DNA of 64,000 nucleotides, from contig MGJF01000002.1 in assembly GCA_001794125.1 (NCBI GenBank), forward strand, positions 236,514 through 300,513. The letters are read 5' to 3'. Positions 1 through 64,000 of this stretch are shown here, piece by piece (within the stretch, counting starts at the first letter, position 1; each line of letters opens with the position of its first letter). The position numbers were made by a program, and so were the translations under genes. This DNA is from Candidatus Yanofskybacteria bacterium RIFCSPHIGHO2_01_FULL_43_32 (GTDB taxonomy: Bacteria > Patescibacteriota > Minisyncoccia > 2-02-FULL-40-12 > GWA2-44-9). Below the pieces are notes generated by a model, which was given only the letters and a program-made list of their open reading frames with translations, was not told where the DNA came from and did not search any database.

Positions 1-200
1 TTGTGGTCCACGGCGGGGGGTTGAGCGGTCAGGCCGGCGCCATCAAACACGGCATAGCCAGAGCATTGGTTGAATTTGACCTCAACTTCCGAAAAAAACT
101 CAAAAAGTCCGGCTTCCTCACCCGCGACTCCCGCATCAAAGAACGACGCAAGTACGGCCACAAGAAAGCCAGAAAAATGGGTCAATTTAGCAAACGTTAG
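1..200 (+). CDS. rpsI: 30S ribosomal protein S9, C-terminal part (5' end outside window)
   Basis: ORF 3..200 ends ...[22 protein letters not shown], the canonical S9 C-terminus. Confidence 0.85.
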
Positions 201-290
201 TTTGGTAAATTACCCGATTATTTTTCGCAGTCCCGTACCAATCCCGCCCTCTTTCTTAATGGCGGACAGCGGATAAGATTGGTGGCAGGG

Positions 291-323
291 ACAAGAAAAA
301 TGGGACAGTTCAGCAAACGTTAA
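291..323 (+). repeat. Imperfect duplicate (28/32 nt) of the last 32 nt of rpsI including its stop codon
   Basis: acaagaaaaatgggacagttcagcaaacgttaa vs 169-200 ccagaaaaatgggtcaatttagcaaacgttag. Confidence 0.6.
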
Positions 324-326
324 TCC

Positions 327-366
327 TAATAATCAACGGCTCACATGTGTGAGCCGTTGATTATTA
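327..366. repeat. Perfect 19-bp inverted repeat hairpin (taataatcaacggctcaca tg tgtgagccgttgattatta); possible rpsI terminator; half-site gtgagccgttgatt recurs at 19477-19490
   Basis: read directly; no T-tract follows. Confidence 0.5.
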
Positions 367-412
367 GGCGGAAGAATGGGAGTTTGACCTCCGCCTCAAA
401 TTCTCGTAAGGT

Positions 413-901
413 ATGGCTAGAGTTTCTTTGAAAAGAGGCAAGGAAATGACTGCGAATGTCATCTTCAGTTCTCTTCAAATAGAACCTACCGAAAGCCAAA
501 TTGGCGATATAAACGCACTTTTAAAACAGCTCACGAGCAAACCTAAAGAAGTAAACAGGGTAGTCTTGAATGAAATTTTAAGCCAATCGGGCGTTTCTAT
601 TTTATTGGTTAAAAATTCGGAAGACAGAATTATTGCTATGGCCACTTTGGCTGTTAGGCGTTTACTTCTGAATAAGACCGCAATAATTGGGGATGTCGTG
701 GTTGATGAACAACACCGCGGAATGAAGTTGGGAAAAAGAATGATGGAATTTTTGATAAATAAAGCACGGGAAGAAAAGGTTTTATTTATCAGTTTAACCA
801 GCCACCCTCATCGTGAAGCAGCAAATCATATGTATCAAAGTTTAGGATTTGAACTTATAGGAAAGGTTGGGGAGAGTAACTATTACAGACTGCCGCTATA
901 G
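413..901 (+). CDS. GNAT family N-acetyltransferase
   Basis: acetyl-CoA binding-like motif HRGMKLGKRMMEFLINKA and C-terminal ...YQSLGFELIG typical of GNAT fold. Confidence 0.7.
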   Translation: MARVSLKRGKEMTANVIFSSLQIEPTESQIGDINALLKQLTSKPKEVNRVVLNEILSQSGVSILLVKNSEDRIIAMATLAVRRLLLNKTAIIGDVVVDEQHRGMKLGKRMMEFLINKAREEKVLFISLTSHPHREAANHMYQSLGFELIGKVGESNYYRLPL

Positions 902-949
902 AGGCGGCTTTTGTTTATTGATTTTTGGGCAGAGAAGTGATATTTTTTA

Positions 950-1180
950 TTGACACCGTTTTTTGATAAGATGATGACAATGAAAGCAAAACTCGTCCTG
1001 CACCATGACGATCCGCCGTGTACGGCACGGCTGGATGCTAACGGCAATTGTCCGGAATGCGGAGTTCATCCGGACATGCAAAGCACCGCTTTTCATTACT
1101 ATTGTACCATCTGCCGGGTCCCGCTGAAAAACATGACCTGTATCGTCTGCAGAACAGCTTTCGAGAAGCCGGCAAAATAG
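950..1180 (+). CDS. Small Cys-rich zinc-ribbon protein (CPEC, CTIC, CIVC), hypothetical; true start may be an internal Met near 971-980
   Basis: three CxxC pairs; coding segment is GC-rich; TTGACA-like box at 951; antisense ORF 947..1210 judged less likely. Confidence 0.4.
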   Translation: MTPFFDKMMTMKAKLVLHHDDPPCTARLDANGNCPECGVHPDMQSTAFHYYCTICRVPLKNMTCIVCRTAFEKPAK

Positions 1181-1202
1181 CCGGTTTTTAATTAAAATAA
1201 AT

Positions 1203-1217
1203 CCGCACAATGTGCGG
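1203..1217. terminator. Hairpin CCGCACA a TGTGCGG between convergent genes (bidirectional terminator-like)
   Basis: perfect 7-bp stem, AT-rich flanks. Confidence 0.4.
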
Positions 1218-1219
1218 TA

Positions 1220-1452
1220 TTAGCTTAAAGCTTTTGTTATAAGAGGCGACTTCATCTTTAATACTGCTCCCGGATCTGTCCTGTCGTCATAGTCCGTATC
1301 TACAGTAATCGACCCGCATACTATGCACCACCTGACAACATCACTCTCCATATCGCCTCCTGATTCATAAATTTTTACAAGCGTGTGTTTGCCATTTTTA
1401 CATTCTCTCTCAACAATTTTATCAACATTGGCCTTGTATTTTTCTCTTGTCA
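1220..1452 (-). CDS. Small hypothetical protein with CxxG/CxxC motif (track ORF extends to 1654; N-terminal extension probably not coding because it consists of a dispersed repeat)
   Basis: Met at 1452 preceded by GAGAGG RBS; upstream 1521-1605 is a repeat whose other copy (40929-41013) is intergenic. Confidence 0.4.
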
Positions 1453-1520
1453 TCGCAAACCTCTCACAAAACAGGACTTCGCTGATAATACCGCGATTTT
1501 TTATTCTAAGCAACTCATGA

Positions 1521-1605
1521 GCGGCAAATCTTTCTTGTCTCTCGGCATTATTTAAGAACCAAGCAAATAATGCCTCCGAGTCCTTCTCTGAAGGCACATG
1601 TCCTT
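1521..1605 (+). repeat. Dispersed structured repeat family 1, copy 1 (hairpin CTCGGCATTATTT-aAGAACCAAGC-AAATAATGCCTCCGAG followed by CCTTCtctgGAAGG)
   Basis: ~85 % identity with 40929-41013; stem differences are compensatory (tattt/aaata vs ttcg/cgaaa). Confidence 0.6.
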
Positions 1606-1754
1606 CGCTGCCATGTTTAATTACGAAAGGAACCCCGGTCGTCTTAAGACACATAAAGACCCTCGCGAAGGCGAGGGCGTAAGGTAGCTGAGGTTCAGCA
1701 GAACCGGAAGCGGGCCGTAGATGACCGGGGTTCCTGGAGGATTATTTTCAAACA

Positions 1755-2615
1755 CTAATTTACTTCTACAATATTCAATCCGCCGCGTTTGTCTAACTCT
1801 ATGACCTTATATCCGCTTGAATCAACAACAATATGGTCGCTGTCGCGAAACCATGCGGCGTTATTTATTTTGACGGAGAATTTTGTTATCAATTCTTTGT
1901 CTCCGGCCTTGCGGTACGGCTGATAATCGGTATCCGAAAGCCACATCACCCAGAGTTCATTTTCGTTCCACCAAGTAATTTTTTTGCCGTCTGGCGATAC
2001 GACGAATCCGGCCACAAGATAAGCCAGACGCTCGGTCTCACCGTTTTCCATATTCTTAAATAAAACCCCGTTCTTGACATAGAAAGGTTCTGTTGATACG
2101 GGAACCGGCGAAGGAGCCGGGGTTTTACTTGGAGATGGTTTTGGCGCAGGTTTTGAACCCGGTTTTGGAGAAGGATATAGGAGTTCGGTTATTTCCTTCT
2201 TTAGGGCCACGGCTTTATCTCCCGATTTAGGAAGAAGCAGGATTCTGGAATAGTCGCTTACCAATCCTTCCTCTACGGGGACTTTTTTCTGCCATGAACT
2301 GAAATTATCTTTTTGCAGGCGAACCGTATACTGTCCCGGCAAAAGCCCGCTTATCGCATATGAGTTGCCGAAGAAAGACGTTGAATTTAAAAACTTATCA
2401 TTCAGATACACTTTTGCGTCTTCATTTGCTTTCACAAATATTGACCCCGTCCGGAAAAACCTCGCTTCGGAAAAACTGTATTTATATCCTTGAGCGTAAA
2501 GAATAATAACATAGCTCAACAAAACAAAGATAACCGCCGCCGAATAAAACAGAGCTCTTTTTGTTTGTTTAGTCATTATAGAACCAGATAAGTTTAGCAT
2601 ATCAGCGGGCACCAT
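1755..2615 (-). CDS. Membrane-anchored exported protein with Pro-rich linker (PSPKPGSKPAPKPSPSKTPAPSPVP), hypothetical; alternative start at 2576 (MTKQTKR...)
   Basis: N-terminal TM segment after MTKQTKRALF, low-complexity PxP linker. Confidence 0.6.
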   Translation of the reverse strand: MVPADMLNLSGSIMTKQTKRALFYSAAVIFVLLSYVIILYAQGYKYSFSEARFFRTGSIFVKANEDAKVYLNDKFLNSTSFFGNSYAISGLLPGQYTVRLQKDNFSSWQKKVPVEEGLVSDYSRILLLPKSGDKAVALKKEITELLYPSPKPGSKPAPKPSPSKTPAPSPVPVSTEPFYVKNGVLFKNMENGETERLAYLVAGFVVSPDGKKITWWNENELWVMWLSDTDYQPYRKAGDKELITKFSVKINNAAWFRDSDHIVVDSSGYKVIELDKRGGLNIVEVN

Positions 2616-2686
2616 TCAATGTTATGTCTTGCTTTTTTATTAAATTCATGATATAATATAACTATCGAAATCAAGGGAGGTGGAAA

Positions 2687-3022
2687 GTGATAAGTACCTT
2701 GGAAAAATTGGTCATGAAATTCTGCGTGATATCCATGCTCACAGGCGCGTGCCTGAACTACATCGTTCTTTTCGTCAACGACGGCAAAATGCCTGTCGAT
2801 ACGACGGAGCCGGTGATAAGCGAGCGGCATATCCCGATGAACGAGTCCAGCCGGCTGACCATGCTGGCCGACATCTTCCACGCGGAATTGCCCTATGGGG
2901 TCAAAGCCACATACAGCATCGGAGACGTGTTCATCTATTCCGGAGTGCTGACAGCCCTGATCCTCCTCACGGGGTATTTCTTCCTGATGCTGAAATACTT
3001 CAGTCGGCGTCTCATTTTTTAA
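2687..3022 (+). CDS. DUF5317-like membrane protein, apparently only the C-terminal half (NDGKMPV ... SIGDVFIYSGVL)
   Basis: GTG start preceded by GGGAGGTG RBS; GC-rich relative to surroundings; motif resemblance recalled, not searched. Confidence 0.45.
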   Translation: MISTLEKLVMKFCVISMLTGACLNYIVLFVNDGKMPVDTTEPVISERHIPMNESSRLTMLADIFHAELPYGVKATYSIGDVFIYSGVLTALILLTGYFFLMLKYFSRRLIF

Positions 3023-3071
3023 TGGGGGATGCCGACTTTTATTTTTGTCCAAAAAATGTATCATATAGTGC

Positions 3072-4319
3072 ATGGATAAATTTGTTATCAACGGGGGAAA
3101 CAAACTCAAGGGCAAAATAGAGGTCAGGGGCGCAAAGAACGCCGCCCTTAAAATTTTTGCCGCTTCGGTTCTTACATCAGGAACCGTAAGAATAAAAAAT
3201 GTTCCAGAAGTGGAAGACATAGTCAGAATATCCGAATTACTGAAAAATCTTGGCGTTGAAGTTCTCCATCCCAAACACGGCGAGTATCGAATAACGGCCG
3301 CCAAAATAAAAACTTCGGCCATAAATCCGAAAATAGCCAAAAAACTCCGGGCTTCTATCGTGCTCACGGCTTCGCTCCTCGCCCGCGCCGGAAATGTTAA
3401 ATTTCCTCACCCGGGCGGATGCGTGATAGGCGAAAGGCCGATAGACATATTTCTGGACGGCTACAAAACATTAGGGGCAAAAATAAATTACCGCAACGGA
3501 CTTTATGAAATCAAAGGCAAGCTGATAGGCGCTAAATTTACGTTTAACAACGTAAGCGTCACCGGAACCGAGGCCATGATTATGGCCGCTTCTCTCGCCA
3601 AGGGCAAAACTATTTTAAAAAATTGCGCCTGCGAACCGGAAATAGAGAGTTTGGCAAATTTTTTAAATTCATGCGGAGCCAAAATCCAGGGAGCGGGCAC
3701 TCCTTTCATCGCGATTGAAGGGGTAAAGAGTTTAATTGGGGGCGAATATCAAACCATCCCCGACAGAATAGAGGCCGGAACGTTCGCTATTTTAGCGGCG
3801 GCGACAAAAAGCAATATTTTAATAAAAAATTGCGAGCCGGAACATTTGGATTCTTTGTGGAATGTATTGAGAAAGGCCGGCGTCCGTTTAAATATAGGCA
3901 AAAATCAGGTTGAGGTCATTCCTTCCGGATTAAAAACCGTAAACGTCAAGACCCATGAGTATCCCGGGTTTCCTACCGATTTACAGTCGCCTGTTTGTGT
4001 GCTATTAACTCAAGCAGAGGGTCAGGGACTGGTTCACGAAACAATTTACGAAGGGAGACTGCTCTGGACCGAAGAGTTAAAAAGAATGGGCGCGAATGTT
4101 TTGATGCACGACCCCCATAGAATTTCCATACAGGGACCGACAAAGTTGAGGTCCAGAAATATTGAAAGTCCTGATTTGCGGGCGGGAATGGCATATCTTA
4201 TCGCGGTGCTGTGCGCAAAAGGAAAGTCGGTTATCAATAACGTGTATCAAATCGACAGGGGATATGAAAAAATAGAGGAGCGCTTAAGAAAAATAGGGGC
4301 GGATATAAAAAGAATTTAA
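3072..4319 (+). CDS. murA: UDP-N-acetylglucosamine 1-carboxyvinyltransferase
   Basis: MDKFVINGGNKLKGKIEVRGAKNAALKI... and catalytic Cys region PHPGGCVIGERPID. Confidence 0.9.
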   Translation: MDKFVINGGNKLKGKIEVRGAKNAALKIFAASVLTSGTVRIKNVPEVEDIVRISELLKNLGVEVLHPKHGEYRITAAKIKTSAINPKIAKKLRASIVLTASLLARAGNVKFPHPGGCVIGERPIDIFLDGYKTLGAKINYRNGLYEIKGKLIGAKFTFNNVSVTGTEAMIMAASLAKGKTILKNCACEPEIESLANFLNSCGAKIQGAGTPFIAIEGVKSLIGGEYQTIPDRIEAGTFAILAAATKSNILIKNCEPEHLDSLWNVLRKAGVRLNIGKNQVEVIPSGLKTVNVKTHEYPGFPTDLQSPVCVLLTQAEGQGLVHETIYEGRLLWTEELKRMGANVLMHDPHRISIQGPTKLRSRNIESPDLRAGMAYLIAVLCAKGKSVINNVYQIDRGYEKIEERLRKIGADIKRI

Positions 4320-4322
4320 AAA

Positions 4323-5324
4323 ATGAAGAAAATAGGCATCGATCTCGGCACAACTAATACTGTGGTATTCATACCCAAAAAGGGAATTATCATCAATGAA
4401 CCTTCTGTTGTCGCCATTTCCATTTTAGACAATAAAATAATGTCCGTCGGCAATCTCGCCAAAGAAATGATAGGCCGGACGCCTGACAGTATTATCGTAT
4501 CCAAGCCGTTGATTGACGGCGCCATCGCCGATTACCGCGTTACGGGAGCAATGCTCCGTTATTTCATCAAAAGGGCCGGAGGATTCTTGAGTTTTGTTAA
4601 GCCGGAAGTTTTGATATCGGTTCCGGCAGGAATTAACTCCACCGAGAAAAGAGCAGTTATTGAAGCGGCGCTCAATGCGGGAGCCAAGGCGGTTTATCTT
4701 GTCAAAGAGCCGGTGCTTGCCGCCATCGGAGCCAAGATATCCATAAACAGTCCGGCGGGAAATATGATTTTGAATATCGGAGGAGGCACCACCGAAATAG
4801 CCGTCATTTCCCTCGGCGGAATTGTAACCTGGAAATCAGTCCGCATCGGCGGAAATAAGCTTGATCAGGCAATCGTTGAATATATTAAAAAGAAACACGG
4901 CCTGGCAATCGGCGAAAGAACCGCCGAACTTCTTAAAATTTCCATCGGAAGCGCCATGAAAGTGCCCGAAGAGGAAAAAATAAATATCAGAGGAAGAGAT
5001 CTTGCCACCGGCTATCCTAAAACAATTGAAATAACCACCAACGAAATCACCGAAGCCATCACCGAACAACTCCGGGAAATAGTCCAGATAATTAAAAGCG
5101 TCCTTGAAATAACCCCTCCGGAACTTTGCTCGGACATCATGGACAAAGGAATTCACATTTCCGGAGGCGGAGCTTTGCTTAAAAACATAGACAAGCTGAT
5201 TACCAAAGTAACAGGCGTTCCGGCAACGATTGCCGACGATCCGCTATTCTGCGTCGCCCGCGGCACAGGCATAGTTCTTGAGAACCTGGATATCTACAAA
5301 CGTAATGTTCTCGCAAAAAGATAA
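4323..5324 (+). CDS. mreB: Rod shape-determining protein MreB (actin-like ATPase)
   Basis: [16 protein letters not shown]... phosphate-1 motif and actin-fold throughout. Confidence 0.9.
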   Translation: MKKIGIDLGTTNTVVFIPKKGIIINEPSVVAISILDNKIMSVGNLAKEMIGRTPDSIIVSKPLIDGAIADYRVTGAMLRYFIKRAGGFLSFVKPEVLISVPAGINSTEKRAVIEAALNAGAKAVYLVKEPVLAAIGAKISINSPAGNMILNIGGGTTEIAVISLGGIVTWKSVRIGGNKLDQAIVEYIKKKHGLAIGERTAELLKISIGSAMKVPEEEKINIRGRDLATGYPKTIEITTNEITEAITEQLREIVQIIKSVLEITPPELCSDIMDKGIHISGGGALLKNIDKLITKVTGVPATIADDPLFCVARGTGIVLENLDIYKRNVLAKR

Positions 5325-5349
5325 AACCGCCAAATAAAAAGGCCGGCGA

Positions 5350-5775
5350 TTACGCCGGTTTTACCTTACCATGTTGAGTGATTGTTACCGTTCGACCGTC
5401 TGGGTCTCTCGTTTCAGCTAAAGTACAACAAAAATACATCTTGGGATTTCCCGGCCTTGAAACCGGAGTATCCATTTCCATCAGCTTCTTGAGCACTTCA
5501 GGAACATTTTCTACATCAAATCCCAGCCCGTGGGGGCTGACCACTGGCAATCCAGATTTCAACGGATGGATCTCAAAGAAAATTCTCTGTCCGCCATGCT
5601 CAAGAATATCAAGATAATGATACTCTCCACTCCACTCGCCTCGGGACTTCTGGAGGTTGAGTCCGATCGCATTATAGAATTCGGCTGTCTTGTCCATAAA
5701 TACCGAAAAAAGGGTGATACGACTTACAGCCACATCGATGGTCATTGCTTTCTCCCAATAAAAGAACTTGGACAA
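5350..5775 (-). CDS. VOC/glyoxalase family protein (start more likely at 5745, MTIDVAV...)
   Basis: glyoxalase-like beta-alpha-beta motifs; size 130-140 aa. Confidence 0.55.
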   Translation of the reverse strand: MSKFFYWEKAMTIDVAVSRITLFSVFMDKTAEFYNAIGLNLQKSRGEWSGEYHYLDILEHGGQRIFFEIHPLKSGLPVVSPHGLGFDVENVPEVLKKLMEMDTPVSRPGNPKMYFCCTLAETRDPDGRTVTITQHGKVKPA

Positions 5776-5832
5776 AGAATATCAGAATCCGGGACTCTTT
5801 GTAAACATTCCCGATTGTGATATTAATTACAC

Positions 5833-6924
5833 ATGAGAATCGCATTCGTGCATGACTGGCTGAACAACCTCGGCGGGGCCGAGAGGGTTTTGGTGGAACT
5901 CCACAAGATATTTCCGGACGCGCCGATATATGTCCTTTTTTCCAATAAAAAATTTGTCCGGGAATTTCTGCCCGACGCGGAAATCAGAGCAAGTTCTCTC
6001 CAAAAAATTCCTTTAATAAACAGATTATACAAATATTTATTTTTCCTGATGCCGCCGGCAATTGAGTCTTTTGACCTGTCTGGTTTTGATATTGTTATAT
6101 CTTCGTCAGTCATATTTTCCAAAGGTCTGGTTCTAAAACCAAAAACAAAACACATCTGCTACTGCTACAGCCCGACGAGATTTTTGTGGGACAGGCATGC
6201 TGAATATGAAAACCGGGGTGTATTGGCTGGATTGTCCCGTCATTTATTGAGAATCTGGGACAGGCAGGCTTCGGACAGGGTGGACAAGTTTATCGCCATC
6301 TCCGAGCATGTCCAATCAAGAATTAAAAAATATTACGGCAAAGAGTCACAAATTATTTACCCCCCAATATCCCCAACCTCATACCCGACACGCCGTGTCG
6401 GACATGAGAAATCTGTGGATAACTCGGAATATTATTTAATAGTAAGCCGGCTTTTTCCTCATAAAAATATAGACATTGCGATAGATGCATTCAATAAATT
6501 GGGGTACGAACTCGTGATCATCGGCGACGGACCGGCCAAGAACAACCTGAAAAAAAAGGCCGGCAAGAATATAAAAATCCTCGGATACAAAAAAGATGAA
6601 GAGGTTGGGAATTACTACCGCAACTGCAAAGCGTTCATCATGCCCCAGGAAGAAGATTTCGGACTGACACCTCTTGAAGCAATGAGCTTCGGCAAGCCGG
6701 TATTGGCTCTCCGGAAAGGCGGAGCGCTGGAAACGGTAGCAGAAAATATCACCGGAGAATTTTTTGACGACCCGATTCCGGAGGCGCTGGCCGACGGCGT
6801 CCGCCGCCTGAACAAGAATTACAAAAATTATAACCCCTTAATTATCCGGAAATGGGCCGAAAAATTCTCACGGGACAGATTCCGGAAAGAAATGTTAAAA
6901 TTAGTAAACGAAATATGCGGCTAA
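5833..6924 (+). CDS. Glycosyltransferase family 4 (GT-B, group 1)
   Basis: MRIAFVHDWLNNLGGAERV... N-term and C-terminal EEDFGLTPLEAMSFGKPV motif. Confidence 0.8.
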   Translation: MRIAFVHDWLNNLGGAERVLVELHKIFPDAPIYVLFSNKKFVREFLPDAEIRASSLQKIPLINRLYKYLFFLMPPAIESFDLSGFDIVISSSVIFSKGLVLKPKTKHICYCYSPTRFLWDRHAEYENRGVLAGLSRHLLRIWDRQASDRVDKFIAISEHVQSRIKKYYGKESQIIYPPISPTSYPTRRVGHEKSVDNSEYYLIVSRLFPHKNIDIAIDAFNKLGYELVIIGDGPAKNNLKKKAGKNIKILGYKKDEEVGNYYRNCKAFIMPQEEDFGLTPLEAMSFGKPVLALRKGGALETVAENITGEFFDDPIPEALADGVRRLNKNYKNYNPLIIRKWAEKFSRDRFRKEMLKLVNEICG

Positions 6925-7799
6925 CCATTATTACAATCAACCACAATAGTTCGGAAAACACGATAAAACTTTTGGAATCATTAAAAAACCAGACCGAGAA
7001 AGATTTTGAGGTTATCGTTATAGATAACAACTCTGATAATGTAGGCAAACTGATGGATTATGAGACACCAGAAACCAACATAATTTACATAAAGAACGAC
7101 CGCAATCTGGGTTATTCGGGAGGCAATAATGCGGGTATCAAAAAAGCCCTTGAAAACGGGGCAGATTGGGTGCTTTTACTCAACAATGATACTTGGGTTG
7201 AAAGCTCATTTATAGAGCGTCTAAGGGCTGTTTTGGACTCTTCGGCGGGCTCAGGGCAAAGGGGCAAGGAAGGAATTATCGGCTTAGCTTTGGATGAAGG
7301 AAGCAGAACCTCTTTTGCCGGCCTGATTCAATGGTTAAAACCAACACTTATCCACATAACGACCTTCAAGGTCGTTAGTCCACGGGCTTATGCTATCGGC
7401 GGGGCGATGCTTATTCATAAGAATGTTTTTGATAAAACAGGATTTTTGGATGAGAATTATTTTTTGTATTTTGAGGACGCTGATTTTTGCCAAAGAGCCC
7501 GCAAAGCAAGGATTCCGGTATCTTTTCTATCCGAAATAAAAATCTCTCATTCCGTTTCCGCCTCAACCAAAAAACTGGGCTCGCCGATGCTTCTGCGGTA
7601 TCACTATCGTAATGCCCTCTATTTTAATTTTAAAAATGGGCCGTGGTATATTAAACTACTGACTCAGCCGTGGAGTTGGTTGATTGCTCTAAAACAAATA
7701 ATAAAAATAGTGATCGGCAAAAATAAGGAACAATCCCTTGCAATACTAAAGGGGGTGGGGGATTGGTATGCCGGCAGAATGGGAAAATTACATGATTAA
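6915..7799 (+). CDS. Glycosyltransferase family 2
   Basis: MRLTIITINHNSSENTIKLLESL...VIVIDNNSDN; ATG at 6915 overlaps upstream stop. Confidence 0.75.
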   Translation: MRLTIITINHNSSENTIKLLESLKNQTEKDFEVIVIDNNSDNVGKLMDYETPETNIIYIKNDRNLGYSGGNNAGIKKALENGADWVLLLNNDTWVESSFIERLRAVLDSSAGSGQRGKEGIIGLALDEGSRTSFAGLIQWLKPTLIHITTFKVVSPRAYAIGGAMLIHKNVFDKTGFLDENYFLYFEDADFCQRARKARIPVSFLSEIKISHSVSASTKKLGSPMLLRYHYRNALYFNFKNGPWYIKLLTQPWSWLIALKQIIKIVIGKNKEQSLAILKGVGDWYAGRMGKLHD

Positions 7800-8901
7800 A
7801 AAAATCGGCATTGAGTGCGAGCCGATCGAAAACGACACTTGGGGAGTCGCCCGTCTTACAAGCAAACTCCTCGAAGAGATATCAAGACGTCCGGAACTCA
7901 AAAATAAGTTTGAGTTTTATTTATATTTTAAATCAAAAATCCCCGATTATTCTTATCTCAAAAATCCTATTTTTAAGAAAAAAATATTAAAACCTCCGAT
8001 TATTCCGGCCTCGTTCAGTTTGTATTATTATGTTTATCTTCCGATTTATTTGCGGTTCAAGCGGGTTGATGTAATGTTTTTCCCGAATTATATGCTCCCT
8101 CTGATATTTTCCGGCAAATCGGTGGTCATGCTTACCGACGATGTTTATTATGAATCAAGAAATCAAAAACTTCCATTGCGATACAGGCTGGCATACCGCG
8201 TATTTGCAGGATGGGCCGCCGGTCATGCTTCACAAATTATGGCAATTTCTGAAACTTCAAAAAAAGAACTGGTCAAATTATTTAAAATAAAGCCGGAACG
8301 CATCGTAGTAAATCATTTGGGGGCAGATGTTCCTGCAACACAAAAAACTGATAACAATAATAAATATATTTTGTATGCCGGACAGGCCTTTCCGCGCAGA
8401 CACCTTAAAGAAACCATTTTGGCATTTGAAAACATAGCATCGATCTTCCCTGATTTAAAACTAATAGCCATTGGACCCGATAAATACGAAACTCCGACCA
8501 TCAGCCCCCTTGTTTCTCAAGTTAACGGCCGACTCCACCGGGAAGCCGTCATCCACAAGGACCATGTTAAAGATGACGAACTGGCTGATTTATACGCCGG
8601 AGCAAAAGCTTTGGTGTATGTCTCCGACAGGGAAGCCTTCGGTCTGCCTCCGATGGAAGCGCTTTCATTTGGCGTTCCGCCGGTTATCGCTGATAATGAA
8701 CTGGGGCACGAACTTTTCGGCGAATACGCCTTTTATTCAAAAAGTGGCGAAGTTGATGATATTGCCGAGACAATCGGACAAGCGTTAACTGACAATCAGA
8801 AAATTGATAAAATAAGATCCGAAGGCCCGGAATTCGTTAAAAAATATAATTGGAAAAGTTTTGTGGACAGGTTTTTAAAGCTAATAGAAAATGATCATTA
8901 A
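7792..8901 (+). CDS. Glycosyltransferase family 4-like (GT-B)
   Basis: C-terminal DREAFGLPPMEALSFGVPPV motif; start MIKKIGIE at 7792 overlapping upstream gene. Confidence 0.7.
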   Translation: MIKKIGIECEPIENDTWGVARLTSKLLEEISRRPELKNKFEFYLYFKSKIPDYSYLKNPIFKKKILKPPIIPASFSLYYYVYLPIYLRFKRVDVMFFPNYMLPLIFSGKSVVMLTDDVYYESRNQKLPLRYRLAYRVFAGWAAGHASQIMAISETSKKELVKLFKIKPERIVVNHLGADVPATQKTDNNNKYILYAGQAFPRRHLKETILAFENIASIFPDLKLIAIGPDKYETPTISPLVSQVNGRLHREAVIHKDHVKDDELADLYAGAKALVYVSDREAFGLPPMEALSFGVPPVIADNELGHELFGEYAFYSKSGEVDDIAETIGQALTDNQKIDKIRSEGPEFVKKYNWKSFVDRFLKLIENDH

Positions 8902-9421
8902 TATCGGTTCAAAAAATTTAATAAAAGTGGGGGCTGTTGAAGAAATTTTAAATGATTATCCTCACTTAAGAAAGGCTGAGATTATTGCCATAGAAGCATC
9001 ATCGGAAGTTGGTGATCAGCCTAAATCTTTAGAAGAAACAATTAAAGGGGCAATGAACCGCGCAAAAAACTCTTTTAATAATTGCGATTTTAGTTTTGGC
9101 ATTGAATCAGGTTTAATGGCCGTGCCTCATACAAAAACCGGCCATATGGATGTCTGCGTATGCGCTATATTTGATGGCAAAGAATATCATTTAGGACTTT
9201 CTTCTGCATGGGAAGCGCCCCAAAAGGTTGCTGACTATATGCTCAAAGAAGGTTTGGATATGAATGACGCCGCGCATAAATCGGGACTAACTAAAAATCC
9301 AAAAGTAGGTTCCGCGGAAGGATTGGTCGGAATAATGACGAGAGGCCGGTTAACCCGCAAAGAGTATACCAAAGAAGCCATAAGAACAGCATTAATTCAT
9401 ATAGACGTTGAGAATGAATAA
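8891..9421 (+). CDS. yjjX: Inosine/xanthosine triphosphatase-like non-canonical NTPase (YjjX/DUF84 family)
   Basis: GLVGIMTRGRLTRKEYTKEAIRTAL resembles YjjX C-terminus [25 protein letters not shown]. Confidence 0.6.
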   Translation: MIINIGSKNLIKVGAVEEILNDYPHLRKAEIIAIEASSEVGDQPKSLEETIKGAMNRAKNSFNNCDFSFGIESGLMAVPHTKTGHMDVCVCAIFDGKEYHLGLSSAWEAPQKVADYMLKEGLDMNDAAHKSGLTKNPKVGSAEGLVGIMTRGRLTRKEYTKEAIRTALIHIDVENE

Positions 9422-10874
9422 AAAATTAATCAATTGGATTTTTGCGGCAGAAATTATTTTGTTCGGTTTGATAGTAACCGGCATTTTGCCGCGCGCGGTT
9501 GTGCCATATCTGGCCGTAGCTTTGGCGGTATATGCACTATTCGCTTCGCTTGAAGATGCGACTGTGTTTTTTGTCCGCTCAATACCTTTTTTTATTGCCA
9601 TACCGCTCACGGCAACTTTTGACAACTTCAACACATGGAGGATATTGTCGGGAATAATATTCCTTAAATGGCTTTATAAAGAATGGCCTGATTACCGCAA
9701 ATACTTTTCAATACCGCTTTTATTACTTCTCGCAACGGCAATTTTATCAGTCATTCCCGCTCCTGATAAAATGCTGGCAGTAAAAAGAATAATTTATTTC
9801 CTTAATTTGAGTTTGATTGGCGTGGTGATTTCTGATCTGGCCCGAAAAGATGAATTCGCTAAACAACTGACAAAAAACATATCTATCCCGGTTATCATCG
9901 TGACCTTAATCGGTTTCCTCCAGCTTGGTTCAACGTATCTGATGGATATCTACCAATTCATGGGATTTTGGGCGGGCAAGGTGCAATTTAACCAGTTCGG
10001 CGCCGGCTGGTCGTATATCGTTTATAATCTGGGAAACACTTGGTACGCCTATTACGGCGAGCAAATATCGTTGAGGATGTTCTCTCTTTTCCCGGATTCT
10101 CATTCTTTTCCGCAGTTTATTTTGCTTGGGTTGCCGGCAATATTTGTAATATTCTTTAACAGAAAAAAAATACTCGTCCCGCTGGTTTCCTCGGTCTTTT
10201 TAGCCGCGATACTGACCGGCACAAGAGGAATCTGGGCGGCAGGCGCGGCATCGGCCGTTATCGCCGTCTTCGGGATCTTCCGGTTTAAAAGAATAAAAAC
10301 AAATCAAGAAAATCAAAAAATATTTAAAAAAATATCGCTTCATTTTATTATTTTTTTCACATTATTTATCATCGCTTTCCCGATATTCGCCTCGCCACAG
10401 TTCCGGCTTTATAAACTGGACTCGGACTTATTATCCAAAAGAGTGCGTTCTATAATAAATTTTGGCGAGACATCAAACAAAGAAAGGATAAGGATATGGA
10501 AACTTTCTCTGGAATCAATAAAAAACCGTCCGCTTCTAGGTGTGGGGATAGGAAACTTTCCTGTTGTTTTGAATCAGGACTTGTTTTTAGCCAAAGCCGG
10601 CTCTTCTGCCCATAATATTTACCTGCAAATTGCCGCCGAAATGGGAATTCCGGCCCTGATCTTTGCTCTCTGGTTTTTGTGGCTTTTGATGCAAAAGGCC
10701 CATAACAACTTTGTAGCTTCAAAAGACCGTGAAATAACCATTTACAATGGCGCGGCTTTGATTTTCGTTCCTTGGGTTTTAATTTATTGCCTGACCGACG
10801 TGGCTCTTTTTGACGAGAGAGCATTCTTGCTTTTCGTAACTACTGTTGCTCTAATTTCAGCCGGACATGAATGA
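9408..10874 (+). CDS. O-antigen ligase/polymerase-like polytopic membrane protein (Wzy_C domain)
   Basis: ~10 TM segments and LTGTRGIWAAGAAS motif; TTG start at 9408 or ATG 9414. Confidence 0.7.
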   Translation: MRMNKKLINWIFAAEIILFGLIVTGILPRAVVPYLAVALAVYALFASLEDATVFFVRSIPFFIAIPLTATFDNFNTWRILSGIIFLKWLYKEWPDYRKYFSIPLLLLLATAILSVIPAPDKMLAVKRIIYFLNLSLIGVVISDLARKDEFAKQLTKNISIPVIIVTLIGFLQLGSTYLMDIYQFMGFWAGKVQFNQFGAGWSYIVYNLGNTWYAYYGEQISLRMFSLFPDSHSFPQFILLGLPAIFVIFFNRKKILVPLVSSVFLAAILTGTRGIWAAGAASAVIAVFGIFRFKRIKTNQENQKIFKKISLHFIIFFTLFIIAFPIFASPQFRLYKLDSDLLSKRVRSIINFGETSNKERIRIWKLSLESIKNRPLLGVGIGNFPVVLNQDLFLAKAGSSAHNIYLQIAAEMGIPALIFALWFLWLLMQKAHNNFVASKDREITIYNGAALIFVPWVLIYCLTDVALFDERAFLLFVTTVALISAGHE

Positions 10875-11985
10875 CGCCCTAATCACAATCAACCTCGTGG
10901 TTCTGAACGGCGAAAAGTATGTCCGCCATTGTTTGAATTCCGTAAAAGATCAAACTCACCCTCATAATCGGATTGAACTTAATATTCTTGATAATGGTTC
11001 GGTTGATTCTACAAAAACCATAATCAAGGAAATGGCCGGCGAATTTTCCGATTTTTTAAAATTCAATCTGATTGAAAACGATAAAAATCTGGGTATGTGG
11101 CCGGGGCAGGAAAAACTTTTAGAACATTCCGCCGGAGAATATGTGATAATTTTGTCGGTTGACGTCATTCTTGATAAGGATTTTGTTTCAAATGCGGTTA
11201 AGGCAATAAGTAAAGATGAAAAAATAGGCGCCATTCAAGCCAAGGTCTATAAATATGATTTGTCTGATTTAGAAAATGAAAATTATAAAATTAAAACCGG
11301 AGGAACGATTGATACCTGCGGATTTCAGATATTCAAATCCCGAAGAATAATAAACATAGGCCACGGAGAAAAAGATAACGGCCCCTCCTTCACTAAAGTT
11401 TCGGCGGGCAAGCAATTCGATTTTAACAAAGAACAGGAGATATTCGCGGTAGAGGGGGCGGTTCCGGTTTTCCGTAAAAATGCTCTGGAAAATTGCCGGA
11501 TTATGGGTCAAAGCGAGGGTTCACGCGAAGCGGGAATCGTCTCCGAAATAGCCGACCACGACATGTTCTGGTACGCGGAAGATTTGGATGTTGCGTGGAG
11601 AATGAGGCTGTTCGGATGGAAGCAGTTGTTTGTTCCCGATGTAATTGCCTGGCACGACCGCCAGACCACCAAGAATTTGAGCAGAACTTTCTCTGATTTT
11701 CTTAAAATTAGAAGGCGATTATCCTTGCAAAAAAGGCGTTTAGAATGGCGAAATATTCGCTTTACAATTATCAAAAATGATTATACAATAAATATCTTAA
11801 AAGACCTGCCGCATATACTCAAGCGGGAGATAATGATGCTTGGTTATATAATCATTTTTGAGCCCAAAATACTTGCCGAAGTGCCTACGTTTTTTCGGCT
11901 TCTTCCAAGAATATTAAAGAAACGGGGGCAAATTATGAAACGCAGGGTGGCCGGTCCGGAAGAAATGAGAAGATGGTTTATTTAA
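10867..11985 (+). CDS. Glycosyltransferase family 2
   Basis: ITINLVVLNGEKYVRHCLNSVKDQTH ... ELNILDNGSVD. Confidence 0.7.
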   Translation: MNDALITINLVVLNGEKYVRHCLNSVKDQTHPHNRIELNILDNGSVDSTKTIIKEMAGEFSDFLKFNLIENDKNLGMWPGQEKLLEHSAGEYVIILSVDVILDKDFVSNAVKAISKDEKIGAIQAKVYKYDLSDLENENYKIKTGGTIDTCGFQIFKSRRIINIGHGEKDNGPSFTKVSAGKQFDFNKEQEIFAVEGAVPVFRKNALENCRIMGQSEGSREAGIVSEIADHDMFWYAEDLDVAWRMRLFGWKQLFVPDVIAWHDRQTTKNLSRTFSDFLKIRRRLSLQKRRLEWRNIRFTIIKNDYTINILKDLPHILKREIMMLGYIIIFEPKILAEVPTFFRLLPRILKKRGQIMKRRVAGPEEMRRWFI

Positions 11986-13019
11986 ACAATCAGCACAATT
12001 TTATCCAGCCTGATTTCAACGAAAGACCTCGATTCAACAAAAAACGCCTCGGCGTCATTGTTTTAATTTTATCCTTGGTCGTAATCGGGTATTTTTTAGG
12101 CAGCAGATCAAAAACCATTGAGGTAAAAAACGGGACAACTCCTTTCTGGCAAAAAGTGGCCAGTATTTTCAGCTTCGCTTCCGAACCGGTTGATCCTGAC
12201 TATATAATGCCCGCCGAAGAACCGGACCGTTTTGATGTTTTGGTTTTAGGTTTAAGAGGAGAAGATGACCCGGACGCAAAAGACGGCGGAGCTCTTCTTA
12301 CCGATACGATAATGATTCTAAGTTTTGATAAAATTACCAAAAAAACTTCGCTGACATCAATTCCACGCGACCTTTACGTAAAAATAGACAAAAATAAAAA
12401 AGACAAGATAAATACGGCTTACGAATACGGCTATTACCGTAAAAACGGAGGGGTTAGTTATGCGAAAGAGCTGGTTTCGAAAATAACCGGGGTTTACATA
12501 GACAAAGTGGCGGTTTTAAATTTTTCTTCTTTTGAAAAAATAATAGACCAGATCGGCGGGATAGATATTGTCCTTGCGCAGCCGTTTGAAGAAAAAAAAC
12601 AGTGGGGATTTGAATTTTCTTTGCCGGCCGGAACCAATCATCTGAACGGAAAAAATGCTCTTTATTATGCCCGCTCAAGATTTTCGTCCAACGATTTTGA
12701 CAGGTCAAGACGCCAACAAGAGGTAATATTCGCCCTAAAAGACAAACTGACGAATCTGAACTTCTGGTCCGATCCTGTTAAAACCATTTCGATTCTGAAT
12801 AGTATACGTTCGAATATTAAAACCGACGTTAATATCTGGGACACCAAAGAATTGCTGGATCTGGCCAAAGAAGCCGGCTCTTCCGGAAAAATTAAAAAAT
12901 ATGTTATAACCACTGAAAATCTTCTCTATGAATCCCGCGCCAACGAATCCTACATACTTCTTCCAAAAGGTGATAATTTTACTCAAATAAAGCAACTTTT
13001 TCAGGATAACCTAAAGTAA
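11973..13019 (+). CDS. LytR-CpsA-Psr (LCP) family cell-envelope polymer transferase
   Basis: N-terminal TM anchor then DTIMILSFDKITKKTSLTSIPRDLYVKI LCP core. Confidence 0.75.
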   Translation: MVYLNNQHNFIQPDFNERPRFNKKRLGVIVLILSLVVIGYFLGSRSKTIEVKNGTTPFWQKVASIFSFASEPVDPDYIMPAEEPDRFDVLVLGLRGEDDPDAKDGGALLTDTIMILSFDKITKKTSLTSIPRDLYVKIDKNKKDKINTAYEYGYYRKNGGVSYAKELVSKITGVYIDKVAVLNFSSFEKIIDQIGGIDIVLAQPFEEKKQWGFEFSLPAGTNHLNGKNALYYARSRFSSNDFDRSRRQQEVIFALKDKLTNLNFWSDPVKTISILNSIRSNIKTDVNIWDTKELLDLAKEAGSSGKIKKYVITTENLLYESRANESYILLPKGDNFTQIKQLFQDNLK

Positions 13020-13028
13020 ACTTCGTCC

Positions 13029-13844
13029 ATGCTATCTATTATTATTTTAAGCTACAAAAACCCGGCCTTGCTAAGATTGTGCCTCTCCTCATTTGCCAGA
13101 TCGTTATCAGCCGGTTTAAATTACGAAATTGTTGTCGTAGACAACGAGACCTCTTTGGAAACACAGAGCGTGGTCTTGGATGAATTTCAGGATAAATTTA
13201 AAAATATAAAACTCATACCCCTGCAAAAAAATTGCGGGTACACTCGGGGAGTAAACGAGGGGATTAAGGCCTCCAAAGGAGAGTATGTTTTGTATTTTAA
13301 TTATGACGTGGTGGTGGAACCCGGCGCCATAGAGAAACTTTTTGATTATTTTAAGAAACATCGGGACGTAGGCTTGTTGGGTCCGAAATTAATTAATTTC
13401 AACGGAACAGAGCAGGCTTCCTGTTTCAAATTCTATTCGCCTTGGACGGTTATTTGCAGAAGGATCCCGTACCTGCCTTATGCCCAAAAAATTCTCGGCC
13501 GTTTTTTAATGAAAAATGCCGATCTTTCCAAAACACAGGAGGTAGATTGGGTTTCCGGCGCCGTATTTATTACATCAAAATCAGCCATTGAAAAAGTGGG
13601 GCTTCTCGATGAAAAATTGTACCACTATTTCAGCGACGTTGACTGGGCAAGACGTTTTTGGGAAAATGGGTATAAGGTTATTTACTTTCCTGACGCGAAA
13701 ATTTTTCACTACCACGGACAGACATCCAGAGGAAGATTGGGCATCCTGGAATTTATCTTTAACCGCGCAACCAGATGGCACGTTAAAGACGCCATTTTCT
13801 ATTTTAGCAAATATGGGCTTCGAATACCAAGGTCAGATAATTAA
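13029..13844 (+). CDS. Glycosyltransferase family 2
   Basis: MLSIIILSYKNPALLRLCLSSF...VVVDNETS. Confidence 0.75.
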   Translation: MLSIIILSYKNPALLRLCLSSFARSLSAGLNYEIVVVDNETSLETQSVVLDEFQDKFKNIKLIPLQKNCGYTRGVNEGIKASKGEYVLYFNYDVVVEPGAIEKLFDYFKKHRDVGLLGPKLINFNGTEQASCFKFYSPWTVICRRIPYLPYAQKILGRFLMKNADLSKTQEVDWVSGAVFITSKSAIEKVGLLDEKLYHYFSDVDWARRFWENGYKVIYFPDAKIFHYHGQTSRGRLGILEFIFNRATRWHVKDAIFYFSKYGLRIPRSDN

Positions 13845-14113
13845 CCCATTTTATCAATTTAGCGGAGCGGATTTTAGCCAAATCCGAGACGCGAGTCTGC
13901 AGATGTAGATGATTCTACTTCAAGGACGAGCAACAAAGGATTTGGTCTAAAATCAGCCCGCCCGCTGCGGGAAACAAGGAATAGACCGATTCCATTGTCT
14001 CTCCTCCTCAATATAGAACAATCTATATCTTCGTCGTCGTTCCTCGGACTCGGTCTATTCTTTGGCTTCTAAAATGATAAAATGGATTAAATATCTGACT
14101 CGATAAATAAAAC

Positions 14114-15355
14114 ATGACAAAAACAAAACAAATATTAATTATAAACATAATTGTTTCCCTCGCTTTAGGCTTTACGGGCGGTTTCTTGTTTAAAGATTTT
14201 GGCAGCGGAAATTCCGTGGCGGCGATTAAGCAACTGATAAACCTCGACAACGGCAAACCGGAAGATGTTGATTTTTCTCTTTTTTGGAAGGTATATAACG
14301 ACCTTGGCGCCAAATATGTTGATAAAGGGAAAGTAGACCCTCAAAAAATTCTTTACGGGGCCATAAACGGGCTGGTCAACAGCGTCGGCGACCCCTATAC
14401 TGTTTTTTTTGAGCCGGTCACAAGCAAGAAATTCCAGGAAGAAATATCCGGAAGTTTTGGCGGCGTCGGAATTGAAATAGGAAAGAGAAACAACATCCTT
14501 ACCGTCATAGCTCCCCTTAAAGATACGCCTGCTTTCAAGGCGGGAATTAAAGCGGGAGATAAGATATTAAAAATAGACGCCAAACCAACCGCAAATTTGA
14601 CAATTGAAGAAGCTGTAAACTTGATAAGGGGCAAAAGGGGGACAAAAGTTGTCTTGACCATACAAAACAGCGCCACCAAAGACATTGAACTCATCAGAGA
14701 CGCCATAAAAATACCGACCATTGACTGGGAACTGATTGACAGTCCGCCAGCCGGCGGAGGCAAAAAGATCGCTTATATGCAAATATATTCCTTTAATCAA
14801 ACAGTGGATTCGGAATTCAAAAAAGCATCGGAAGAAATACTGAAATCCAATGCCGATAGATTAATAATCGACCTGCGAAACAACCCCGGAGGATTGTTGG
14901 ATTCGGCCATAAATTTGGCCGGCTGGTTTTTAGACAAAAACCAAATTGTGGTCAGCGAGGTATTCAGAGACGGAACGAGAAATGAATTCCGGAGCGATGG
15001 CGATGCTTTATTGAAAAAATACCCCACGGTTATCTTGATGAACGGCGGTTCCGCTTCGGCATCGGAAATCTTAGCCGGCGCCTTGCATGATAACCGGGGA
15101 ATTAAAATAATAGGGGAGAAAAGCTTCGGGAAAGGCTCGGTTCAAGAACTGGAGAAATATACTGACGGTTCTTCCTTGAAAGTAACCATCGCAAAATGGC
15201 TTACTCCGGCCGGAATTTCAATCTCTGACAAAGGCATAGAAGCCGACGTTGAGATTAAGTTCAAAGAAGAAGACCTCAAAGAAGAAGGCAAAATAGAAAT
15301 CGGTACTCCGGGCAAAGACCCTCAGTTAGATAAAGCGATCGAGATTGTAAGATAG
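14114..15355 (+). CDS. ctpA: Carboxyl-terminal processing protease (S41, PDZ domain); carries in-frame PPAGGG palindromic insert
   Basis: PDZ GGVGIEIG...GIKAGDKILKIDAKP and S41 NGGSASASEILAGAL. Confidence 0.85.
   Translation: MTKTKQILIINIIVSLALGFTGGFLFKDFGSGNSVAAIKQLINLDNGKPEDVDFSLFWKVYNDLGAKYVDKGKVDPQKILYGAINGLVNSVGDPYTVFFEPVTSKKFQEEISGSFGGVGIEIGKRNNILTVIAPLKDTPAFKAGIKAGDKILKIDAKPTANLTIEEAVNLIRGKRGTKVVLTIQNSATKDIELIRDAIKIPTIDWELIDSPPAGGGKKIAYMQIYSFNQTVDSEFKKASEEILKSNADRLIIDLRNNPGGLLDSAINLAGWFLDKNQIVVSEVFRDGTRNEFRSDGDALLKKYPTVILMNGGSASASEILAGALHDNRGIKIIGEKSFGKGSVQELEKYTDGSSLKVTIAKWLTPAGISISDKGIEADVEIKFKEEDLKEEGKIEIGTPGKDPQLDKAIEIVR
14743..14758. repeat. 16-bp palindrome TCCGCCAGCCGGCGGA, copy 1 (in ctpA, encodes PPAGG)
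   Basis: exact string. Confidence 0.8.
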
Positions 15356-15486
15356 AGCTTTCACTTCATCATTTTTCTGCTCATAATCTTCATTTTGTCA
15401 TTCGCTTCAAGTAATAGGCATGTATGTATCAAAATAACAGGTAACCCACACTTGCCTCTTCTAAAATTACTTTATTAAAAACGAAA

Positions 15487-15528
15487 AGCCCGCGAGGCTA
15501 AGCACAAATGTGCGAGCTAATCGCGGGC
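15487..15528. terminator. Bidirectional terminator hairpin GCCCGCGA...TCGCGGGC flanked by A/T runs
   Basis: 8-bp GC stem with inner GCACAaaTGTGC palindrome between convergent genes. Confidence 0.5.
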
Positions 15529-15532
15529 AAAA

Positions 15533-15760
15533 CTAGTCGTAGTCTATACCCAAAAGATCACAGATCCCAAAAGTGGACATGAGCACAAGGCCAATGAAGG
15601 CGATGAACCCGATCACGTAGACTAATCTCCCAATCGCATCCGGAAGAATCGAGAATACCGCCTCAATGACCCGCAGATTGAGAACCCAGAGGCTGGCATG
15701 AAAACCAACCCATATAATCACAAGGCCAATTAAAAGAACGGGGATAAACTTCATCACCAC
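15533..15760 (-). CDS. Small two-TM membrane protein, hypothetical
   Basis: consensus-like promoter TTGACT-18-TATGAT and GGAGGTG RBS upstream on minus strand. Confidence 0.5.
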   Translation of the reverse strand: MVMKFIPVLLIGLVIIWVGFHASLWVLNLRVIEAVFSILPDAIGRLVYVIGFIAFIGLVLMSTFGICDLLGIDYD

Positions 15761-15843
15761 ACCTCCATAAATGTAATCATATCACAAAATATACACAAAA
15801 GTCAAGTTGCAAAAAGTCGGTTAAAATGGTAGGATTTTAAGTA

Positions 15844-16290
15844 ATGAAAGTTATATTACTACAAAACATAAAAGGGTTCGGGCAGATAGGGGATGTGAAG
15901 AACGTGTCGGACGGCTATGCTAAAAATTTTTTATTGCCGAGAAAAATGGCCAAGGCGGCTACCGGCGGCTCTATGAAAGAAGTTGAGTCGTTGAAGGCAA
16001 AACGGATTATCATGATCGAGGCTGAAAGAAAAAACGCCCTTGAAGCCGTTGAAAAATTAAAAGATATTGTTATAGAATTCGCCCGCAAAGCAACCAAGAC
16101 GGGCAAACTATTCGCCGGAATCGGCAAGGACGACTTGGTTAAAGAAATTAAAAAGGCCTCCGGAGTCCAGCTTCAGGAAGAAATGATAGGCCACGAAGAA
16201 CCCATCAAACACATCGGCGAGCATCTCGTGGACCTGAATCTGTCTCCAGAGGTTAAAACTCAAGTCAAGGTGTTAGTAAAGGCAGAATAA
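15844..16290 (+). CDS. rplI: 50S ribosomal protein L9
   Basis: MKVILLQNIKGFGQIGDVKNVSDGYAKNFLLPRKMA. Confidence 0.85.
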   Translation: MKVILLQNIKGFGQIGDVKNVSDGYAKNFLLPRKMAKAATGGSMKEVESLKAKRIIMIEAERKNALEAVEKLKDIVIEFARKATKTGKLFAGIGKDDLVKEIKKASGVQLQEEMIGHEEPIKHIGEHLVDLNLSPEVKTQVKVLVKAE

Positions 16291-16329
16291 CCAGCTCCGC
16301 TCCCGCCAATCCCCATCCTTATCCTTATC

Positions 16330-16740
16330 GCTCCGCCACTCCCCATTCTCGACCTGTTGCCTGCGCCTTCGGTCTCCTTCGGACAAATGCTTAAATTTAT
16401 CTCAATTCAGCTATGAATTTTGTTATCCATTCCTGCTTCGCGACCAAAATTCATTCTTAGTTGAATTTTCAACAAATTTAATCATTATGTTACCCTCGGA
16501 GGCAAACGGTCTAAAATGGGGATAGGGCTTTCGCTATTAAACACAGAGCCCCCAGTCGCCAATCTCTCTGATAGCACTCCACGCAGCAATGGGGTAAACA
16601 AAATAGGGGTCAAATGAGTAAATATGCGAATTAGCAGAGCGCTCTCGCATATTTATGAAATGAGACCCCATTTTGTTCGCATTGCGGAGTTGTGATAGAG
16701 GAGAGATTGCGATGGAGGGGCGGTAGAGAGGCGGAGTGAG
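16330..16740 (+). repeat. ~410-bp structured non-coding element, family 2 copy A (conserved blocks CGACCTGTTGCCTGCGCC..GGTCTCCTTCGGACAAAT, GTTACCCTCGGAGGCAAAYGGTCTRAAATGGGG, GCGGAGWTGTGAT..GATTG)
   Basis: second copy 37027-37440 in same orientation; no ORF; internal hairpins differ in sequence but keep position. Confidence 0.6.
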
Positions 16741-16744
16741 TTAT

Positions 16745-17023
16745 TTAGTTGGCAACCACGTTGACGATTTTCACAAGTCGCTTAGAACCGTCGTATTTAG
16801 TTTTCTTTTTGGTAGTGAATTTGACTTTGCCGTTTATAACTGCGTAAATAGTATCGTCTGAACCGATGCGGACGCCATCGCCGGGAATGAATTTAGTTCC
16901 TCTTTGCCGGATTATAATATTGCCCGGTTTGGCCACTTCGCCTGCATAAAGTTTCACGCCCAAATATTTTGGTTGCGAATCTCGTCCAAGTTGTGTAGAC
17001 CCTATAGCCTTTGTATGCGCCAT
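16745..17023 (-). CDS. rpmA: 50S ribosomal protein L27
   Basis: [45 protein letters not shown]. Confidence 0.9.
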
Positions 17024-17037
17024 GAATTTATATAATT

Positions 17038-17421
17038 ATGAATAGTATATTAGCAAAAATTATTCAAGCAGTCAAGAACCATTACAAAGATATCTTTCTA
17101 TGTTTTTGCATTATTTTAATAGCTATCATAGGTTTTAATATTGGCCGGATAAACGCCCTCAACAAAACGCCTGCCAAAACAACCGAAAAAGCTGATGTTT
17201 ACCAGGCAACAACGGGAACCCCCGTTCCAAATAGTTCCAAACAAACTCCTGCCAAGCCACAGGATTTAAGAGTCGTCGCCTCAAAAGCGAGTTCTACCAA
17301 AAAATATCACTTTACATGGTGTCCCGGAGCCAAACAAATAAAAGAAGTTAATAAACTCTGGTTTGCCAACGAGTCCCTCGCCCAAAAAACCGGATATACT
17401 CTTGCTGGTAATTGTAATTAA
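17038..17421 (+). CDS. Membrane-anchored hypothetical protein with C-terminal Cys-containing domain (YHFTWCPGAKQI...)
   Basis: single N-terminal TM, ST-rich linker. Confidence 0.5.
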   Translation: MNSILAKIIQAVKNHYKDIFLCFCIILIAIIGFNIGRINALNKTPAKTTEKADVYQATTGTPVPNSSKQTPAKPQDLRVVASKASSTKKYHFTWCPGAKQIKEVNKLWFANESLAQKTGYTLAGNCN

Positions 17422-17436
17422 TGTTATTATATACAA

Positions 17437-17520
17437 GCGAGTGACGAGGTTGTCTGGGGCGCCTAACAGCGCTTGTACACACTGCCCAGCATGTTTTCCT
17501 TGTCACTCGCGCCTTTTTTA
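17437..17520 (+). terminator. Long-stem hairpin GCGAGTGACGAGG...CCTTGTCACTCGC followed by GCCTTTTTTATTA; terminator of upstream gene and/or leader of typA
   Basis: 13-bp stem, ~48-nt loop, T-run. Confidence 0.45.
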
Positions 17521-17529
17521 TTACCCAAA

Positions 17530-19320
17530 ATGCAAATCAGAAATATCGCAATAATTGCCCACGTAGACCATGGGAAAACGACTCTGACCGATGCCCTGAT
17601 GAAACAGACGGGGATGGTGGAGGAAGGATTCAGCATGGATGTTAATGCGCTCGAACAGGAGCGCGGTATTACGATTTATGCAAAAAACGCCTCTCTTTAT
17701 TATAAAGACACCAAAATAAACATCGTTGACACCCCCGGCCATGCCGATTTCGGCTCGGAGGTAGAGCGTGTTTTACGTTCAATTGATTCCGTTCTTTTAA
17801 TTGTAGACGCACAGGAAGGGCCGATGCCCCAGACCAAGTTCGTATTAAAGAAGTCTCTTGAACTGGGTTTAAAACCAATCTTGGTTATAAATAAAATAGA
17901 CAAACCCGCCGCAAAGCCGGACGAAACCCACGAAAAGGTATTTGAATTATTTATGGACTTGGGAGCAACCAACGAACAGCTGGATTTTAAAACTATTTAT
18001 GCAATAGGAAAAACAGGTACGGCAAAATTAAACCTCACTGATGAGTCCAAAGATCTCACCCCTCTTCTCGATTTGATTTTAAGAGAAGTGCCGGCCGCGC
18101 CGTCTGACGCTTCCGCTCCGTTGAGATTTCAGCCTTTCAACTTGGCCTATGATAATTTTTTAGGACGCCTCGGAATAGGCAGAGTTTGGTATGGAACAAT
18201 GAAGGTGGGGGATAATGTTTTTATAAAGAAGCCGACAGGGGAAACCCGCTCGGGCAAGATAACCCAGCTTTTTACCTTCCGCGGAATGAAAAGAGAAGAA
18301 GCGAAGGAGGCTGTCGCAGGCGACATAGTTATGGTTGCCGGATTGCCGGATATTTATATCGGAGAAACGGTCTCGACTTCTCCCGACGTGGAACCATTAT
18401 CAGCTATCAATGTGGACGAACCGACCATATCTTTGAATTTTTTAATCAACGACTCTCCGTTTGCCGGCCAGGACGGTAAATTCGTAACCAACAGACAGTT
18501 GAAAGAGCGTTTGGAAAGAGAACTTGAGGTTAATATCGGATTAAAAGTTGATTTTTCATCTACGGAGTCCTACAAGGTCTACGGGAGAGGAGAACTGCAC
18601 ATCGCCATTCTTTTGGAAAATATGAGGCGTGAGGGCTATGAGCTTCAGGTTTCTCAGCCCCAAGTTATTATCAAAGAAATAGACGGCCAAAAAATGGAAC
18701 CTTTTGAAGAGGCCGTGGTTGATGTTCCTGAAAATCTCTCCGGAACCGTAATACAAAAACTCGGCAAGAGGGCCGGAAAAATGATGGGCATGATACAGCA
18801 TCATGGCGAGGTTAGGATTACTTTTGAGATTCCGACCCGAGGTCTTTTGGGCTATAGAAATGAATTTATGGTAGACACGAAAGGTGAAGGGATACTCGCA
18901 AGCCACTTTATCGGTTTCCGGCCGTATGCGGGAGAAATAAAAAAGAGAAGCGTCGGTTCCATGGTTTCAATGGAGACGGGCAAAGCTCTGGGTTTTTCGT
19001 TATACAATCTCCAGGACAGGGGTACGCTTTATATCGGGCCGACCACTGAAGTTTACGAAGGTATGGTCATCGGAGACGTTTCAAAGGGAATGGATATGGC
19101 GGTAAATCCGATTAAAGGAAAAAAACTTACCAACATGAGAGCCTCGGGTTCAGATGAAAATATTATTCTCACACCTCCGCATCCGGTTACCCTTGAAGGC
19201 GGATTAGAAATCATGCAGGAAGACGAATATCTTGAAGTCACTCCCAAAAACATCCGCCTCCGAAAACAATTCCGCACCGAAAACGACCGAATTAAAGCAG
19301 CTCGTTCTGCTTCGCAATAA
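17530..19320 (+). CDS. typA: Translational GTPase TypA/BipA
   Basis: MQIRNIAIIAHVDHGKTTLTDALM G1 motif, DTPGHADF, NKIDK. Confidence 0.9.
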   Translation: MQIRNIAIIAHVDHGKTTLTDALMKQTGMVEEGFSMDVNALEQERGITIYAKNASLYYKDTKINIVDTPGHADFGSEVERVLRSIDSVLLIVDAQEGPMPQTKFVLKKSLELGLKPILVINKIDKPAAKPDETHEKVFELFMDLGATNEQLDFKTIYAIGKTGTAKLNLTDESKDLTPLLDLILREVPAAPSDASAPLRFQPFNLAYDNFLGRLGIGRVWYGTMKVGDNVFIKKPTGETRSGKITQLFTFRGMKREEAKEAVAGDIVMVAGLPDIYIGETVSTSPDVEPLSAINVDEPTISLNFLINDSPFAGQDGKFVTNRQLKERLERELEVNIGLKVDFSSTESYKVYGRGELHIAILLENMRREGYELQVSQPQVIIKEIDGQKMEPFEEAVVDVPENLSGTVIQKLGKRAGKMMGMIQHHGEVRITFEIPTRGLLGYRNEFMVDTKGEGILASHFIGFRPYAGEIKKRSVGSMVSMETGKALGFSLYNLQDRGTLYIGPTTEVYEGMVIGDVSKGMDMAVNPIKGKKLTNMRASGSDENIILTPPHPVTLEGGLEIMQEDEYLEVTPKNIRLRKQFRTENDRIKAARSASQ

Positions 19321-19348
19321 AACTCGCTCCGCCTCATCTGAACAGTTG

Positions 19349-19468
19349 ACACAACCTCCATGCATGACTGCGGGGTGCACTTTTTAAAAATTTACTAATT
19401 TTAAAAAAGCACACCCCCTCCGCCGGTTGTTTAGAGTATAGCTGATAATTAACAATAAAGAGTCAAAC
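19349..19468 (-). repeat. Structured repeat family 3, copy L (promoter-like TTGACT-N19-TATACT, AACAACCGGCGGAGGG, stem, CATGCATGGAGGTTGTGT); inverted relative to copy R
   Basis: aligned by eye to 21181-21301 and 50381-50559. Confidence 0.6.
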
Positions 19469-19515
19469 CATCTCTGGTGAGCCGTTGATTGTTGGTATGA
19501 AAGTTATGCCTTGCA

Positions 19516-20538
19516 ATGGGTGGCAAAGATAGTAAAATTAAACCAATGACAAATCATAAGATTGTAATTGGCGACTCAAGGAAAATGGCAGAGATTGCCG
19601 ATGAATCTGTCCAGCTTGTTATTACTTCGCCTCCATATTGGCAACTCAAGGATTATGGATCAAAAAATCAAATTGGTTTTGACGATTCTTACGAGGACTA
19701 CATAAATAATTTAAACTTGGTTTGGAATGAGTCATATCGTGTCTTAAGTCCGGGTTGCAGACTTTGTATAAACATAGGAGACCAATTTGCTCGCTCCGTT
19801 TATTATGGAAGGTATAAAGTCATTCCAATTCGAACGGAGATAATTAAGTTTTGCGAAACCATCGGTCTTGATTATATGGGCGCCATAATTTGGCAGAAAG
19901 TTACAACGACAAACACAACAGGTGGCGCAAGCATTATGGGCAGTTTTCCATATCCAAGAAATGGTATTTTGAAATTAGATTATGAATTTATTTTGATTTT
20001 TAAAAAACCAGGAGCACTACCTCAACCACCCGAAAACATTAAAGAGAAATCAAGATTAACAATAGACGAGTGGAATAAATATTTTGCAGGACATTGGAAT
20101 TTTAACGGTGCCAGACAAGAGCAACATTTAGCCATGTTTCCGGAAGAGTTGCCAAAAAGACTTATAAAAATGTTTAGCTTTGTGGGGGAGACGGTACTCG
20201 ACCCTTTTTTAGGAAGTGGTACAACTACTTTGGCGGCAAAGAATTTAGAACGAAATTCTGTCGGATACGAAATTAATAACAATTTTCTGCCACTTATTAA
20301 GGAAAAAATAGGGGTAAATCAAAAAAACTTGTTTTCTAATGCCAAATTAGAATTTGTTAAGCAAAACAAATTCAACCAGGATTTTAAAATAGCCGTTGCC
20401 GACCTATCTTACGTTTTTAAAGACCCGATAAAAATTACGAGGAATATTAATACTAAAAAAATGAAGTTTGGTTCGAAAATTGATTCATCTGACTTTAATT
20501 ATAAACCCTTAAAGTTAAAAGAAGCATTCTTTAAATGA
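19516..20538 (+). CDS. Type II DNA methyltransferase, beta-class amino-MTase (N6-adenine or N4-cytosine)
   Basis: motif IV VITSPPYW precedes motif I DPFLGSGTT. Confidence 0.8.
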   Translation: MGGKDSKIKPMTNHKIVIGDSRKMAEIADESVQLVITSPPYWQLKDYGSKNQIGFDDSYEDYINNLNLVWNESYRVLSPGCRLCINIGDQFARSVYYGRYKVIPIRTEIIKFCETIGLDYMGAIIWQKVTTTNTTGGASIMGSFPYPRNGILKLDYEFILIFKKPGALPQPPENIKEKSRLTIDEWNKYFAGHWNFNGARQEQHLAMFPEELPKRLIKMFSFVGETVLDPFLGSGTTTLAAKNLERNSVGYEINNNFLPLIKEKIGVNQKNLFSNAKLEFVKQNKFNQDFKIAVADLSYVFKDPIKITRNINTKKMKFGSKIDSSDFNYKPLKLKEAFFK

Positions 20539-21128
20539 AAACTCTCAAAATTGATAATAAAAAGCTCCTTGAACTTCTAAATATTGAGCCGCCTAAATTT
20601 GCAAAATATTCCGGGCCTCTAATGAATTTAGCAAATCGGTTTATTGGCGGCACTAAACCAAAAGTAGTGGGACAAATGAGCGAGTTAATAAAAGAATTTG
20701 ATGGCAAAACTTTTAAAGAGTGGGAAAGTTGGTATTTGAAAAAACATCCTAAAGCTATTGATGCGGCAGTAGAGAAGATTACCCAAATGCTCATTAATTT
20801 TAAAGATGTTTTAGAAAAAACCGACGAGGCATCTATAAAAAGGTGGGTGCGTGACCTTGTAATTATTAAGACATTTGTCGGCTTGAAAAATCAAGAGGCA
20901 ATTTTAAAATCAGTTGCCGAATATTTTAAAACTGAATATAGATCGGCCAAACCAGCAGAGGAGTCAAAAGGAATTGACGGTTTCATCGGAGAAAAATCTG
21001 TAAGCATTAAACCGCATACATACTTACTCAAACCTGAACTATTGGAAAAGATTGAAGCTCCCATTATTTACTACGAAAAGACAAAGACCGGACTCAAAAT
21101 ATATTTCCCAGAAAACTTAACAAAATAA
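20535..21128 (+). CDS. Putative cognate type II restriction endonuclease (assignment by context only)
   Basis: start codon overlaps MTase stop (ATGA); 197 aa, no recognisable family motif. Confidence 0.4.
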   Translation: MKTLKIDNKKLLELLNIEPPKFAKYSGPLMNLANRFIGGTKPKVVGQMSELIKEFDGKTFKEWESWYLKKHPKAIDAAVEKITQMLINFKDVLEKTDEASIKRWVRDLVIIKTFVGLKNQEAILKSVAEYFKTEYRSAKPAEESKGIDGFIGEKSVSIKPHTYLLKPELLEKIEAPIIYYEKTKTGLKIYFPENLTK

Positions 21129-21180
21129 TTAACCCAGCATTATTATTCCCCTAAGCAAGGCTTCTGGGAACATTAAAGAA

Positions 21181-21301
21181 GTTTGACTTTCTATTGCCAA
21201 TCGTCACTCATTAACCAAAACAACCGGCGGAGGGAGCATGCTTTTATAAAATCAGCAGTATTTTAGAAAAGTATGCTCCGCAGCATGCATGGAGGTTGTG
21301 T
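21181..21301 (+). repeat. Structured repeat family 3, copy R
   Basis: GTTTGACTttctattgccaatc...AACAACCGGCGGAGGGAGCATGC...GTATGCTCCGCAGCATGCATGGAGGTTGTGT. Confidence 0.6.
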
Positions 21302-21304
21302 GAG

Positions 21305-22048
21305 TTATCTTATTTTCTTCAACCAATACTCATTCTCCCAAGCCCATAAATCTTTGCAGGCTAAGAAGGCCTTGATATCGGAGTCAAAGGTGTTTAGTTC
21401 TTTTATTTCTACTTCGCCTTTCATTGGACCCCATTCGTGTTCACATTTTCCTTTTTCGCCACGGATTTTTTCCCGTCCGCCTTTGTCGCGCATGGTTGCC
21501 GGGCATCTTAAGCAATGTTTTGACTGGTCAAGACGCAATATCCAGCGGGTAAGGGGAGGGAGGGTTTTGTCCTCGCTTAAAGCTTCTATGTAAGCCGAGG
21601 TCTGCATGCTGTAGTCGCGGTATATCGCCATTGAGGTTTTGATATCCAAGACGCCCAAAACGCCGTTTAATTCGGCCAGAACATCCATAGTTCCGGCAAA
21701 ATGGTGTTTTTTTGACACAACTCTCTCTTCTATCTTGTGGGCGATCACCTCGTTCTTATTATAAAAATCCATAAAAGCGGAGACGGCCGGTTTGACCTGG
21801 TCGGGGATAACGATAGGTTCTTTTCTCAAAATCGCCTCAACCGTTTCGTGAAGCAATGTCCCTTCTTCCGCGGACTTGGATTTAATATCTTCCCCGGTCT
21901 TATAGTCAGGCAATCCGGCATAAAACATATAAAGTGCCGGTTTGGCTTTGATTGAAACAATCGACGTAACCCGCGGATACCAAATTCCGTCTATTGTGTA
22001 GCCGTTGCCTTCTTTAAAACTATCTACTGTTGTGTACCAGTTGCTCAT
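21305..22048 (-). CDS. PD-(D/E)xK nuclease, Cas4/RecB-like with C-terminal Cys cluster
   Basis: DVLAELNGVLGVLDIKTS D..D/E.K core; CLRCP...C...C cysteines. Confidence 0.6.
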   Translation of the reverse strand: MSNWYTTVDSFKEGNGYTIDGIWYPRVTSIVSIKAKPALYMFYAGLPDYKTGEDIKSKSAEEGTLLHETVEAILRKEPIVIPDQVKPAVSAFMDFYNKNEVIAHKIEERVVSKKHHFAGTMDVLAELNGVLGVLDIKTSMAIYRDYSMQTSAYIEALSEDKTLPPLTRWILRLDQSKHCLRCPATMRDKGGREKIRGEKGKCEHEWGPMKGEVEIKELNTFDSDIKAFLACKDLWAWENEYWLKKIR

Positions 22049-22728
22049 TTGTTTTGCATGTACTTTTCCCAGTAATGGAAAAGTTCCTTGGTTGCTTTAA
22101 TGTCGTCAAAACAATATTTGGCTATCTTGAGATATTCTTTTTCTTTATAGAGGCGGGCCACATCGTCGCCGCTGACGCCTTTTGCCTTCGGACTTGATAT
22201 GCCGAATGCCTGGCACCACATATGAAGATTCCTTTTGAACCTTACTGCTCCAAAATTAGTCAGCCGGTCGTAAAGGTCGAAATGCGGAGCATCATAATAC
22301 CGGTTGTGGATCAAGCTCTTGGTCGGTTTAATTTTCAGTATAGCCGAGCGTATGGTCACAAACGGGCAATCAAAAGAATGGCCATTGAAGGTAATGAATT
22401 GATTATAATGGGTCGCCGATTCCCAAAAATGCTCCAAAACCTCTTTCTCGTTGAGACACGGCACATATTGCGCATTCTTGTCCTCTGTTTTTTCTATATT
22501 TTTCCCCGCTTGAAAATAAACCGCGCCTTTATCAGTATCGGGGTTTAATATTCCAATAGCCACTACCTCCCCGGTAAGAGGGGAGAAACCGAGACCGTTT
22601 TTGACATTTTCAATCTCTTCCGGCGAGTCGGCATAAAAAAGCAAAAATTCTTTGGCTTTTTCATCCAAAGAATCAAATTCAACTCCCACAGTTTCTATGT
22701 CAAAGATTAACTTGGGGGAATTTAGCAT
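22045..22728 (-). CDS. DEDD-type 3'-5' exonuclease related to the PolB exonuclease domain
   Basis: Exo I motif IFDIETVG, RNase H-like fold cues; 4-bp overlap with downstream nuclease gene. Confidence 0.6.
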   Translation of the reverse strand: MLNSPKLIFDIETVGVEFDSLDEKAKEFLLFYADSPEEIENVKNGLGFSPLTGEVVAIGILNPDTDKGAVYFQAGKNIEKTEDKNAQYVPCLNEKEVLEHFWESATHYNQFITFNGHSFDCPFVTIRSAILKIKPTKSLIHNRYYDAPHFDLYDRLTNFGAVRFKRNLHMWCQAFGISSPKAKGVSGDDVARLYKEKEYLKIAKYCFDDIKATKELFHYWEKYMQNK

Positions 22729-22759
22729 GACTTATTTTAACTTAAAGAAAACTGTCCGG

Positions 22760-22867
22760 CAAATGTTATGCGATATAAAATGTTGCATAACATTTGCACA
22801 TTGTGCGAGGCACTAAAAATGGCCGGGGGAGTCCGGCTTTTCTTGCTTTAGTGCTTCGCACAATGTA
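22760..22867. promoter_or_regulatory. Nested palindromes upstream of nuclease operon: GCAAATGTTATGC/GCATAACATTTGC and CATTGTGCGAGGCACTAAA/TTTAGTGCTTCGCACAATG enclosing terminator hairpin 22823-22845
   Basis: read directly; 13-bp perfect and 19-bp (1 mismatch) inverted repeats. Confidence 0.45.
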
Positions 22868-22921
22868 GGTTATGCGACGTAAGTATTCTCTGTTTCAGAG
22901 CCCCGAGCCTTCCATGGCTAT

Positions 22922-23392
22922 TTATTTGAGTACGCTTAATATTCCTCTGAGCACCTGCGAGGTAATGGAGATAATCAATATGCTCAAGTTAATTCCTGTT
23001 ACGGCCGCTTCTTTCAAGAAGCTCGAAATGTCATTATAGGACACATTGCCTGAACTGAAGAACTTGCTGAAATCTATGTTCTGCGAGGGGCTTTTAACGG
23101 GACTTAGGGGTATTCCGGTACCAATATTTATCATCTGATCGAACCTAAGGCCGTTTATGGCATTGTTTATCAGATCGTTTACCGAAGCGGTAATGTCGTT
23201 TATTTGATTAATCGGATTTAAATCAAGTTTTAATTCTGTTGATTTGTTTGCGGGAATAGTATCTATTACATAAGCGCGCAGCGGAAGACTTCCGTTAAAC
23301 ATAAGGGCCGTAACGGCAATTCCAACCAAGAAACTTGCCACTCCCCACTTCCCCACCGCGCCTAAATAATTACGAAACCATATTTTATTCAT
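22922..23392 (-). CDS. Hypothetical membrane protein
   Basis: N- and C-terminal hydrophobic segments. Confidence 0.5.
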   Translation of the reverse strand: MNKIWFRNYLGAVGKWGVASFLVGIAVTALMFNGSLPLRAYVIDTIPANKSTELKLDLNPINQINDITASVNDLINNAINGLRFDQMINIGTGIPLSPVKSPSQNIDFSKFFSSGNVSYNDISSFLKEAAVTGINLSILIISITSQVLRGILSVLK

Positions 23393-23446
23393 ATGTCAAA
23401 CTATTGCTTTATTTCGTATATTAAATTATATCACAATATTTTTTTC

Positions 23447-24691
23447 TCAGTCGTTTTTTGTGAACATGGTTATTTCCTGCCGGAAAACGGCGATTGCTTT
23501 TCTGAAAGGAAGGATTGAAACCAAATATCGAAGGTCTACAAGTTCTCTTATGATCCATCCCGCAAATCCCGACACTTTCCATCCTCCCCATAGATGAGCC
23601 GAAGAAAATTTTCCTCCCACCGGGGCGATCCAAACCCCGTAATAGGGTTTGTACGCTTCAGTGTTTTTACCGTTCAATATATTATAAATATTTCCGGCTA
23701 CAACCTTGCCCTGATCAACTGCCGTGTACGCCAAAGCCGGAACCGGTTTTTGGGTTTTAGGATCAATGAACTCCTGGTTATCTCCTACGGCAAAGATATT
23801 TTTCCACCCCTGAACCAACAAATTCTCATCTACAATAATCTTGCCCCTGTCTGTCACTGGAAGTCCGGCTATGGATTTTAAGAATTCATTTGCCTTAATT
23901 CCCGCTGTCCAAACAACCATATCCCCCTCCAGTATTTGTCCGCTTTTTAATTTCACAAAACTTGCTCCCACTTCTTCAATAGGAGAGTTTTCCATCAGCA
24001 CCACGCCAAGTTCGGTCAGGCGTTTGGAAATTATATTTCTTTCGCTGTCGGAAACCATCGGCAAAATTTTGGGTCCGGCTTCTATGAGAGTTATTATCGC
24101 GTGTTTATCTCTCATGCCGCGTTCCCTGCATATTTTTTTGACACAGCATGAAATTTCAGCGGCAAATTCAATCCCGCTGAAACCAGCCCCGCCGATCAAT
24201 ATCTTGAGCAAATCCATTTTTTCTCCCGAATCCATTTTTTTAATTAATTTTCCTATTTTTACGTTAATGGCTACCGCATCGTCAATGTTCTTGAATTGAT
24301 AGGCGTATTCTCTGACTCCAGGAATCCCAAAATCGGCGGTCTGGCTCCCAAGAGCAATCACCAAATAATCGCAGGACAAAATCTCACCGCCCTTGGTTCT
24401 AACGCTCTTTTCTTTCAAATCAACCGCGGAAATCTCGGCCTGAATAAAATTTATTTTCTTCCCGGCAAATATGTCTTTGTAGGGTATGCAGACCGTTTTT
24501 CGCATTTTTACCGTGAAGGGGTCTTTGTTTGTTTCGTAAATCGCCGCGACTTCATAAAGCGAGGGCAAAAAAAGATGATAGCTGTTTCTGTCCACTAAAG
24601 TGATCTGGGCTTGCTCTTTAAATTTTTTATCCAAATCTAAGGCGCATCTTACGCCCCCGAATCCCCCGCCAAGAATGAGAATCTTAGTCAT
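23447..24691 (-). CDS. ndh: Type II NADH:quinone oxidoreductase (NDH-2)
   Basis: two GxGxxG dinucleotide folds: MTKILILGGGFGG and KILIGGAGFSGIEFAAE. Confidence 0.8.
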   Translation of the reverse strand: MTKILILGGGFGGVRCALDLDKKFKEQAQITLVDRNSYHLFLPSLYEVAAIYETNKDPFTVKMRKTVCIPYKDIFAGKKINFIQAEISAVDLKEKSVRTKGGEILSCDYLVIALGSQTADFGIPGVREYAYQFKNIDDAVAINVKIGKLIKKMDSGEKMDLLKILIGGAGFSGIEFAAEISCCVKKICRERGMRDKHAIITLIEAGPKILPMVSDSERNIISKRLTELGVVLMENSPIEEVGASFVKLKSGQILEGDMVVWTAGIKANEFLKSIAGLPVTDRGKIIVDENLLVQGWKNIFAVGDNQEFIDPKTQKPVPALAYTAVDQGKVVAGNIYNILNGKNTEAYKPYYGVWIAPVGGKFSSAHLWGGWKVSGFAGWIIRELVDLRYLVSILPFRKAIAVFRQEITMFTKND

Positions 24692-24723
24692 GTGGTCAGA
24701 TGTTTAACTTAATTATATCACGA

Positions 24724-26016
24724 TTAAGGAAGATAATCGCGAGGATCTATTGTATTGTCATAGTTGAAGTATAGCTGGCCGTTTTTTTCTTTAACATAAG
24801 TAAAGAACTCTTTATAGATGCTCAGGTGGACATGGGAACCGGTAGAAAATCCTGTTGAACCTTCATATCCTATTATATCGCCCGCTTTGACCTGCGAACC
24901 AACTCTCACAAACTCAAATGCGCTCATGTGAGCATAGATACTTACAAGATTATAAGGCGGGTGTTTGATAGCCACCCAATTTCCCCAGCCATCATTTTTA
25001 CCATTGGCAACAATCTCTCCGTCGCCAATTGCTTTGATGGAGGTACCGTAACCAACCTTAATATCTATGCCGTTGTGTATCGCTCCGCCATAAGCCCCGC
25101 GGGAACTTCCACAGCGGGCAAACTTGGTGCAACCATAAGTTTGAGTGGTTGTAAAACCATCCTCCGGCCACCGGAAAAGATCGGTTCCCTTTTTCGGCAA
25201 GTTTTCCGCTTTAACATGAAGAATATAAAGTCCGCCTTGAATAACTTTGGTTTCAATTTCTTTTAGTTCCGTAAAGAAAAGAGACTGCTTTATTTCCACT
25301 TCTTCCAGCATTTTTTGGTATGCCGCCTCTTGGCCTTTAGTTGCTTTTAATAATCCGTCTTTATCTTTCGTTGCCTGATCTAACGAAGACTTCTGGGCGC
25401 TTTGCTGCCGTTTCAACGATTCGAGGTCGTTTTTCTTGCCTTCCAAATTATTTTTATTCTGATTTAACTGGTCTTCCATATCCTGCAAGTCGTCCACCAA
25501 ATTCATCAGATTGGTATTTACCGTCAAAGCTGATTGCGTCTGTCGGAAATAATCGGACAAGTCATTGTTTTTTAATATAATACCCAAAAGACTTTCTTTA
25601 TCCATGCGATCCATGAATAATAAGAGCCGGCCGATAGTGTTTTTTTGCCTGTCTACCTTTTCTTGAGTATTAAAAATATTATTTTGGACATTGTTCAGCT
25701 CTATTTTGGTCTTATCTATTTTTTTTCCGGTCAGCGAAATTTGCGTCTGCAGGGATGTTATCTGGCTTTTAAGATTAGCAATCTGGTTCTTCAGGGTATC
25801 GGCTTGTTCTTGTTTTTGGGAAATGGTCCCTTTCAACTGCTCGGCTTGCTGTTCAAGCGCCTGAATTTGGGCTTTCAAATCAGCCATTTTCTCTTCGTCG
25901 GTCTGGGCGGAAACAATGTTTGCAGAAAGCAGGAAGCAGAAAACGGATAAAAACAGAAAAAACGAAAAAAATTGACAATTTAAAATTTTTTTGTTTTTAT
26001 TGCCCAAGTTGCTCAT
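24724..26016 (-). CDS. M23 family metallopeptidase with N-terminal coiled coil (EnvC-like)
   Basis: HNGIDIKVGYGTSIKAIGDGEIV ... GSHVHLSIY. Confidence 0.8.
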   Translation of the reverse strand: MSNLGNKNKKILNCQFFSFFLFLSVFCFLLSANIVSAQTDEEKMADLKAQIQALEQQAEQLKGTISQKQEQADTLKNQIANLKSQITSLQTQISLTGKKIDKTKIELNNVQNNIFNTQEKVDRQKNTIGRLLLFMDRMDKESLLGIILKNNDLSDYFRQTQSALTVNTNLMNLVDDLQDMEDQLNQNKNNLEGKKNDLESLKRQQSAQKSSLDQATKDKDGLLKATKGQEAAYQKMLEEVEIKQSLFFTELKEIETKVIQGGLYILHVKAENLPKKGTDLFRWPEDGFTTTQTYGCTKFARCGSSRGAYGGAIHNGIDIKVGYGTSIKAIGDGEIVANGKNDGWGNWVAIKHPPYNLVSIYAHMSAFEFVRVGSQVKAGDIIGYEGSTGFSTGSHVHLSIYKEFFTYVKEKNGQLYFNYDNTIDPRDYLP

Positions 26017-26037
26017 TTTAAATTTGGCGGGTAAAAA

Positions 26038-26487
26038 GTGCCGACGAAAAAAATTCTCGTTGGTCTGAAGTTTGGAATAATTAATTTAATCATAGTGGCA
26101 ATGATAGCCGGTATTTTCTATGTTTTTGTGCAATTGGGAATAATATCCGAACCATCCAAAGTGGTAACGAACGAAGATTTTAAGCGGCCGATATTTTTAT
26201 TTTTCTTAATGGTTGCAATGGCTCCTTTTATGGAAGAGGTTCTGTTCCGGTTTTTGCCCATAAAAGGAGTAAAACTCATAACCGGTGACAAAAATGCTCT
26301 TTGGGTCGCCATTATTCTTGTGTCGATATTATTCGGATCGCTCCATGGTTCATGGCACCACATATTCATACAAGGCGTATCTGGAATAATTTTTTCATTG
26401 TCTTTTTTGCGAGGCGGTTTTGTGTCTTCTGTTGTATCCCACGCTCTTACCAACCTTGTTGCTTGGTCGTTGGTCTTCATAACATAG
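26038..26487 (+). CDS. CPBP (CAAX) family intramembrane metalloprotease
   Basis: FMEEVLFRFLP motif 1 and FGSLHG motif. Confidence 0.7.
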   Translation: MPTKKILVGLKFGIINLIIVAMIAGIFYVFVQLGIISEPSKVVTNEDFKRPIFLFFLMVAMAPFMEEVLFRFLPIKGVKLITGDKNALWVAIILVSILFGSLHGSWHHIFIQGVSGIIFSLSFLRGGFVSSVVSHALTNLVAWSLVFIT

Positions 26488-26489
26488 CG

Positions 26490-27857
26490 TCATGACGACA
26501 ATCTTGCGGCTTTCTCGACCCTTTCAAGGGTCTTTTCTTTTCCGAGAACAAAAGCAATATCTACCGGATCCGGTGATTTCTCTCTGCCGGTCAACGCAAC
26601 CCTGAAAGGCCAATAGACCAACCCCTTGTCACCTACTTTGACCGAAAACTCGTCCAAGACCTTTCTCAATCCGTCTTTTCCTTTTTCAAAATCAAAATCA
26701 TCAATTATTTTTTTAACTTCGGTTAAAGTTTCAATGGACTTATCCAAATCTGCCTTTTTCCATTTTAATAATTCTTTGTCGTATTCAGGTTCTTTCCAGA
26801 AATAAGAAAACTCCTGAGCGTCTGAAAGTCTCTCCAGCCTCTCTGTTATTAAAGTCGTATCGTCGTCAGATAATGAAAATCCTGGTATTACATTCATAAT
26901 TTTCCAAAATATTGCCGGATCTAAATTTTTAACCCATTGAGAATTTATCCAGTTTAATTTTTTAACATCAAAGACCGCTCCCGATTTATGGACTTTTGAA
27001 AATTCAAATTCTTCAATCATTTCTTTTTTAGTCATTATCTCCTTACTGAATGTATGAGAAAGAGTGCCGAGAAAATTAATAACGGCTTCTGGCAAATAAT
27101 CTTTTTTGTATCCTATAGCTGCGGTATTACCATGCCGTTTTGAAAGTTTTGATTTATCACTTCCCAAAATTAACGGTAAATGCGCAAATTTTGGCACCGC
27201 CAAACCAAGAGCTTCATAGATGAGTATCTGCTTTGGTGTATTGGAAATGTGGTCTTCACCTCTAATGACATGGGTAATTTCCATATCTGCATCATCAACA
27301 ACAACGGCAAAATTATAAAGCGGTTCATCAAGGGATTTGGCAATACTAAAATCTCCCAACAAGGAAGTTTTAAATTCAATATGACCGCGGATTTCATCTT
27401 CAAAAGAAACTGTGGAATCGGCATCGCGTGTGACCGCAAGGCGGATAATGCCTCCGGGGGTTGTACCTTTTTCTGAATCCTTATGATTACAAACATGCTG
27501 AGGCGGTACTTTTTCTCCTTCTTGCGCTTGGCGCTCTGCCTCAAGTTCATCCTTGGTATGATGACAATAAAAAACCTTTCCTTCGGATAACAACTGCTCC
27601 AATACCTCACGATATTTGGCAGTATTTTCAGATTGACGCACCACCTTGCCATCCCATTTCAAGCCCAACCACTCTAATGCGTCTAAAATACTTTGTTCGT
27701 ATTCTTTTGTTGACCTCTCTTTATCTGTATCCTCAATACGCAAATGAAATTCTCCGCCATTTTTGTGGGCAAAAAGCCAATTATAAAGCGCCGACTGCGC
27801 CGTACCAATATGCAAAAATCCTGTTGGTGATGGGGCTATACGGACTTTAACTTTCAT
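26490..27857 (-). CDS. gltX: Glutamyl-tRNA synthetase
   Basis: APSPTGFLHIGTAQSALYNW HIGH region and KLSKR. Confidence 0.9.
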   Translation of the reverse strand: MKVKVRIAPSPTGFLHIGTAQSALYNWLFAHKNGGEFHLRIEDTDKERSTKEYEQSILDALEWLGLKWDGKVVRQSENTAKYREVLEQLLSEGKVFYCHHTKDELEAERQAQEGEKVPPQHVCNHKDSEKGTTPGGIIRLAVTRDADSTVSFEDEIRGHIEFKTSLLGDFSIAKSLDEPLYNFAVVVDDADMEITHVIRGEDHISNTPKQILIYEALGLAVPKFAHLPLILGSDKSKLSKRHGNTAAIGYKKDYLPEAVINFLGTLSHTFSKEIMTKKEMIEEFEFSKVHKSGAVFDVKKLNWINSQWVKNLDPAIFWKIMNVIPGFSLSDDDTTLITERLERLSDAQEFSYFWKEPEYDKELLKWKKADLDKSIETLTEVKKIIDDFDFEKGKDGLRKVLDEFSVKVGDKGLVYWPFRVALTGREKSPDPVDIAFVLGKEKTLERVEKAARLSS

Positions 27858-29864
27858 ATGCTTTATTATACCTTAGTTATAACAGGTATCCAAGACCAAA
27901 TCATGTATATCGTAGAAGTCATCCCTCTAACCATCCTGCCCTCCAACGTACCCCAATTGTTGAGTTACTTTTTTAATAAAAAACTGGAAAAAGGCGCGAT
28001 AGCAGAGATACCGTTCGGAAACCGGAAAGTCCTGGCCGCTGTGGTCGCTTCAACACCTCTTGAGCACCAAAAAATCCTTCTTAAAAAAACCGGCTTTCAG
28101 CTCAAGAAAATATCTAACGTAATCAGCGAGACCTCTCAAGTAAGCAATAATCAATTTAAAACAGCTCTCTGGCTCTCAAGATATTATTACGCCCCTTTGG
28201 GATATTGTTTAAAAACAGTTCTTCCGCCATTCTTTTTAAAAAAAGGGTACGGGACACTCACACAGAATTCTCTGCAAGACATCGCTTTGCCGGAAACAAG
28301 ACGATATCTTGCTAAACCGTTATTTCTTTTATCCGGCGCAAAAGAAACCTTGGCCAATATTCTTCCTTTTATAAAAAAAGCGGTGGGGGGACAAGGCCAG
28401 GTCGCTCTTATCGTTCCCGACACATCCACTCTCCGGTATTTTTACGGAGAGTTGTCCCGGAATTACGAGGTCGCCGCGGTCCATTCCGGGCTGAACAACA
28501 AAAAGCTTTACGAAGCATGGCAAAAAGCCGGTTCAGGCAAAGCAGACATAATCCTCGGAACAAGGCAGGCGCTGTTCCTGCCGTTCAAAAACCTTAAACT
28601 TCTTATTGTGGACGATGTCCCGCACGAGTTCTACAAATCCGACATGACTCCCAAATATAACACGCCCGACCTTGCCCGGGTAATCGCCGGTTTTAATAAT
28701 GCCCGAATTATTTTTGTTTCGGTTATCAGCGGAGTGGAGAATTATTACCGCCTCAAAAATAAGGATTACGAACTGCTGGATGAAACAAAGCCCCGTTCTC
28801 CCGTTAAAATAGCCGACATGGCCGGGGAAATAAAAAACGGCAATTTTTCTCTGTTCAGCCGGGAATTTAAAAATCAAATCACCTCTTCGATAAATCCCTC
28901 GAGTCAAAATAAGAAAATTTTGATTTTCTCTCCCCGGCGCGGTCATTCCGGCGTTCTGATCTGCCGAAATTGCGGATATGCCGTCAAATGCAAAGAATGC
29001 GGCATTGCTTTCCGGATCCACAAGACCACAGACCTCATTCTGGTCTGCCACCACTGTTCCAGAAGTCTGAAAATGCCCGAAAATTGCCCAAATTGCAGCA
29101 GCTTCGAGTTCAAAACAGCGGGTCCGGCCGGTACGCAAAAGATCTACGAAGAAGTCCGGAGATTAGTAAAATATAGTGGGGCAGAAAAGATTCCAATCAT
29201 GGTTCTTGATGCTGATGTCGTAAAAAACGAGACCGAAGAAGAGGAAATAATTGAAGAGATTAATAATCCAGGAACGTCCGTCATCATTTCCACGCAGATG
29301 ATCTTCAGTCACCGCTATGACGTAAAATTTGATCTGGTTGGAATTTTAAACGCCGACAGTCTTATCGGCGCGCCTGATTTCAGAACAGAGGAAAGACTGT
29401 TTTACCAGATGGAAAAATTGCTGGATTTCCTGCCTGCCGGCAGGCACGGCCAATCTAAAAACATGATAATTCAAACTTATAATTCCGAAAATCAGGCAAT
29501 TCTGACGGCAAGCGAGGGAACATACAAAGATTTCTACGACAAAGAATTGGAAACAAGAAAAATCTTTTCCTATCCTCCTTACTCCCGGCTGATAAAATTG
29601 ACATACAGGCATAAATACAAAGACAAGGCCTCTTATGAAGCGAGGGTTCTAAGCGGAAAATTAAAAATGGCGATAGCTCAAATGAAATTGGAACAAAAAA
29701 TTAAACTGATTGACCCACACCCTTCATTTGTCGAAAAAGAAAGGGGTCTGTTTGTTTATAATATTGTTTTAAAAATACTTCCAGAATTTGAAAATATTAA
29801 AGACATCCTAAAATACGTACCCTCAAATTGGTCAATTGATGCTGACCCAAGGACAATTATCTGA
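27858..29864 (+). CDS. priA: Primosomal protein N' (PriA)-like with degenerate Walker A/B; likely start at 27906
   Basis: Cys4 zinc region CRNCGYAVKCKECG...CHHCS and C-terminal PriA features; GSGKT replaced by GAKETL, DEEH by DDVPHE. Confidence 0.7.
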   Translation: MLYYTLVITGIQDQIMYIVEVIPLTILPSNVPQLLSYFFNKKLEKGAIAEIPFGNRKVLAAVVASTPLEHQKILLKKTGFQLKKISNVISETSQVSNNQFKTALWLSRYYYAPLGYCLKTVLPPFFLKKGYGTLTQNSLQDIALPETRRYLAKPLFLLSGAKETLANILPFIKKAVGGQGQVALIVPDTSTLRYFYGELSRNYEVAAVHSGLNNKKLYEAWQKAGSGKADIILGTRQALFLPFKNLKLLIVDDVPHEFYKSDMTPKYNTPDLARVIAGFNNARIIFVSVISGVENYYRLKNKDYELLDETKPRSPVKIADMAGEIKNGNFSLFSREFKNQITSSINPSSQNKKILIFSPRRGHSGVLICRNCGYAVKCKECGIAFRIHKTTDLILVCHHCSRSLKMPENCPNCSSFEFKTAGPAGTQKIYEEVRRLVKYSGAEKIPIMVLDADVVKNETEEEEIIEEINNPGTSVIISTQMIFSHRYDVKFDLVGILNADSLIGAPDFRTEERLFYQMEKLLDFLPAGRHGQSKNMIIQTYNSENQAILTASEGTYKDFYDKELETRKIFSYPPYSRLIKLTYRHKYKDKASYEARVLSGKLKMAIAQMKLEQKIKLIDPHPSFVEKERGLFVYNIVLKILPEFENIKDILKYVPSNWSIDADPRTII

Positions 29865-29872
29865 CCCAAAAA

Positions 29873-29903
29873 GGGCCCGGCCGGAATTAACCGGCCGGGA
29901 CCC
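29873..29903. terminator. GC hairpin GGGCCCGGCCGG..CCGGCCGGGaCCC after priA
   Basis: 12-bp stem; no U-tract. Confidence 0.35.
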
Positions 29904-30231
29904 ACAGGACTCGGAACACGAACACCCAAGGAAGCACTGCGACGAACAAGCAGAATATCGTGAGTATTGCCACGATGCCGTGAAACTGGCACAGGTGAAG
30001 CCAGATTCCCAATCCTACCGCCACAAGCTTGACCGTCATCAGTCCGAGTCCGATTCCCATTACCGACATCGTCCAGCCAACGACAGGATTGGCTTCCGCG
30101 GCAAGTCCCCAGTTTGTCACCCCGACATAGGTAAGCGCGCCGTCCAAACACTGGACCAGAATAAACGCCACGATAACAATATTGCCGGGTGTGTCCGGTC
30201 TCTTCCAAGAGCTTCTCATAAAACCTCCCAT
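29887..30231 (-). CDS. DUF5658-like small membrane protein (GC-rich patch; two overlapping alternative ORFs exist)
   Basis: multi-TM, LDGALTYVGV...EANP motif; choice among overlapping frames uncertain. Confidence 0.4.
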   Translation of the reverse strand: MGGFMRSSWKRPDTPGNIVIVAFILVQCLDGALTYVGVTNWGLAAEANPVVGWTMSVMGIGLGLMTVKLVAVGLGIWLHLCQFHGIVAILTIFCLFVAVLPWVFVFRVLWVPAG

Positions 30232-30340
30232 ACGCTTGAGCGTGTTTTAATGTAAAAACTCTTGATATTTATATTATGCAACATTTCAAGTGATTTTACG
30301 AGCAGTTGTTTTGTCGCTTAAAATCAGCTACAATTAAGCC

Positions 30341-30805
30341 GTGGAAATTACTAAAATACCCGACAAAATACTGGCCAAAAAAACCGAAAAGATCGGGTTA
30401 AAAGATATCAAGAACGGCTCATTTAGAGAGCTGGTTTCAGATATGAAAAAATCAATGAAAGATAATGAGGGCATTGGCCTTGCGGCAAATCAAATTAATA
30501 AAGATTTGAGTATTTTTGTTATTGATGAGAAATTGGCGGCCGAGAACAACGTGCCGGATGTCTTTTTCAATCCTGAAATTACCGAATATTCCAGGGACGA
30601 AGACGAACTCGAAGAGGGCTGTCTTTCAATTCCCGGTTACGGCGCCAACATCAGGCGTTCCAAAAAAATAAAAATAAAATCCGTAGACGAGAACGGCAAT
30701 AAGATAAAGCTGAAAGTGAGAGGATTTCTGGCCCGGGTCCTTCAGCATGAAACGGACCACCTGAACGGGATAGTCATTAAAAACAGAGCGGGAAAACAGG
30801 CATAA
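30341..30805 (+). CDS. def: Peptide deformylase
   Basis: GIGLAANQI, EGCLSIPG, HETDHLNG motifs. Confidence 0.85.
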   Translation: MEITKIPDKILAKKTEKIGLKDIKNGSFRELVSDMKKSMKDNEGIGLAANQINKDLSIFVIDEKLAAENNVPDVFFNPEITEYSRDEDELEEGCLSIPGYGANIRRSKKIKIKSVDENGNKIKLKVRGFLARVLQHETDHLNGIVIKNRAGKQA

Positions 30806-30811
30806 AAATAG

Positions 30812-30840
30812 TGAGGCCCGCCTCACGAGTGAGGCGGGCT
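30812..30840. terminator. Hairpin GCCCGCCTCAC gag TGAGGCGGGC between def and convergent gene
   Basis: perfect 10-11 bp stem. Confidence 0.5.
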
Positions 30841-30857
30841 TGCGAAGGAAGGAACGG

Positions 30858-31106
30858 TCAGGGTCCTATGATGGTGCCGGCCAGGCCGGCGATGGCCAGA
30901 ATGACCCCAGCCAGAAAGACGTGTTCGCGGCTTTTCACGGCCTTGATCTGCTGGTTAAAGAGCCAGCTATCCAGGATCGGATAATCGGCCCACATGCTTT
31001 GCGGCTTTAACAAAGCTGCGAAGCACAGACCGGCGCCTGTCAGCGCCGTCAACATCGACATCGACATCGGGGTCGACGAGATGTAGGACGAGAGGTAGTT
31101 CAACAT
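30858..31106 (-). CDS. Small membrane protein, hypothetical (GC-rich)
   Basis: two hydrophobic helices. Confidence 0.4.
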   Translation of the reverse strand: MLNYLSSYISSTPMSMSMLTALTGAGLCFAALLKPQSMWADYPILDSWLFNQQIKAVKSREHVFLAGVILAIAGLAGTIIGP

Positions 31107-31159
31107 TTGTCATTATCCTCCAGTTTTTATATTATACCATATTTAAACATAATAAGTCA

Positions 31160-32026
31160 ATGGGAGAAAGACGTCTAAAAACAGTGTTTTTCGGCACTCC
31201 GGGCTTTACCGCCCCGGTTTTAAAAGCCCTCCTGAACAACGGCGGATACGACATTGTGGCCGTTTTCACGGGCAGAGGACCGCTTGCAAAACTTGCCGAA
31301 GAACACGGCATAAAAGTTTATCAGCCGGTTTCTTTGAAGAAAGACGACCTGGTATTTGAAGAATTCAAAAATTTAAAACCCGACATCTGCGTCGTGGCCG
31401 CTTACGGCAAAATATTTTCCAAAAGATTTTTGGACATCCCCCGTTACGGATTCGTGAATGTCCACCCTTCTCTTCTTCCCGAATACCGCGGTCCGTCCCC
31501 TATCCAGACTGCGCTTCTTAACGGCGACAAAGAGACCGGCGCCGCAATCATGCTGATAGACGAAAAGATCGACCACGGCCCTCTTCTGGCCGAAGAAAAA
31601 TACGATATCGGCGTCGGCAAAGACCTTGTTGAAATATCCGAGGAACTTTTCGGGCTTGGAGCCAAACTGCTCATAAAAACACTGCCCGGTTATATCGGCG
31701 GGGATATAAAACCGCGGGAACAGGACCATAGCAAGGCCACGTTCACAAAAATATTTACCCGGGGAGACGGCAGAATAAACTGGAACGATCCGGCGCAAGA
31801 AATTTATAACCGTATCCGGGCGTTGAATCCCGAACCGGGAACATGGACCCTCCTTCGCTCCTCCGGAGCTTCGGAAGAACAAACAAAGATTATAAACATT
31901 AAAAGTGCCGAGATTGTAAACGGAAAACTTCAAATTAAAACGATTCAAATGGAAGGGAAAAAAGAAATGCCTTTTGAAGAATTCCTCCGCGGCCACCCTG
32001 ATTTTGACATCTCGCAACTAAAATAA
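31160..32026 (+). CDS. fmt: Methionyl-tRNA formyltransferase
   Basis: VFFGTPGFTAPVLKAL ... NVHPSLLPEYRGPSPIQ. Confidence 0.85.
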   Translation: MGERRLKTVFFGTPGFTAPVLKALLNNGGYDIVAVFTGRGPLAKLAEEHGIKVYQPVSLKKDDLVFEEFKNLKPDICVVAAYGKIFSKRFLDIPRYGFVNVHPSLLPEYRGPSPIQTALLNGDKETGAAIMLIDEKIDHGPLLAEEKYDIGVGKDLVEISEELFGLGAKLLIKTLPGYIGGDIKPREQDHSKATFTKIFTRGDGRINWNDPAQEIYNRIRALNPEPGTWTLLRSSGASEEQTKIINIKSAEIVNGKLQIKTIQMEGKKEMPFEEFLRGHPDFDISQLK

Positions 32027-32053
32027 AACCCGCCGGAGAGGCGGGTTTTATTT
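32024..32053. terminator. Rho-independent terminator AAACCCGCC ggagag GCGGGTTTTATTTT
   Basis: GC stem plus T-run, between convergent genes. Confidence 0.6.
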
Positions 32054-33318
32054 TAGAGCACTATCGGCTTGTCGGTTTTATACGCGGCAAGTTCGGTTTG
32101 GTTTATGGGAGCAATCTGTTCAAGGTCTATTTTCATTCTCTTAACGGCTTGAGGCGTAACATATCTTTTGGTCTTTCCCTGAATAATCTGAAAGACGTCG
32201 CGATTAAGGGGATTTTCTAAAAACACGAATTGGTTCTGGGGATAGAAGTTAAATTCCTTCTTGCTGATTATAATTATATCCTCATCTCTGTCTCCATAAG
32301 AGCCGGAAACGTTTTTGTCGGGAATAAGGCGTATCATTCCTCCTTCGGTAAAGTAATATGTCTTCTTTTTGTTGCCCGTAATCTGTATCAATTTAATTCT
32401 TGGAAATTTGTCGAGTTGTTTTTGGGTTATGTCTTGAATTTGTTCAACCTTGAATCCATAGTCATAAAATATGTCCATTGTCGGAATCAAGTGTTTTTTG
32501 CCGCCGACTATTTCATATATTTCTGTTTGCCCCTTAACCTTAACCAGGTTGACCAAGTCGCTGCCTTCCTGTTTTTTGCCTGCGGTATAAATGGTAGCCG
32601 CTAAATTGGAATTGTTTCCGGAATTATTCGAGGTATTTGAGCTCGCTGTCGTAACGGTCGCAGAAGTCGGGATAACGGTCTGCGCAGACTTGGCATAAGT
32701 GGCGGGTGAAGCCGCATTACAGCCAAGACCGACCAGTGACAACGCGCTGCAGACATAAGAGTTTATATCGCCGCCATTACTTAAAACACCGTTGCTGTTA
32801 TATCCCGAATTGCTGTAAACGTTGTTTTGGTTTACCGCCAAAGTGTCGCTTACCGTGTAAGCAAGGTATACCGAGTCAACGGAAGCGCTTTGAACAAGCA
32901 AACTTTCCCTTGTTATTATCGCTTTCCAGCGCAACTGATTGCCGACAGAGTCAAACGAATAAGTATATCCGGGATTAACCTGCATAAACCTGTATCCGTT
33001 ATCGTTAGAAATGTAATAAACTATCCTGGTATTGGAGGGTATATTGTCTGAAACATCCAAACGCGCGCTTACAATAGCTTTTGAGGAATTGGCCACAACA
33101 CTGGAAATAACGGCCGAAGAAACGGAATCATCGGCGGTAAATGCCCTCCCGCCGCTGATTTTGGCTCTGGTTTGAAACATGTCCAGATTATAACCGGATG
33201 ACAGGTCATCTGAATATGCAAAAACCTGGTCGGCTAAAACCGGAAAAGCGGTCAAAGATATTGCTGTCAAAATAACCGGCACAACAAAATACTTGAGTTT
33301 TATATTAGAATTAAACAT
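32053..33318 (-). CDS. Large exported hypothetical protein (signal anchor, S/N-rich)
   Basis: N-terminal signal peptide AFPVLADQ. Confidence 0.55.
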   Translation of the reverse strand: MFNSNIKLKYFVVPVILTAISLTAFPVLADQVFAYSDDLSSGYNLDMFQTRAKISGGRAFTADDSVSSAVISSVVANSSKAIVSARLDVSDNIPSNTRIVYYISNDNGYRFMQVNPGYTYSFDSVGNQLRWKAIITRESLLVQSASVDSVYLAYTVSDTLAVNQNNVYSNSGYNSNGVLSNGGDINSYVCSALSLVGLGCNAASPATYAKSAQTVIPTSATVTTASSNTSNNSGNNSNLAATIYTAGKKQEGSDLVNLVKVKGQTEIYEIVGGKKHLIPTMDIFYDYGFKVEQIQDITQKQLDKFPRIKLIQITGNKKKTYYFTEGGMIRLIPDKNVSGSYGDRDEDIIIISKKEFNFYPQNQFVFLENPLNRDVFQIIQGKTKRYVTPQAVKRMKIDLEQIAPINQTELAAYKTDKPIVL

Positions 33319-33390
33319 GACAATAGTATATCATATTTTATTATTTATGTCAAAGTGGTTAATTTTATTTAATTCTACTATAATTTCTGT

Positions 33391-34107
33391 GTGGTTAACC
33401 AGCAAACAATTTTGAGTGTAGAAAACTTGGGAGTAAAATTTGATAATAATGAGATCCTAAGAGGGCTTAATTTTATTGTTCAAAAGGAGGACGTTTTGGC
33501 CATTGTCGGCCCTAATGGAGCCGGTAAATCGGTATTGTTCAGAGCGCTTCTGGGGTTAATTCCCTATTCCGGCAAGATCCAGTGGGCTCCCGGCCTGAAG
33601 ATAAGTTACGTTCCCCAGAAATTCAACATCGACAAAGACCTCCCCTTAAGCGTTGAAGAATTTTTGAAATTTAAAGAAAAAAATCCCAAGAAAATAATCG
33701 GCGCCTTGAAATCGGTTGGCATAACCGATGAACACCACATTGAACATCATGTCTTAAAAGAAAGGGTCGGCTGGCTGTCCGGAGGCCAAATCCAGAGAGT
33801 TTTAATCGCCTGGTCTATTTTGAATAATCCTGACGTTCTTTTGTTTGACGAACCCACTGCCGGAATCGATGTCGGAGGAGAAGAAACAATTTATAATCTT
33901 CTGAAAAAATTAAAAGACGAAAGAGGTTTTACCGTCCTGTTAATTTCCCACGACCTGAACATTGTTTACAAATATGCCAATAATGTCATCTGCGTAAATA
34001 AGGAGATGGTTTGCCACGGCGAACCGAATGTGGTTCTTGATCCGGCTTCTCTTGCCAAGCTTTACGGCGGGGAAACGAGTTTCTATAAACATGAACATTT
34101 TCACTAA
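33391..34107 (+). CDS. Metal (Zn/Mn-type) ABC transporter ATP-binding protein
   Basis: Walker A GPNGAGKS, signature LSGGQIQR, Walker B LLFDE. Confidence 0.8.
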   Translation: MVNQQTILSVENLGVKFDNNEILRGLNFIVQKEDVLAIVGPNGAGKSVLFRALLGLIPYSGKIQWAPGLKISYVPQKFNIDKDLPLSVEEFLKFKEKNPKKIIGALKSVGITDEHHIEHHVLKERVGWLSGGQIQRVLIAWSILNNPDVLLFDEPTAGIDVGGEETIYNLLKKLKDERGFTVLLISHDLNIVYKYANNVICVNKEMVCHGEPNVVLDPASLAKLYGGETSFYKHEHFH

Positions 34108-34864
34108 TCTCCTGTCTTTACAGCTTTTGGTCGGAATACTTACCGGCTTGGGAGCCGGCTATCTTGGTTCGTTCATGATATTGAAAAGGATGTCTCTTGT
34201 CGGAGACGTCATCTCGCATGTTGCCCTGCCCGGAATCGCTATCGCCCTTATTTTTAAAGTTAATCCTTTTTTAGGCGCCTTTACCGCTTTATTTTTAGCC
34301 GTTATTGGAATATGGATTCTGGAAAGAAAAACCGAACTGCCGTCAGAAACCTTGGTGGGGATATTTTTTGCGTTGAGCTTGGCCTTAGGAATTTTAATAA
34401 CACCCGAACCGGAACTGCTGGAAGCATTGTTCGGCGACATTTCTAAAATAGGCCCTGTGGATGTTTTTTTAACCGCCGCTCTGATTGCCGTCATATTTTT
34501 TACAATGTTCCGGATATACCGGGGATTGACCTTGAGCGTAGTCTCCAAACAACTCGCTCAATCCATGGGAATTAATGTTTCAAGGACAAATTTTTTGTTT
34601 CTTTTTTTGGTAGCCGTCATTGTCGCTCTTGGACTTAAGGTGACCGGAATATTTCTGACGGGGGCCTTGGTCATAGTTCCCGCCGCGGCGGCTAAAAATG
34701 TTTCCATCGGTTTAGCCGGTTTTACCAGATCGGCGGCATTATTCGGGGGCATGTCCGCTTTGGGGGGGATTTTATTCGCGAGCCATTTTAATCTTCATCC
34801 CGGACCCATCGTGGTTCTGGCCAGCGGAGTTATATTCCTCATCACTCTTTTGTTTAAAAAATAA
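34091..34864 (+). CDS. Metal ABC transporter permease (ABC-3 family)
   Basis: polytopic; ATG at 34091 overlaps upstream stop by 17 nt. Confidence 0.75.
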   Translation: MNIFTNLLSLQLLVGILTGLGAGYLGSFMILKRMSLVGDVISHVALPGIAIALIFKVNPFLGAFTALFLAVIGIWILERKTELPSETLVGIFFALSLALGILITPEPELLEALFGDISKIGPVDVFLTAALIAVIFFTMFRIYRGLTLSVVSKQLAQSMGINVSRTNFLFLFLVAVIVALGLKVTGIFLTGALVIVPAAAAKNVSIGLAGFTRSAALFGGMSALGGILFASHFNLHPGPIVVLASGVIFLITLLFKK

Positions 34865-34910
34865 GCCGTGGCTTGTTTTTTTGTTAATTTTCAGTTAACG
34901 TATACGCAAC

Positions 34911-35486
34911 ATGAGCTTGGGCGTAAATGAACTAAAGCCTAAAACGTTTTTAATATACGAGGGTCAGCCCTATGCTGTTTTGGAAACCCATCATTTGAAA
35001 ATGCAGCAGAGACGGCCTACCGTGCAGGTTAAAATGCGCAACGTGGTAAACGGCAAAACCCTCGAAAGGAATTTCGCCCAATCTGATGTTTTTGAAGAGG
35101 CCGATATTGAGCGCCAAAAAGTTAAATTTTTATACAACCACAAAGACCAGTATTGGTTTTCTTATGAGGATGAGTCCTCAAAAAGATTCCTGCTTACCGA
35201 AGAATTAATCGGGGAAGCCACCAAATTCTTAAAAGCTAATACCGTCCTTGATGCCATTGAATATAATGGCGTCATTATTAACATTGAACTTCCTGTTAAA
35301 ATGGAATTTAAAGTTTTGGAAGCTCCTCCCGCGATCCGAGGCGACACCGCTCAGGGCGGAGTAAAACAGGTCAAAATAGAGACCGGCGCCTACTTGAACG
35401 TCCCGTTATTCATAAATCAGGATGATATTATCCGCATAAACACCGAAACAGGACAGTACGTTGAACGGGTTGAAAAAGGTAAATAA
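34911..35486 (+). CDS. efp: Elongation factor P
   Basis: MSLGVNELKPKTFLIYEGQPYAVLETHH... Confidence 0.9.
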   Translation: MSLGVNELKPKTFLIYEGQPYAVLETHHLKMQQRRPTVQVKMRNVVNGKTLERNFAQSDVFEEADIERQKVKFLYNHKDQYWFSYEDESSKRFLLTEELIGEATKFLKANTVLDAIEYNGVIINIELPVKMEFKVLEAPPAIRGDTAQGGVKQVKIETGAYLNVPLFINQDDIIRINTETGQYVERVEKGK

Positions 35487-35500
35487 AAGATCCAACCCCT

Positions 35501-36457
35501 ATGACTTCAGATAAAATAAGAGTGGTCTGTTTCGGAGGAGGTACGGGATTGCCAACCCTGCTTTCGGGGATTAAAGCGAATCCTTTCTTTGAGATATCGG
35601 CCATCGTGACAATGTTTGATACCGGGGGAAGTTCGGGAAAACTTAAAGATAAATTCGGCATACTTCCTCCCGGTGATATTCTAAAATGTATTTTGGCCCT
35701 ATCAAAAAACGAACAGGCCACGCGTGAGATATTCCTGAAAAGAATTACGGATATAAATTATCCGGGCCATACCGGCGGCAATATTCTTTTGCTTGGCCTT
35801 GAAAAGGTCTACGGCAGCCTGACAACGGCTATTAACGCCCTCGGCGAAATATTATCAGCCTCCGGCAAGGTGTACCCCGTAACACTTGCCAAAAGCACTC
35901 TTTGCGCGGAATTTTCAGACGGAACAACCGTAAAAGGAGAAACCCTTATAGATGTGGGGATATTTGAGGGCAAAGCAGTAAAAAAACTTTTTCTTAATCC
36001 GAGCATTAAAGCCAACCCCAAGGCTTTATCAGCCATAAAAAAGGCGGACATATTGATAATGGGTCCCGGCAGTTTTTACACCAGCCTTCTTCCTAATTTT
36101 CTGCCTCAAGGCGTCAAGGAAGCTATAAAGGAATCCGAAGCAAAAACAATTTATGTCTGCAATCTCTTGACCGAAGGTTATGGAATGAAAAATTACAAAA
36201 TGGATACTTTCATAAAAACAGTTGAATCATATGCCGGCCGTAAAATTGACAGGGTTATAGCAAATTCTCATATTCCTTCAAAGCGTCTCGGCGAATATGC
36301 CGCAGAAAGAAAATATCCCGTCAAAATATCTGGCAAATTTCCAAAAAATAAAATTGTGGCAGCGAATCTCTGGACCGACTCTAATTTGGCCCGGCATGAC
36401 CAAAAAAAATTATCTTACCTTATAGACAGAGTTGTTTTTAGTCTTCTGAACCTCTAA
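35501..36457 (+). CDS. YvcK/CofD-like (UPF0052) gluconeogenesis-factor family protein
   Basis: RVVCFGGGTGLPTLLSGIK N-terminus. Confidence 0.75.
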   Translation: MTSDKIRVVCFGGGTGLPTLLSGIKANPFFEISAIVTMFDTGGSSGKLKDKFGILPPGDILKCILALSKNEQATREIFLKRITDINYPGHTGGNILLLGLEKVYGSLTTAINALGEILSASGKVYPVTLAKSTLCAEFSDGTTVKGETLIDVGIFEGKAVKKLFLNPSIKANPKALSAIKKADILIMGPGSFYTSLLPNFLPQGVKEAIKESEAKTIYVCNLLTEGYGMKNYKMDTFIKTVESYAGRKIDRVIANSHIPSKRLGEYAAERKYPVKISGKFPKNKIVAANLWTDSNLARHDQKKLSYLIDRVVFSLLNL

Positions 36458-36998
36458 ATTTTTTATTTCTTCTCATGAAAGAAACGACCGCGATAGGCGC
36501 CAAGAACCAATAAAATAATGCCTCGTGAGTTGAGAAATACTCGGAAACATAAGACAGATTGCCCGATATTTTTAAAACGCTCACCGGAACTATGTTTGTG
36601 GTTATTGTAATCAAAAGTCCTAATTGCATGATACTGATGATGGAAACCGATAAAAAAGATGCCTCTTTGATGGTCAGACGGCTTTTGACAAGAGAGTTGT
36701 TGAGCACGGCGAACACTAATACATAAACAAACAAGAACAATCCGACGCGCGTAATATACAACTCCGGCGATATTTTGATGAGTTCGTGCAAGCGGTCAAG
36801 GTAAGGGAATACCGACATGATTGCGTAAGCGATATAAATCCCCAAAAGAGATATCAGCGCCCGCGTCCTGCCCAAGCTCAACCCGTAAAGCAGTAAAAAT
36901 ATCAGGCCCAAAATGGCAAACAGCCCGGAAGGCCCGAAATTAAAATTAAAAAGATTGGTTATCGCAGCTAAATTAAAATTTGGAATATATTTCTCCAC
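36438..36998 (-). CDS. Polytopic membrane protein, hypothetical
   Basis: 5-6 TM segments. Confidence 0.5.
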   Translation of the reverse strand: MEKYIPNFNLAAITNLFNFNFGPSGLFAILGLIFLLLYGLSLGRTRALISLLGIYIAYAIMSVFPYLDRLHELIKISPELYITRVGLFLFVYVLVFAVLNNSLVKSRLTIKEASFLSVSIISIMQLGLLITITTNIVPVSVLKISGNLSYVSEYFSTHEALFYWFLAPIAVVSFMRRNKKFRGSED

Positions 36999-37026
36999 TG
37001 ATTAAAGTATAACACGCTTCTTCAGT

Positions 37027-37440
37027 TTCGCCTCTCCCCATTTCCGACCTGTTGCCTGCGCCTCCGGTCTCCTTCGGACAAATCATCAAATTATTCTCAA
37101 TTTGCTTAATAAATTTCAGTAACCGTTCTTTCTTCATAAGATTCAGGAATTTCCGACTAAAATTTATTGGGATTAAGCAAATTATCAAATAATTTGATGA
37201 TCGTGTTACCCTCGGAGGCAAATGGTCTGAAATGGGGGGAAGCCTGCACTTTAAGTTGACAAGTAAAATCCCAGCCATATCCCTGTCTGAATCACTCCTC
37301 GCAGCGATACGGTAACATAAAGAAGCTGACAGATAGGAAATTGAAGCTATAGTCGAAGCGATCGCTTCAATTTCCGTACATCCGTCAGCTCTTTTGTCGT
37401 ATCGCGGAGATGTGATGAAGAGAGGGATTGGCAGGGAATA
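37027..37440 (+). repeat. ~410-bp structured non-coding element, family 2 copy B
   Basis: shares three conserved blocks with 16330-16740; internal long inverted repeat ATCATCAAATTATT..ATTTGCTTAAT/ATTAAGCAAAT..AAATAATTTGATGAT and hairpin GAAATTGAAGC...GCTTCAATTTC. Confidence 0.6.
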
Positions 37441-37500
37441 AGCAAGTGGGAAAGGTTGAACATAAAGTTTAATTAAAAAAGCCGACGGTGGTCGGCAATA

Positions 37501-37839
37501 CTATTCTCTCATTTCCGGATAGAATTCGGGGCATACATGAGGCCGGCCCGTGGTGGTTCCGCATAGTTGGCAAGAAAATGTTCGTCCTTCTTTTTGGTTT
37601 TGTTCTTGCATAAATTTAACCCCTAAAACCGTAGGGACATAGCGATATCTTTCCGGAATTTGACTGACCAATTGCAGCAGGCCCATAGCGCACATTGCCC
37701 GTAATTCTATCTCCAAGTGACTTTGTTCCTTGTTGAGTTTGGCGGCAATTTCAGGAAGAGTGTGAATATTATGAGCTAATTCCAAAACCTTATCCCAACC
37801 CCTCTCCGCGGCAAATTCAAACAACTTTTCTTTCGTCAT
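37501..37839 (-). CDS. Small hypothetical protein, winged-helix-like core plus C-terminal zinc ribbon (CQLCG...CPEF)
   Basis: palindrome CTGATAAtttTTATCAG in its upstream region. Confidence 0.45.
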   Translation of the reverse strand: MTKEKLFEFAAERGWDKVLELAHNIHTLPEIAAKLNKEQSHLEIELRAMCAMGLLQLVSQIPERYRYVPTVLGVKFMQEQNQKEGRTFSCQLCGTTTGRPHVCPEFYPEMRE

Positions 37840-37929
37840 CCTTGACCTCTTTATATTTCAAGAACCTGATAATTTTTATCAGATAACGAAAAAATTGTCA
37901 AACAAAAAAGCGGCTTCTATTGCCGCCAT

Positions 37930-38559
37930 TTATGATTCTTTTGTCCCGATATTGTTCTCGAACGGCTGACATTCAATCTGGCACCGATTTAATATGTTGA
38001 CGTGTTTATTATATTCCTGCGCATATTTTTTAAATCTTTCCACACCAACAATGCCGATAAGCGCCGAGTTGAAAAATTCGTCATAAAGTCTTAATTCGCC
38101 GGAGCGAAAAGCTCTGACATTGGCGGGTCTTTCTGCCGCCTTCTCAATTGAAGATGCCATTGAGGACGCTATTGATTTCAGGTCTTCTTTGGTAAAATGT
38201 TCCCGGAACCACGGACTCATGATTTCAAGATTATCGCGCGTATACCTGACGACATCAATCATTGCCTTACGAATTGTATCAAAATAGACCAGATAACTCA
38301 CGGGAACAGAAAAATTTGTTCCGGCTGTCATGCGCCCGAAAAGAGTAATTCGGCTTTTAGCCAGAACTATCGTCTCGACAATTTCGGGCAGAGATTCCGG
38401 CTGTCCAACATCTTCCTTGATTATGCCCAGCATAATTTCCTCCATAGACACCCTCAGGGCTTCGTTCAAATCACGACCTGAATAATTTTTAAAGAACACT
38501 TCTCTGACAGCCGCTTCCGTCATTTCATCATCCCCACACAATATAGAGTAACAAAACAA
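37930..38559 (-). CDS. Hypothetical protein (probable start at 38523 MTEAAV...)
   Basis: terminator hairpin 37910-37926 with downstream T-run on minus strand. Confidence 0.5.
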   Translation of the reverse strand: MFCYSILCGDDEMTEAAVREVFFKNYSGRDLNEALRVSMEEIMLGIIKEDVGQPESLPEIVETIVLAKSRITLFGRMTAGTNFSVPVSYLVYFDTIRKAMIDVVRYTRDNLEIMSPWFREHFTKEDLKSIASSMASSIEKAAERPANVRAFRSGELRLYDEFFNSALIGIVGVERFKKYAQEYNKHVNILNRCQIECQPFENNIGTKES

Positions 38560-38600
38560 TACAACAAAACACCAAGCCAGTCAACACTGGTAAGCAAGCT

Positions 38601-39407
38601 CTACTTAATCCTGATATTCAATACCAAATCCCCTGACATCTTTCCGGCTTTGCCGGTGTTTCCGCCTTTGGGAATAACTATATTGTAATTATTTTCTAAA
38701 TTTTCGGGAATGCGGATTTCCAGTTTCTTTTTGGCTTTAACCCTGCCCGCTCCTTTGCACTTGGAACATTCTTTTTCGGGCATCCTGCCTTTGCCTCGGC
38801 AAGTACCGCAAACACCAATACGGGTAAACATGCCCATCGCAGTCCTTGAGGTATATCTTATCTGGCCGGTGCCATGGCAGGTGTTGCAGGTAATAATTTT
38901 ATATCCCTTGGCAACTCCTTGCCCCGCGCATTCATCGCAGGTTCCAAATGAATCATATTCAACCGTCTTGGTAGTTCCTAAATCTTTTTTGCTTATAGTC
39001 AACTCCAGATACAAATTCTCCCCCTTTGAGTCCTCTTCTTCCTGTTGGGGCTGACGGAATCCGCCGAAAACATCCGAGAACATTTCAAACAAATCCTCGG
39101 CTCCGCCGGTTCGCCCCTGTGAACCGCCGAAGAAATCCCAGAAGTTTCCTCCCTGTCCGCCAAAATCATATCCCCCCTGCTGGAATCCCCCATCACTGTA
39201 ACCAAAACCGAAGTTGTCGTAATTAGACCTCTTCTTTGGATCGGATAAGATTTGATAGGCCTCGTTTATCTCCTTGAACTTCGCCTCATTGCCTGTTTTC
39301 TTATCAGGATGATGCTCGTGGGCCAACTTACGAAATGCTTTCTTAATCTCATCTTCCGAGGCATTTCTCTGAACACCTAATATATTGTAATAATCCTTAT
39401 TTTGCAT
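38601..39407 (-). CDS. dnaJ: Molecular chaperone DnaJ (short form: J-domain, G/F region, CxxCxGxG zinc finger, truncated C-terminal domain)
   Basis: [31 protein letters not shown]; four CxxCxG repeats. Confidence 0.8.
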
Positions 39408-39440
39408 AAAAATGGCTTATTTTCTTACTATTTTACACTA

Positions 39441-39542
39441 CTTGACCCCTCACCTTTTGAGCAATTGTGATTATATCACAATTTTGCAGATTTTTGCTCG
39501 AAAGGTGAGGGGTTGACAAAATGATTCAATATATGATATAAT
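39441..39542. promoter_or_regulatory. Divergent promoter/operator region: 21-bp inverted repeat CTTGACCCCTCACCTTTTGAGC / GCTCGAAAGGTGAGGGGTTGACAA, inner palindrome AATTGTGATtataTCACAATT, and plus-strand TTGACA(39513)-18-TATAAT(39537)
   Basis: read directly. Confidence 0.55.
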
Positions 39543-39547
39543 TAAAA

Positions 39548-39996
39548 CATAGTTACGTAATCGCCGTTTTAGAGGCCCGGCGGCTTGTAGAATAGAGCCT
39601 CAAAGTTCTTCGAAATTCGGGGGGGTGCACGACACGCGACCCGATAGAGGGTTGGCGCGCAGTTCTCTCCCGATACCTGGCCAGAAGGAAAAGATCGGCA
39701 GCGACGAGTGATGCGCAGATGGCGCATCTGTTGTCATGGGCTGTCGACAAGAACCCCTTCTGCGAAAGGCCGGATCAGACGCACCAGGGCGTCCCGGCGT
39801 TATTCGTCTTTTCGGCGGATAAGAACCTGCCTTGTGCATTCACAGGTAGGAATGCATCGTAAAGCGGTAGAGGCCTCAAGCCCAATTCCGCAGCTGGGTA
39901 CGTCAACCCCAGCACGCGTCTTCCTTTTGCGGAGTGGTCTCCTAACCGTGCTTTAGCCGGTTAAGGAACTCTGTCGGGAAGGCGTTTTTTGTTTTT
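39548..39996 (+). ncRNA. Candidate abundant structured ncRNA (GC-rich, ORF-free); possibly RNase P RNA (P4-like GAAAGGCCGG...AGGGC and AGCCGGUUAAGG) but unconfirmed
   Basis: consensus promoter immediately upstream, GC ~58 % vs AT-rich genome, many local hairpins, ends in T-run 39985-39996; followed by 19-bp stem hairpin 39997-40059. Confidence 0.45.
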
Positions 39997-40060
39997 CCCC
40001 GCCGTTGAAAAGAAATGGTTTGCAACAATGCCAAAGGCAGTTTCTTTTCAACGGCGGGGT

Positions 40061-40855
40061 TTAAACCACCAACACTTCCGCTTTCACATCCTTCTCTTCG
40101 GTCCGGACAACCCGGGTCTTTTTTAATATCCAGAACAAAATCATTCCGACCAGCATACCGCACCAGATAAAAATAAATGACAGGCCAGACAAAATAAGAA
40201 ACAGTCCAAATGCCAATATCGGCGGCGCAAACCGGAAATACGGTTTTAAAAATTGGTTGACTTGCTGATAAGCCTGACTGGCAATTTGGCCGACAATATA
40301 TCTACGTTCAGCGGCATTTTGCGTGTCCAAACGCGGACCGATAAACTTATCAGCGACCTGCTGAAAAAAAGTCTGCGTCTGACCGGGCAAAGCGCCGGCT
40401 TTTTCTATTTGAGTTAATAACGGACTCTGATATGCGGCAAAGGATATCATTACAAAAAGCCCCAGGACCACTGATGTAAGACCATGATAAAACATGTCGG
40501 GAATGTTCATTATTTTCCGTTCAATAATCTCGCGCCGGACCCGGTTGGCTGACCAGAGGTTAAAAATCAGAAAAATTCCAACGGCGACAAAATTAAGCCA
40601 ATTCCAGCCAAAAACATAAAGAAATATAAGTCCTATGATTCCGGCCGTGGTCAGAGACCAGCGCCGCTGTTGGAACAAAACATATCCAAGCACAAGAACC
40701 GCAATTAGCAAAACGAAAGCACCCAGAGCCGGTATCTTGAAGTCGATTCCCGTAACGGCATCAAATTTAGCCGACTGACCGCCTAACCACATCCGCCAAG
40801 CCAAAACCGCCACCCCCGCATGCCAGATAATTAGTTTTGTTGTTAATTTATTCAT
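40061..40855 (-). CDS. Polytopic membrane protein, hypothetical
   Basis: 7-8 TM segments. Confidence 0.55.
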   Translation of the reverse strand: MNKLTTKLIIWHAGVAVLAWRMWLGGQSAKFDAVTGIDFKIPALGAFVLLIAVLVLGYVLFQQRRWSLTTAGIIGLIFLYVFGWNWLNFVAVGIFLIFNLWSANRVRREIIERKIMNIPDMFYHGLTSVVLGLFVMISFAAYQSPLLTQIEKAGALPGQTQTFFQQVADKFIGPRLDTQNAAERRYIVGQIASQAYQQVNQFLKPYFRFAPPILAFGLFLILSGLSFIFIWCGMLVGMILFWILKKTRVVRTEEKDVKAEVLVV

Positions 40856-40928
40856 GCATTCACAAAATTAGTTCCTCGAAGACTGTTCAGGATATATGCC
40901 TTCCTCGAACCAGAATAGATTTGTTCCG

Positions 40929-41013
40929 GCGGCAAATCTTTCTTGTCTCTCGGCATTTCGCAGAACCAAGCCGAAATGCCTCCGAGTCCTTCTCTGAAGG
41001 CATATATCCCTCA
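40929..41013 (+). repeat. Structured repeat family 1, copy 2 (intergenic)
   Basis: GCGGCAAATCTTTCTTGTCTCTCGGCATTtcgcAGAACCAAGCcgaaATGCCTCCGAGTCCTTCTCTGAAGGCA. Confidence 0.6.
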
Positions 41014-41028
41014 CTAAAAATTCTATAA

Positions 41029-41364
41029 TCAATCTTGTTCATTTATCAATTTAAACTTAACCACCTTAACCATTGTATCTAAATTTACCTTATCACCATA
41101 ATATTTCTTTAGGGATTGCAGCATCTCATCTTTACTATCCCACTTCTCGTGTCCATCAAGGTCAATGTCGTCAATCTCGCCAAGCTTTTTATACACCACT
41201 TCGGTTATTACGGCTTTGGAAAACGCCTCTCCGGAATCGCTGTTTACTAATTCCAATTCATCACCATCTTTCAAATCCTTATCATCAAAAAGGCGCATGG
41301 TGGCAGTTTTAACTCCTTCCAAAATCCATCTCGCCTTAAAATCTTTAAATTTCAGAGTTTTCAT
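41029..41364 (-). CDS. ASCH domain protein
   Basis: ARWILEGVKTATMRLFD motif typical of ASCH. Confidence 0.7.
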   Translation of the reverse strand: MKTLKFKDFKARWILEGVKTATMRLFDDKDLKDGDELELVNSDSGEAFSKAVITEVVYKKLGEIDDIDLDGHEKWDSKDEMLQSLKKYYGDKVNLDTMVKVVKFKLINEQD

Positions 41365-41384
41365 TTATTAAGTATTTTTAGAGC

Positions 41385-41515
41385 CCCCAGCCACATACCC
41401 ACAGGGAGAACTTGCGCAAACGTTTCGGCTTGGTTCTTCGAAACGTTGAGCATGTAGATAGCGCCGAGCCGCTGGAGCGAGGCGACTATCGGTCGAGTCG
41501 GGGGTATGTGGCTGG
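41385..41515. repeat. Large palindromic structure (CCAGCCACATACCC ... GGGTATGTGGCTGG) enclosing an inverted copy of the family-1 hairpin (CGTTTCG gcttggttctt CGAAACG)
   Basis: read directly; lies between dnaK stop and ASCH gene start. Confidence 0.5.
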
Positions 41516-41548
41516 GAGCGATTCTGAAAAATGAATGAGATAGAGCGA

Positions 41549-43429
41549 TTAGTCTTTAGGGTCCTCCTTCGGAATCTCGTTCTCCGGATTTGGCGGTGTC
41601 GGCTGAGGTTCGGCTTGGCCGGATTTGTACAACTCTCCCCCGATTCTTTGCGCCACTTTGGATAATTCTTCCGTAGCTTTTTTGATCTCCTCTATGTTCT
41701 CCGACTTTAAGATGGTTTTAACCGCTTCGGCCTTTTCGTTCAATTCCTTTTTATCCTCTTCTTTTATTTTAGCATCATTTTTCTTGACCATCTTTTCCGA
41801 AGTGTAGGCAAGTGTTTCTCCGAGATTTCGAGCCTCAACCAATTCTTTCTTTTTGGCGTCTTCAACGGCATGCTTTTCGGCATCAGCCATCATCCGCTTC
41901 TTCTCATCTTCAGTCAGACCGGAAGAACCCTCTATTTTTACCGACTGTTCTTTTCCGGTAGCTTTATCTTTAGCTTTTACATTGAGAATTCCGTTAGCAT
42001 CTATATCAAAGCTTACTTCAACTTGAGGAATACCCCGAGGAGCCGGAGGAATGCCATCCAGAATAAATCTTCCGAGAGTTTTATTGTCATGCGCCATGGC
42101 TCTTTCACCTTGTAGCACGTGAATCTCCACCGAGGGCTGGTTATCAGCCGCGGTTGAGAATATCTGAGATTTGGAAACCGGAACAGTCGTGTTCTTGTCT
42201 ATCATTTTAGTAAACACCTGGCCGAGAGTTTCAATTCCCAGCGACAACGGCGTTACGTCCAGAAGCAGCACATCGCGGATCTCGCCCTGCATGATTCCGC
42301 CTTGCACGGCCGCGCCTAAAGCGACGACTTCGTCCGGGTTTATGTCTTTGTGAGGATCTTTTCCGAATAAATTCTTAACCTCCTGGACTATCAAAGGCAT
42401 TCTCGTCTGTCCACCAACCATAATAACTTCATTAATGTCGCCAATTTTAAATCCGCTTTCATCTAATGTCTTTTTTGTAAGTTGGATGGATTTGTCCACC
42501 AGGTCTTTAACTAATTCTTCAAGCTTGGCTCTGGTAAAAATAACAGAGAAATGTTTTGCGCCCGAGGCATCAGCGGAAATGAAAGGAATGCTCACTTCCG
42601 TCTGCATGGTGCTGGAAAGCTCGTGCTTGGCCTTCTCGGCGGCATCTTTTAACCTTTGGACAGCCAACTGGTCTTTTGAGATATCTACTCCGTGTTCTTT
42701 TTTATATTCTTCTATAAAGTAGCTTATAATCTTCTGGTCTATATCGTCTCCCCCCAAATGAGTATCTCCTCCCGTTCCTCTGACTTCTATCGTGTCGTCT
42801 CCTATTTCAAGCACAGAAACATCAAATGTTCCTCCGCCAAAATCATAGACTACTATCTTTTCATCCTTTTTCTTGTTTAGTCCGTAAGCAAGCGCGGCGG
42901 CTGTAGGTTCGTTAATAACTCTTTTTACATTAAGTCCCGCGATTTCTCCCGCATCTTTGGTGGCTTTTCTTTGAGAGTCATCAAAATACGCCGGCACAGT
43001 AATGATCACGTCTGTTATTTTTTCCCCCAATCTGTCTTCAGCATCAGCTTTTAATTTTTGGAGAACCATCGCCGATACTTCGGCCGGTTTAAGCCACTTA
43101 TCGCCCATCTTTATTTCAACATCATCGTGAGCTCCCGCTCTTAATTCATAAGGAAGAAGTTTTTTGTCTTTCTGAACTTCGGCATCGGAAAACCGGCGGC
43201 CGATAAGCCGTTTCATCGAATAAATAGTGTTGGCCGGATTTGTAACCGCTTGTCTCTTAGCGGTTACACCAACATATCTTTCGCCATTTTTGCCCATGGC
43301 GACAACGGACGGGGTAGTCCTCATCCCCTCTTTGTTTTCCAATATTCTCGGTTGACCCACTTCTACTACTGCCATCGCCGAATTGGTTGTTCCTAAATCG
43401 ATTCCTAATATTTTTGCCATTTTGAACAA
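41549..43429 (-). CDS. dnaK: Molecular chaperone DnaK (Hsp70)
   Basis: [23 protein letters not shown], full-length 626 aa. Confidence 0.95.
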
Positions 43430-43487
43430 TGAACAGTGAACAATGAACAGTGAACAAATTTTTAATGCTCATTGCTCAATGCTCACT
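43423..43487. repeat. Two tandem heptamer arrays abutting dnaK start: (TGAACAR)x5 and (TGCTCAN)x3
   Basis: tgaacaatgaacagtgaacaatgaacagtgaacaa ... tgctcattgctcaatgctcac. Confidence 0.55.
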
Positions 43488-43491
43488 GAAT

Positions 43492-43935
43492 TTATTTTGT
43501 TAATTTTACTCTTGCGGGGCGGATAACTTTGCCGTGCATTGTATATCCTGCCCTAACCTCAACCATTTTTGTCCCTTCTTTTTCCGTTTCCACTGCCTCA
43601 TGTAGGGCTGGATTGAATTGACCTTCCATGTTAATTCTTTCTACTCCATATTTTTTAAATAATTCACTGAATTTTTTACTTACATGTTCCAGACCGACAC
43701 CGGGAACTTCTTTCGCAACAATCTCCAGGTCATCTACCAGCTCCATCATCTCAAGAACAAGGTCCTCATTTGCGAACCTCGCAAATTCTTCCATTCTCCG
43801 CGACTCATCTTTCTTATAATTTATAAAGTCCGCCCTTTCTCTTTTCCAGTTGTTCAGATATTCCTCTGCTTTATCTGCGGTTTCAACCGGTGTTTCTTCG
43901 GCCACTATTTCGTTTTTTATTTCGTCTTTATCCAT
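43492..43935 (-). CDS. grpE: Nucleotide exchange factor GrpE
   Basis: position in hrcA-grpE-dnaK and C-terminal GrpE beta domain VRAGYTMHGKVIRPARV. Confidence 0.8.
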   Translation of the reverse strand: MDKDEIKNEIVAEETPVETADKAEEYLNNWKRERADFINYKKDESRRMEEFARFANEDLVLEMMELVDDLEIVAKEVPGVGLEHVSKKFSELFKKYGVERINMEGQFNPALHEAVETEKEGTKMVEVRAGYTMHGKVIRPARVKLTK

Positions 43936-43939
43936 GTTT

Positions 43940-44695
43940 TTATTTATTAATTAATTTATTTAATTCCTCTGTCATAAATTTGATTAAAGCGATATTTTTC
44001 TCATAATCCATTCTCGTCGGCCCAACCAGTGTCAGTGAGCCGACACAGTTTCCCGGAAGACCATATTTGGCGCACATTACTGTTTCATGCTGAATCTGCC
44101 GGAAAGGACTTTCTTTGCCTATCATTATCTGAACAGGAATGCCTCGTGGGGCTCCCAGAGTATTAAAGAATTCTCTTTCAATAAACTGAAACATCCCCTC
44201 AAACTCTTCAAAAAATCTTGCCAACTGAAACGCCTCGCCAAACTCTTTAAACTCCGGATTTTCAAATAAACTTACCAGTCCCTTTTTAAAAAAATCCTGA
44301 TCTTGTGATATCCCTGTGATTACCAGATTTTCAGAAAGATTGGACAATACTCTGGCAACAACTTTATTTATTTCTCTTGGATCAGGAGGTATCCCGTTAA
44401 GCGCATCTTTAATTTTCTTTTTATGCCCCGTTTCAAGGTTTAAATTCTTCTTGGTCTCCAGTAAGGAATTTACATAGTATCGGTAGGCCTTGTCTGTCGG
44501 CACCCTCCCGCCGGAAGTGTGGAGCTGAGCAAGGTAGCCGGTCTTTTCAAGTTCTGCCATTTCATTCCTTAGAGTAGCCGGACTAAGCTTAAAACCCGCT
44601 TTTTTGGCTATCAAAGCAGACCCTACCGGCTTTGCGGTTTTTACATGTTCTCTTATTATGAAATCTAATAGTTTTACCTGTCTTGAACTTAACAT
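43940..44695 (-). CDS. hrcA: Heat-inducible transcription repressor HrcA
   Basis: wHTH N-terminus PVGSALIAKKAGFKLSPATLRNEMAELE. Confidence 0.85.
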   Translation of the reverse strand: MLSSRQVKLLDFIIREHVKTAKPVGSALIAKKAGFKLSPATLRNEMAELEKTGYLAQLHTSGGRVPTDKAYRYYVNSLLETKKNLNLETGHKKKIKDALNGIPPDPREINKVVARVLSNLSENLVITGISQDQDFFKKGLVSLFENPEFKEFGEAFQLARFFEEFEGMFQFIEREFFNTLGAPRGIPVQIMIGKESPFRQIQHETVMCAKYGLPGNCVGSLTLVGPTRMDYEKNIALIKFMTEELNKLINK

Positions 44696-44712
44696 TTTTG
44701 TATATTATCAAA

Positions 44713-44739
44713 ACTGGCACTCCGATGTCAAGACTGCTA
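44713..44739. promoter_or_regulatory. CIRCE operator (cTGGCACTC-N9-GAcTGCTAA vs consensus TTAGCACTC-N9-GAGTGCTAA) 18 bp upstream of hrcA
   Basis: 15/18 match, N9 spacing. Confidence 0.65.
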
Positions 44740-44846
44740 ACTCTGTGGATAAATAAAAGCCCTTCAATGGTCAATGATTACCCCCTCAAACAGTTGTTTA
44801 TTAATTATTTAATGATAAAATAAAATATCTGACCCCATCTGATACC

Positions 44847-46157
44847 ATGCCAAACAAACTAAAAAAATTCTGGAAGTCCCTCGGGCCGGGTTTGATAACC
44901 GGCGCCTCGGATGATGATCCTTCTGGCATAGTCACCTACTCGGTGGCTGGTTCCCGGCTGGGACCAAGCGCGGTGTGGACAATGCTTTATATTCTCCCCC
45001 TGATGATATCCGTTCAGAAAATGAGCGCGAAGATAGGCATATCCTCGTCGTGCGGGCTGACCGGAAATATCAAGCGTTATTATTCTAAAAGCCTTCTGAT
45101 ATTCATATCGAGTCTTATTATAATATCCAATACATTCAACATCGGGGCCAATGTTTTCGGAATGGCCTCTGCCATAGAAATGTTCACTCCCCAATCAACA
45201 AACTTGATATCTTGGGCGATAATAGGTTTAATACTTATTCTTATCATCATCCTGCCATACAGAAAGATAGTCACAATTTTCAAGTGGCTTGCTTTTTCTT
45301 TGTTTGCCTATGTAATTGCAGGACTGCTGGTAATAAACGACTGGCCGAGACTAATGTATCATCTGGTGGTACCGTCCATATCCTTTGATAAAAGTAGCCT
45401 GATGATACTGGTAGCCATTTTCGGCACCACTCTTTCGCCATATATGGCTTTCTGGCAAGCAAGCGAAGAGGCGGAAGAAAAAAAGATTAAAACAGGCGGT
45501 GAAGGCAAGAATTTCGTTTGTGAATATAAAATAGTGACAAAAAACGAGCTAAGGCGCGTTACCCACGATACCAGTGTGGGAATGTTCTTCTCTAACTTTA
45601 TCGGATTCTTTATTATAGCCCTGACCGGTGCCGTACTTTTTGGCGCTGGTATAAGGGATATTGAAACCATAAAAGAAGCAGCAGAAGCCTTAAGACCACT
45701 GGCCGGAGACTATGCTTACATCTTGTTCGCTCTGGGTGTTATCAGTGCCGGAGTTTTGGCAATACCTATTCTGGCCGGATCGTCGGCATATGTACTGTCG
45801 GAAATATTCAACTGGGGAGGAAGTCTGGATAAACCATTTTCAAAAGCCAAAGAATTTTATCTTGTTATAATATTTTCCGCCATTATTGGACTAATAATTC
45901 CTTATCTTGGAATAGGTCCCATTAAAGCGCTTCTTTGGACATCCATAATTCATGGAATTGTGGCTCCGTTCCTGATAGTGACGCTGATACACATGGCAAA
46001 CAATCCCGCGATAGTCGGCCCGAATGTTAATAATAAAAGAGAGAACTCCATTGCCTATTTTGCCTTATTCCTGATGTCTTTGGCTGTTATTGTGTTCTTA
46101 TTCATTGAAACACCGGTTGAAGATGCAAAAGCGCTTATTTTTAATCTGCTTAAGTAG
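44847..46157 (+). CDS. mntH: NRAMP family divalent metal (Mn/Fe) transporter
   Basis: GPGLITGASDDDPSGI motif and 11-12 TM. Confidence 0.8.
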   Translation: MPNKLKKFWKSLGPGLITGASDDDPSGIVTYSVAGSRLGPSAVWTMLYILPLMISVQKMSAKIGISSSCGLTGNIKRYYSKSLLIFISSLIIISNTFNIGANVFGMASAIEMFTPQSTNLISWAIIGLILILIIILPYRKIVTIFKWLAFSLFAYVIAGLLVINDWPRLMYHLVVPSISFDKSSLMILVAIFGTTLSPYMAFWQASEEAEEKKIKTGGEGKNFVCEYKIVTKNELRRVTHDTSVGMFFSNFIGFFIIALTGAVLFGAGIRDIETIKEAAEALRPLAGDYAYILFALGVISAGVLAIPILAGSSAYVLSEIFNWGGSLDKPFSKAKEFYLVIIFSAIIGLIIPYLGIGPIKALLWTSIIHGIVAPFLIVTLIHMANNPAIVGPNVNNKRENSIAYFALFLMSLAVIVFLFIETPVEDAKALIFNLLK

Positions 46158-46159
46158 TT

Positions 46160-47551
46160 ATGAAAATATTTAACACTCTAACAAAACAGCTTGAACCGCT
46201 TCCCTCGCCTGACGAGCAAAAAAAACTCAATATGTTTGTCTGCGGTCCGACGGTCTATGACTATATTCATATCGGCAACGCAAGAACGTTTGTCATGTTT
46301 GATGTTGTTGCTAAATACCTGCGCTACCGCGGTTATGACGTAAATTATATCCAGAATATCACTGATATTGATAATAAAATTATTGAAAGAGCGCAGAAAG
46401 AAAATACTGACCCGCTGGAATACGCCAAAAAATACAGCGACTTTTTCAAACAAGACATGCTGGCGCTTGGCGTCACCTCTCCGGAATACAAAAACGCCGT
46501 CGACCACATCCCCGAAGTAATTAAACAGGTCCGGACATTATTGGACAAAGGCAATGCTTATGTAATCGAGAACGACGGCATATATTTTGACCTGTCCACT
46601 TTCCCCGACTACGGCAAACTATCAGGCAGAACCGCCAGCATGGCTGATGACGCCGTTTCCCGTATAGACGACAGCGACAGGAAGCGCAATCGCGGAGATT
46701 TTGCCCTTTGGAAGTTCGGCCGACCAGGCGACCCTTCCTGGCCGGCGCCCTTCGGCGCCGGCAGGCCGGGCTGGCATATTGAAGACACCGCCATTACCGA
46801 AAAATACTTCGGCCCGCAATACGACATCCACGGCGGAGGACAAGATTTGATATTCCCCCACCACGAAGCCGAGATTGCCCAGCAAGAGTCGGCATCAGGT
46901 TTAAAACCATTCGTTAAATATTGGATGCACAGCGGATTTTTGATTAATAAAGAATCAAAAATGTCTAAATCGCTTGGTAATTTTACAACGCTCCATGAAG
47001 CCCTGAAAAAATATGGTCCAAAAAATTTAAGGCTGTATTTGTTGTCAGCCCATTACAGATCGCCGCTTGCTTTAGATGAAAACGGACTGACTTCGGCAAT
47101 CGTAAGCAACGCGGGGGTTTATGCTTTTGAAGAACGCCTCGAGTTGGTTAGAAAATCAAAAAAAACATCTGATGACGGGGCGAATAAAATAATTGACGAG
47201 GCTGTTCAGGGTTTTGAAGATAGTTTAGACAATGACTTCAATACGCCGAAAGCATTAGCTTCATTTTTTACCTCCATTAATAAGTTTTTTATGCTCTTTA
47301 ATAAAGGAGGGTTGGGTTTGAATGATGTTCTTAAAATAGAAGAATATTTGAAAACAGTTAATAATATCTTGGGTATTATTAACCAACCTAAAATAAAAAT
47401 CCCGGAAGAGATAGTGAAAAAGGTTGAAGAAAGAGAAGTTGTAAGAAAAAATAAAGAGTGGGTCAAATCAGACGAATTGCGGCAAGAAATAGAAAATTTA
47501 GGATTTGATATTGACGATACCCCATACGGCCCTCTCGTTTCTGAAAAATAA
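46160..47551 (+). CDS. cysS: Cysteinyl-tRNA synthetase
   Basis: CGPTVYDYIHIGNARTF HIGH region, KMSKSLGN. Confidence 0.9.
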   Translation: MKIFNTLTKQLEPLPSPDEQKKLNMFVCGPTVYDYIHIGNARTFVMFDVVAKYLRYRGYDVNYIQNITDIDNKIIERAQKENTDPLEYAKKYSDFFKQDMLALGVTSPEYKNAVDHIPEVIKQVRTLLDKGNAYVIENDGIYFDLSTFPDYGKLSGRTASMADDAVSRIDDSDRKRNRGDFALWKFGRPGDPSWPAPFGAGRPGWHIEDTAITEKYFGPQYDIHGGGQDLIFPHHEAEIAQQESASGLKPFVKYWMHSGFLINKESKMSKSLGNFTTLHEALKKYGPKNLRLYLLSAHYRSPLALDENGLTSAIVSNAGVYAFEERLELVRKSKKTSDDGANKIIDEAVQGFEDSLDNDFNTPKALASFFTSINKFFMLFNKGGLGLNDVLKIEEYLKTVNNILGIINQPKIKIPEEIVKKVEEREVVRKNKEWVKSDELRQEIENLGFDIDDTPYGPLVSEK

Positions 47552-47576
47552 AAAGCCCATTTCAAAAAAGGGGCTG

Positions 47577-47864
47577 TCACTCGTTATTATTTTTAGCAAG
47601 CTGATAGGACCAGTAAAACAGGGCCGAAAGACCGGCAAAAACAAAAGCGGATATTTTCAAATTGCCGGCTTGGCTTAAAGATATTTGGCTGTTGCCACAA
47701 TAAAGGATAACCGCGCACGAAAAGACTAAATTAAGCAAACCAAACGCCAATAGCTTGGCCCATTTTATGTTCCCTAAAACACTGAGATAAAAGCTGTAAA
47801 AAAACAGGGTTGCGGCTGAAATCAGGCTTCCCAACAAAACCAGTGCCAAGATTTCCGTTTTCAC
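47577..47864 (-). CDS. Small three-TM membrane protein, hypothetical
   Basis: hydrophobicity only. Confidence 0.4.
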   Translation of the reverse strand: MKTEILALVLLGSLISAATLFFYSFYLSVLGNIKWAKLLAFGLLNLVFSCAVILYCGNSQISLSQAGNLKISAFVFAGLSALFYWSYQLAKNNNE

Positions 47865-47899
47865 CTGCTCAAGAATTACGATTTTCTAAAGTTTACATC

Positions 47900-47979
47900 T
47901 TTTTAATCAGATGGTCAAGAATAATTTATTTTTTAATCACAGTTAATGAACAGAAAGCTTGATTATCTTTTTTTAATCA
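47900..47979 (+). promoter_or_regulatory. Three direct repeats of TTTTTAATCA (at ~47900, 47929, 47968) upstream of dnaB
   Basis: read directly; 30- and 40-bp spacing. Confidence 0.35.
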
Positions 47980-47989
47980 ATGATAATAT

Positions 47990-49378
47990 ATGGTAATGAA
48001 TAAGGTCTCTGCCGATAAATTACCGCCGCAAGCGCTGGAAGTCGAAAAAACCCTGCTCGGTTCTCTTTTGATTGACCGGGAAGCGATAAACAAAGTCGCC
48101 GATCTGTTAAAACCGGAAGATTTTTACCAGAGAAGCAACCAGGTTGTTTATCAGGCGGTCCTGGCTCTTTTCGATAAACGCGAACCGATTGATCTTTTGA
48201 GCTTGGCCAACAAACTGGAAGAAATGGGCCACCTTGAGGATGTCGGCGGAATGGCATACCTCACTTCTTTGGCCGGCTCTGTGGGAACTTCGGCCCATAT
48301 CCTCTCTTACGCCAAGATAGTCCAGCGCAAAAAAATGTTAAGAGACCTAATTGATGCCGCGCACCACATAATCGGCATCAGCGCCAACGAGAACGAGGAC
48401 GTTGAAAATCTTCTGGATGAGGCCGAAAAGAAACTTTTTTCCGTTTCCCAAAAATCAATCACGAAAAACTTTTTACATCTTGGCGGTACTCTGGATGACG
48501 CAATGAACAGAATACTCAACCAAGGTGACGGTAAACTACGAGGCCTAAAAACGTATTTTAACGGATTAGACGATAAACTGGGCGGACTTCAGAAATCAGA
48601 CCTAATCGTCATTGCCGCAAGGCCATCCGTCGGTAAAACATCTTTTGCGTTAAATCTTGCTTTAAACATAGCCAAAGATAATGTCCCGGTTGGGATATTC
48701 AGTATGGAAATGTCGCTTGACCAGATTGTTGACCGTCTTATCGCCGCCCAATCGGGAGTAAGCGTATGGAAGATGAGAACGGGCAAACTCGGAGATGAAC
48801 TTCAGGAAACGACCCGGGCCTGCGAAGAACTGAAAAACCTGCCCCTGTTCATAGACGATTCCCCTTCACCGAACATTCTTCAAATGAGAGCTATGGCAAG
48901 AAGATTACAGTCAGAACACGGCTTAGGCCTTTTGGTCGTTGATTATCTGCAGTTAATGTCCGCCCGCAGAAATTACGACAGCCCTGTCCAGCAAGTCACG
49001 GAAATATCCCGCGGTCTCAAGGGCTTGGCCAAAGAATTGAATATCCCGATAATCGCCATTTCCCAGCTCTCCCGAGCCGTGGAGCAAAGAGACGGCCACA
49101 GGCCCAAACTATCCGACTTGAGGGACTCCGGCTCCATTGAACAGGATGCCGACCTTGTCATGTTTATTCACAGAGAAGACAAGGTCAAAGACAAGGATAA
49201 ATTGAACGCCGATCAAATAAACACCGCTCAGCTTATCATCGCTAAACACAGAAACGGCCCCACCGGAGAAATTGATTTCAAGATCAATCCTGACAGCTTA
49301 AGGTTTTTGGAACTTGATAAAATTCACGGCGACCTGGGGGTGGTAAACGATATGGGCGAAGGCGAAAATTATCTTTAA
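47990..49378 (+). CDS. dnaB: Replicative DNA helicase DnaB
   Basis: Walker A ARPSVGKTSF, RecA-like core, N-terminal DnaB domain. Confidence 0.9.
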   Translation: MVMNKVSADKLPPQALEVEKTLLGSLLIDREAINKVADLLKPEDFYQRSNQVVYQAVLALFDKREPIDLLSLANKLEEMGHLEDVGGMAYLTSLAGSVGTSAHILSYAKIVQRKKMLRDLIDAAHHIIGISANENEDVENLLDEAEKKLFSVSQKSITKNFLHLGGTLDDAMNRILNQGDGKLRGLKTYFNGLDDKLGGLQKSDLIVIAARPSVGKTSFALNLALNIAKDNVPVGIFSMEMSLDQIVDRLIAAQSGVSVWKMRTGKLGDELQETTRACEELKNLPLFIDDSPSPNILQMRAMARRLQSEHGLGLLVVDYLQLMSARRNYDSPVQQVTEISRGLKGLAKELNIPIIAISQLSRAVEQRDGHRPKLSDLRDSGSIEQDADLVMFIHREDKVKDKDKLNADQINTAQLIIAKHRNGPTGEIDFKINPDSLRFLELDKIHGDLGVVNDMGEGENYL

Positions 49379-49380
49379 AA

Positions 49381-49986
49381 ATGAATACCAAGTTTAAAGA
49401 CATCGTAAAATTATTTCAGAAACTCCCCGGCGTAGGACCGAGACAGGCAGCCAGATTTGTCATTGCTCTAATGGACAAACCGGAAGAAGAACTTCGTGAA
49501 TTCGGCAAAGCCGTAGCGAATTTGCGCAAGGAAATATCTTTTTGTCCTGTCTGCTTTAATATATCCGATAACGGTCTTTGTTCGGTGTGTTTAGACGGCA
49601 AAAGAGACCAGGCGAAACTATTGGTGGTAGAGAAAGTTACAGACTTGGATTCCATTGAACGGACAGGACTTTATAAAGGCCTTTACCACGTTCTTGGCGG
49701 AGCGATAAATCCTCTGGACGGCCTTACTCCCGAAACGCTTCGTTTAAAAGAACTTGCAGAACGCATAGGCAAGCTGGGAGACAAAAACATAGAACTTATC
49801 ATCGCCACTAATCCCAACACCGCCGGCGAAACAACTTCCCACTATATCCGAGAGGTTTTCGGCTCCGCCAGCTGGCGGAAAAAAGGGGTCTACCTGACCC
49901 GCCTCGCCCGAGGCCTTTCCTCCGGCTCAAATTTAGAATACACGGACGAGATAACACTGAAGAATGCGTTGGATTATAGGAAATAG
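49381..49986 (+). CDS. recR: Recombination protein RecR
   Basis: HhH LPGVGPRQAARF, C4 zinc finger CPVC...CSVC, Toprim. Confidence 0.9.
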   Translation: MNTKFKDIVKLFQKLPGVGPRQAARFVIALMDKPEEELREFGKAVANLRKEISFCPVCFNISDNGLCSVCLDGKRDQAKLLVVEKVTDLDSIERTGLYKGLYHVLGGAINPLDGLTPETLRLKELAERIGKLGDKNIELIIATNPNTAGETTSHYIREVFGSASWRKKGVYLTRLARGLSSGSNLEYTDEITLKNALDYRK

Positions 49987-50380
49987 TCGCTCGGCCTCAT
50001 TGTATTTTTCAGCCCGTTTCGATTGCTCCTGCGGCAATCTCCACTTGTCCTCACGACGGCGGGTCCAGCCTGCCGTGTCACTAAGTTTATTGCATAGTAA
50101 AGCTTATCTGACGGAAAGCCTAAATCTTGAGTAGCTTATCTCACGAACTCCGGCGTGGACACCAAGCCCGCCTGTTCGGACGGGCTTCAAAATGCAATAA
50201 GACCTCACTTTTTTTAATTTTAAACAAAAAAAAATACACTGAGGAGATTCTGAACCTCATTAGTGCAGGGAATCGACAGATCGATTCCGCTCTTCTGGTA
50301 TGAAAACCAGAATAGTTGTAGCATAACAAATCTGGTTGTCTCTGTCAATAGTATAACCCAGCCACATTTCTTTTTTGTCG

Positions 50381-50559
50381 CTTTGAACCTCTATTGCCAA
50401 TCACCACCTATTCACCAAGGCAACTGGCGGAGGGAGACGCCTTTATCCCAAAGAAGAACGTTCGCAGACGGGTAGCCGAGATAGAGCAAAAACCCGGCAG
50501 GGTTTTATGCGGTCTTCGTGGGATGAGGGCGTCTCCTTCCGTACGCGTAGAGGTTGTGT
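50381..50559 (+). repeat. Structured repeat family 3, solo copy 3 (longer central stem GGAGGGAGACGCC...GGCGTCTCCTTCC)
   Basis: CTTTGAACctctattgccaatc...CAACTGGCGGAGGGAG...GTAGAGGTTGTGT; followed by terminator 50571-50603. Confidence 0.55.
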
Positions 50560-50570
50560 AAACTATTCAG

Positions 50571-50603
50571 AAAAAATCACCGCTTTAGGCGGTGATTTTT
50601 GTG
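50571..50603. terminator. Hairpin AAAAAATCACCGC ttta GGCGGTGATTTTT overlapping the last codons of rplU (bidirectional terminator)
   Basis: perfect stem with flanking A/T runs. Confidence 0.6.
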
Positions 50604-50890
50604 ATTTGAATCTTGGTATATGGCTGGCGGTGGCCTTTTTTCTTATGCTGACGTGTTTTAGATTTAAATTTGAAAACCATCTTTTTTTCGCCTTTTCCTT
50701 CCTCTAACACCTTGGCGGAAACCTTGGCTCCGGAAACAACCGGCTTGCCAAGTTTTACCTCGCCGTTGACCACCAATAACACATCTTTAAAAACAATTTC
50801 TCCACCTTCAGTTTCCAATTTTTCAACCCTTAAAACATCGCCCTCGGCGACTTTATACTGTTTCCCTCCTGTTTTTATTACAGCAAACAT
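50585..50890 (-). CDS. rplU: 50S ribosomal protein L21 (start at internal Met [14 protein letters not shown]; track ORF extends to 50938)
   Basis: L21 N-terminal consensus; promoter TTTACA-N17-TATCAT just upstream. Confidence 0.85.
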
Positions 50891-50940
50891 GATTTGTATA
50901 TGATATCTCAAAAAATTTGTTTTGTAAAGCAGGGCCAATA

Positions 50941-51004
50941 GAGAACATTGGAAAACTTTGTTTGGTCAAATTTATGAGTATTTTATGAAAAATCCTTTAG
51001 ATTT
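50941..51004 (+). repeat. Direct repeat family 4 copy a (AGGGCCAATAGAGAACATTGGAAAACTTTGTT...AAAATCC)
   Basis: matches 51651-51715. Confidence 0.6.
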
Positions 51005-51047
51005 TGAGTTTGCCATTGTTTTTGCCAATTAAAAAGATAGCATAAAG

Positions 51048-51452
51048 CTATCTATCAACTGAGATTATTTCTATTTCACGGAAAATTCTTGACTTAGTAT
51101 ATGAGACCTTGAGAATATCGCCGACATGAGTTTGGTCATAGAATTCCTTAAAAACCTGAATTTCAGAAGATTGGTCCTTGATATTGAATGATAATTGCCA
51201 TTTCTCTGGTACGAGGAAACTGGCACCCGTTGATGTATGCCCTCGATGAGGTTCAAGGTGTTCCTTGTCTATAACAGCACTGTCTATGTGTTGGGCAGGT
51301 AAAGCAACGAAGTCCGACAACAAGGTCATTCCCAGAATAAATAGGATGCAAAACGCAATAACAAATCTCTTTTTCTCGGATCGACTCATCGGAGATGATG
51401 GTTTATCACCCTCGTATTTTCGACGACGGCTACTACGCATCTGACTAAACAT
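51048..51452 (-). CDS. Membrane-anchored hypothetical protein
   Basis: GAGGAG RBS, N-terminal TM after basic stretch. Confidence 0.55.
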   Translation of the reverse strand: MFSQMRSSRRRKYEGDKPSSPMSRSEKKRFVIAFCILFILGMTLLSDFVALPAQHIDSAVIDKEHLEPHRGHTSTGASFLVPEKWQLSFNIKDQSSEIQVFKEFYDQTHVGDILKVSYTKSRIFREIEIISVDR

Positions 51453-51650
51453 GATAACTCCTCAGTCAACGAACTAATAGATTTATAAACTTATTTTTAG
51501 ATAGTGTCAATTATTCGTTATTTGGCATTTTCAGCCCAAAGTTTTCCCCTCCCCTTAGCCCCTCCGAAAAAGCTGTTTTCGGAAAACTCAAATTGGCTCA
51601 ATTACATAGATACCTCCTTAGTCATTTCATTTTGACCATTCTCCTTGGGT

Positions 51651-51715
51651 AGGGCCAATAGAGAACATTAGAAAACTTTGTTCTCTGATATTTATACATA
51701 TTTTATTCAAAATCC
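51651..51715 (+). repeat. Direct repeat family 4 copy b
   Basis: AGGGCCAATAGAGAACATTAGAAAACTTTGTT...AAAATCC. Confidence 0.6.
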
Positions 51716-51814
51716 AATTTTAGACCGCTAGAAATAAAAAACACTCTACATTGACATCATATATAATTTATAGTATAGTTTAGAAAAGTTACTTTAAATA
51801 AGGAGTGTATCGGT

Positions 51815-52129
51815 ATGTGGAGTTTGTATCTGAAGTATAATCCCATTATTGTATTCGTTCTACGACCAATCCTGAGGTTGGTAGATGCCCATAATCACCC
51901 GCTATTGGGCGGTGTAGCAACAGCCATTGCATCAGGACTAGTCCATTATGGAATAATTCTGCCTTTTTGCTGGCAAGAAGCTGGGTTGATAGCTTCCCTA
52001 GCGGTAATCCCAATAGCAATTCACGCTCTATTTTGTATTAACATTCTTTCTAACCTTCTACTTGGGGTCAGTAGATATACAAGTGGTAAATATGGGAATA
52101 GACCCATCAATGACACACGGGGTGCATAA
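51815..52129 (+). CDS. Small polytopic membrane protein, hypothetical
   Basis: hydrophobicity only. Confidence 0.45.
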   Translation: MWSLYLKYNPIIVFVLRPILRLVDAHNHPLLGGVATAIASGLVHYGIILPFCWQEAGLIASLAVIPIAIHALFCINILSNLLLGVSRYTSGKYGNRPINDTRGA

Positions 52130-52188
52130 AGCATCCCGTTTTTATTTACTAAAATTTTATGTAACGGTTTTCCACTCCCCTTGGCCCC

Positions 52189-52443
52189 TCAAATAATGGG
52201 TTTACCGAATTTAATAAGATTTAATTTTTTCTCGCGCCGCCATCCTTTGATTTGTGCCTCTCTTTTTAAAGCCCCGGATACACTATTATACTTTTCGGCA
52301 TATAAAACTTTCACGACTTTTCTTGCTCGTGTATAACGGGCGCCCTTACCAGCTTGGTGCTCAAGAAACCTTCTCTCAACATCTTTCGCAATACCAGCAT
52401 AAAACGTACCATCCCCACATTGAATAAGGTATACAAAATACAT
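52189..52443 (-). CDS. GIY-YIG nuclease family protein (URI domain, 84 aa)
   Basis: YFVYLIQCGDGTFYAGIAKDVERRFLEHQAG ... YTRA. Confidence 0.7.
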   Translation of the reverse strand: MYFVYLIQCGDGTFYAGIAKDVERRFLEHQAGKGARYTRARKVVKVLYAEKYNSVSGALKREAQIKGWRREKKLNLIKFGKPII

Positions 52444-52528
52444 AAATTATTTTTTGAAGCGCCCTTCGATAAACTCAGGGCACTTCTCCGGCTCAGCTTG
52501 CACTGAGCCTGTCGAAGTGCAGCGCCAC

Positions 52529-52600
52529 GGAGAATCGAACTCCGCTTCCATGCTTGAGAAGCATGTGTCCTAACCGATAGACGATGGCGCCATATTTATA
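52529..52600 (-). tRNA. tRNA-Glu (anticodon CUC)
   Basis: cloverleaf folded by hand: acceptor GGCGCCA/TGGCGCT, D GTCT/GGAC, anticodon stem CATGC/GCATG loop TTCTCAA, T-arm CGGAG-TTCGATT-CTCCG; trailer hairpins 52487-52527. Confidence 0.75.
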
Positions 52601-52635
52601 ATTATTTTAGGCCAATTTTAGCATATTTTCCTGAT

Positions 52636-52665
52636 TTGACAAATAGGGTTAAAGTATGCTATAAT
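52636..52665 (+). promoter_or_regulatory. Consensus sigma70 promoter TTGACA-18-TATAAT driving small peptide gene
   Basis: read directly. Confidence 0.6.
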
Positions 52666-52700
52666 ACATTCATAAGCAGTTCCCAAAAAAGGAGTGCGCC

Positions 52701-52853
52701 ATGAGAAGCATTGTTGGAATTCTCGGACTGCTCGTTTTCCTTGTCCTCGCCTATCTGGCCGCCGGTTCCTACATCGACGGCATCAAGGCGAAAACCGAGA
52801 CGAAGTGCTCCGAAACGCGCCAGACCCTCGGTCTGTGCGAACCAGGCAAGTAG
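52701..52853 (+). CDS. 50-aa small membrane peptide (N-terminal TM helix, polar C-terminus with two Cys); type-I-toxin-like architecture; below the 60-aa ORF-track cutoff
   Basis: AAGGAG RBS 8 nt upstream of ATG, consensus promoter, strong terminator; GC-rich coding. Confidence 0.45.
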   Translation: MRSIVGILGLLVFLVLAYLAAGSYIDGIKAKTETKCSETRQTLGLCEPGK

Positions 52854-52879
52854 CGCGTTCGGCTCACCAAGCCGGAGCC

Positions 52880-52910
52880 AAAGCCCCAGAACATCGGGGC
52901 TTTTGTTTTA
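52880..52910. terminator. Terminator AAGCCCC agaacat cGGGGCTT TTGTTTTATTT (also serves convergent murF)
   Basis: GC stem plus T-run. Confidence 0.6.
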
Positions 52911-54218
52911 TTTAGAAAGCCACTTTTTACCCTGTCTGACCAGCAGGTCTTTTTTATTTCCTCCGCCGGCTGGCGGATCCGCCATTATTTCTTCCACTAT
53001 TTTTTCCATCCTCATTCCCTGCGAACCTTTTATCAAAATTAAATCCCCTTCTTTGATTAACTCTTTAACTTTCAATTTCGCTTCATCCGACGTATCAAAT
53101 CTATAAATATTTTCTCTGGGCATCTGATTGAAGGCCGAGTCAGCAATAAATTTCGCCCTTGAACCCACACAAACAAGCAAATCAACAAAACTTCCGGCCA
53201 CATTTCCCGCTTCTTTATGGGCATCTATCGTATATTTTCCCAACTCAAGCATATCTCCCAAAACAGCGACCCTCCGCGTTCCGGGTAAGTCCCGGAGTGT
53301 TTCCAACGCTAAATGTGTAGATAAAGGAGATGCATTATATGTGTCGTCTATGATTGTAGAGTTTTTGATTCCTTTCAGTATTTTCAATCTGCCTTTCGGT
53401 CCGTGATATTCAGAAATGGCCTCGCTTATATCAACCAAATTCATGTCGAAAATTGAACCGATCGCGGCCGCCGCGGCGGCGGCATATCCTTGGGATTTAC
53501 CCAAAGAACCGCTCAATTTAAATGGCACAAAACTATCATTATAATTTATTTTAAAACTCACTCCTTCTGGTCTCTCGTTAGAAATTAGAGATTGGAAATT
53601 AGAAATTTTAATATTTGCTCCCTCGCCAAACCCGAATGTAAGCACTTTTGCTTTTGTCCTTTCTTTCATTTCAAAAACAGCTAAATCGTCAAAGTTCAAA
53701 ACCGCGAAATCAGAGACCGAAAGCGCCTCGATAAGCCGGCCCTTCTCTTTGGCCACACCTTCAGGTCCGGAGAAATATTCTACATGAACCGGCACTTCCC
53801 CGACCGCGGTTACCACTCCGATATGAGGTTTGAACTTGGCGGCTAATCGCTTTATGTCGCCCGGCTTATCCGCTCCGTATTCTAACACTAAAATCTCCGG
53901 ATAATTTTTTTGAAAAAACAGGCCACAAAAAGAAACCGCCAAAACTCTGATCCAAAAAAACAAAGTATTCTCCGCTTCATAATATTCATCGGCCCAATTG
54001 CCCACGATGGTCAGCGGCACGCCGAATTCGTTGTTAAGATTGCCCTTTCCGGATCTGACTCTTTTTGACCTCGCCAACACAGCCGAAATCGCTTCTTTGG
54101 TTGATGTCTTGCCGACATTTCCGGTAATAGCGATAATTTGCGGTTTATAGCGCCTTAAATACATTTTGGCGATTATGTCGAGTTTCCAGACGATTATTTT
54201 TTTAATAAAGTTTTTCAT
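52908..54218 (-). CDS. murF: UDP-N-acetylmuramoyl-tripeptide--D-alanyl-D-alanine ligase; C-terminal PPAGGG palindromic extension
   Basis: IAITGNVGKTSTKE P-loop and NLNNEFGVPLT MurF hallmark. Confidence 0.8.
   Translation of the reverse strand: MKNFIKKIIVWKLDIIAKMYLRRYKPQIIAITGNVGKTSTKEAISAVLARSKRVRSGKGNLNNEFGVPLTIVGNWADEYYEAENTLFFWIRVLAVSFCGLFFQKNYPEILVLEYGADKPGDIKRLAAKFKPHIGVVTAVGEVPVHVEYFSGPEGVAKEKGRLIEALSVSDFAVLNFDDLAVFEMKERTKAKVLTFGFGEGANIKISNFQSLISNERPEGVSFKINYNDSFVPFKLSGSLGKSQGYAAAAAAAIGSIFDMNLVDISEAISEYHGPKGRLKILKGIKNSTIIDDTYNASPLSTHLALETLRDLPGTRRVAVLGDMLELGKYTIDAHKEAGNVAGSFVDLLVCVGSRAKFIADSAFNQMPRENIYRFDTSDEAKLKVKELIKEGDLILIKGSQGMRMEKIVEEIMADPPAGGGNKKDLLVRQGKKWLSK
52962..52977. repeat. 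16-bp palindrome copy 2 (in murF, encodes PPAGG; adjacent second palindrome TGGCGGATCCGCCA)
   Basis: exact string (reverse complement). Confidence 0.8.
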
Positions 54219-54219
54219 T

Positions 54220-55950
54220 TTATTTTCTCGTAGGTGGAATCTTATAGTAATTAATTAAAAACTGCGCAACTTCTCTGAATGTCGGAGACAAGCTGTCGGC
54301 GGCGAATTGGATTCCTTTCGGCCGGTCCATTTTTATCAGAATTACGAACTTCGGGTCCAGGCCTGGCGCAAATCCGAGAAAATCATGAATAAACTCTTTT
54401 TCGTCATAACCGCCTTTTCCGTCAGGTATCTGCGCGGTTCCGGTTTTACCGGCTATATCATATCCCTTAATTTTAGCTTTATCAAAACCGTTGTCTACCA
54501 CCCCGACCAGCATTGTTTTTAATTTATCTGATGTTTTTTTGGAAAATGGGATGCTTATTATTTCCGGCTTGGTAACCGTTTCTTCTCCCCCTTCTTTGAC
54601 TATTTTTTCAACAACATATGGCCTCATCAGTTTTCCTCCGTTTGCGATGGCCGAATACGCATTTATAAGCTGTATCGGCGTAACCGCTATTCCCTGACCG
54701 AAGGACGCCGTCAAATAATTAATTTTTCTTCCGCTGTAAAGATTGGTAATGTCGCCGTTAACTTCGCCCGGCAGATCTATGCCGGTTCTTTGTCCGAATC
54801 CGGTATTTATCGTGTAGTTGAGAAAATTATCGTCGCCTACGGAATTTTCAACAAACATCGCTCCGGTGTTTATAGATTTTTCCAACACTTGAGACATAGT
54901 CTGCAGACCAAAAACTTTATTGCTGAAGTTGCGTATGGTATATTCAGCGGCTTTTATAAATCCTTCGTCGGTAAATGTGGTCTGAGGAGTGACCTTAGCC
55001 AAATCCAGTCCCATAGCCATAGTTATTGGCTTATAAGAAGAACCCGGCTCAAAAACTTCCTGCACGCCTTTATTTAAAAAAAGGGCGGTTGGGTAATCAC
55101 TATAGTTATTAGGGTCAAATGTCGGCTTATCGGCCATGGCCAATATCTTGCCCGTATTCGGGTCCTGAACAATGATTGTCCCGCCCCGGGCATCCCATTT
55201 TTTCAACACGCTTTCGAGTTTATCTTCTGTGTAAGCCTGTATGTTCTTATCTATGGTCAAAACAATATCCGACGGTCGGTTGAACGTGTTATTTCCGCCG
55301 GATAGCGAATTACTGCCGGAAATAAGGTTTTTAATAAAACCAACCGCTCCTGTGGCAATCGGCGCTTTTGCGGCCGTCTTACCGAACAAGTCATTATCAT
55401 AATAAGACTCGATGCCATATTGTCCGGAACGGCCGTTCAGGTCATATCCCAAAAATCCCATGACATTGGATGCCAACTCCTGTCCGGGATAGAACCTGTC
55501 CGTTTCGTATGAAATACCCAGTCCCCTTAAATTCAGGCCTTTTATTTGTTCGACCTGATTCGTCTCCAGCCGTCTTGCCAGTACTTTGGAAGAGTTTTGT
55601 CCCGATTGGATTGTGTTTAGGATCCGATCTTTATCAGTTTTTAAAATATCGGCCACCCGGGATATTTTTTCCCCGTCGGTTTTCCAGTCAATTTTGGCCG
55701 GAACGACATAAGCGAGGGGGAACTTCTTGTTGGTAGCGGCGAGGAACAAATTATTAGATGTCGGGTCTTTCAGATATATATTGCCCCTGGCCAGAATGTT
55801 GGTGATATTATCCCTTTGAGCCGCTGCGGTCCGGGAATAAACCGAATGCCGGATATAAGATAAAATAAAAAGCCTGTATAAAATCAGGCCCGAAACGATC
55901 AAAACAAGAACAAAAAATATGTTTATGCGAAAATTATCATGTTTACTCAT
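54220..55950 (-). CDS. ftsI: Penicillin-binding protein 2/3-type transpeptidase
   Basis: SxxK SSYKP, KTGTA AGKTGTAQ; N-terminal TM anchor. Confidence 0.85.
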   Translation of the reverse strand: MSKHDNFRINIFFVLVLIVSGLILYRLFILSYIRHSVYSRTAAAQRDNITNILARGNIYLKDPTSNNLFLAATNKKFPLAYVVPAKIDWKTDGEKISRVADILKTDKDRILNTIQSGQNSSKVLARRLETNQVEQIKGLNLRGLGISYETDRFYPGQELASNVMGFLGYDLNGRSGQYGIESYYDNDLFGKTAAKAPIATGAVGFIKNLISGSNSLSGGNNTFNRPSDIVLTIDKNIQAYTEDKLESVLKKWDARGGTIIVQDPNTGKILAMADKPTFDPNNYSDYPTALFLNKGVQEVFEPGSSYKPITMAMGLDLAKVTPQTTFTDEGFIKAAEYTIRNFSNKVFGLQTMSQVLEKSINTGAMFVENSVGDDNFLNYTINTGFGQRTGIDLPGEVNGDITNLYSGRKINYLTASFGQGIAVTPIQLINAYSAIANGGKLMRPYVVEKIVKEGGEETVTKPEIISIPFSKKTSDKLKTMLVGVVDNGFDKAKIKGYDIAGKTGTAQIPDGKGGYDEKEFIHDFLGFAPGLDPKFVILIKMDRPKGIQFAADSLSPTFREVAQFLINYYKIPPTRK

Positions 55951-55968
55951 GGCAACAAATTATAATTA

Positions 55969-56011
55969 TGAGCGAGGAGTGAAATGACCAAAAGTCATTT
56001 CATCCGAGCGA
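55969..56011. repeat. dcw intergenic motif copy 1: GAGCGAGG-hairpin(GTGAAATGAC/GTCATTTCAT)-CCGAGCGAG
   Basis: matches 56435-56477. Confidence 0.5.
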
Positions 56012-56057
56012 GTTAAATATGCAAAGTATAATGAGAAACAGCAAAACTTGAAAGAAT

Positions 56058-56390
56058 TCACGGCTTCAAAGCCACATCCCCGTTTTCAAAAAGATATACC
56101 GCGTTTTTTGCCTCCTCCATGTTTTGGCTTAAGGCAAAATCAAGAATCCTTGCCGGATCTTCCATTAATGATTTTTGGGCGGCTAAAGAACTGCGAACCT
56201 CGTTTAAAGATTCCAGCTTTTGATTCAACAGATTTGTTTTATAATTTCCGGCCGCAACTATATTGGCTTGAACCACGTAATAAATCGTCAAAAGTCCGGC
56301 AATCAACAATATTATCGTGTTGAGCAGAAAAACCGTGCTTACTGAATTATGATTTAATTCTTTGACTCCCGCATGTTTGGTTACTGTCAC
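56058..56390 (-). CDS. ftsL: FtsL/DivIC-like septum protein (TM plus coiled coil)
   Basis: position between rsmH and ftsI, single TM, leucine heptads. Confidence 0.5.
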   Translation of the reverse strand: MTVTKHAGVKELNHNSVSTVFLLNTIILLIAGLLTIYYVVQANIVAAGNYKTNLLNQKLESLNEVRSSLAAQKSLMEDPARILDFALSQNMEEAKNAVYLFENGDVALKP

Positions 56391-56434
56391 TGTTTTAGGG
56401 TTAGGGCATTCCTACCCATCCCGTTTATGGTTGG

Positions 56435-56477
56435 CAGCGAGGATGATTGAAGGTTATTTCAATTCATCCGAGCGAAC
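56435..56477. repeat. dcw intergenic motif copy 2: AGCGAGG-hairpin(GATGATTGAA/TTCAATTCATC)-CCGAGCGA
   Basis: read directly. Confidence 0.5.
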
Positions 56478-56537
56478 CAACTAAACCGATTTTATTTTAT
56501 AAAATGGTTCCTTGTTTATAATTTTGTTGCTACTTTC

Positions 56538-56553
56538 TCCGCCAGCCGGCGGA
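56538..56553. repeat. 16-bp palindrome copy 3 (9 nt after rsmH stop, would read NPPAGGE in rsmH frame)
   Basis: exact string. Confidence 0.8.
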
Positions 56554-56561
56554 TTGACGCT

Positions 56562-57431
56562 TCAAACCTTCTGTGCAACCTTCATCTTTGCACTCCTGCT
56601 TCGCGGATTTGTCCTCTGTTCTTCCCAGCTCGGCCTTATCGTTCCTTTTACCGCTAATTTTATGGCTCCGGCTTTCACATTCTCTTTAAATACTTCCTTC
56701 ACCGTCTTGTCTTCCAACCCCTGAAACGATATCACCGCCAATCTTCCGCCCGGTTTTAACACCTCTATCGCCGCCTGAACGCCCTTTCGGACGTTTCCCA
56801 ATTCGTCGTTCACTTTCACCCTTAACGCCTGGAATGTCTTGGTCGCGAAGTTTATTTTCTGTTGCTTGTACCATTCTGGAACCGACCGGCTGATAACATT
56901 TACAAGGTCCTCGGTCATAATAATCGGCTTTTCACGCCTCGCTCTGACAATGTTCTTGGCTATATTTCCGGCAAACTGTTCTTCGCCCAGATAACTTATT
57001 AATTCCCTCAATTCGTCTTCGCTGTATTTATTCACGATATCAACGGCGCTTTCGGGCTGGATTTCGGGATTAAACCTCATGTCCAGTATTTCATTTCTCT
57101 TGAAAGAAAATCCCCTGCCGCTTTCTTCGTAATGCCATGACGACAATCCAAGATCAAACAATATTCCGTCCGGTTTAAATTTGTAATCTTTAACTATGTT
57201 TTTTAAATTTACATAACTATCATTAATTTTTATCAACCTATCGTCATTCAACTGCAAGCTTTTAAACAACGTGGGGTCAAATTCTATGCCCAGGATCTTT
57301 ACCTCGGGATATTTTTCAAGGATTGCCCTCGTGTGCCCCCCTCCGTCGAGAGTGGCATCTATAATGTTGCTGTTCTTTCCTATGTTTAAATATTCAATCG
57401 CTTCTTTTAATAAAACGGGGGTATGCGCCAT
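56562..57431 (-). CDS. rsmH: 16S rRNA (cytosine1402-N4)-methyltransferase
   Basis: MAHTPVLLKEAIEYL ... DATLDGGGHTRAIL. Confidence 0.9.
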   Translation of the reverse strand: MAHTPVLLKEAIEYLNIGKNSNIIDATLDGGGHTRAILEKYPEVKILGIEFDPTLFKSLQLNDDRLIKINDSYVNLKNIVKDYKFKPDGILFDLGLSSWHYEESGRGFSFKRNEILDMRFNPEIQPESAVDIVNKYSEDELRELISYLGEEQFAGNIAKNIVRARREKPIIMTEDLVNVISRSVPEWYKQQKINFATKTFQALRVKVNDELGNVRKGVQAAIEVLKPGGRLAVISFQGLEDKTVKEVFKENVKAGAIKLAVKGTIRPSWEEQRTNPRSRSAKMKVAQKV

Positions 57432-57509
57432 GCTCGGAATGGGATTCCCTGGGTCGCCCGCGAGGGCCCCTTTAGGGACACGCGTCGGCGACTTAGGGAT
57501 TTCTGTTTT

Positions 57510-57944
57510 TTATATCAATCCGAGCTCCCCCAATTTCTCGGCTATTTTATCCGAATTTTTTTCTAAATTATTTTTATAACCGTTCCATCTTTCTTCATCC
57601 CATATTTCCAGCCTGTTGAACAATCCGGAGACCACCACTTCTTTATTCAAACTCGCAAATTCTTTTAAATTGTCCGGTATTAATATTCTTCCCAAAGAAT
57701 CGAATTCCACCTCTACGGCTCCCGAAAGGAATAAGCGGGCAAACGACCTGGTGTCCTGTTTTCCTATGGATAATCCCCCAATCATCTCGGCGAATGGCGC
57801 CCAGTTCTTTAAAGGAAAAATGAACAAACAGCCATCAAGACCCTTGGTAAGAACCGCTCCATCTCCAAGCTCTTTCCTGAATTTTGAAGGGATAGCAAGC
57901 CGTTTCTTGGGGTCCAGATTGTGCCTATATTCACCGATTAACAT
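57510..57944 (-). CDS. mraZ: Transcriptional regulator MraZ (start at MLIGEYRH; track ORF to 57953)
   Basis: two SpoVT/AbrB-like repeats LDPKKRLAIPSKFR and EFDSLGRILIPDNL. Confidence 0.9.
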   Translation of the reverse strand: MLIGEYRHNLDPKKRLAIPSKFRKELGDGAVLTKGLDGCLFIFPLKNWAPFAEMIGGLSIGKQDTRSFARLFLSGAVEVEFDSLGRILIPDNLKEFASLNKEVVVSGLFNRLEIWDEERWNGYKNNLEKNSDKIAEKLGELGLI

Positions 57945-57948
57945 AGTT

Positions 57949-57993
57949 ATCAACAGTTTTCTATTAACGACACCCCGTGTCGTTAATCAACAG
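57949..57993. promoter_or_regulatory. Perfect 23-bp palindrome TTAACGACAC ccc GTGTCGTTAA flanked by direct ATCAACAG repeats, 20 bp upstream of mraZ
   Basis: read directly. Confidence 0.45.
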
Positions 57994-58101
57994 ATTACGG
58001 TAATCATTAACACTTCTATCCACAATTCACCACTTACAGAATAAGTATAGCACCGCTCCGGACGGACGCAAGTGTGCATAACTTCCGGTCCTTTCCGAAT
58101 A

Positions 58102-58127
58102 AAAACCGGCCCCTTGGGCCGGTTTTA
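58102..58127. terminator. Hairpin AAAACCGGCCC cttg GGGCCGGTTTT in divergent intergenic region
   Basis: 11-bp stem with A/T flanks. Confidence 0.4.
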
Positions 58128-58307
58128 GAAGTCATCACCGCAATCGCCGAATTTTTGAAGAAAGCGGTTTATTACCTCCTCGGTAACCGGCGCCGGAGGC
58201 GCCGGTCAGAGTCAGGATCACACATCCCTCTTTTTCAATGAACAGCTGGTGTTTTTATAACACATCTGATATCCTTGGAACAAGTTTTTTTAAATCAAGG
58301 AGAAATT

Positions 58308-58964
58308 GTGACTAAGCGGGGCCTGTGCTTTGACCTGGACGGAACATTAATAGATTCCGGAAGAGAAGGATTAAAAAGAGTACTCAAAATAGCCGCGGTG
58401 CGAAATCTTCCGGTGACGCCAGAGATCAAACAGCGCATCAGAGACATGTGGGGCGCCGAACCATTCAAACTCTTGCGGATAATTTGGCCCGATGAAGACC
58501 CAAAGGCTTTTTTCAACGAATGGGAAAATTTGGATATAGCTGAACCGCTTCCGGCGTTTCCGGGAACAAGAGAAGCCTTGAAAAAGCTTCGCCCGTATTT
58601 CAATATGAGTATTGTGACCAACCGCCAACCCAGAACGATCTTTGCCCAACTTTTGCACAATGACATCGCAGAATTCTTCGAACAGATAATTACGCCGGCG
58701 CACAACGGCCACAAAAAACCTGAACCGGAAATTATGGAGCCCATTTTTGAAAAATACAAAGCCGACCAAATAGAGCGGGGGGGTATAATTCTGGTCGGCG
58801 ATACTGTTGAAAACGACTGGAAACTTGCTCAAGCAACCGGAATTGAATTTTATGCCGTTGTTTCCGGAGGAATGGACACTCGCGAGAAATTCCTCGCCGC
58901 CGGAGTCCCTGAAGACCATATCACTGACTCGGCGGCCGATCTGCCCCGAATCTTACTAAAATAA
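58308..58964 (+). CDS. HAD superfamily hydrolase (phosphoglycolate phosphatase-like)
   Basis: motif I CFDLDGTLIDS; GTG start after AAGGAG RBS. Confidence 0.75.
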   Translation: MTKRGLCFDLDGTLIDSGREGLKRVLKIAAVRNLPVTPEIKQRIRDMWGAEPFKLLRIIWPDEDPKAFFNEWENLDIAEPLPAFPGTREALKKLRPYFNMSIVTNRQPRTIFAQLLHNDIAEFFEQIITPAHNGHKKPEPEIMEPIFEKYKADQIERGGIILVGDTVENDWKLAQATGIEFYAVVSGGMDTREKFLAAGVPEDHITDSAADLPRILLK

Positions 58965-58985
58965 ACCCCGAATGGGGTTTTATTG

Positions 58986-59057
58986 TGGGCTCGAGAGGGA
59001 TTGAACCTCTGACCTTCCGAATGTGAATCGGACGTTCTACCACTGAACTACGAGCCC
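58986..59057 (-). tRNA. tRNA-Val (anticodon CAC)
   Basis: GGGCTCG/CGAGCCC acceptor, D GTTC/GAAC with AGTGGTA loop, anticodon stem TCCGA/TCGGA loop TTCACAT, T-arm AGAGG-TTCAATC-CCTCT. Confidence 0.85.
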
Positions 59058-59062
59058 GAACC

Positions 59063-59650
59063 TTATAATCCGAGTTTATTGATTATTTTTTCGTGCGGCC
59101 CTTCAAGCAATACGCGGACGAAACGGTCGAACATTCCATGGCGATAATCGAATTCTTCTTTGTCCATGATGCTTAATTTTACTTCCTTCCCCACCTCCGC
59201 TTCAAGCGCTTTTAAAAATATCCGCAATTTATCTTTGTTTATTTCATCCCCGACAATGAAAAGATCGGCTGCGGAATTATCGCTGACAGCGCCGTTATTG
59301 TTCAAAAAAACTCCCGACACCAAAGCCAATTTTATCCGGCCAAGTTTAAGAATTTTAGCGACCATCTTATTCTTTTCCGCGGGAGAGGCCTTCAAGATAA
59401 GGGCTTTTAATTCCTCAAAAAATTCAAAATTCGGATTCAGGGAATATTTGATTTTGGCTGTTCTTGTTTTTTTAATCAGACGGAGTTTCGCGAGGGCTTC
59501 GATTTCCAGTTTTGCCGCCGGATATGTTTCTTGTATCCTTGTGGCTAATTCTCCGGCGGAAAAATCTCCGGGATAATTTCGGAATAATAATTTCAGGATT
59601 TTAATCCTGACTCTTGAGCCGAACAGGTTATCAAGTATATCCTTTGACAT
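59063..59650 (-). CDS. Hypothetical winged-helix DNA-binding protein
   Basis: N-terminal RVRIKILKLL...GELA wHTH-like segment. Confidence 0.45.
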   Translation of the reverse strand: MSKDILDNLFGSRVRIKILKLLFRNYPGDFSAGELATRIQETYPAAKLEIEALAKLRLIKKTRTAKIKYSLNPNFEFFEELKALILKASPAEKNKMVAKILKLGRIKLALVSGVFLNNNGAVSDNSAADLFIVGDEINKDKLRIFLKALEAEVGKEVKLSIMDKEEFDYRHGMFDRFVRVLLEGPHEKIINKLGL

Positions 59651-59671
59651 TTATATTAAAAGTGAATTAGA

Positions 59672-61510
59672 ATGGGGTTAATATCATCAGTAGTTTACAC
59701 CAAAAGATTAAAAAGTAAAATCTGTTCAAGCATGGAAAAAATTTTCCTAAAACCGACTCCGAAGGAGATACTCATCAGAGGATCTCAAAAAGAAGGACAT
59801 CTCGATATTTTTTCATACGATTACAATTCCGACGAAGCAAAAAGGAAACTCGGCAATTTATATATAATCGGCAATGTTCAGCATAATGACGGCGACTTCA
59901 CGGATCGAAACTACGAAGAAAAGACCGGGGAATCCGATTCGACTTATGCAACCAATCTCGTTGCCTCTTTGGCTAAACGCGAGTATTACTCAAATCCGGA
60001 CCTTTCTCCTAAAGAAGCGTTTTCCGCTGCGCTCAAGAAAATCAATGACGTTGTTGATGAGTTCTTCGTTAACAAGGATGTCAAAATTAATATCGGCATT
60101 TTTGCTCTTGCCGGCGAGAATATAAACATATCCAGGATAGGCAAATTCAAAATACTTCTTGCCCGCGACAACAAAACCATAGACATTCTCAACAACATAG
60201 ACATCTTCAGCAAAGAAAAAGTTCAGGAGAAAGAGTTCTCCCATGTTGTTTCCGGCAGGATCGCTCATGGAGACAAGATATTGGCCTTCTACCCCGGCCG
60301 GTCGGTCACTGCGCGAGAAAAAGCCATTAAGGAAAGTTTTCTCAGGCTCGATACCGAACAATTCCTTGAAAAAATAGACGCCCTCAAAGAAGAGAAGGCC
60401 GGTTTGGCTTATGCCGCTTTATATATTAACCTGAACAGGGTTAAAGAGCCGGCAATAGTTCCCAAGGCGGCAAAAATTCTTCCTCCTCGCGCCGCGGTAT
60501 CCGAAGTTGCCGAAAAAGAACCGGTTAAACAAGGCGATAAACGACCGGAATATGTAATTCCCGAACCGGAACTTCCAAGAATAATAAGATCCGAATTCTC
60601 ATTGGGCAAAAAGGATAATTCTTTTGCCGTCGTCCTTGGAAAAATAAAAATGCTTTTGCCAAAAAGACAAAATAAGGCGGTGATTTTCGTATCGTTGGGG
60701 GTCATGGTCCTTGTCGGCGCGTGGGCCGTCAAAGTGTTCTTTTTCGTCAGCCCAAACCAAAGACAGACGGCCAATGCGGTCAGTGAAGCCCAAAACAACA
60801 TGAAACTGGCAAAAACCAAGATCAGTCAGAATGATTCCTTGGGGGCAAGAAAACTTTTGTTTGGTTCTATTGTCAGCATCAGTTCGGTTGCCCCTTCCGA
60901 TAAAATAAATGACGCCAAAAATGAGATAATCAAACTTTTAGACGATATGGATAAGCCCGTCGTTGAATCCTCTCCCACTCTTACCGAAATATTGCCGAAA
61001 AGCGTCAGCGATAAGGCCTCTCTGCTTGCCGCTGAAAAAACAAAAACAGGCGCGATAAGCTTGGATATTTATGAAGACAATCTTTACTTCATAGCCGTTG
61101 ACGGGATTTCTAAGATTGCCGACGTTTCCAATAAACCTAAAGATGCCGTCGGGTGGCTCAAAGGCGGGGTATTGCCTCCGGAACCGTTACTGCTCGCCGT
61201 CGACGGAAAGGTCTATGTTTTAAATAAATCCGGCCTTCTGACCGTGTATTACAAAGGTGAAAAACAAAACGAAATAAACACCCTCATTCTTCCCGATGAA
61301 TCAAGCGTGCTGGCAACAACCAAAGATTCACAATATCTTTATTTGATAAATAAAAACATGGGCAGAATATATTTGATAAGCAAAGCGGGCGGAACATTAT
61401 TCAAGACTTTCAAAGTTTCCAGCCAGGAAGCATTCGCAGAAGCTTATCTCGACCAAGATGAGGCCGTATATCTCGTAAGCAAAGACAACAAAATCTGGAA
61501 GGTGCAATAA
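59672..61510 (+). CDS. Large hypothetical protein with central TM segment
   Basis: 612 aa, TM AVIFVSLGVMVLVGAWAV, no confident domain. Confidence 0.5.
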   Translation: MGLISSVVYTKRLKSKICSSMEKIFLKPTPKEILIRGSQKEGHLDIFSYDYNSDEAKRKLGNLYIIGNVQHNDGDFTDRNYEEKTGESDSTYATNLVASLAKREYYSNPDLSPKEAFSAALKKINDVVDEFFVNKDVKINIGIFALAGENINISRIGKFKILLARDNKTIDILNNIDIFSKEKVQEKEFSHVVSGRIAHGDKILAFYPGRSVTAREKAIKESFLRLDTEQFLEKIDALKEEKAGLAYAALYINLNRVKEPAIVPKAAKILPPRAAVSEVAEKEPVKQGDKRPEYVIPEPELPRIIRSEFSLGKKDNSFAVVLGKIKMLLPKRQNKAVIFVSLGVMVLVGAWAVKVFFFVSPNQRQTANAVSEAQNNMKLAKTKISQNDSLGARKLLFGSIVSISSVAPSDKINDAKNEIIKLLDDMDKPVVESSPTLTEILPKSVSDKASLLAAEKTKTGAISLDIYEDNLYFIAVDGISKIADVSNKPKDAVGWLKGGVLPPEPLLLAVDGKVYVLNKSGLLTVYYKGEKQNEINTLILPDESSVLATTKDSQYLYLINKNMGRIYLISKAGGTLFKTFKVSSQEAFAEAYLDQDEAVYLVSKDNKIWKVQ

Positions 61511-61551
61511 TTGAGAACGATAATAAAAACCCCGCCATGGCGGGGTTTTTA

Positions 61552-62355
61552 TTATCTGCCGAAATTTATTTTTGCCTTTCCTGACAACGAGACAAATCTG
61601 CCCAAGAAACAGGAGACCGCAACAGTGTTAAACAATGTCAGGATAAGCACGATGTTTCCCAAAACAGTTCTCTGTCCCATAATACTGTTTGACGGATTAC
61701 TCCCTCCTGAAATATTAGCCGACAATGAACCGGCTGTGTTTGCCGACGCTGATTGTTTGGTCGAAGCGACGGACGGATTAGCGCTTTGCGCTGTTTGTGT
61801 TTTGACGGTAGGAGCCGCGATTGTCTGACCTGCGGGGACAATCGTGAAGTGAACTCCGTTGGCATTAACTAAAATATTGTTGCCCGTGCCGTCAGAAGCG
61901 GTTATTGCGCCATCAGTGAATGAAATGTCGTTTTCACCAACACCCGAAGATATGAAGGTTATGCTTAAAACCTTAAGCGCATCGCCCGAAATTTCTTTCG
62001 ATGTTCCTCCGATAAATACGATTGTGCCGTCTGTGTTTGAAAAATTCGGTTCCTGAAGCCAAAAATTAAAGACGGAATCATTTGTAGAAATACTTTTAAC
62101 CTGCATTATTTCCGGTGAAAATTTAATTTTTGCTTGAGATGCGTTAATTAAGGTTCCGGCGGTGTCTATTTTTATATCAACGACAAAAATCTTGCCCGGA
62201 TTGAGCTTGTTATTATCTGAAAGGATGTTAAAATCAGCGGCCATTGCCGGATTAAAAACGGTAAATATCGGCAAAAATGAGACAATTACTGACAGTAGGT
62301 ATCGATTGAAAATATTCATATATCCAATTATAACACCAATTATAATTAATGTCAA
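61552..62355 (-). CDS. Secreted S/T/N-rich hypothetical protein
   Basis: signal anchor then low-complexity. Confidence 0.5.
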   Translation of the reverse strand: MTLIIIGVIIGYMNIFNRYLLSVIVSFLPIFTVFNPAMAADFNILSDNNKLNPGKIFVVDIKIDTAGTLINASQAKIKFSPEIMQVKSISTNDSVFNFWLQEPNFSNTDGTIVFIGGTSKEISGDALKVLSITFISSGVGENDISFTDGAITASDGTGNNILVNANGVHFTIVPAGQTIAAPTVKTQTAQSANPSVASTKQSASANTAGSLSANISGGSNPSNSIMGQRTVLGNIVLILTLFNTVAVSCFLGRFVSLSGKAKINFGR

Positions 62356-62429
62356 TAGTCTAATTCAATGCCAAAAAACGTAACTAAAAAGCCCCTTTTG
62401 CGGGCTTTTTAGTTACGGCAGTAAAACCG

Positions 62430-62804
62430 TTATTTGAGTTCGACTACTCCGCCGGCTTCTTCTATTTTCTTCTTCATCTCTTCGGCATCGGCTTTCTTAA
62501 TGCCTTCTTTGACGTTGGCCGGAACCTTGTCGGTCATGTCTTTGACCTCTTTTAATCCCAAGCCGGTCATCTCCCGGAGAACCTTGATAACCTGTATCTT
62601 GGCTGAACCGGCGTCTTTCAAGACAACCGTGAAACTGTCTTTCTCTTCACCGGCTTCTGCACCGCCAGCCGCAACTTGCGCTGAGCCTGCCGAAGCGAAC
62701 GCGGCCGCGGATACGCCAAACTTCTCTTCTAAGGCTTTGACCAAATCGTTCAATTCGGTCACTGACATCGACTCAATACTTTTTATAAATTCGTCTTTGT
62801 TCAT
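62430..62804 (-). CDS. rplL: 50S ribosomal protein L7/L12
   Basis: Ala-rich hinge and C-terminal [17 protein letters not shown]. Confidence 0.9.
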
Positions 62805-62837
62805 ATTGTTTAATTAATTTATTTTTATATTTAGATT

Positions 62838-63362
62838 TTAAGCTCCGACCTGTTTCTTTTTAACTATTTCGCTTAAAACCATTGCTAATCCGGAAACCGG
62901 ATATTTCATCATTCCGAACAATCTTGCCAGCAATATTTCTCTGGACGGCATCTTGGCCATTTCTAAAAATTTTTCTTTGTCCATGAAATGGCTTTCAAAA
63001 ATAGCTCCGAAAAACTGGAGGGCCTTATTTTTCTTGGCAAATTCGTAAAGTTTCTTGGAAATCGCATAAACATCCCCGCTTCCTAAAACTAATCCGACAG
63101 AACCTTCCATGTTGTAGACATCAACGCCCTCTCCGCCAGCTGGCGGATTTGATTCTTTCAAAACCAAATCCATCAAGGTTTTTTTGGTTACAAAGTATTC
63201 GGCATCCATGGTTCTCAATGCCTTTTTTAATTCCGACATCTGGGCCACAGACAAGCCTTTCTCGCCCGCTCTTGAGAAGGTGGTAAATACCGTTATTTTG
63301 GACTTCGGAAGTTTGGTTTTTAGCTTCTTTAGTTCCGTTGATTTTTGGGTTTTGCTTTTCAT
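62838..63362 (-). CDS. rplJ: 50S ribosomal protein L10; contains in-frame NPPAGGE palindromic insert
   Basis: position upstream of rplL and L10 N-terminal fold. Confidence 0.85.
   Translation of the reverse strand: MKSKTQKSTELKKLKTKLPKSKITVFTTFSRAGEKGLSVAQMSELKKALRTMDAEYFVTKKTLMDLVLKESNPPAGGEGVDVYNMEGSVGLVLGSGDVYAISKKLYEFAKKNKALQFFGAIFESHFMDKEKFLEMAKMPSREILLARLFGMMKYPVSGLAMVLSEIVKKKQVGA
63132..63147. repeat. 16-bp perfect palindrome TCCGCCAGCTGGCGGA copy 4 (in rplJ, encodes PPAGG)
   Basis: exact string. Confidence 0.8.
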
Positions 63363-63480
63363 GATTCAAACAAAAAAGTCTGCTTTCCGCAGACAATAAC
63401 AGCCGGTTATGGCTATTACCTCGGCGTTCATCACGCTGTCTACGGCTGTGTCCTCCGAAGCTTTAGCGAAGGAGGATATT
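63363..63480 (-). promoter_or_regulatory. Candidate L10 autoregulatory leader (hairpins GTCTGC..GCAGAC, CAGCCG..CGGCTG, CCTCCGAAGC..GCGAAGGAGG)
   Basis: structured 5' UTR upstream of rplJ; identity not verified against a model. Confidence 0.3.
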
Positions 63481-63508
63481 AAAATATTAACAAAATCCAA
63501 ATTTAATG

Positions 63509-64000
63509 TCAAATCCCCAGATATTTTCGGCGGTTAGTCGCGTGTTCGGCGGCTGTTTTGGAAAATATCATTTGGCTCCCGTCTCGGGTAGAAAGATAGT
63601 ATAGATAATCGCTTTGTTTTGGATTCAAAACCGCCTGAATAGCCGTAATCCCCGGATTGGCAATCGGACCCGGCGGAAGACCTGATCTTTTATAACTATT
63701 GTACGGGGAATCAATGCGGATTTCCGCCCCGACCGGTATCTGGCTCACATCGCAGTTTTTCTTAAAATCGACAGCGGTTGCTTTGCGCAAACAGGCGCCG
63801 TAAGAAACGGTAGCGTCTATCTGCAGGGTCATTTTCTTGGCAAGACGATTTCTTATAACTCCCGCCACCAGCCGCATATCTTCTTCGTTCCGGGCTTCCT
63901 TTTCAAGTATAGAGGCCCTTGTCAGCGTGTCCCGCAGAATCAAGGAACTGAAGATCAAAGAAAATTCTTTAAATTTCAAATTCAGGTGGTTCTTCATCTT
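63509..64000 (-). CDS. mltG: Endolytic murein transglycosylase MltG/YceG, C-terminal part (N-terminus beyond window)
   Basis: LVAGVIRNRL ... YNSYKRSGLPPGPIANPG ... YLYYLSTRDG. Confidence 0.7.
   Translation of the reverse strand, partial: KMKNHLNLKFKEFSLIFSSLILRDTLTRASILEKEARNEEDMRLVAGVIRNRLAKKMTLQIDATVSYGACLRKATAVDFKKNCDVSQIPVGAEIRIDSPYNSYKRSGLPPGPIANPGITAIQAVLNPKQSDYLYYLSTRDGSQMIFSKTAAEHATNRRKYLGI

Follow-up and report, generated by a model that had tools for sequence, protein, structure and literature searches.

The two inverted repeats that bracket an R-M cassette in a groundwater (Rifle) Candidatus Yanofskybacteria, a member of the candidate phyla radiation (CPR), are best read, together with a third copy elsewhere in the window, as members of a lineage-specific family of structured intergenic repeats of Candidatus Yanofskybacteria and close Parcubacteria. 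We consider it probable that this family is MITE-like, probably works at the RNA level and marks recombination-prone cassette slots. The observations behind this reading are the size of the family, the covariation of its structure, its geometry, the turnover of its cargo and the independence of the R-M cassette from it. We propose that the family spread as a non-autonomous, MITE-like element, the core of which would later have been kept by selection, most likely as RNA, as most of the terminal repeats decayed. Copies would settle at gene ends, with close copies almost always head-to-head around short variable cargo; the conserved repeats may there provide portable homology or breakpoints for the gain, loss and swapping of cargo, and their hairpins may serve the flanking genes at the RNA level, as terminators, stabilisers or transcripts.

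Repeat copies in the window

The window is the whole stretch of DNA that was analysed, 64,000 nucleotides of contig MGJF01000002.1. The sequence-only reading had placed two inverted copies of a ~120-bp element around the R-M genes, at 19349-19468 on the minus strand and 21181-21301 on the plus strand, with their 5' ends facing the cassette; the described sequence is present at both places, the ~130-bp repeats (copies A and B) are real and the orientation is as given. The 120-bp part stands, but the element does not end at GTTGTGT, as had been thought, and continues for ~13 nt more as the tail TGARCTATTCAGA. Copy A runs on past this tail to a GGCGGAGCG box, and tail and box also adjoin the stop codons of convergent genes at L029, L035, L039 and L040. 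The features are as follows (strand in brackets).

17635..19320 (+): typA/bipA GTPase gene, left conserved flank of the slot (Pfam GTP_EFTU, EFG_C, BipA_C)
19325..19348 (-): 3' tail of copy A, TCAACTGTTCAGATGA then GGCGGAGCG, ending 4 nt from the typA stop codon
19336-19468 (-): copy A, whole, by homology with B and C
19349..19432 (-): core of copy A, with P1 (ACAACC/GGUUGU), asymmetric internal loop and type-1 long hairpin
19433..19468 (-): conserved 5' module of copy A (TTTGACTCTTTATTGTTAAT...), promoter-like but non-canonical; no call in the sigma-70 scan
19472..19488 (no strand): half of the palindrome TCAACGGCTCAC-N-GTGAGCCGTTGA, between copy A and the R-M block
19489..21129 (+): R-M cassette, by Pfam (PF01555, PF09568) and homology elsewhere
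19516-20538 (+): N4/N6 DNA methyltransferase, by Pfam
20535-21128 (+): MjaI-family endonuclease, by Pfam, overlapping the methyltransferase gene
21181-21314 (+): copy B, whole, by homology with A and C
21181..21217 (+): conserved 5' module of copy B, by motif match
21218..21301 (+): core of copy B, with type-2 hairpin (AGCAUGC.../...GUAUGCU)
21302..21314 (+): tail of copy B, overlapping the stop codon (21305-21307) of the convergent 247-aa gene
21305..22048 (-): conserved 247-aa gene, right flank of the slot; orthologues flank the slot in L043-L048
49987..50205 (-): second-family repeat, head-to-head with copy C, its outer end (GGCCGAGCGA) abutting the recR stop codon
50381..50572 (+): copy C, with 5' module, 142-nt core with long type-3 hairpin, and tail
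50575..50600 (no strand): hairpin and T-run terminator, read from sequence, common to copy C and convergent rplU

Copies A, B and C are homologous and share a common plan: a conserved 5' module, CAACYGGCGGAGGG, a compensated long hairpin and GAGGTTGTGT. In the window CAACYGGCGGAGGG occurs exactly three times without mismatch and six times with up to two mismatches (0.53 expected), and the 5' module TTTGAMYYTYTATTGYYAAT matches only the three copy sites. A and B are 77% identical over 122 nt by BLAST, and a repeat search picks them up as inverted arms of 52 nt at 81% (I1) and 18 nt at 100% (I2). Their cores fold at -33.2 kcal/mol (A; z = -4.9) and -29.6 kcal/mol (B; z = -4.3), scoring 113.5 and 101.1 bits with covariance model R1; copy C folds at -71.7 kcal/mol (z = -6.7) and scores 37.6 bits. 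Intact terminal repeats are absent from all three copies, and A and B are best read as old, degenerate members of different hairpin subtypes.

The third copy was correctly described, at 50381-50559, as having a much longer stem followed by a hairpin and T-run, but it is not alone: it stands head-to-head with a repeat of a second family at ~49987-50205, the genes next to the pair being rplU (L21) and recR by their Pfam matches. This second family has 10 further copies in the loci compared, one of them in the typA slot of L048. Besides the main family there are at least two others, one of which has similar termini. The copy C subtype also occurs in L032.

A large and apparently undescribed family

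In 746 kb of related contigs, covariance model R1 detects 143 copies (E < 1e-8). An exact pattern matches 27 copies in Patescibacteria genomes, and two of these genomes, both small and fragmented, have no fewer than 10 each. The core unit measures ~130-190 bp; intact members, which reach ~200 bp, combine terminal inverted repeats of ~20 bp (GCCCAGCACTTTATTTCAGA or GCTGATATTTTATTTCAGA) with a conserved 45-bp 5' module, the core and a short tail. On one strand the core forms a short closing helix and a long hairpin, the apical loop of which tolerates insertions. GGCGGAG was rejected as a genome-wide signal, since its occurrences are mostly Gly-Gly codons.

The family is apparently undescribed so far, because Rfam has no match for it and the literature searched holds nothing relevant: at the gathering threshold the whole window returned two tRNAs only, a permissive search around all three copies gave chance-level matches only, and full-text literature on MITEs in CPR bacteria and on Yanofskybacteria repeats contained no description of such repeats.

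Hairpin conservation and the promoter question

The earlier reading had the hairpin arms vary between copies and yet remain complementary, which is true across 130 distinct copies. The long hairpin is a conserved secondary structure with covariation: 96.8% of cells in the helix are paired, both partners vary in 8 of the 13 pairs, a single column showing as many as four pair types, none of 500 shuffles reached the covariation score of the whole structure, and sliding the partners lowers pairing to 40-58%. Of 99 unique hairpins, 90 fold better on the sense strand, the mean advantage being 4.1 kcal/mol. Mismatches in the arms comprise 85 G.U against 6 A.C, a ratio that shrinks to only 10 against 5 when distinct sites are counted, so that shared ancestry may explain much of the G.U bias. 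In one orthologous pair of copies the core is 97% identical, compared with 83% for the adjoining coding sequence.

The outer helix fares differently. The proposed P1 pairing of ACAACC with GGUUGU is conserved but shows no clear covariation: a metagenome pattern in which P1 was left free gave no real compensation, with only ~2 compensated changes, and ~20 changes that create C.A stand against ~19 that are wobble-compatible, which looks neutral. A small third helix, GCA/UGC, was discarded with 0 pairs changed on both sides.

Nor did the sigma70-like box survive in the form first given, with an N18/19 spacer. The distance from TTGACT to TAnnnn is 19-20 nt (the canonical sigma-70 spacer is 16-18), the -10 of the 5' module is weak and has no conserved final T, and the sigma-70 scan is silent. 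A promoter of the repeat's own is thus not demonstrated, the spacing being non-canonical and the -10 weak, and by canonical sigma-70 criteria the family as a whole does not have one, although it may have an unusual one. Clear TTGACA-N16-18-TATAAT promoters precede cargo genes in the same genomes, as well as the rRNA locus L019, where the promoter was read in the downstream flank. By inspection, neither a sigma-54 reading (TGGCAC-N5-TTGC) nor an ECF reading (GAAC-N16-CGT) fits the spacing.

These results bear on the second of the two interpretations in the sequence-only reading, a family of small RNAs flanking the island: the large family, the hairpin covariation and the sense-strand bias support it in part, while no promoter of its own is demonstrated and P1 shows no clear covariation. 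Taken strictly, as a multicopy, non-mobile family of small-RNA genes with an unusual promoter of their own, paralogues that happen to adjoin variable regions, we regard it as unlikely. In its favour are the fixed distance between 5' module and core, the upstream terminator hairpin that usually stands just before the module (as expected of a separate transcription unit), the terminator of copy C, the covariation and strand bias, and the better conservation of the core than of neighbouring coding sequence in the one orthologous pair. Against it are the promoter spacing, the lack of a terminator at most copies and of clear covariation in P1, the number of copies in two small, fragmented genomes (10 or more in each), the presence of at least two further repeat families, and a set of features that point to a mobile, decaying repeat, namely terminal inverted repeats, filled and empty sites, nested insertions and truncated or hairpin-less remnants.

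Signs of mobility

L119, L059, L106, L076, L040, L021 and L094 have clear terminal inverted repeats, 16-24 bp long and of two or three variants, although only ~8% of 119 copies score well for them. Filled and empty orthologous sites can be compared in two cases, L120 against window ~33353-33419 and L080 against L050, and some copies carry extra structured modules nested in the apical loop. As with MITEs, the members are small, non-coding, present in many dispersed copies and polymorphic for presence and absence; the family is also MITE-like because intact members bear terminal inverted repeats and sites are found filled or empty. Target-site duplications, which the sequence-only reading had proposed to look for at 19348/21302, were not found there; none was consistent around intact copies, and the filled/empty comparisons are too diverged to show any. 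The left flank of an element often reads AAGCG.. and the right flank ..GGAGCG, and one locus has AGCGAAG on both sides.

Head-to-head pairs, gene ends and variable slots

Neighbouring copies no more than 1 kb apart are head-to-head in 16 cases, tandem in 5 and convergent in 0. Cargo differs between head-to-head pairs and is small, mostly one ORF with its own canonical promoter and terminator (six full segments and the L022, L027 and L039 slots). Except for one related pair (L027/L040) and for the 5' modules that belong to the elements, the segments between elements are non-homologous, so the idea of a common core between pairs was dropped. Pfam gave no match for most cargo ORFs, and a possible RNA gene between the L022/L027 pairs was likewise given up, Rfam finding no RNA gene in those segments, which hold small ORFs. 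Since members of a pair are less alike (71%) than random copies (76%), paired copies are not duplicates of each other. Sampling bias may account for an apparent avoidance of identical subtypes within pairs, because the loci were seeded with a type-1/type-2 pattern.

At their outer ends the paired repeats usually meet a convergent gene at its stop codon. Among called 3' neighbours, 71 of 118 are convergent, and 55 of these 71 have their end between -9 and +25 nt from the element; in about half of the copies the 3' tail falls on a convergent gene's stop codon, and some other copies stand 17-54 nt ahead of a co-oriented gene. The terminator hairpin of the upstream gene usually stands just before the 5' module.

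Where typA meets the 247-aa gene, the junction is best read as one such head-to-head variable slot. TypA is 95% identical to that of Candidatus Yanofskybacteria metagenome-assembled genomes, and the 247-aa gene has no Pfam match. Related typA loci lacking the cassette, which the sequence-only reading had proposed to look for, do exist: close relatives have other cargo in the same slot, between typA and a gene of ~245-247 aa, with the repeats present, absent or degraded, and where repeats occupy the window positions, other cargo or none lies between them. L044 has a 97-aa zinc-ribbon ORF and, at the position of copy A, a more diverged element of the copy C subtype (type-3-like; seen by eye, with no detection by model R1); L045 has two unknown genes and a hairpin-less remnant at the position of copy B; L047 has three small ORFs; and L048 has a family-2 element and a small ORF. 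Cargo differs at the comM locus too (L022 against L027). Strain variants break at element edges, at 19341 in L008, 21304 in L010 and 21170 in L005, and the 3' tail of copy A is swapped in L008, all on short metagenome contigs that may be assembly chimeras.

It is rather doubtful, yet conceivable, that head-to-head unlike repeats at convergent-gene junctions are dedicated cassette slots in which small accessory genes, R-M genes included, are captured, swapped and lost. Exchange would then proceed either through a recombinase acting on the repeats or on an adjacent dif-like palindrome, or through transformation followed by homologous recombination on the repeats, the RNA hairpins of which would insulate the neighbours.

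The palindrome in question, TCAACGGCTCAC-N-GTGAGCCGTTGA, is 26-28 bp long, its arms of ~11 bp enclosing a centre of 4-6 bp. Of its 21 occurrences in 1.13 Mb, all 8 that lie near an element are on the 5' (inner) side of that element; the half-palindrome beside copy A gives a 19-nt exact match to the full palindrome upstream of the R-M cassette in an unrelated genome (L164). That these palindromes (TCAACGGCTCAC..GTGAGCCGTTGA) or the head-to-head pairs are sites of a tyrosine recombinase, with site-specific exchange of cassettes, seems to us improbable. Such a system would resemble chromosome-scattered pdif modules or integron cassettes, and the strict head-to-head order, the non-homologous single-gene cargo, the different cargo in the same slots of relatives and the dif-like shape and placement of the palindrome would suit it; but no recombinase is tied to pairs or palindromes, in the comparisons made the cargo does not end sharply at one fixed nucleotide, and the palindrome, with A and T runs on either side, resembles an ordinary bidirectional terminator. 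By inspection, integron attC core sites (RYYYAAC/GTTRRRY) are absent: the ends ..GCAAC and GTTGTGT do not fit them, and close pairs are inverted, not direct.

We think it very improbable that the repeats are single-strand DNA hairpin elements of the REP or IS200/IS605-derived kind, moved by an HUH transposase, with a strand bias that reflects folding of a DNA strand and not of RNA. Strand-specific tolerance of G.T-type mismatches, the adjoining hairpin terminators and the lack of a clear target-site duplication would fit. REP and IS200/IS605-derived elements have short, sequence-conserved subterminal hairpins and no terminal inverted repeats, whereas the hairpin here is at least 20 bp, variable and insertion-tolerant, and intact copies do have such repeats.

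The R-M cassette

The R-M block has a GC content of 31-38%, against 42-46% in its flanks. It matches at 87-89% DNA identity over ~1.6 kb at two unrelated loci of other Parcubacteria, between rpoC and ftsK (L164) and between rmuC and the H+-PPase gene (L168), and neither locus has a copy of the repeat. Homology ends at 19489 and 21129, inward of both repeats. The first of the earlier interpretations, a MITE-like mobile unit carrying the R-M genes, is rejected because the same cassette recurs at unrelated loci without the repeats; judged by these alignments, the R-M genes are a separately mobile insert and not cargo of the repeats. An ordinary, horizontally moving, low-GC cassette that landed between A and B is the best reading. 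The cassette is like other Type II R-M cassettes that move as independent units (MjaI family, with CTAG as recognition site) in its overlap of methyltransferase and endonuclease genes, its low GC and its different loci in different genomes, and nothing about it is unusual.

A composite, MITE-flanked transposon, with A and B as terminal inverted repeats of one R-M-carrying unit, is highly improbable and already largely refuted: the inverted geometry with the same end outward on both sides, the recurrence of head-to-head pairs around cargo and the retention of A-RM-B in L008 and L010, with one flank changed exactly at an element edge, would speak for it; but in those two contigs the change affects one flank only, the repeat-free R-M loci, the low identity of A and B with their different hairpin subtypes and the dissimilarity of pair members in general argue against it, as do the other cargo, or none, between relatives' repeats at the same positions, and by reading no direct repeat flanks the A...B unit, the flanks of which are the elements' own inverted tails.

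Comparison with known repeat systems

Correia elements (CREE/NEMIS) of Neisseria are ~100-155 bp long, non-coding, multicopy and intergenic, with terminal inverted repeats, a long RNA hairpin, a position at gene ends, possible outward promoter elements and terminator activity, and they are found beside variable 'minimal mobile element' regions. They bear no sequence relation to the Yanofskybacteria repeats, and they are essentially one long inverted repeat, whereas the repeat described here is a hairpin flanked by a non-palindromic 45-bp 5' module and an asymmetric loop; the TA target duplication and IHF site that define Correia elements were not found in the Yanofskybacteria repeats. We know of no description of strict head-to-head pairing around single-gene cargo as a Correia feature.

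The elements bcr1 (Bacillus cereus group), ERIC, BOX and RUP are dispersed, 100-200 bp long and MITE-like in their traits, have a conserved predicted RNA structure with compensatory changes and are transcribed within neighbouring mRNAs. They belong to another phylum and differ in sequence from the Yanofskybacteria repeats and, to our knowledge, neither head-to-head cassette pairing nor so regular an abutment on convergent stop codons has been reported for them. The pdif modules of Acinetobacter plasmids carry accessory genes, including those of defence and resistance, between inverted short recombination sites, and differ between otherwise similar backbones. Those sites are 28-bp XerC/XerD sites on plasmids, whereas we are dealing with 130-190-bp structured chromosomal repeats; the likeness of the 26-28-bp palindrome near the elements to pdif is a lead only.

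Implications for CPR genomes

CPR/Patescibacteria genomes are tiny, and the turnover of their accessory and defence genes is little known, as are their non-coding RNAs. For the R-M system itself the outcome is deflationary, an ordinary mobile cassette in a variable slot. Should the head-to-head junctions prove to be dedicated cassette slots, reduced CPR genomes would have a chromosome-wide, integron-like exchange of accessory genes. The repeat family offers a marker for variable slots in CPR genomes, a candidate RNA element with good hairpin covariation and a testable model of cassette turnover at convergent-gene junctions.

The repeat copies of the window

Copies A, B and C belong to a family of structured intergenic repeats that is undescribed, is specific to the candidate phyla radiation (CPR) and has features of miniature inverted-repeat transposable elements (MITEs). 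The sequence-only reading, which had reported three copies, two of them inverted around a restriction-modification (R-M) cassette, is right and statistically solid: inspection of the sequence confirms the three positions, a repeat search returns A and B as inverted arms 1.8 kb apart, and two diagnostic motifs match just three places in the 64-kb window, namely A, B and C, with a chance expectation well below one.

19336-19468, minus strand: copy A, hairpin type 1
19489-21129, plus strand: R-M cassette (N4/N6 methyltransferase and MjaI-family endonuclease)
21181-21314, plus strand: copy B, hairpin type 2
49987-50205: element of a second repeat family (family 2)
50381-50572, plus strand: copy C, hairpin type 3 (long)

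Multiple alignment of the copies gives four common blocks: a 5' module (TTTGA(C/A)..TATTG..AAT), CAAC(C/T)GGCGGAGGG, a central hairpin and a 3' block terminating in GAGGTTGTGT. A and B share 122 nt at 77% identity, and the hairpin arms do vary from copy to copy with complementarity kept. Each core has a predicted fold closed by the helix ACAACC/GGUUGU, with an asymmetric internal loop and a long hairpin within (z-scores -4.3 to -6.7); Rfam holds no family matching the repeat. Copy C had been described as standing alone before a terminator; the terminator exists and is common to copy C and rplU, which face each other, but the copy is not alone, being head-to-head with the family-2 element.

When species-representative genomes were scanned for the exact pattern, 27 copies came up in Patescibacteria, with two genomes carrying at least 10 each, and 5 further matches in GC-rich genomes that are due to chance. 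R1, a covariance model built from 24 copies, finds 143 copies at E < 1e-8 (746 kb genome and metagenome contigs), only three of them from the window. A type 4 hairpin completes the subtypes, and variants carry extra small structured modules in the apical loop or a 3' extension. In the extension GTCATACGACCACTGCTCCGCTRCGCGGGTTG, seen at four loci (L011, L021, L105, L110) and also in L044 near 11840-11880, the complement of the 5' GCGGAG/CAACC motif occurs a second time and could form an alternative closing helix.

The MITE-like traits are several. Inverted repeats of 16-24 bp at the outer ends occur in a minority of copies, the left being GCCCAGCACTTTATTTCAGA or GCTGATATTTTATTTCAGA and the right its complement followed by GGAGCG; family 2 has similar termini. 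Elements are present versus absent at orthologous sites (L120 versus window ~33353-33419; L080 versus L050), and truncated and hairpin-less remnants exist. No consistent target-site duplication was seen.

Structure and strand

Among 130 distinct copies, 96.8% of hairpin cells are paired, and 8 of the 13 hairpin pairs have changed on both sides, with as many as four pair types in a column. The covariation score of the whole structure was reached by 0 of 500 shuffles, and sliding the partners lowers pairing to 40-58%. The sense strand gives the better fold in 90 of 99 unique hairpins (mean 4.1 kcal/mol). Arm mismatches number 85 G.U versus 6 A.C by cell but only 10 versus 5 by distinct site, so the strand bias is in part inherited and not independent. 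In one orthologous copy pair the core is 97% identical, versus 83% for adjacent coding sequence.

The sequence of P1, the outer closing helix, is highly conserved. Left free in the metagenome scan, P1 shows ~19 C-to-U changes on its 5' strand versus ~20 G-to-A on its 3' strand; because the latter, which create C.A mismatches, are as common as the former and just ~2 changes are compensated, P1 is unproven. A small third helix was unsupported in the covariation test on the 130 copies. Structural selection acts on the hairpin, probably at the RNA level; of the structured small-RNA family proposed earlier, hairpin covariation and the sense-strand folding bias hold, and covariation in P1 does not.

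The promoter question

The repeats had also been called promoter-bearing. Every copy does have the 5' module, with a conserved hexamer TTGAAC and, 19-20 nt on, TAnnnn; given this spacing, the non-conserved final T, a sigma-70 scan that did not call the 5'-module sites, and textbook TTGACA-N16-18-TATAAT promoters before cargo genes of the same genomes and, on reading its flank, the L019 rRNA gene, the description is unverified and an own promoter of the repeats is putative. The upstream gene's terminator hairpin usually precedes the 5' module and is in some copies a dispersed palindrome, TCAACGGCTCAC..GTGAGCCGTTGA; the repeats themselves may terminate transcription of neighbouring genes or stabilise their transcripts.

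At window ~33353-33419 and the orthologous L120 site, a TATAAT box lies just ~6-8 nt ahead of an ABC-ATPase start codon, a sequence pattern suggestive of leaderless mRNAs in the lineage. The repeat in L120 has its 3' end (TTGTGT) ~17-18 nt upstream of this -10 box, at the expected -35 place. In the 8-kb locus L019, a 16S rRNA match (301-828) spans only model positions 9-546, a candidate for a CPR rRNA gene interrupted by an insertion. A repeat copy of like orientation is found 236 nt upstream, and reading of the sequence places a canonical promoter between the two.

Other dispersed elements

A third family of dispersed structured repeats (window 16325-16525 and 37029-37237, 72% identical to each other) has a closing helix CCCCAUUU...AAAUGGGG, an AT-rich central hairpin and at least 15 further matches in related loci. 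Five copies of the 16-bp palindrome TCCGCC-NNNN-GGCGGA are present in the window versus 0.11 expected (14743-14758, 49864-49879, 52962-52977, 56538-56553, 63132-63147). At least four of the five lie inside ORFs, three of those encoding PPAGG(G/E); S41-peptidase orthologues (L014, L047) keep it at the nucleotide level, and it has 12 of 14 bases in common with the repeat's CAACYGGCGGAGGG motif. The dispersed palindrome that precedes some 5' modules is perfect, has the form AATCAACGGCTCAC-N2-6-GTGAGCCGTTGATT and was counted 21 times over 1.13 Mb, with a full copy at 336-357 and a half copy at 19472-19488 in the window and others in L015, L027, L040, L045, L164 and elsewhere; one stands upstream of the R-M cassette in an unrelated genome. 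Near a repeat element it lies on the 5' (inner) side in 8 of 8 cases, and its form resembles that of a bidirectional terminator or of a dif-like site.

Pairing geometry and gene ends

Adjacent copies no more than 1 kb apart comprise 16 head-to-head pairs (5' modules inward), 5 tandem and 0 convergent; within 2 kb the figures are 21, 5 and 4. Pair members, mostly of unlike subtypes, are 71% similar versus 76% for random copies, with sampling bias possible. The segments between them are mutually unrelated, except that they share the 5' modules of the elements and that two of them (L027/L040) are related. In the six segments read completely and in the slots of L022, L027 and L039 there is mostly one small ORF, with a promoter and a terminator of its own. 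In L094 (2336-2617) one 283-bp segment is free of ORFs; its GC-rich structured stretch, which has a TTGACA/TATGAT-type promoter of its own on the minus strand, is a possible small RNA gene. Of 118 neighbours called on the 3' side, 71 are convergent genes, and 55 of these place their stop codon -9 to +25 nt from the element end; in the window this is so for typA at copy A, for the 247-aa gene at copy B and for recR at the family-2 element.

Variable slots and the R-M cassette

The window belongs to a 109-kb Rifle groundwater scaffold, and its TypA is 95% identical to that of Candidatus Yanofskybacteria genomes assembled from metagenomes. The order typA, 245-aa gene, exonuclease gene is conserved in relatives, and the content between the first two varies.

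Contents of the typA slot in the window and related loci
Window: copy A, R-M cassette, copy B
L044: type-3-like element at copy A's place (seen by eye, missed by R1) and a 97-aa zinc-ribbon ORF
L045: two unknown genes and a hairpin-less remnant at copy B's place
L047: three small ORFs
L048: family-2 element and a small ORF

The cargo of a comM-adjacent slot likewise differs between L022 and L027. The convergent L9/L27 gene junction (window 16290-16745) is another variable slot. It measures 455 bp in the window (with a long unique hairpin at 16530-16745), only 25 bp in L043 and 331 bp in L045, and in L047 it reaches 1.7 kb and includes extra ORFs.

Strain variants, here contigs whose methyltransferase is identical to the window's, diverge from it near the repeats: L008 at 19341 (outer edge of A, whose 3' tail is replaced, with uvrB instead of typA), L010 at 21304 (outer edge of B, with a glycosyltransferase gene next to it) and L005 at 21170 (inner edge of B, which is absent). 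These breakpoints fit recombination at the repeats, the contigs being short metagenome assemblies in which chimerism is possible; the repeats may actively promote cassette exchange. L010 also lacks 102 bp of the typA coding region at 381/377 (window 19082-19183), through an in-frame deletion or else as an artefact of assembly.

That A and B form a composite transposon carrying the R-M genes, as the earlier idea of a mobile unit implied, is rejected. The R-M block has 31-38% GC versus 42-46% in its flanks. Endonucleases sharing 90% identity with its own are encoded at two places in other Parcubacteria, one flanked by rpoC and ftsK (L164), the other by rmuC and an H+-PPase gene (L168); these cassettes match the window at 87-89% identity over 1.6 kb, the homology starts at 19489 or 19527 and stops at 21113 or 21129, inside both repeats, and the R1 search finds no repeat copy at either locus. 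Nor did reading the window reveal a direct repeat or target-site duplication around the A...B unit, whose flanks are the elements' own tails. The repeats recurrently bracket variable cassettes at convergent-gene junctions; the R-M genes make up one of these cassettes, with a mobility independent of the repeats.

Follow-up and report, generated by a model that had tools for sequence, protein, structure and literature searches.

The locus lies in a 64-kb window, the whole stretch of DNA that was analysed and the one to which all coordinates refer. Two nuclease genes on the minus strand, here called EXO and PDEXK, are preceded by a 193-nt spacer that separates EXO from another minus-strand gene (22922-23392). 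A type II R-M pair lies on the other side of PDEXK. The features are as follows.

19516-21128, plus strand: type II R-M pair, N4/N6 methyltransferase (PF01555) and MjaI-family endonuclease (PF09568), assigned with Pfam and listed for context only
21305-22048, minus strand: PDEXK, 247 aa, from the ORF listing
22045-22728, minus strand: EXO, 227 aa, from the ORF listing
22734-22762, minus strand: predicted sigma-70-like EXO promoter, -35 TTGCCG (22762-22757) and -10 TAAAAT (22739-22734), matching at 9/12 positions
22759-22797, no strand: inverted repeat I2, 18-nt arms (22759-22776 and 22780-22797) that are 89 per cent complementary, with a 13-nt perfect core
22798-22866, no strand: inverted repeat I1, 20-nt arms (22798-22817 and 22847-22866) that are 95 per cent complementary and surround a terminator hairpin
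22821-22838, no strand: the G+C-rich terminator-like hairpin, scored on both strands by a terminator scan
22853-22880, no strand: dif-like core with an 11-6-11 layout, PWM score 38-40 bits, the sole match in 64 kb

The EXO and PDEXK reading frames share 4 bp (ATGA at 22045-22048). A preliminary description of this DNA had proposed an operon here, and the common orientation, the overlap and both nuclease identities are upheld. The evidence supports translational coupling of the two genes, one for a DEDD exonuclease and the other for a PD-(D/E)xK nuclease. The gene order GltX-(CPBP)-M23-NDH-(hyp156)-EXO-PDEXK-(TypA)-hyp127-L27 recurs in eighty species-level loci, with EXO not always present. PDEXK directly follows EXO in twenty-seven loci, and in one more with a 1.5-kb insertion; the gap between them runs from -4 to +247 bp.

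Identity of the two nucleases

By its sequence, EXO is a predicted stand-alone DEDDy 3'-5' exonuclease of the PolB-exonuclease-like family (PF10108/PF13482). The same call had been made in the preliminary description with a PF10108 profile search as the suggested check, and that profile gave 67 bits against a cut-off of 24 (E 2.4e-18). The Pfam search additionally matched PF13482 and PF03104. The catalytic residues of Exo I (DxE), Exo II (D) and Exo III (YxxxD) are all present, and D10, E12, D120, Y205 and D209 are invariant across sixteen EXO homologues (alignment A2). EXO also matches phrog_403 (‘DNA polymerase exonuclease subunit’) and, weakly, archaeal PolB exonuclease domains in the PDB. 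Its 2428 homologues come chiefly from Yanofskybacteria and other Parcubacteria. While the DEDDy motifs are common to EXO and the exonuclease domain of family B DNA polymerases, EXO differs from those enzymes in being a free-standing protein of only 227 aa without a polymerase domain.

PDEXK, judged by its sequence motifs and its modelled fold, is a putative RecB-family PD-(D/E)xK nuclease that is both MGME1-like and phage-exonuclease-like and carries a C-terminal CxxC...CxH insert. D122, D135-x-K137 and Q149..Y153, which make up the D...(D/E)xK triad plus QxxxY, are invariant in PDEXK and twenty-four homologues; this triad and QxxxY, aligned to the motifs of MGME1, confirm the PD-(D/E)xK call made earlier for the gene. 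With a structure model of moderate quality (pLDDT 76), a Foldseek search of the PDB placed human MGME1 at the top (E 1e-7, probability 1.0, TM 0.46-0.56), followed by RecE, AdnAB, Cas4 and Dna2. MGME1 was also the only significant PDB match in a profile search (E 6e-4, motifs aligned), and phrog_298 (‘exonuclease’) was matched at E 1.4e-24. Mitochondrial genome maintenance exonuclease 1 (MGME1) acts on single-stranded ends and flaps of mtDNA (PMC4222359). The human enzyme (PDB 5zyv, 5zyt, 8xa9) is the best fold match, and its GxxxHE, E, D, DxK and QxxxY motifs align with those of PDEXK. The two proteins share only ~15 per cent identity. Unlike MGME1, PDEXK has an additional CxxC...CxH beta-hairpin insert (residues about 177-217), and its gene is partnered with a DEDD exonuclease gene. 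A literature search for bacterial MGME1 returned nothing relevant.

Of the earlier label for PDEXK, a Cas4/RecB-like Fe-S nuclease, the Cas4-like Fe-S part did not hold up. Cas4 (TIGR00372/PF01930) has in common with PDEXK the RecB-like PD-(D/E)xK core and QxxxY, but the profile matches are weak: PDEXK scores 20.7 against a cut-off of 65 with TIGR00372, and the Pfam search gave no match to PF01930. With PF12705 it reaches 17.7 bits against a cut-off of 22, and its relatives P0257, P0271 and P0366 pass at 30-36 bits. PADLOC returned weak Cas4 matches only. Cas4 binds its Fe-S cluster through four conserved Cys, one N-terminal and three C-terminal. The N-terminal one is absent from PDEXK, and MGME1 is the nearest solved relative. 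The C-terminal Cys cluster itself exists (C179, C182, C202 and C231), though not as a four-Cys Fe-S site: C179, C182 and C202 are invariant among the twenty-four homologues together with H204, and C231, the fourth Cys, is replaced by Ala or Ser in several. Given the profile thresholds and the Cys conservation, we rejected the Cas4/Fe-S reading. From its residues, the CCCH insert is zinc-ribbon-like and likely binds zinc. No CRISPR or cas genes were found near PDEXK, either among its neighbours in the window or in the eighty related loci, where the neighbours are housekeeping genes.

A dif-like site in the upstream spacer

The 28-bp core reads GCTTCGCACAA TGTAGG TTATGCGACGT on the plus strand and ACGTCGCATAA CCTACA TTGTGCGAAGC on the gene-sense strand. 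Within the sequence examined for copy number (the 64-kb window and 7-13 kb loci from relatives), the PWM found one match per source in 60/81 sources; a dyad scan added one more (61/81), and the site is in the same syntenic place. The 11-bp arms form a near-dyad and change independently of one another, and the 6-bp centre is variable (nnTAnA). A dif site is defined as ~28 bp, with two 11-bp arms in partial dyad symmetry and a centre of 6-8 bp (PMC5357621). Compared with the E. coli dif (seed sequence from PMC3025954), the core is identical at 19/28 positions, which ties for the best of ~128,000 28-mers; one unrelated 28-mer in the window also scores 19.

The site lies where the organization of the window changes. 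The gene-orientation breakpoint is at 21-21.5 kb. Cumulative G-C peaks at 21.0 kb, and a strand-corrected skew breakpoint falls at 22-27 kb (permutation p ~0.03), a modest signal in part confounded with gene strand. Genes of other lineages are transcribed towards the site, NDH (plus) from one side and the gene of an AMP-binding enzyme (minus) from the other. We considered a replication origin and rejected it: the window has a mild excess of DnaA-box-like 9-mers, which do not cluster here, and the skew has the sign of a terminus. We read the core as a tyrosine-recombinase site, one conserved across the lineage; since it sits at the switch in both GC skew and gene orientation, it is most likely the chromosome's dif for Xer dimer resolution. 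A literature search for a dif site in bacteria of the candidate phyla radiation (CPR), this lineage included, found none described in the searchable literature.

The chromosomal dif/XerCD systems (E. coli, GGTGCGCATAATGTATATTATGTTAAAT; B. subtilis, Bsdif) have the same 28-bp, 11-6-11 partial-dyad layout as the core. Like dif, the core has A/T-rich inner arm ends (..CAnAA / TTnTG..) and is single-copy in the sequence examined, at a skew and orientation switch. The E. coli dif centre, TGTATA, is identical to that of many phage copies of the site (see below). Unlike dif, with its distinct XerC and XerD arms, the core has almost symmetric arms (GTCGCA..TGCGAC) and is accompanied by a conserved yTCCCCT box 20-25 nt from one arm. 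The 64-kb window contains no Xer recombinase gene. The near-palindromic arms suggest a single recombinase species, and in this the core resembles the sites of the single-recombinase modules XerH/difH, XerS/difSL and archaeal XerA/dif.

In three related loci (L042, L045, L049), an XerC/D-type recombinase gene (PF00589 and PF02899 in L042) occupies the slot of the site, and a different 11-6-11 site is found in place of the core. A Xer-type gene stands beside an 11-6-11 site there, as xerS is linked to difSL (PMC5357621). The same recombinase gene is shared by L041, where no site was found, and by L044 and L046, whose only dif-like sites are degenerate. The core differs from XerS/difSL in having a centre of 6 bp rather than 11 bp, and no recombinase gene adjoins it in the window's genome and most relatives. 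As a candidate dif for this CPR lineage, the site is concrete and testable. In metagenome-assembled genomes that are fragmented, it would show where the replication termini lie, and it would be of use in orienting and closing assemblies of CPR bacteria.

The two inverted repeats of the preliminary description are present, one with the 13-nt perfect core (I2) and one described as a 19-bp repeat around the terminator (I1, with 20-nt arms). What had been called half-sites are arms of the conserved 11-6-11 recombinase-type site and orphan copies of such arms; GTTATGCGA occurs at 22765 and 22869, and three times in the window against 0.47 expected. In I2, two orphan copies of the dif arm stand back to back (22766-22776 and 22780-22790, scoring 12.9 and 9.8 bits). 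In I1, an arm of the core (22853-22863) and its flank pair with a third orphan copy at 22801-22811, TTGTGCGAGGC, which scores 10.0 bits; its outer stem (CACTA..TAGTG) is also found in the relative L002, and no matches to its 20-mer are expected in shuffled sequence. The palindromes would then arise from the dif-like core, the three orphan arm copies and the upstream gene's long terminator hairpin. Three orphan arms compare with 0.16 expected for the spacer. Orphan arms are not a general feature: across relatives, their density near the core is at background. Orphan arms near the core were also seen in L024, L033, L035, L059 and L079.

The hairpin at 22821-22838 probably ends the upstream gene, 22922-23392 on the minus strand. 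Its loop holds the conserved C-rich box ACTCCCCC (gene-sense strand, 22825-22832), and most relatives have a yTCCCCT box at the distance from the core given above. GGGG[AT] occurs right of the core on the bottom strand in 34/52 loci, compared with 2/52 on the top strand. On the other side, the G-rich motif of the hosts is weaker (13 versus 2), and in the phage copies it shows no polarity. A motif converging on the core from both sides was rejected. The yTCCCCT box at a set distance may be an accessory or orienting element of the dif system, which we put forward as a weaker addition to the dif reading.

EXO is probably transcribed from the predicted -10 box 5 nt ahead of its ATG. In four relatives (L002, L006, L007, L010), TAAAAT or TAGAAT stands 5-8 nt before the EXO ATG. 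Promoter-like matches are just as frequent in shuffled sequence, and the EXO promoter is one that we only infer. Because the predicted -10 ends 5 nt before the ATG, the EXO mRNA may be leaderless.

The spacer had been described as a control region, with the palindromes as operators that could define a regulon. In that reading, the palindromes and the 28-mer would bind a transcription factor of the nuclease operon, possibly one responsive to DNA damage. The 28-mer does lie upstream of EXO in most relatives, or ~70 nt upstream of PDEXK where EXO is absent, and I2 overlaps the predicted -35 of EXO and could repress the gene in this strain. I2, however, is specific to the present genome: it is missing from the closest relatives (L002, L006, L007 and L010), even at 85-93 per cent protein identity. 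Neither the palindromes, which were sought throughout the 64-kb window, nor the 28-mer have a further copy there, so nothing points to a regulon. The adjacent genes include no regulator, the 11-6-11 layout and the likeness to dif suggest a different role, and ninety-five phage contigs carry the same site by their terminase genes. Where genes have been inserted, moreover, the site keeps to the NDH block (~0.5 kb past NDH) and ends up 1-4 kb from EXO/PDEXK. We conclude that the upstream region is not primarily an operator and consider this reading of the 28-mer unlikely.

Copies of the site in viral contigs

Each of the ninety-five viral contigs has one copy of the 28-bp site, beside terminase genes and without host genes. 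The four outer bases, which were left free in the search pattern, usually still complete the 11-bp arms. Median distances from the site are 764 bp to TerL-like genes and 18 bp to TerS-like genes, and the site occurs in either orientation relative to neighbouring phage genes. With a narrow profile, no Xer-like recombinase was detected near the site in 94/95 viral stretches. One contig (L088) has an integrase ~0.5 kb from it. As ninety-five viral contigs share the site with the hosts, it could serve as a sequence tag that links uncultivated phages to CPR hosts.

A tentative but plausible extension of the dif reading is that the 28-bp element is an undescribed dif of Yanofskybacteria and related Paceibacteria, through which tailed phages lacking a recombinase exploit the host Xer. 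Such phages would turn host Xer to circularizing genomes with terminal redundancy, resolving dimers or integrating at dif. Among known systems, CTXphi, VGJphi and TLCphi are filamentous phages and the GGI is a genomic island. P1 carries loxP near pac, an arrangement to which a phage dif-like site near terminase genes may be likened. The IMEXs (the phages CTXphi, VGJphi and TLCphi, and the GGI) rely on host Xer (PMC5357621). Like the IMEXs, the phage contigs found here each have one site resembling the host dif and mostly lack their own recombinase; unlike them, they belong to tailed phages and have the site beside terminase genes. If this is true, the exploitation of Xer by phages, known chiefly for filamentous ones, would reach the tailed phages as well.

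The viral copies also raise the possibility that the element is a phage site in the first place, either an attachment site (attB) or a cos/pac-like packaging site, with the host copy as its conserved target. Its presence in ninety-five viral contigs, its position where cos or pac usually lie and the integrase of L088 are all consistent with this. On the other hand, the narrow profile detected no Xer-like recombinase nearby in all but one of the viral stretches. An intergenic attB is not expected to be conserved over family-level divergence without a host function, and a packaging signal would be harmful on the host chromosome. The host copy also sits at the skew and orientation switch. We therefore think it improbable that the site belongs to the phages in this sense.

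The orientation of the phage copies bears on another reading, in which the 28-mer acts as RNA: an 11-bp hairpin that, with the next hairpin, would form a terminator, a processing site or a small RNA within the upstream gene's 3' UTR. The fold of the 193-nt spacer is very stable (z-score -6.6), the 28-mer is able to pair over 11 bp with one G-U, and a terminator-like hairpin follows it in many relatives. Conservation, however, is of the sequence and not of the pairing. TCTGA variants affect just the left arm in L009 and L011 and just the right arm in L055 and L004, in each case uncompensated. No U-tract follows the 28-mer, and, as noted, the site stands in either orientation relative to nearby phage genes. 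A tRNA scan of the spacer was empty, Rfam 15 gave no match there at the gathering threshold, and on the gene strand there was no Rfam match even at E up to 10; the sole match overlapping the spacer, IS128, is on the opposite (plus) strand at chance level (16.5 bits against a gathering threshold of 80, E 3). Because the arms vary independently, without compensatory changes, we reject the RNA-hairpin reading as quite improbable.

Neighbourhood and joint role of the pair

On the whole, we think it fairly probable that EXO and PDEXK are an ordinary housekeeping nuclease pair without a functional tie to the R-M genes, and that the 28-bp tyrosine-recombinase site upstream of them is the chromosomal dif. 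The pair is conserved and single-copy, and its housekeeping context is fixed. The analogy with MGME1 and the DEDD exonucleases suggests that EXO and PDEXK most likely act in replication and recombination, where they would trim ends or flaps of single-stranded DNA in both polarities. In Yanofskybacteria, a CPR lineage with reduced genomes, they look like a core module of DNA maintenance. Functional coupling of PDEXK to the dif-like site was also considered and downgraded, because the site stays with the upstream NDH block upon insertions.

The preliminary description had offered a repair or an anti-phage module, and had held that conservation of the pair in a syntenic housekeeping context would argue for plain repair. 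PDEXK occupies a fixed housekeeping slot throughout the eighty related species. Repair was thus the better of the two guesses; the anti-phage alternative falls with the fixed housekeeping neighbours and with the R-M pair, which was found in 0/80 related loci. Adjacency to an R-M island, as first described, is real in this genome (PF01555/PF09568), and it is the idea of a functional module that is lost. An anti-phage or anti-plasmid defence module cooperating with the adjacent R-M pair is largely refuted and very improbable: the R-M pair adjoins the operon, PDEXK has weak PADLOC Cas4 matches and the closest PHROGs are phage exonuclease families, but the R-M pair is missing from all of the related loci, EXO has no PADLOC match, the pair belongs to a conserved single-copy core gene set, and the variable neighbours at the PDEXK/TypA junction of relatives are metabolic or transport genes. 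A tempting but wrong defence-island reading of the nuclease pair is thereby removed. The R-M pair is a recent strain-specific insertion with no functional tie to EXO/PDEXK, and the GC content of its region is 0.34 (at 20-21 kb), compared with ~0.42 around it.

A probable repair-type nuclease pair in a conserved slot

The two minus-strand genes of the preliminary description are present as drawn; the stop codon of one and the start codon of the other share an ATGA. They and the elements around them are listed here.

Features of the window
19516-21128 (+): restriction-modification pair (R-M pair)
21305-22048 (-): PDEXK, 247-aa PD-(D/E)xK nuclease
22045-22728 (-): EXO, 227-aa DEDDy 3'-5' exonuclease
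22729-22739 (-): -10-like TAAAAT from a promoter scan, ending 5 nt before the EXO start codon
22759-22776 and 22780-22797: arms of inverted repeat I2
22798-22817 and 22847-22866: arms of inverted repeat I1
22825-22832: C-rich box
22853-22880: dif-like 28-mer, the core of the spacer upstream of EXO

In a profile search EXO scored 67 bits against PF10108 (cut-off 24), and its DEDDy residues (D10, E12, D120, Y205, D209) are invariant among sixteen aligned homologues. It has no match in PADLOC. The window is part of the chromosome of a Candidatus Yanofskybacteria-type bacterium (Patescibacteria), the group that supplies the top homologues of both EXO and PDEXK. In four related loci (L002, L006, L007, L010) a -10-like TAAAAT or TAGAAT box likewise precedes EXO by 5-8 nt, and neither they nor the window show a Shine-Dalgarno sequence ahead of the gene. 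Such a box close to the ATG and the absent Shine-Dalgarno suggest a leaderless EXO mRNA.

The catalytic residues of PDEXK (D122, D135-x-K137, Q149..Y153) are invariant in a homologue alignment. The best PDB match of its AlphaFold model (pLDDT 76, core >85) is human MGME1 (Foldseek E 1e-7), followed by RecE, AdnAB, Cas4, and Dna2; a profile of twenty-four PDEXK homologues also matches MGME1 by sequence alone (E 6e-4), and that alignment brings the catalytic motifs into register. Among protein families, the phage exonucleases of phrog_298 match best (E 1.4e-24). PDEXK had been described as a Cas4/RecB-like Fe-S nuclease, but it scores under the cut-offs of both Pfam PF12705 and NCBIfam Cas4. Its cysteine cluster, C179-x2-C182 ... 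C202-x-H204, lies on predicted beta-hairpins; several homologues have Ala or Ser in place of the fourth cysteine, C231, and the alignment shows no N-terminal cysteine. These last two features speak against a Cas4-type Fe-S site, so the cluster is better read as a putative zinc-ribbon-like CCCH insert (C179/C182/C202/H204). Only about fifteen representatives in a 50%-identity library match PDEXK from end to end, insert included, while the nuclease core matches about 9,200. With roles predicted from distant homology, both proteins are new members of known families.

Gene order and the neighboring restriction-modification pair

One genome per species was scanned, giving eighty related loci, and the window's neighboring proteins were mapped onto each. 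The order is stable: GltX-(CPBP)-M23 peptidase-NDH-(hyp156)-EXO-PDEXK-(TypA)-hyp127-L27. EXO directly precedes PDEXK in only twenty-seven loci, mostly close relatives, with a gap of -4 to +247 bp; elsewhere PDEXK occupies the same slot without EXO, and in L047 a 1.5-kb insertion with a glutamate dehydrogenase gene parts the two. The preliminary interpretation holds only in part: this is an operon of two nucleases, of probable repair type. In several relatives the two genes do not overlap by 4 bp as they do in the window, being separated by AT-rich inserts of 100-150 bp. These are long hairpin-forming elements, with short tandem units (TCTAAT...) followed by inverted copies (ATTAGA...).

AT-rich inserts between EXO and PDEXK
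L006: 5896-5997
L007: 5889-5997
L010: 5859-5997
L011: 5850-5997
L012: 2924-3033
L013: 5901-6000

The R-M pair consists of a PF01555 methyltransferase and an MjaI-family type II endonuclease, whose genes overlap by 4 bp. Neither is found in any of the eighty loci, and the patch has 34% GC against about 42% around it; the pair is therefore a recent, strain-specific insertion between TypA and PDEXK. Because the nucleases keep a conserved housekeeping slot, the R-M pair is absent from all related loci, and PADLOC returns only weak Cas4 matches for PDEXK, the earlier proposal of an R-M-linked defense module is largely refuted, by the very outcome that the preliminary description had named as counting against it. 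Other cargo between PDEXK and TypA/hyp127 (L002, L003, L009, L012, L013, L017, L047) includes an ABC transporter, a GFO/IDH/MocA oxidoreductase, an aminoglycoside-2''-nucleotidyltransferase-like protein, and hypothetical proteins. This junction looks like a local hotspot of gene gain near the putative terminus.

A candidate dif site upstream of EXO

The only piece of the 193-nt spacer conserved against relatives is the 28-mer, which reads ACGTCGCATAA CCTACA TTGTGCGAAGC on the gene-sense strand. It has two 11-bp arms in near-dyad symmetry about a 6-bp center, the published dif architecture (PMC5357621). Its plus strand is identical to E. coli dif (seed sequence from PMC3025954) at 19/28 positions, tied best of about 128,000 28-mers with one unrelated 28-mer that also scores 19. 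A position weight matrix gives just one hit across the 64-kb window and a single copy per locus in sixty of the eighty-one sources (window plus related loci), with one more recovered by a dyad scan; the position is constant, between the NDH/M23 block and EXO/PDEXK. The arms vary independently and the center is free (nnTAnA), which fits recognition of DNA by a protein and argues against an RNA stem. Rfam has no match in the spacer.

The cumulative G-C maximum of the window lies at 21.0 kb and the gene-orientation breakpoint fits best at 21-21.5 kb. A strand-corrected skew breakpoint falls at 22-27 kb in the terminus direction (permutation P ~0.03), though the effect is small. Transcription converges on the 28-mer in lineages with an AMP-binding enzyme gene after the site. 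The 64-kb window holds no Xer recombinase gene. In six loci (L041, L042, L044, L045, L046, L049), an XerC/D-type tyrosine recombinase gene fills the slot upstream of PDEXK (L042 4414-6000; L045 ~4900-6000; L049 4419-6000); that of L042 has the XerC/D domain pair PF02899 + PF00589 and adjoins an HNH endonuclease gene. A different 11-6-11 site replaces the usual core in L042, L045 (ACTGAGTGTAA TGGTTA TTATACTCAGT), and L049; the dif-like sites of L044 and L046 are degenerate only, and none of either kind was found at L041. The C-rich box still comes next in all six loci except L041 and L044. On its position, this recombinase linkage, and the viral copies described below, the 28-mer is a likely recombination site, probably dif, and as a dif-like site it is a newly found instance of a known site type.

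The C-rich box, yTCCCCT(G), is conserved on one side of the core at a fixed distance of 20-25 nt (L001-L079), often within the loop of the terminator hairpin. G-rich motifs face the core from both sides in host loci (34 vs 2 on one, 13 vs 2 on the other). In L016, a LAGLIDADG homing endonuclease gene (3682-4173) directly adjoins the dif-like site, and L056 4415-4554(-) and L059 5639-5778(-) carry an isolated half-motif ATTGTGCGAC, then a perfect DnaA-box-like TTATCCACA.

The inverted repeats of the preliminary description are real, and the spacer folds well above shuffled sequence (z -6.6). In I1, an orphan arm (a lone copy of the 11-bp arm) at 22801-22811 lengthens the long stem of the upstream gene's terminator; I2 is two orphan arms back to back (22766-22776, 22780-22790). 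One dif arm supplies, with its inner end, the second 'TTATGCGA half-site'. Three orphan arms in this spacer compare with 0.16 expected, and across relatives they are no lineage-wide feature. The core or I2 may have a secondary regulatory effect in this strain, since the core sits upstream of EXO/PDEXK and I2 overlaps the predicted EXO -35. The operator-defined regulon once proposed does not stand, as I1, I2, and the half-sites have no further copies in the 64-kb window and the closest relatives lack I2. A short intergenic palindrome far from the site, CCGCACATTGTGCGG (~1200-1227(-)), is similar to the dif-arm motif ACATTGTGCG; it could be a terminator stem or a coincidence.

The 28-mer in viral contigs

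An exact-pattern scan of 2.9 million IMG/VR viral contigs, with four outer bases left free, found ninety-five (L081-L175) with one copy each; by a rough estimate, far below one is expected by chance. The free bases usually still complete the 11-bp arms, and the commonest centers are GATATA, TGTATA, and CATATA. None of the ninety-five carries the host neighbor genes, and an Xer-like recombinase was detected near the site in only one. The site usually lies within ~0.8 kb of terminase genes, the usual cos or pac location: a TerL-like ORF is a median 764 bp away (forty-three contigs) and a TerS-like ORF 18 bp (eight contigs), and by Pfam a small or large terminase subunit adjoins it in four.

Examples of viral sites
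L140: 5962-5985
L154: 5546-5569
L167: 4669-4692
L149: 6313-6336

The simplest account of both data sets would be a host-encoded recombinase working on a site common to host and phage, and the link to phages is a lead of moderate interest that can be tested. The flanks AACAGGGGT and ACCCCTGTT are seen around some phage copies.

Follow-up and report, generated by a model that had tools for sequence, protein, structure and literature searches.

The locus described here lies in a 64,000-nucleotide stretch of a contig from the metagenome-assembled genome of an ultra-small Candidatus Yanofskybacteria bacterium (hereafter the window), between two genes of a heat-shock cluster that encode a 264-aa membrane protein and DnaJ. 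The element of interest is placed on the plus strand, opposite to both genes, and coincides with a GC-rich island. G+C content was 55.5% between 39548 and 39996, compared with 42.6% for the whole window, making this the GC-richest of the 449-nt stretches of the window (top 0.1%), with a peak of 60.5% in 200-nt segments. The original prediction, made from the sequence alone, had pointed correctly to this island, although its figure of about 58% was too high, and all the local hairpins that it listed were present at their places.

The island is preceded by a sigma-70-type promoter (Table 1) whose hexamers, TTGACA at 39513 and TATAAT at 39537, form the sole perfect promoter site between 38.5 and 41 kb. 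The consensus plus-strand promoter claimed earlier scored 12 out of 12 and has a TG extension in addition; transcription is predicted to start around 39549. About 50 related loci have a promoter of this type (TTGAC-N9-CAAnRTRTGnTATAnT) at the equivalent place, and the pattern matched three times in the window against 0.16 matches expected. Two GC-rich short ORFs with Shine-Dalgarno sequences lie behind this promoter type, at 52701-52853 (plus strand) and about 31104-30860 (minus strand). At the distal end, a T-run at 39985-39996 followed by a 19-bp perfect-stem hairpin was found just as described from the first reading. A GC hairpin and a U-run are present at every 3' end among the RNAs of the related loci, and in L106, L021, L064 and L077 the same terminator stem carries a UUCG loop. 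In the window this loop is replaced by module B (~39925-39976), a hairpin of about 50 nt with the apical loop UGCUUUAGC. As a terminator-loop insert, module B is found only in the window among the homologous RNAs, and it occurs at other positions in L019/L080, L012 and L014 with covarying stems. The plus strand folded with -186.5 kcal/mol (z = -5.1), a value not equalled by any of 100 shuffles, and the fold of the minus strand was weaker (z = -2.95).

Table 1. Features of the RNA unit and its borders (window coordinates).
Feature	Position	Strand	Details
Upstream inverted repeat H2	39445-39513	.	ACCCCTCACCTTTTGAGCAA / TTGCTCGAAAGGTGAGGGGT; 20-nt arms, 95% complementary
Sigma-70-type promoter	39513-39542	+	TTGACA-18 nt-TATAAT with TG extension; 12/12 match
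Predicted primary transcript, structured non-coding RNA	39549-39996	+	~448 nt; ends inferred from promoter and terminator
5' accessory module, putative H-type pseudoknot	39562-39601	+	Read from the sequence
Pyrimidine-rich linker and AAAUU motif ahead of Pa	39605-39617	+	GUUCUUCGAAAUU; conserved
Helix Pa with variable interior	39618-39672	+	CGGGGGGG (39618-25) with CUCUCCCG (39665-72)
Junction AUA and pseudoknot 5' strand	39673-39681	+	CCUGG at 39676-39680; near-invariant
Hairpin Pb	39682-39762	+	CAGAAGG...CCUUCUG, tip GAUGCGC/GCGCAUC; long arm, varies by lineage
Junction CGAAAG and hairpin Pc	39763-39798	+	GCCGG (39769-73) with CCGGC (39794-98); GACGC with GCGUC
3' accessory domain	39799-39914	+	Second H-type pseudoknot; hairpins 39864-39891 and 39893-39913
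Intrinsic terminator	39915-39996	+	CGUCUUCC (39917-24) with GGAAGGCG (39977-84), then UUUUUUGUUUUU (39985-96)
Hairpin H1	39997-40059	.	19-bp perfect stem, arms 39997-40015/40041-40059, 100% complementary

Long hairpins border the unit on both sides. H2, which adjoins the -35 box of the RNA promoter, is the left boundary or insulator of the unit; its loop carries the palindrome TTGTGATTATATCACAA, the minus-strand reading of which, TGATATAAT, is a likely extended -10 element for dnaJ. Arrangements of the H2 type were also seen in L095, L079, L100 and L013. On the right, H1 separates the RNA terminator from the stop codon (40061) of the convergent membrane-protein gene (40061-40855, minus strand) and forms the right boundary, probably as a two-way transcription block. 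This hairpin is kept in L013, L064, L074, L061 and L062, and other long hairpins take its place in L106, L098 and L095.

As the same promoter type drives the two GC-rich ORFs mentioned above, and an 82-aa ORF with a GTG start spans 39708-39956, we considered whether the island is a further small protein-coding gene. This ORF, the longest in the sense direction, has no Shine-Dalgarno sequence, and the longest sense ORFs of 39 relatives (18-177 aa) disagree in frame, position and length, neither an ORF nor a Shine-Dalgarno sequence being conserved. Moreover, indels are located in helices and do not preserve the frame, and substitutions are compensatory for base pairs. The ORFs of the island are thus spurious, as the original prediction held, and the chance that the transcript is coding is practically negligible.

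A homology search, proposed as a check along with the original prediction, recovered related RNAs of conserved structure at the same spot and strand in about 35 loci of Yanofskybacteria and other Paceibacterota. All the relatives were collected via the neighbouring gene, and the counts refer to this locus; the nhmmer homologues agreed in strand and place without exception. Covariance model R1, built without the window sequence, matched the window at 39664-39803 with 31.5 bits (E = 1.6e-4), and the broader model R2, built from 38 matches, gave 58.3 bits. R1 matched 35 loci, all of them syntenic and co-oriented and with a single copy per locus, and produced no match in 19 more distant loci. Neither model reaches the RNAs of the L013/L014 type, L059, L072, L018 and others at the same locus, whose kinship is judged from a common promoter, helix Pa and the GUUCUUUC..AAUUCGG motif, and for L059 and L072 also from the pseudoknot plan; therefore, the limits of the family rest partly on motifs read by eye. 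The element GUUCUUUC..A(A/G)AUU ahead of Pa is found in nearly all the RNAs of the locus, including those beyond the models. A seed function through GAAAGAAC, the complement of GUUCUUUC, was discarded, as its four occurrences in the window compare with 3.9 expected and show no enrichment. The shortest RNAs at the locus measure about 170-250 nt. The family appears specific to a clade of Candidatus Yanofskybacteria and related Paceibacterota.

The conserved core opens with helix Pa and the sequence GAUA-CCUGG, continues with the variable hairpin Pb and CGAA, and closes with hairpin Pc, which has CCAGG in its loop (39784-88 in the window). The CCAGG of the Pc loop pairs back to CCUGG to give an H-type pseudoknot within which arm Pb is embedded, and helix Pa closes the GAUA junction. 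Junction and loop bases are nearly invariant, as is GAUACCUGGCC at the junction and pseudoknot strand, while the helices covary and differ in length. The usual form of Pa among the relatives is CGGGACGG/CCGUCCCG, and compensated forms are present in the window, in L104 (CGGGAGUUAG/CCAACUCCCG), in L059 (CGAUAGAAA/UUUCUAUCG) and in L072; the G.U pairs of Pa are consistent with the plus strand. Pb varies in length between about 25 nt (L097) and about 85 nt, its helices (2-5) being 92-100% paired with two-sided changes at all pairs. In Pc (helix 6), 10 of 10 pairs have changes on both sides, with variants such as ACUGGA/UCCAGU in L088, GUCGGUG/CACCGAC in L025 and GGUCGGCGAUA/UAUCGCCGACC in L058. 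The CCUGG/CCAGG pseudoknot is paired in 98% of the cells, and one of its five pairs is changed on both sides, its direct covariation being thin because its bases are almost invariant. Its variants are still complementary: CUUGG/CCAAG, a change from CG to UA, occurs in the duplicated second copies of L074 and L079; L025 and L058 have a U-A extension, and L059, L072 and L093 carry CUGGC/GCCAG.

With the pseudoknot included, 90.4% of the cells were paired compared with 32-43% for slid partners, in an alignment fitted to the model, so that the pairing is inflated. In this same model-fitted alignment two-sided changes were found at 27 of 32 pairs, and none of 500 shuffles reached any of the measures. 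G.U cells numbered 38 versus 18 A.C cells. The variable arms made a plain MAFFT alignment of complete RNAs unusable. The conserved promoter and terminator and the strong covariation, extending to the pseudoknot, support the central claim of the original prediction, namely that the plus strand carries a previously unannotated structured RNA, which would be transcribed independently from its own promoter to its own terminator.

The Pc loop AUACCAGGGUGU resembles the CsrA SELEX consensus, RUACARGGAUGU. A role as CsrA sponge was nevertheless rejected because most members have GGG instead of GGA and each RNA contains only one or two such loops.

Around the core, the window RNA bears a 5' pseudoknot, a 3' pseudoknot domain and the hairpin inserted in the terminator loop. 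In the 5' module, stem 1 would pair CGCCG (39562-66) with CGGCG (39578-82) and stem 2 GAGGC (39572-76) with GCCUC (39597-601). Both stems covary, with CCCGC/GCGGG and GGGCUCC/GGAGCCC in L098/L082; the module is also present in L054, L081 and L087, in the last of these as GCCGC/GCGGC and GGAGCCCC/GGGGCUCC. The 3' domain, of about 110 nt, is common to the window and L095, L098, L100, L071, L082 and L088. Its pseudoknot combines CCUG (39826-29)/CAGG (39843-46) with UGCAUUC (39835-41)/GAAUGCA (39850-56), the latter pairing becoming CUCUUU/AAAGAG in L098 and L100, and an RNAalifold consensus of the domain recovered its two hairpins and no more. Many relatives lack this domain, and their terminator follows directly after Pc. 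Accessory pseudoknot and hairpin modules are exchanged among relatives around the core.

RNase P RNA is essential and hence expected in every genome of the clade, and the gene described here is missing at this site in close relatives, which may carry a copy elsewhere in their genomes. The original prediction had kept RNase P as a candidate, and at gathering score models RF00010 and RF00011 matched nowhere in the 64-kb window; a gathering search of ten related loci with Rfam was likewise without matches. A strongly diverged RNase P RNA might be missed by such cut-offs: in the study by Lui et al. 2021 (PMC8172020), RF00010 scores far under the threshold, down to 5 bits, had to be accepted for 10 of 35 circular CPR genomes, and the diverged RNAs lacked several helices. 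The size of about 450 nt and the strong promoter would also fit, and GAAAGGCCGG (39764) is able to pair with AGCCGGUUAAGG (39955). However, at E <= 10, a limit that may hide scores of about 5 bits, no RNase P match was obtained in 39350-40150, in L013 (4780-5230) or in L072 (860-1060). Moreover, the diverged CPR genes retained many conserved RNase P features (PMC8172020), whereas here CR-V (ACAGAAnnCGGCUUA, up to 2 mismatches) was detected in none of the 39 RNAs, ACAGAA in two of them and AAAGUCC in one; the P4 helix, built from CR-I (GGAAAGUCC) and CR-V, is lacking. The strings that had been taken as cues do occur, at 39764, 39955 and 39843, but not as conserved elements. The proposed P4 5' strand, GAAAGGCCGG, consists of the CGAA junction, a variable linker and the Pc 5' strand, and relatives have CGAAAAUCGCCGG, CGAUAAAACCCCGCCGG and others at this position; its partner, AGCCGGUUAAGG, sits in module B, the insert unique to the window among the homologous RNAs. 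Members of the family are as short as about 170 nt. A diverged RNase P RNA is highly improbable, and the RNase P reading was abandoned.

Other housekeeping RNAs fared no better. The string of pseudoknots recalls PK1-PK4 of tmRNA, and a strong promoter with a discrete terminator is typical of stable RNAs, so that tmRNA, SRP RNA or 6S RNA in disguise had to be considered, the first two having been named as alternatives in the original prediction. Against this, ARAGORN reported two tRNAs only in the window and no tmRNA, the Rfam models for tmRNA, SRP RNA and 6S RNA, like those for RNase P, gave no match in the window or the relatives even at E <= 10, and a T-arm-like motif and the SRP helix-8 motif GGAAGCAGC were each found in a single RNA out of 39. 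No acceptor stem forms between the 5' and 3' ends, no tag frame is conserved, the fold is branched and pseudoknotted as opposed to the 6S rod with its central bubble, and the RNA is missing at the site in close relatives. We consider such an identity very remote. The idea that module B encodes a tmRNA tag (GCU UUA GCC GGU UAA) was discarded, the stop not being kept in L019 or L012, and resemblances to 5S helix I, an FMN element and a T-box were rejected for lack of a model match. Rfam searches of L013 and L072 at E <= 10 gave nothing but chance matches, mostly to miRNA models and mainly in flanking or terminal hairpins or, for L072, in antisense. No curated family matched.

The pattern of conservation, with an invariant junction, loop and pseudoknot and variable helices, is aptamer-like and raises the question of a riboswitch-like sensor. 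Such a core would decide between termination and read-through, the latter yielding RNA antisense to the convergent membrane/dnaK operon, or else the RNA would be a ligand-bound sRNA like EutX/Rli55. The convergent arrangement of RNA gene and operon would suit this mechanism, as would the terminator directly after Pc in many relatives (in L072 Pc is itself the terminator hairpin) and a tail, CCGUCUU, which, as read from the sequence, could pair with the Pa 5' strand GGGACGG. By inspection, however, this antiterminator pairing is lost where Pa changes (L104, L059 and the window) while Pa itself is compensated, and in the window and six relatives a domain of about 110 nt separates core and terminator. 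Furthermore, the 19-bp hairpin that follows the terminator as a second one would block read-through, none of the known aptamer families matches, and the window ORFs and gene neighbourhood contain no same-strand gene downstream of the unit, the next gene (40061-40855) being convergent, unlike the usual riboswitch placement in the 5' leader of a same-strand gene. A sensor of this kind therefore seems improbable.

The RNA gene is not present in every strain. Where the RNA is present, 230-1460 nt separate the membrane-protein gene from dnaJ; in about 34 loci, among them L011, L050, L053 and L073, the gap does not exceed 35 nt, and in close relatives without the RNA the flanking genes are 0-16 nt apart. 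The DnaJ proteins of L011, L050, L053 and L073 are 78-96% identical to that of the window over the part compared, and no RNA gene exists at the site; in L049 the empty site resembles the left part of H1 joined to the right part of H2. The RNA gene is thus accessory at this locus and appears to have been gained and lost between strains. No neighbouring gene tracks the RNA, ASCH and membrane genes being found both in its presence and in its absence, and a Pfam search of six neighbouring proteins recognised ASCH and DnaJ only, with no RNA-related partner among them.

Such polymorphism at a single site among close relatives could indicate that the RNA is a functionless by-product, either an insertion remnant or cargo at a recombination hot spot, or a convergent unit that insulates dnaJ from the upstream operon. 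The two similar inverted repeats flanking the unit, with the L049 empty site looking like their fusion, the shuffling of modules between relatives and between loci, and a GC content unlike that of the genome all speak for this possibility. It is at odds with the strong purifying selection on structure, seen as compensatory changes in Pa, Pb, Pc and the accessory pseudoknots among RNAs whose neighbouring membrane proteins are only 40-60% identical, and with the retention of promoter and terminator everywhere. Neither tandem or direct repeats within the unit nor the terminal repeats or target duplications typical of transposons were found, and each locus has a single copy. A blastn search of the RNA against 50,697 phage records gave no match. 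Searching IMG/VR with the exact 14-mer CGATACCTGGCCAG listed at least 120 matches, all by chance in high-GC coding DNA; among the matches listed there was no true match to a viral contig, and in none was the CUGCGA/CCAGG architecture present downstream. On these grounds we judge a mere by-product to be quite improbable.

Taken together, we are confident that this is a real structured RNA gene of a new family, and not RNase P. As to the whole picture, our best reading, which we favour by a small degree over doubt, is a stand-alone gene for a structured sRNA of about 450 nt, belonging to an uncatalogued family and acting through its pseudoknotted core. In mechanistic terms, the RNA would act in trans as a stable folded particle whose invariant pseudoknotted core is a platform to which a protein or small ligand binds specifically, and the swappable modules might add stability or extra binding sites; we put forward this trans-acting platform tentatively. 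More speculative, and rather doubtful, is the idea that the core constitutes the active centre of a new RNA class confined to the CPR, be it the ligand aptamer of a trans-acting sRNA or the core of a small ribozyme or RNP, with module swaps and gain and loss reflecting diversifying selection, for instance in the interaction of an episymbiont with its host or phages.

Patescibacteria/CPR represent a large share of bacterial diversity. In the literature searched, neither this RNA nor any other lineage-specific structured sRNA was described for this group, the one relevant paper being that of Lui et al. 2021 on diverged CPR RNase P, and a 50-genome screen of GC-rich intergenic regions makes no mention of Patescibacteria/CPR (PMC11109978). 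The present family comprises about 35 syntenic homologues with a covariation-backed pseudoknotted core, for which a covariance model is ready, and its evolution is unusual: the core stays fixed, accessory pseudoknot modules are swapped, and strains have gained or lost the gene. The conserved core provides a defined target for ligand or protein pull-down. Should it bind a metabolite or catalyse a reaction, microbial dark matter would have yielded a new class of riboswitch or ribozyme; otherwise, it would be one more among many orphan bacterial sRNAs. For annotation, the name rnpB should be withheld from GC-rich RNase P-like islands of CPR genomes unless they show the P4 signature.

Compared with known systems, the RNA shares with RNase P RNA (RF00010/RF00011, CPR forms included) its size range, long-range pseudoknot pairing and variable peripheral helices, and the CPR versions are also hard to detect, but it lacks P4, CR-I/CR-V and every other conserved region. 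With tmRNA it has in common a strong promoter typical of stable RNAs and several H-type pseudoknots arranged as beads on a string, variable between lineages around a conserved functional part, but it has no tRNA-like domain, CCA end, T-arm or tag frame and is dispensable at the locus in close relatives. The riboswitch-containing sRNAs EutX/Rli55 and riboswitch-controlled antisense RNAs are known systems that likewise combine an aptamer-like core with a following terminator, no ORF behind and a convergent operon; the window RNA differs in that no known aptamer matches, the antiterminator does not covary and many members have extra domains between core and terminator. Type III antitoxin RNAs, which consist of ToxI-like pseudoknot repeats, also form pseudoknots and show a strong promoter and a patchy accessory distribution, but tandem repeats and a same-strand downstream toxin gene are both absent here.

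Screens of GC-rich intergenic islands in AT-rich genomes have yielded the raiA motif and a series of lineage-named motifs (PMC6429828, PMC8632094, PMC11109978). These orphan sRNAs, among them the GC-IGR motifs of the Breaker laboratory, resemble the window RNA in lying in a GC-rich island within a long intergenic region, in having their own promoter and intrinsic terminator with no linked downstream ORF, and in their conserved pseudoknots, covarying helices and narrow taxonomic range. The window RNA matches none of those in Rfam 15, and it stands apart from them through its unusual modularity, with swapped pseudoknots and presence or absence between close strains.

The predicted plus-strand RNA at 39549-39996 lies in a cluster in which ASCH, dnaK, grpE and hrcA precede, on the same strand, the membrane-protein gene to its right. 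The GC content of 39548-39996 was 55.5%, compared to 42.6% for the window, and no other 449-nt stretch of the window was GC-richer; the earlier value of about 58% is the sole point to be corrected in the originally described composition, promoter and end, which were otherwise confirmed. Folding against shuffled sequences yielded z = -5.1 for the plus strand and z = -2.95 for the minus strand. No Shine-Dalgarno-led ORF was detected in the region, and its ORFs were not conserved among the homologues. The analysis shows a self-contained, insulated transcription unit that is predicted to give a highly structured RNA. Promoter, terminator, fold and the covariation described below bear out the original prediction of an unannotated structured RNA. 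Upstream, the inverted repeat H2 has 20-nt arms and a perfect inner palindrome, TTGTGATTATATCACAA, at 39465-39481. On the minus strand this palindrome reads TGATATAAT, a likely candidate for the extended -10 element of dnaJ, and H2 as a whole looks like a putative operator, not being a canonical CIRCE element though hrcA belongs to the same cluster.

Coordinates of the RNA region, its neighbours and a further short ORF of the window
Feature	Position	Strand	Remarks
dnaJ	38601-39407	-	left neighbour of the RNA region
Inverted repeat H2	39445-39513		adjoins the -35 box
Promoter TTGACA-18-TATAAT	39513-39542	+	12/12 match, with TG extension
5' H-type pseudoknot	39562-39601	+	two stems, each covarying in L098, L082, L087, L081
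3' domain	39799-39914	+	second H-type pseudoknot, CCUG/CAGG and UGCAUUC/GAAUGCA
Module B	about 39925-39976	+	~50-nt hairpin in place of the UUCG loop of an otherwise conserved terminator
3' end of RNA region	39985-39996 (T-run)	+	GC stem and UUUUUUGUUUUU
Hairpin H1	39997-40059		19 bp, perfect, directly after the terminator
264-aa membrane-protein gene	40061-40855	-	right neighbour of the RNA region, without Pfam family
50-aa ORF	52701-52853	+	one of two short hydrophobic ORFs with the same promoter type

A search of the whole window against Rfam 15 at the gathering score returned two tRNAs and nothing else. The check for RNase P, tmRNA, SRP and 6S RNAs suggested originally, carried out on 39350-40150 with permissive filters (E <= 10), produced chance matches only, nearly all to miRNA models and located on the two flanking hairpins, and ARAGORN found no tmRNA. 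According to Lui et al. 2021 (PMC8172020), Rfam cut-offs frequently overlook the RNase P RNAs of CPR bacteria; a missing Rfam match alone was therefore judged insufficient, and comparative data were used.

Aligned homologues of the membrane protein, which form a graded series, were used to retrieve 38 genome loci and 80 metagenome loci (L-numbers). Nhmmer searches, first with the window RNA and later with the RNAs of its relatives, revealed homologues at the same spot, immediately downstream of the membrane gene on the opposite strand, every one of them having a promoter of the same type and ending in a U-run terminator; the proposal to look for the segment in relatives was thereby rewarded. 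Reading these sequences disclosed a common core. It runs from a pyrimidine-rich linker through A(A/G)AUU, helix Pa (CGGGACGG...CCGUCCCG), AUA, CCUGG and C to hairpin Pb; next come CGAA with its linker, hairpin Pc (loop U(A/U)CCAGGG) and finally CACCGU. Seed pairing of the conserved pyrimidine tract with targets was considered, but a target search of the window with this tract gave chance numbers. A covariance model of the core (R1), built from 13 relatives with the window sequence left out, recognized the window at 39664-39803 (31.5 bits, E = 1.6e-4) and matched 35 loci, all syntenic and co-oriented (35/35), and none of the 19 more distant loci. RNAs of the L013/L014 type, of L016, L018, L057, L076 and others at the same spot have promoter, Pa and the linker/AAUUCGG motif in common, and escape both R1 and R2, a broader model. 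In L013, L014, L052, L063, L067 and L076 the locus holds a second RNA type with the same promoter, linker and Pa; after these come CUGAAAUCCGG-loop-CCGGCACCCGA and GGGGUAAACGGGUAAGCCCUC, which is a conserved hairpin. This type goes undetected by the core models.

In the R1-derived alignment with the pseudoknot added, 90.4% of the cells were paired, compared to 32-43% with slid partners; fitting an alignment to the model biases it towards pairing, yet the difference is wide. Both-sided changes occurred in 27 of the 32 pairs, and 0/500 shuffles reached any of the measures. The usual Pc pairing, GCCGGA/UCCGGC, becomes ACUGGA/UCCAGU in L088, GUCGGUG/CACCGAC in L025 and GGUCGGCGAUA/UAUCGCCGACC in L058. 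Pa also covaries, being CGGGGGGG/CUCUCCCG in the window, CGGGAGUUAG/CCAACUCCCG in L104 and CGAUAGAAA/UUUCUAUCG in L059. The pseudoknot CCUGG/CCAGG is almost invariant, and its variants keep complementarity: CUUGG/CCAAG (second core copies of L074 and L079), U.G (L078, L085), an extra U-A pair (L025, L058) and a shifted CUGGC/GCCAG (L059, L072, L093). The comparison shows that junction and pseudoknot bases are fixed and that the predicted helices covary. A non-functional insertion remnant would leave such compensatory evolution unexplained. The excess of G.U over A.C cells (38 vs 18), together with promoter and terminator, fixes the plus strand as the RNA strand.

Three accessory parts are joined to the core in the window RNA: the 5' pseudoknot, the 3' domain and module B. 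The 3' domain is common to the window and six relatives, its UGCAUUC/GAAUGCA stem being replaced by CUCUUU/AAAGAG in L098 and L100, and module B, its stems covarying, was found again at other positions in L019/L080, L012 and L014. In other relatives the 5' domain is of a different kind, a duplicated core among them, or is missing; in L072 the entire RNA is ~170 nt and Pc is also the terminator hairpin. In L074 (4106-4228) and L079 (3155-3279), on the minus strand of both loci, the 5' domain is a diverged second core copy with a compensated pseudoknot, indicating tandem duplication of the core. A riboswitch-controlled antisense RNA is difficult to reconcile with extra domains between core and terminator; moreover, there is no co-oriented gene, covariation does not keep a candidate antiterminator pairing, and read-through would be blocked by a second hairpin. 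We infer that the RNA is trans-acting and forms a stable particle, in which the core would specifically bind a protein or small ligand and the accessory pseudoknots may supply stability or further binding sites.

The RNase P reading proved wrong. Among 39 RNAs of the locus CR-V was present in none (0/39), ACAGAA in 2/39 and AAAGUCC in 1/39, and the P4-like strings are otherwise explained: GAAAGGCCGG is made up of junction CGAA and a Pc strand with a variable linker between them, and AGCCGGUUAAGG sits within module B. The "CR-IV-like" string covers the 3' pseudoknot of the optional domain. The tmRNA T-arm and the SRP helix-8 motif were each found in 1/39. With conserved motifs this scarce or missing, the housekeeping RNAs, RNase P RNA included, were excluded.

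dnaJ comes after the membrane gene in every locus, and the size of the gap is bimodal: about 34 loci have no more than 35 nt, L011, L050, L053 and L073 among them (DnaJ 78-96% identical to that of the window over the part compared), and 230-1460 nt where the RNA gene is present. In L049 (DnaJ 90% identical) the empty site has a single inverted repeat, which looks like a putative fusion of the H1 left arm with H2's loop and right arm. The RNA gene is accessory at this site, and the junction itself is a hot spot of structural change. Comparison of these five loci with the window shows the two genes 0-16 nt apart, separated by about 160 nt with nothing but a single inverted repeat, or separated by 230-1460 nt when the RNA gene is present. 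Strains with 86-92% identical DnaJ have membrane proteins merely 44-49% identical, suggesting recombination or fast evolution around the junction. Tandem or direct repeats were not found, no viral copies of the RNA appeared among the matches listed (at least 120 stretches), and none of the neighbouring proteins tracks its presence.

Elsewhere in the window, a pair of very long and almost perfect hairpins at 37000-37440, of about 170 and 240 nt, fills the gap between a 112-aa gene (37501-37839, minus) and a 186-aa gene (36438-36998, minus). The minus strand folds with an MFE of -176.4 kcal/mol (z = -10.4), and the hairpins have no Rfam match; the homologous gap of L019 (6900-7260) holds module B. 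The strong promoter type TTGAC-N9-CAAnRTRTGnTATAnT has 3 matches in the window (0.16 expected), and also precedes two short GC-rich hydrophobic ORFs, within 52636-52853 (+) and 31160-30860 (-), each with a good Shine-Dalgarno site and a terminator of its own.

The RNA family is solidly founded and offers a testable core. Its unusual traits are the CPR host range, the bead-like pseudoknot modules and the gain and loss at strain level. Set apart by the searches of Rfam 15, in which it matches no family, and of the literature, in which no description of it was found, the window RNA is a new family among the orphan, independently transcribed structured sRNAs.
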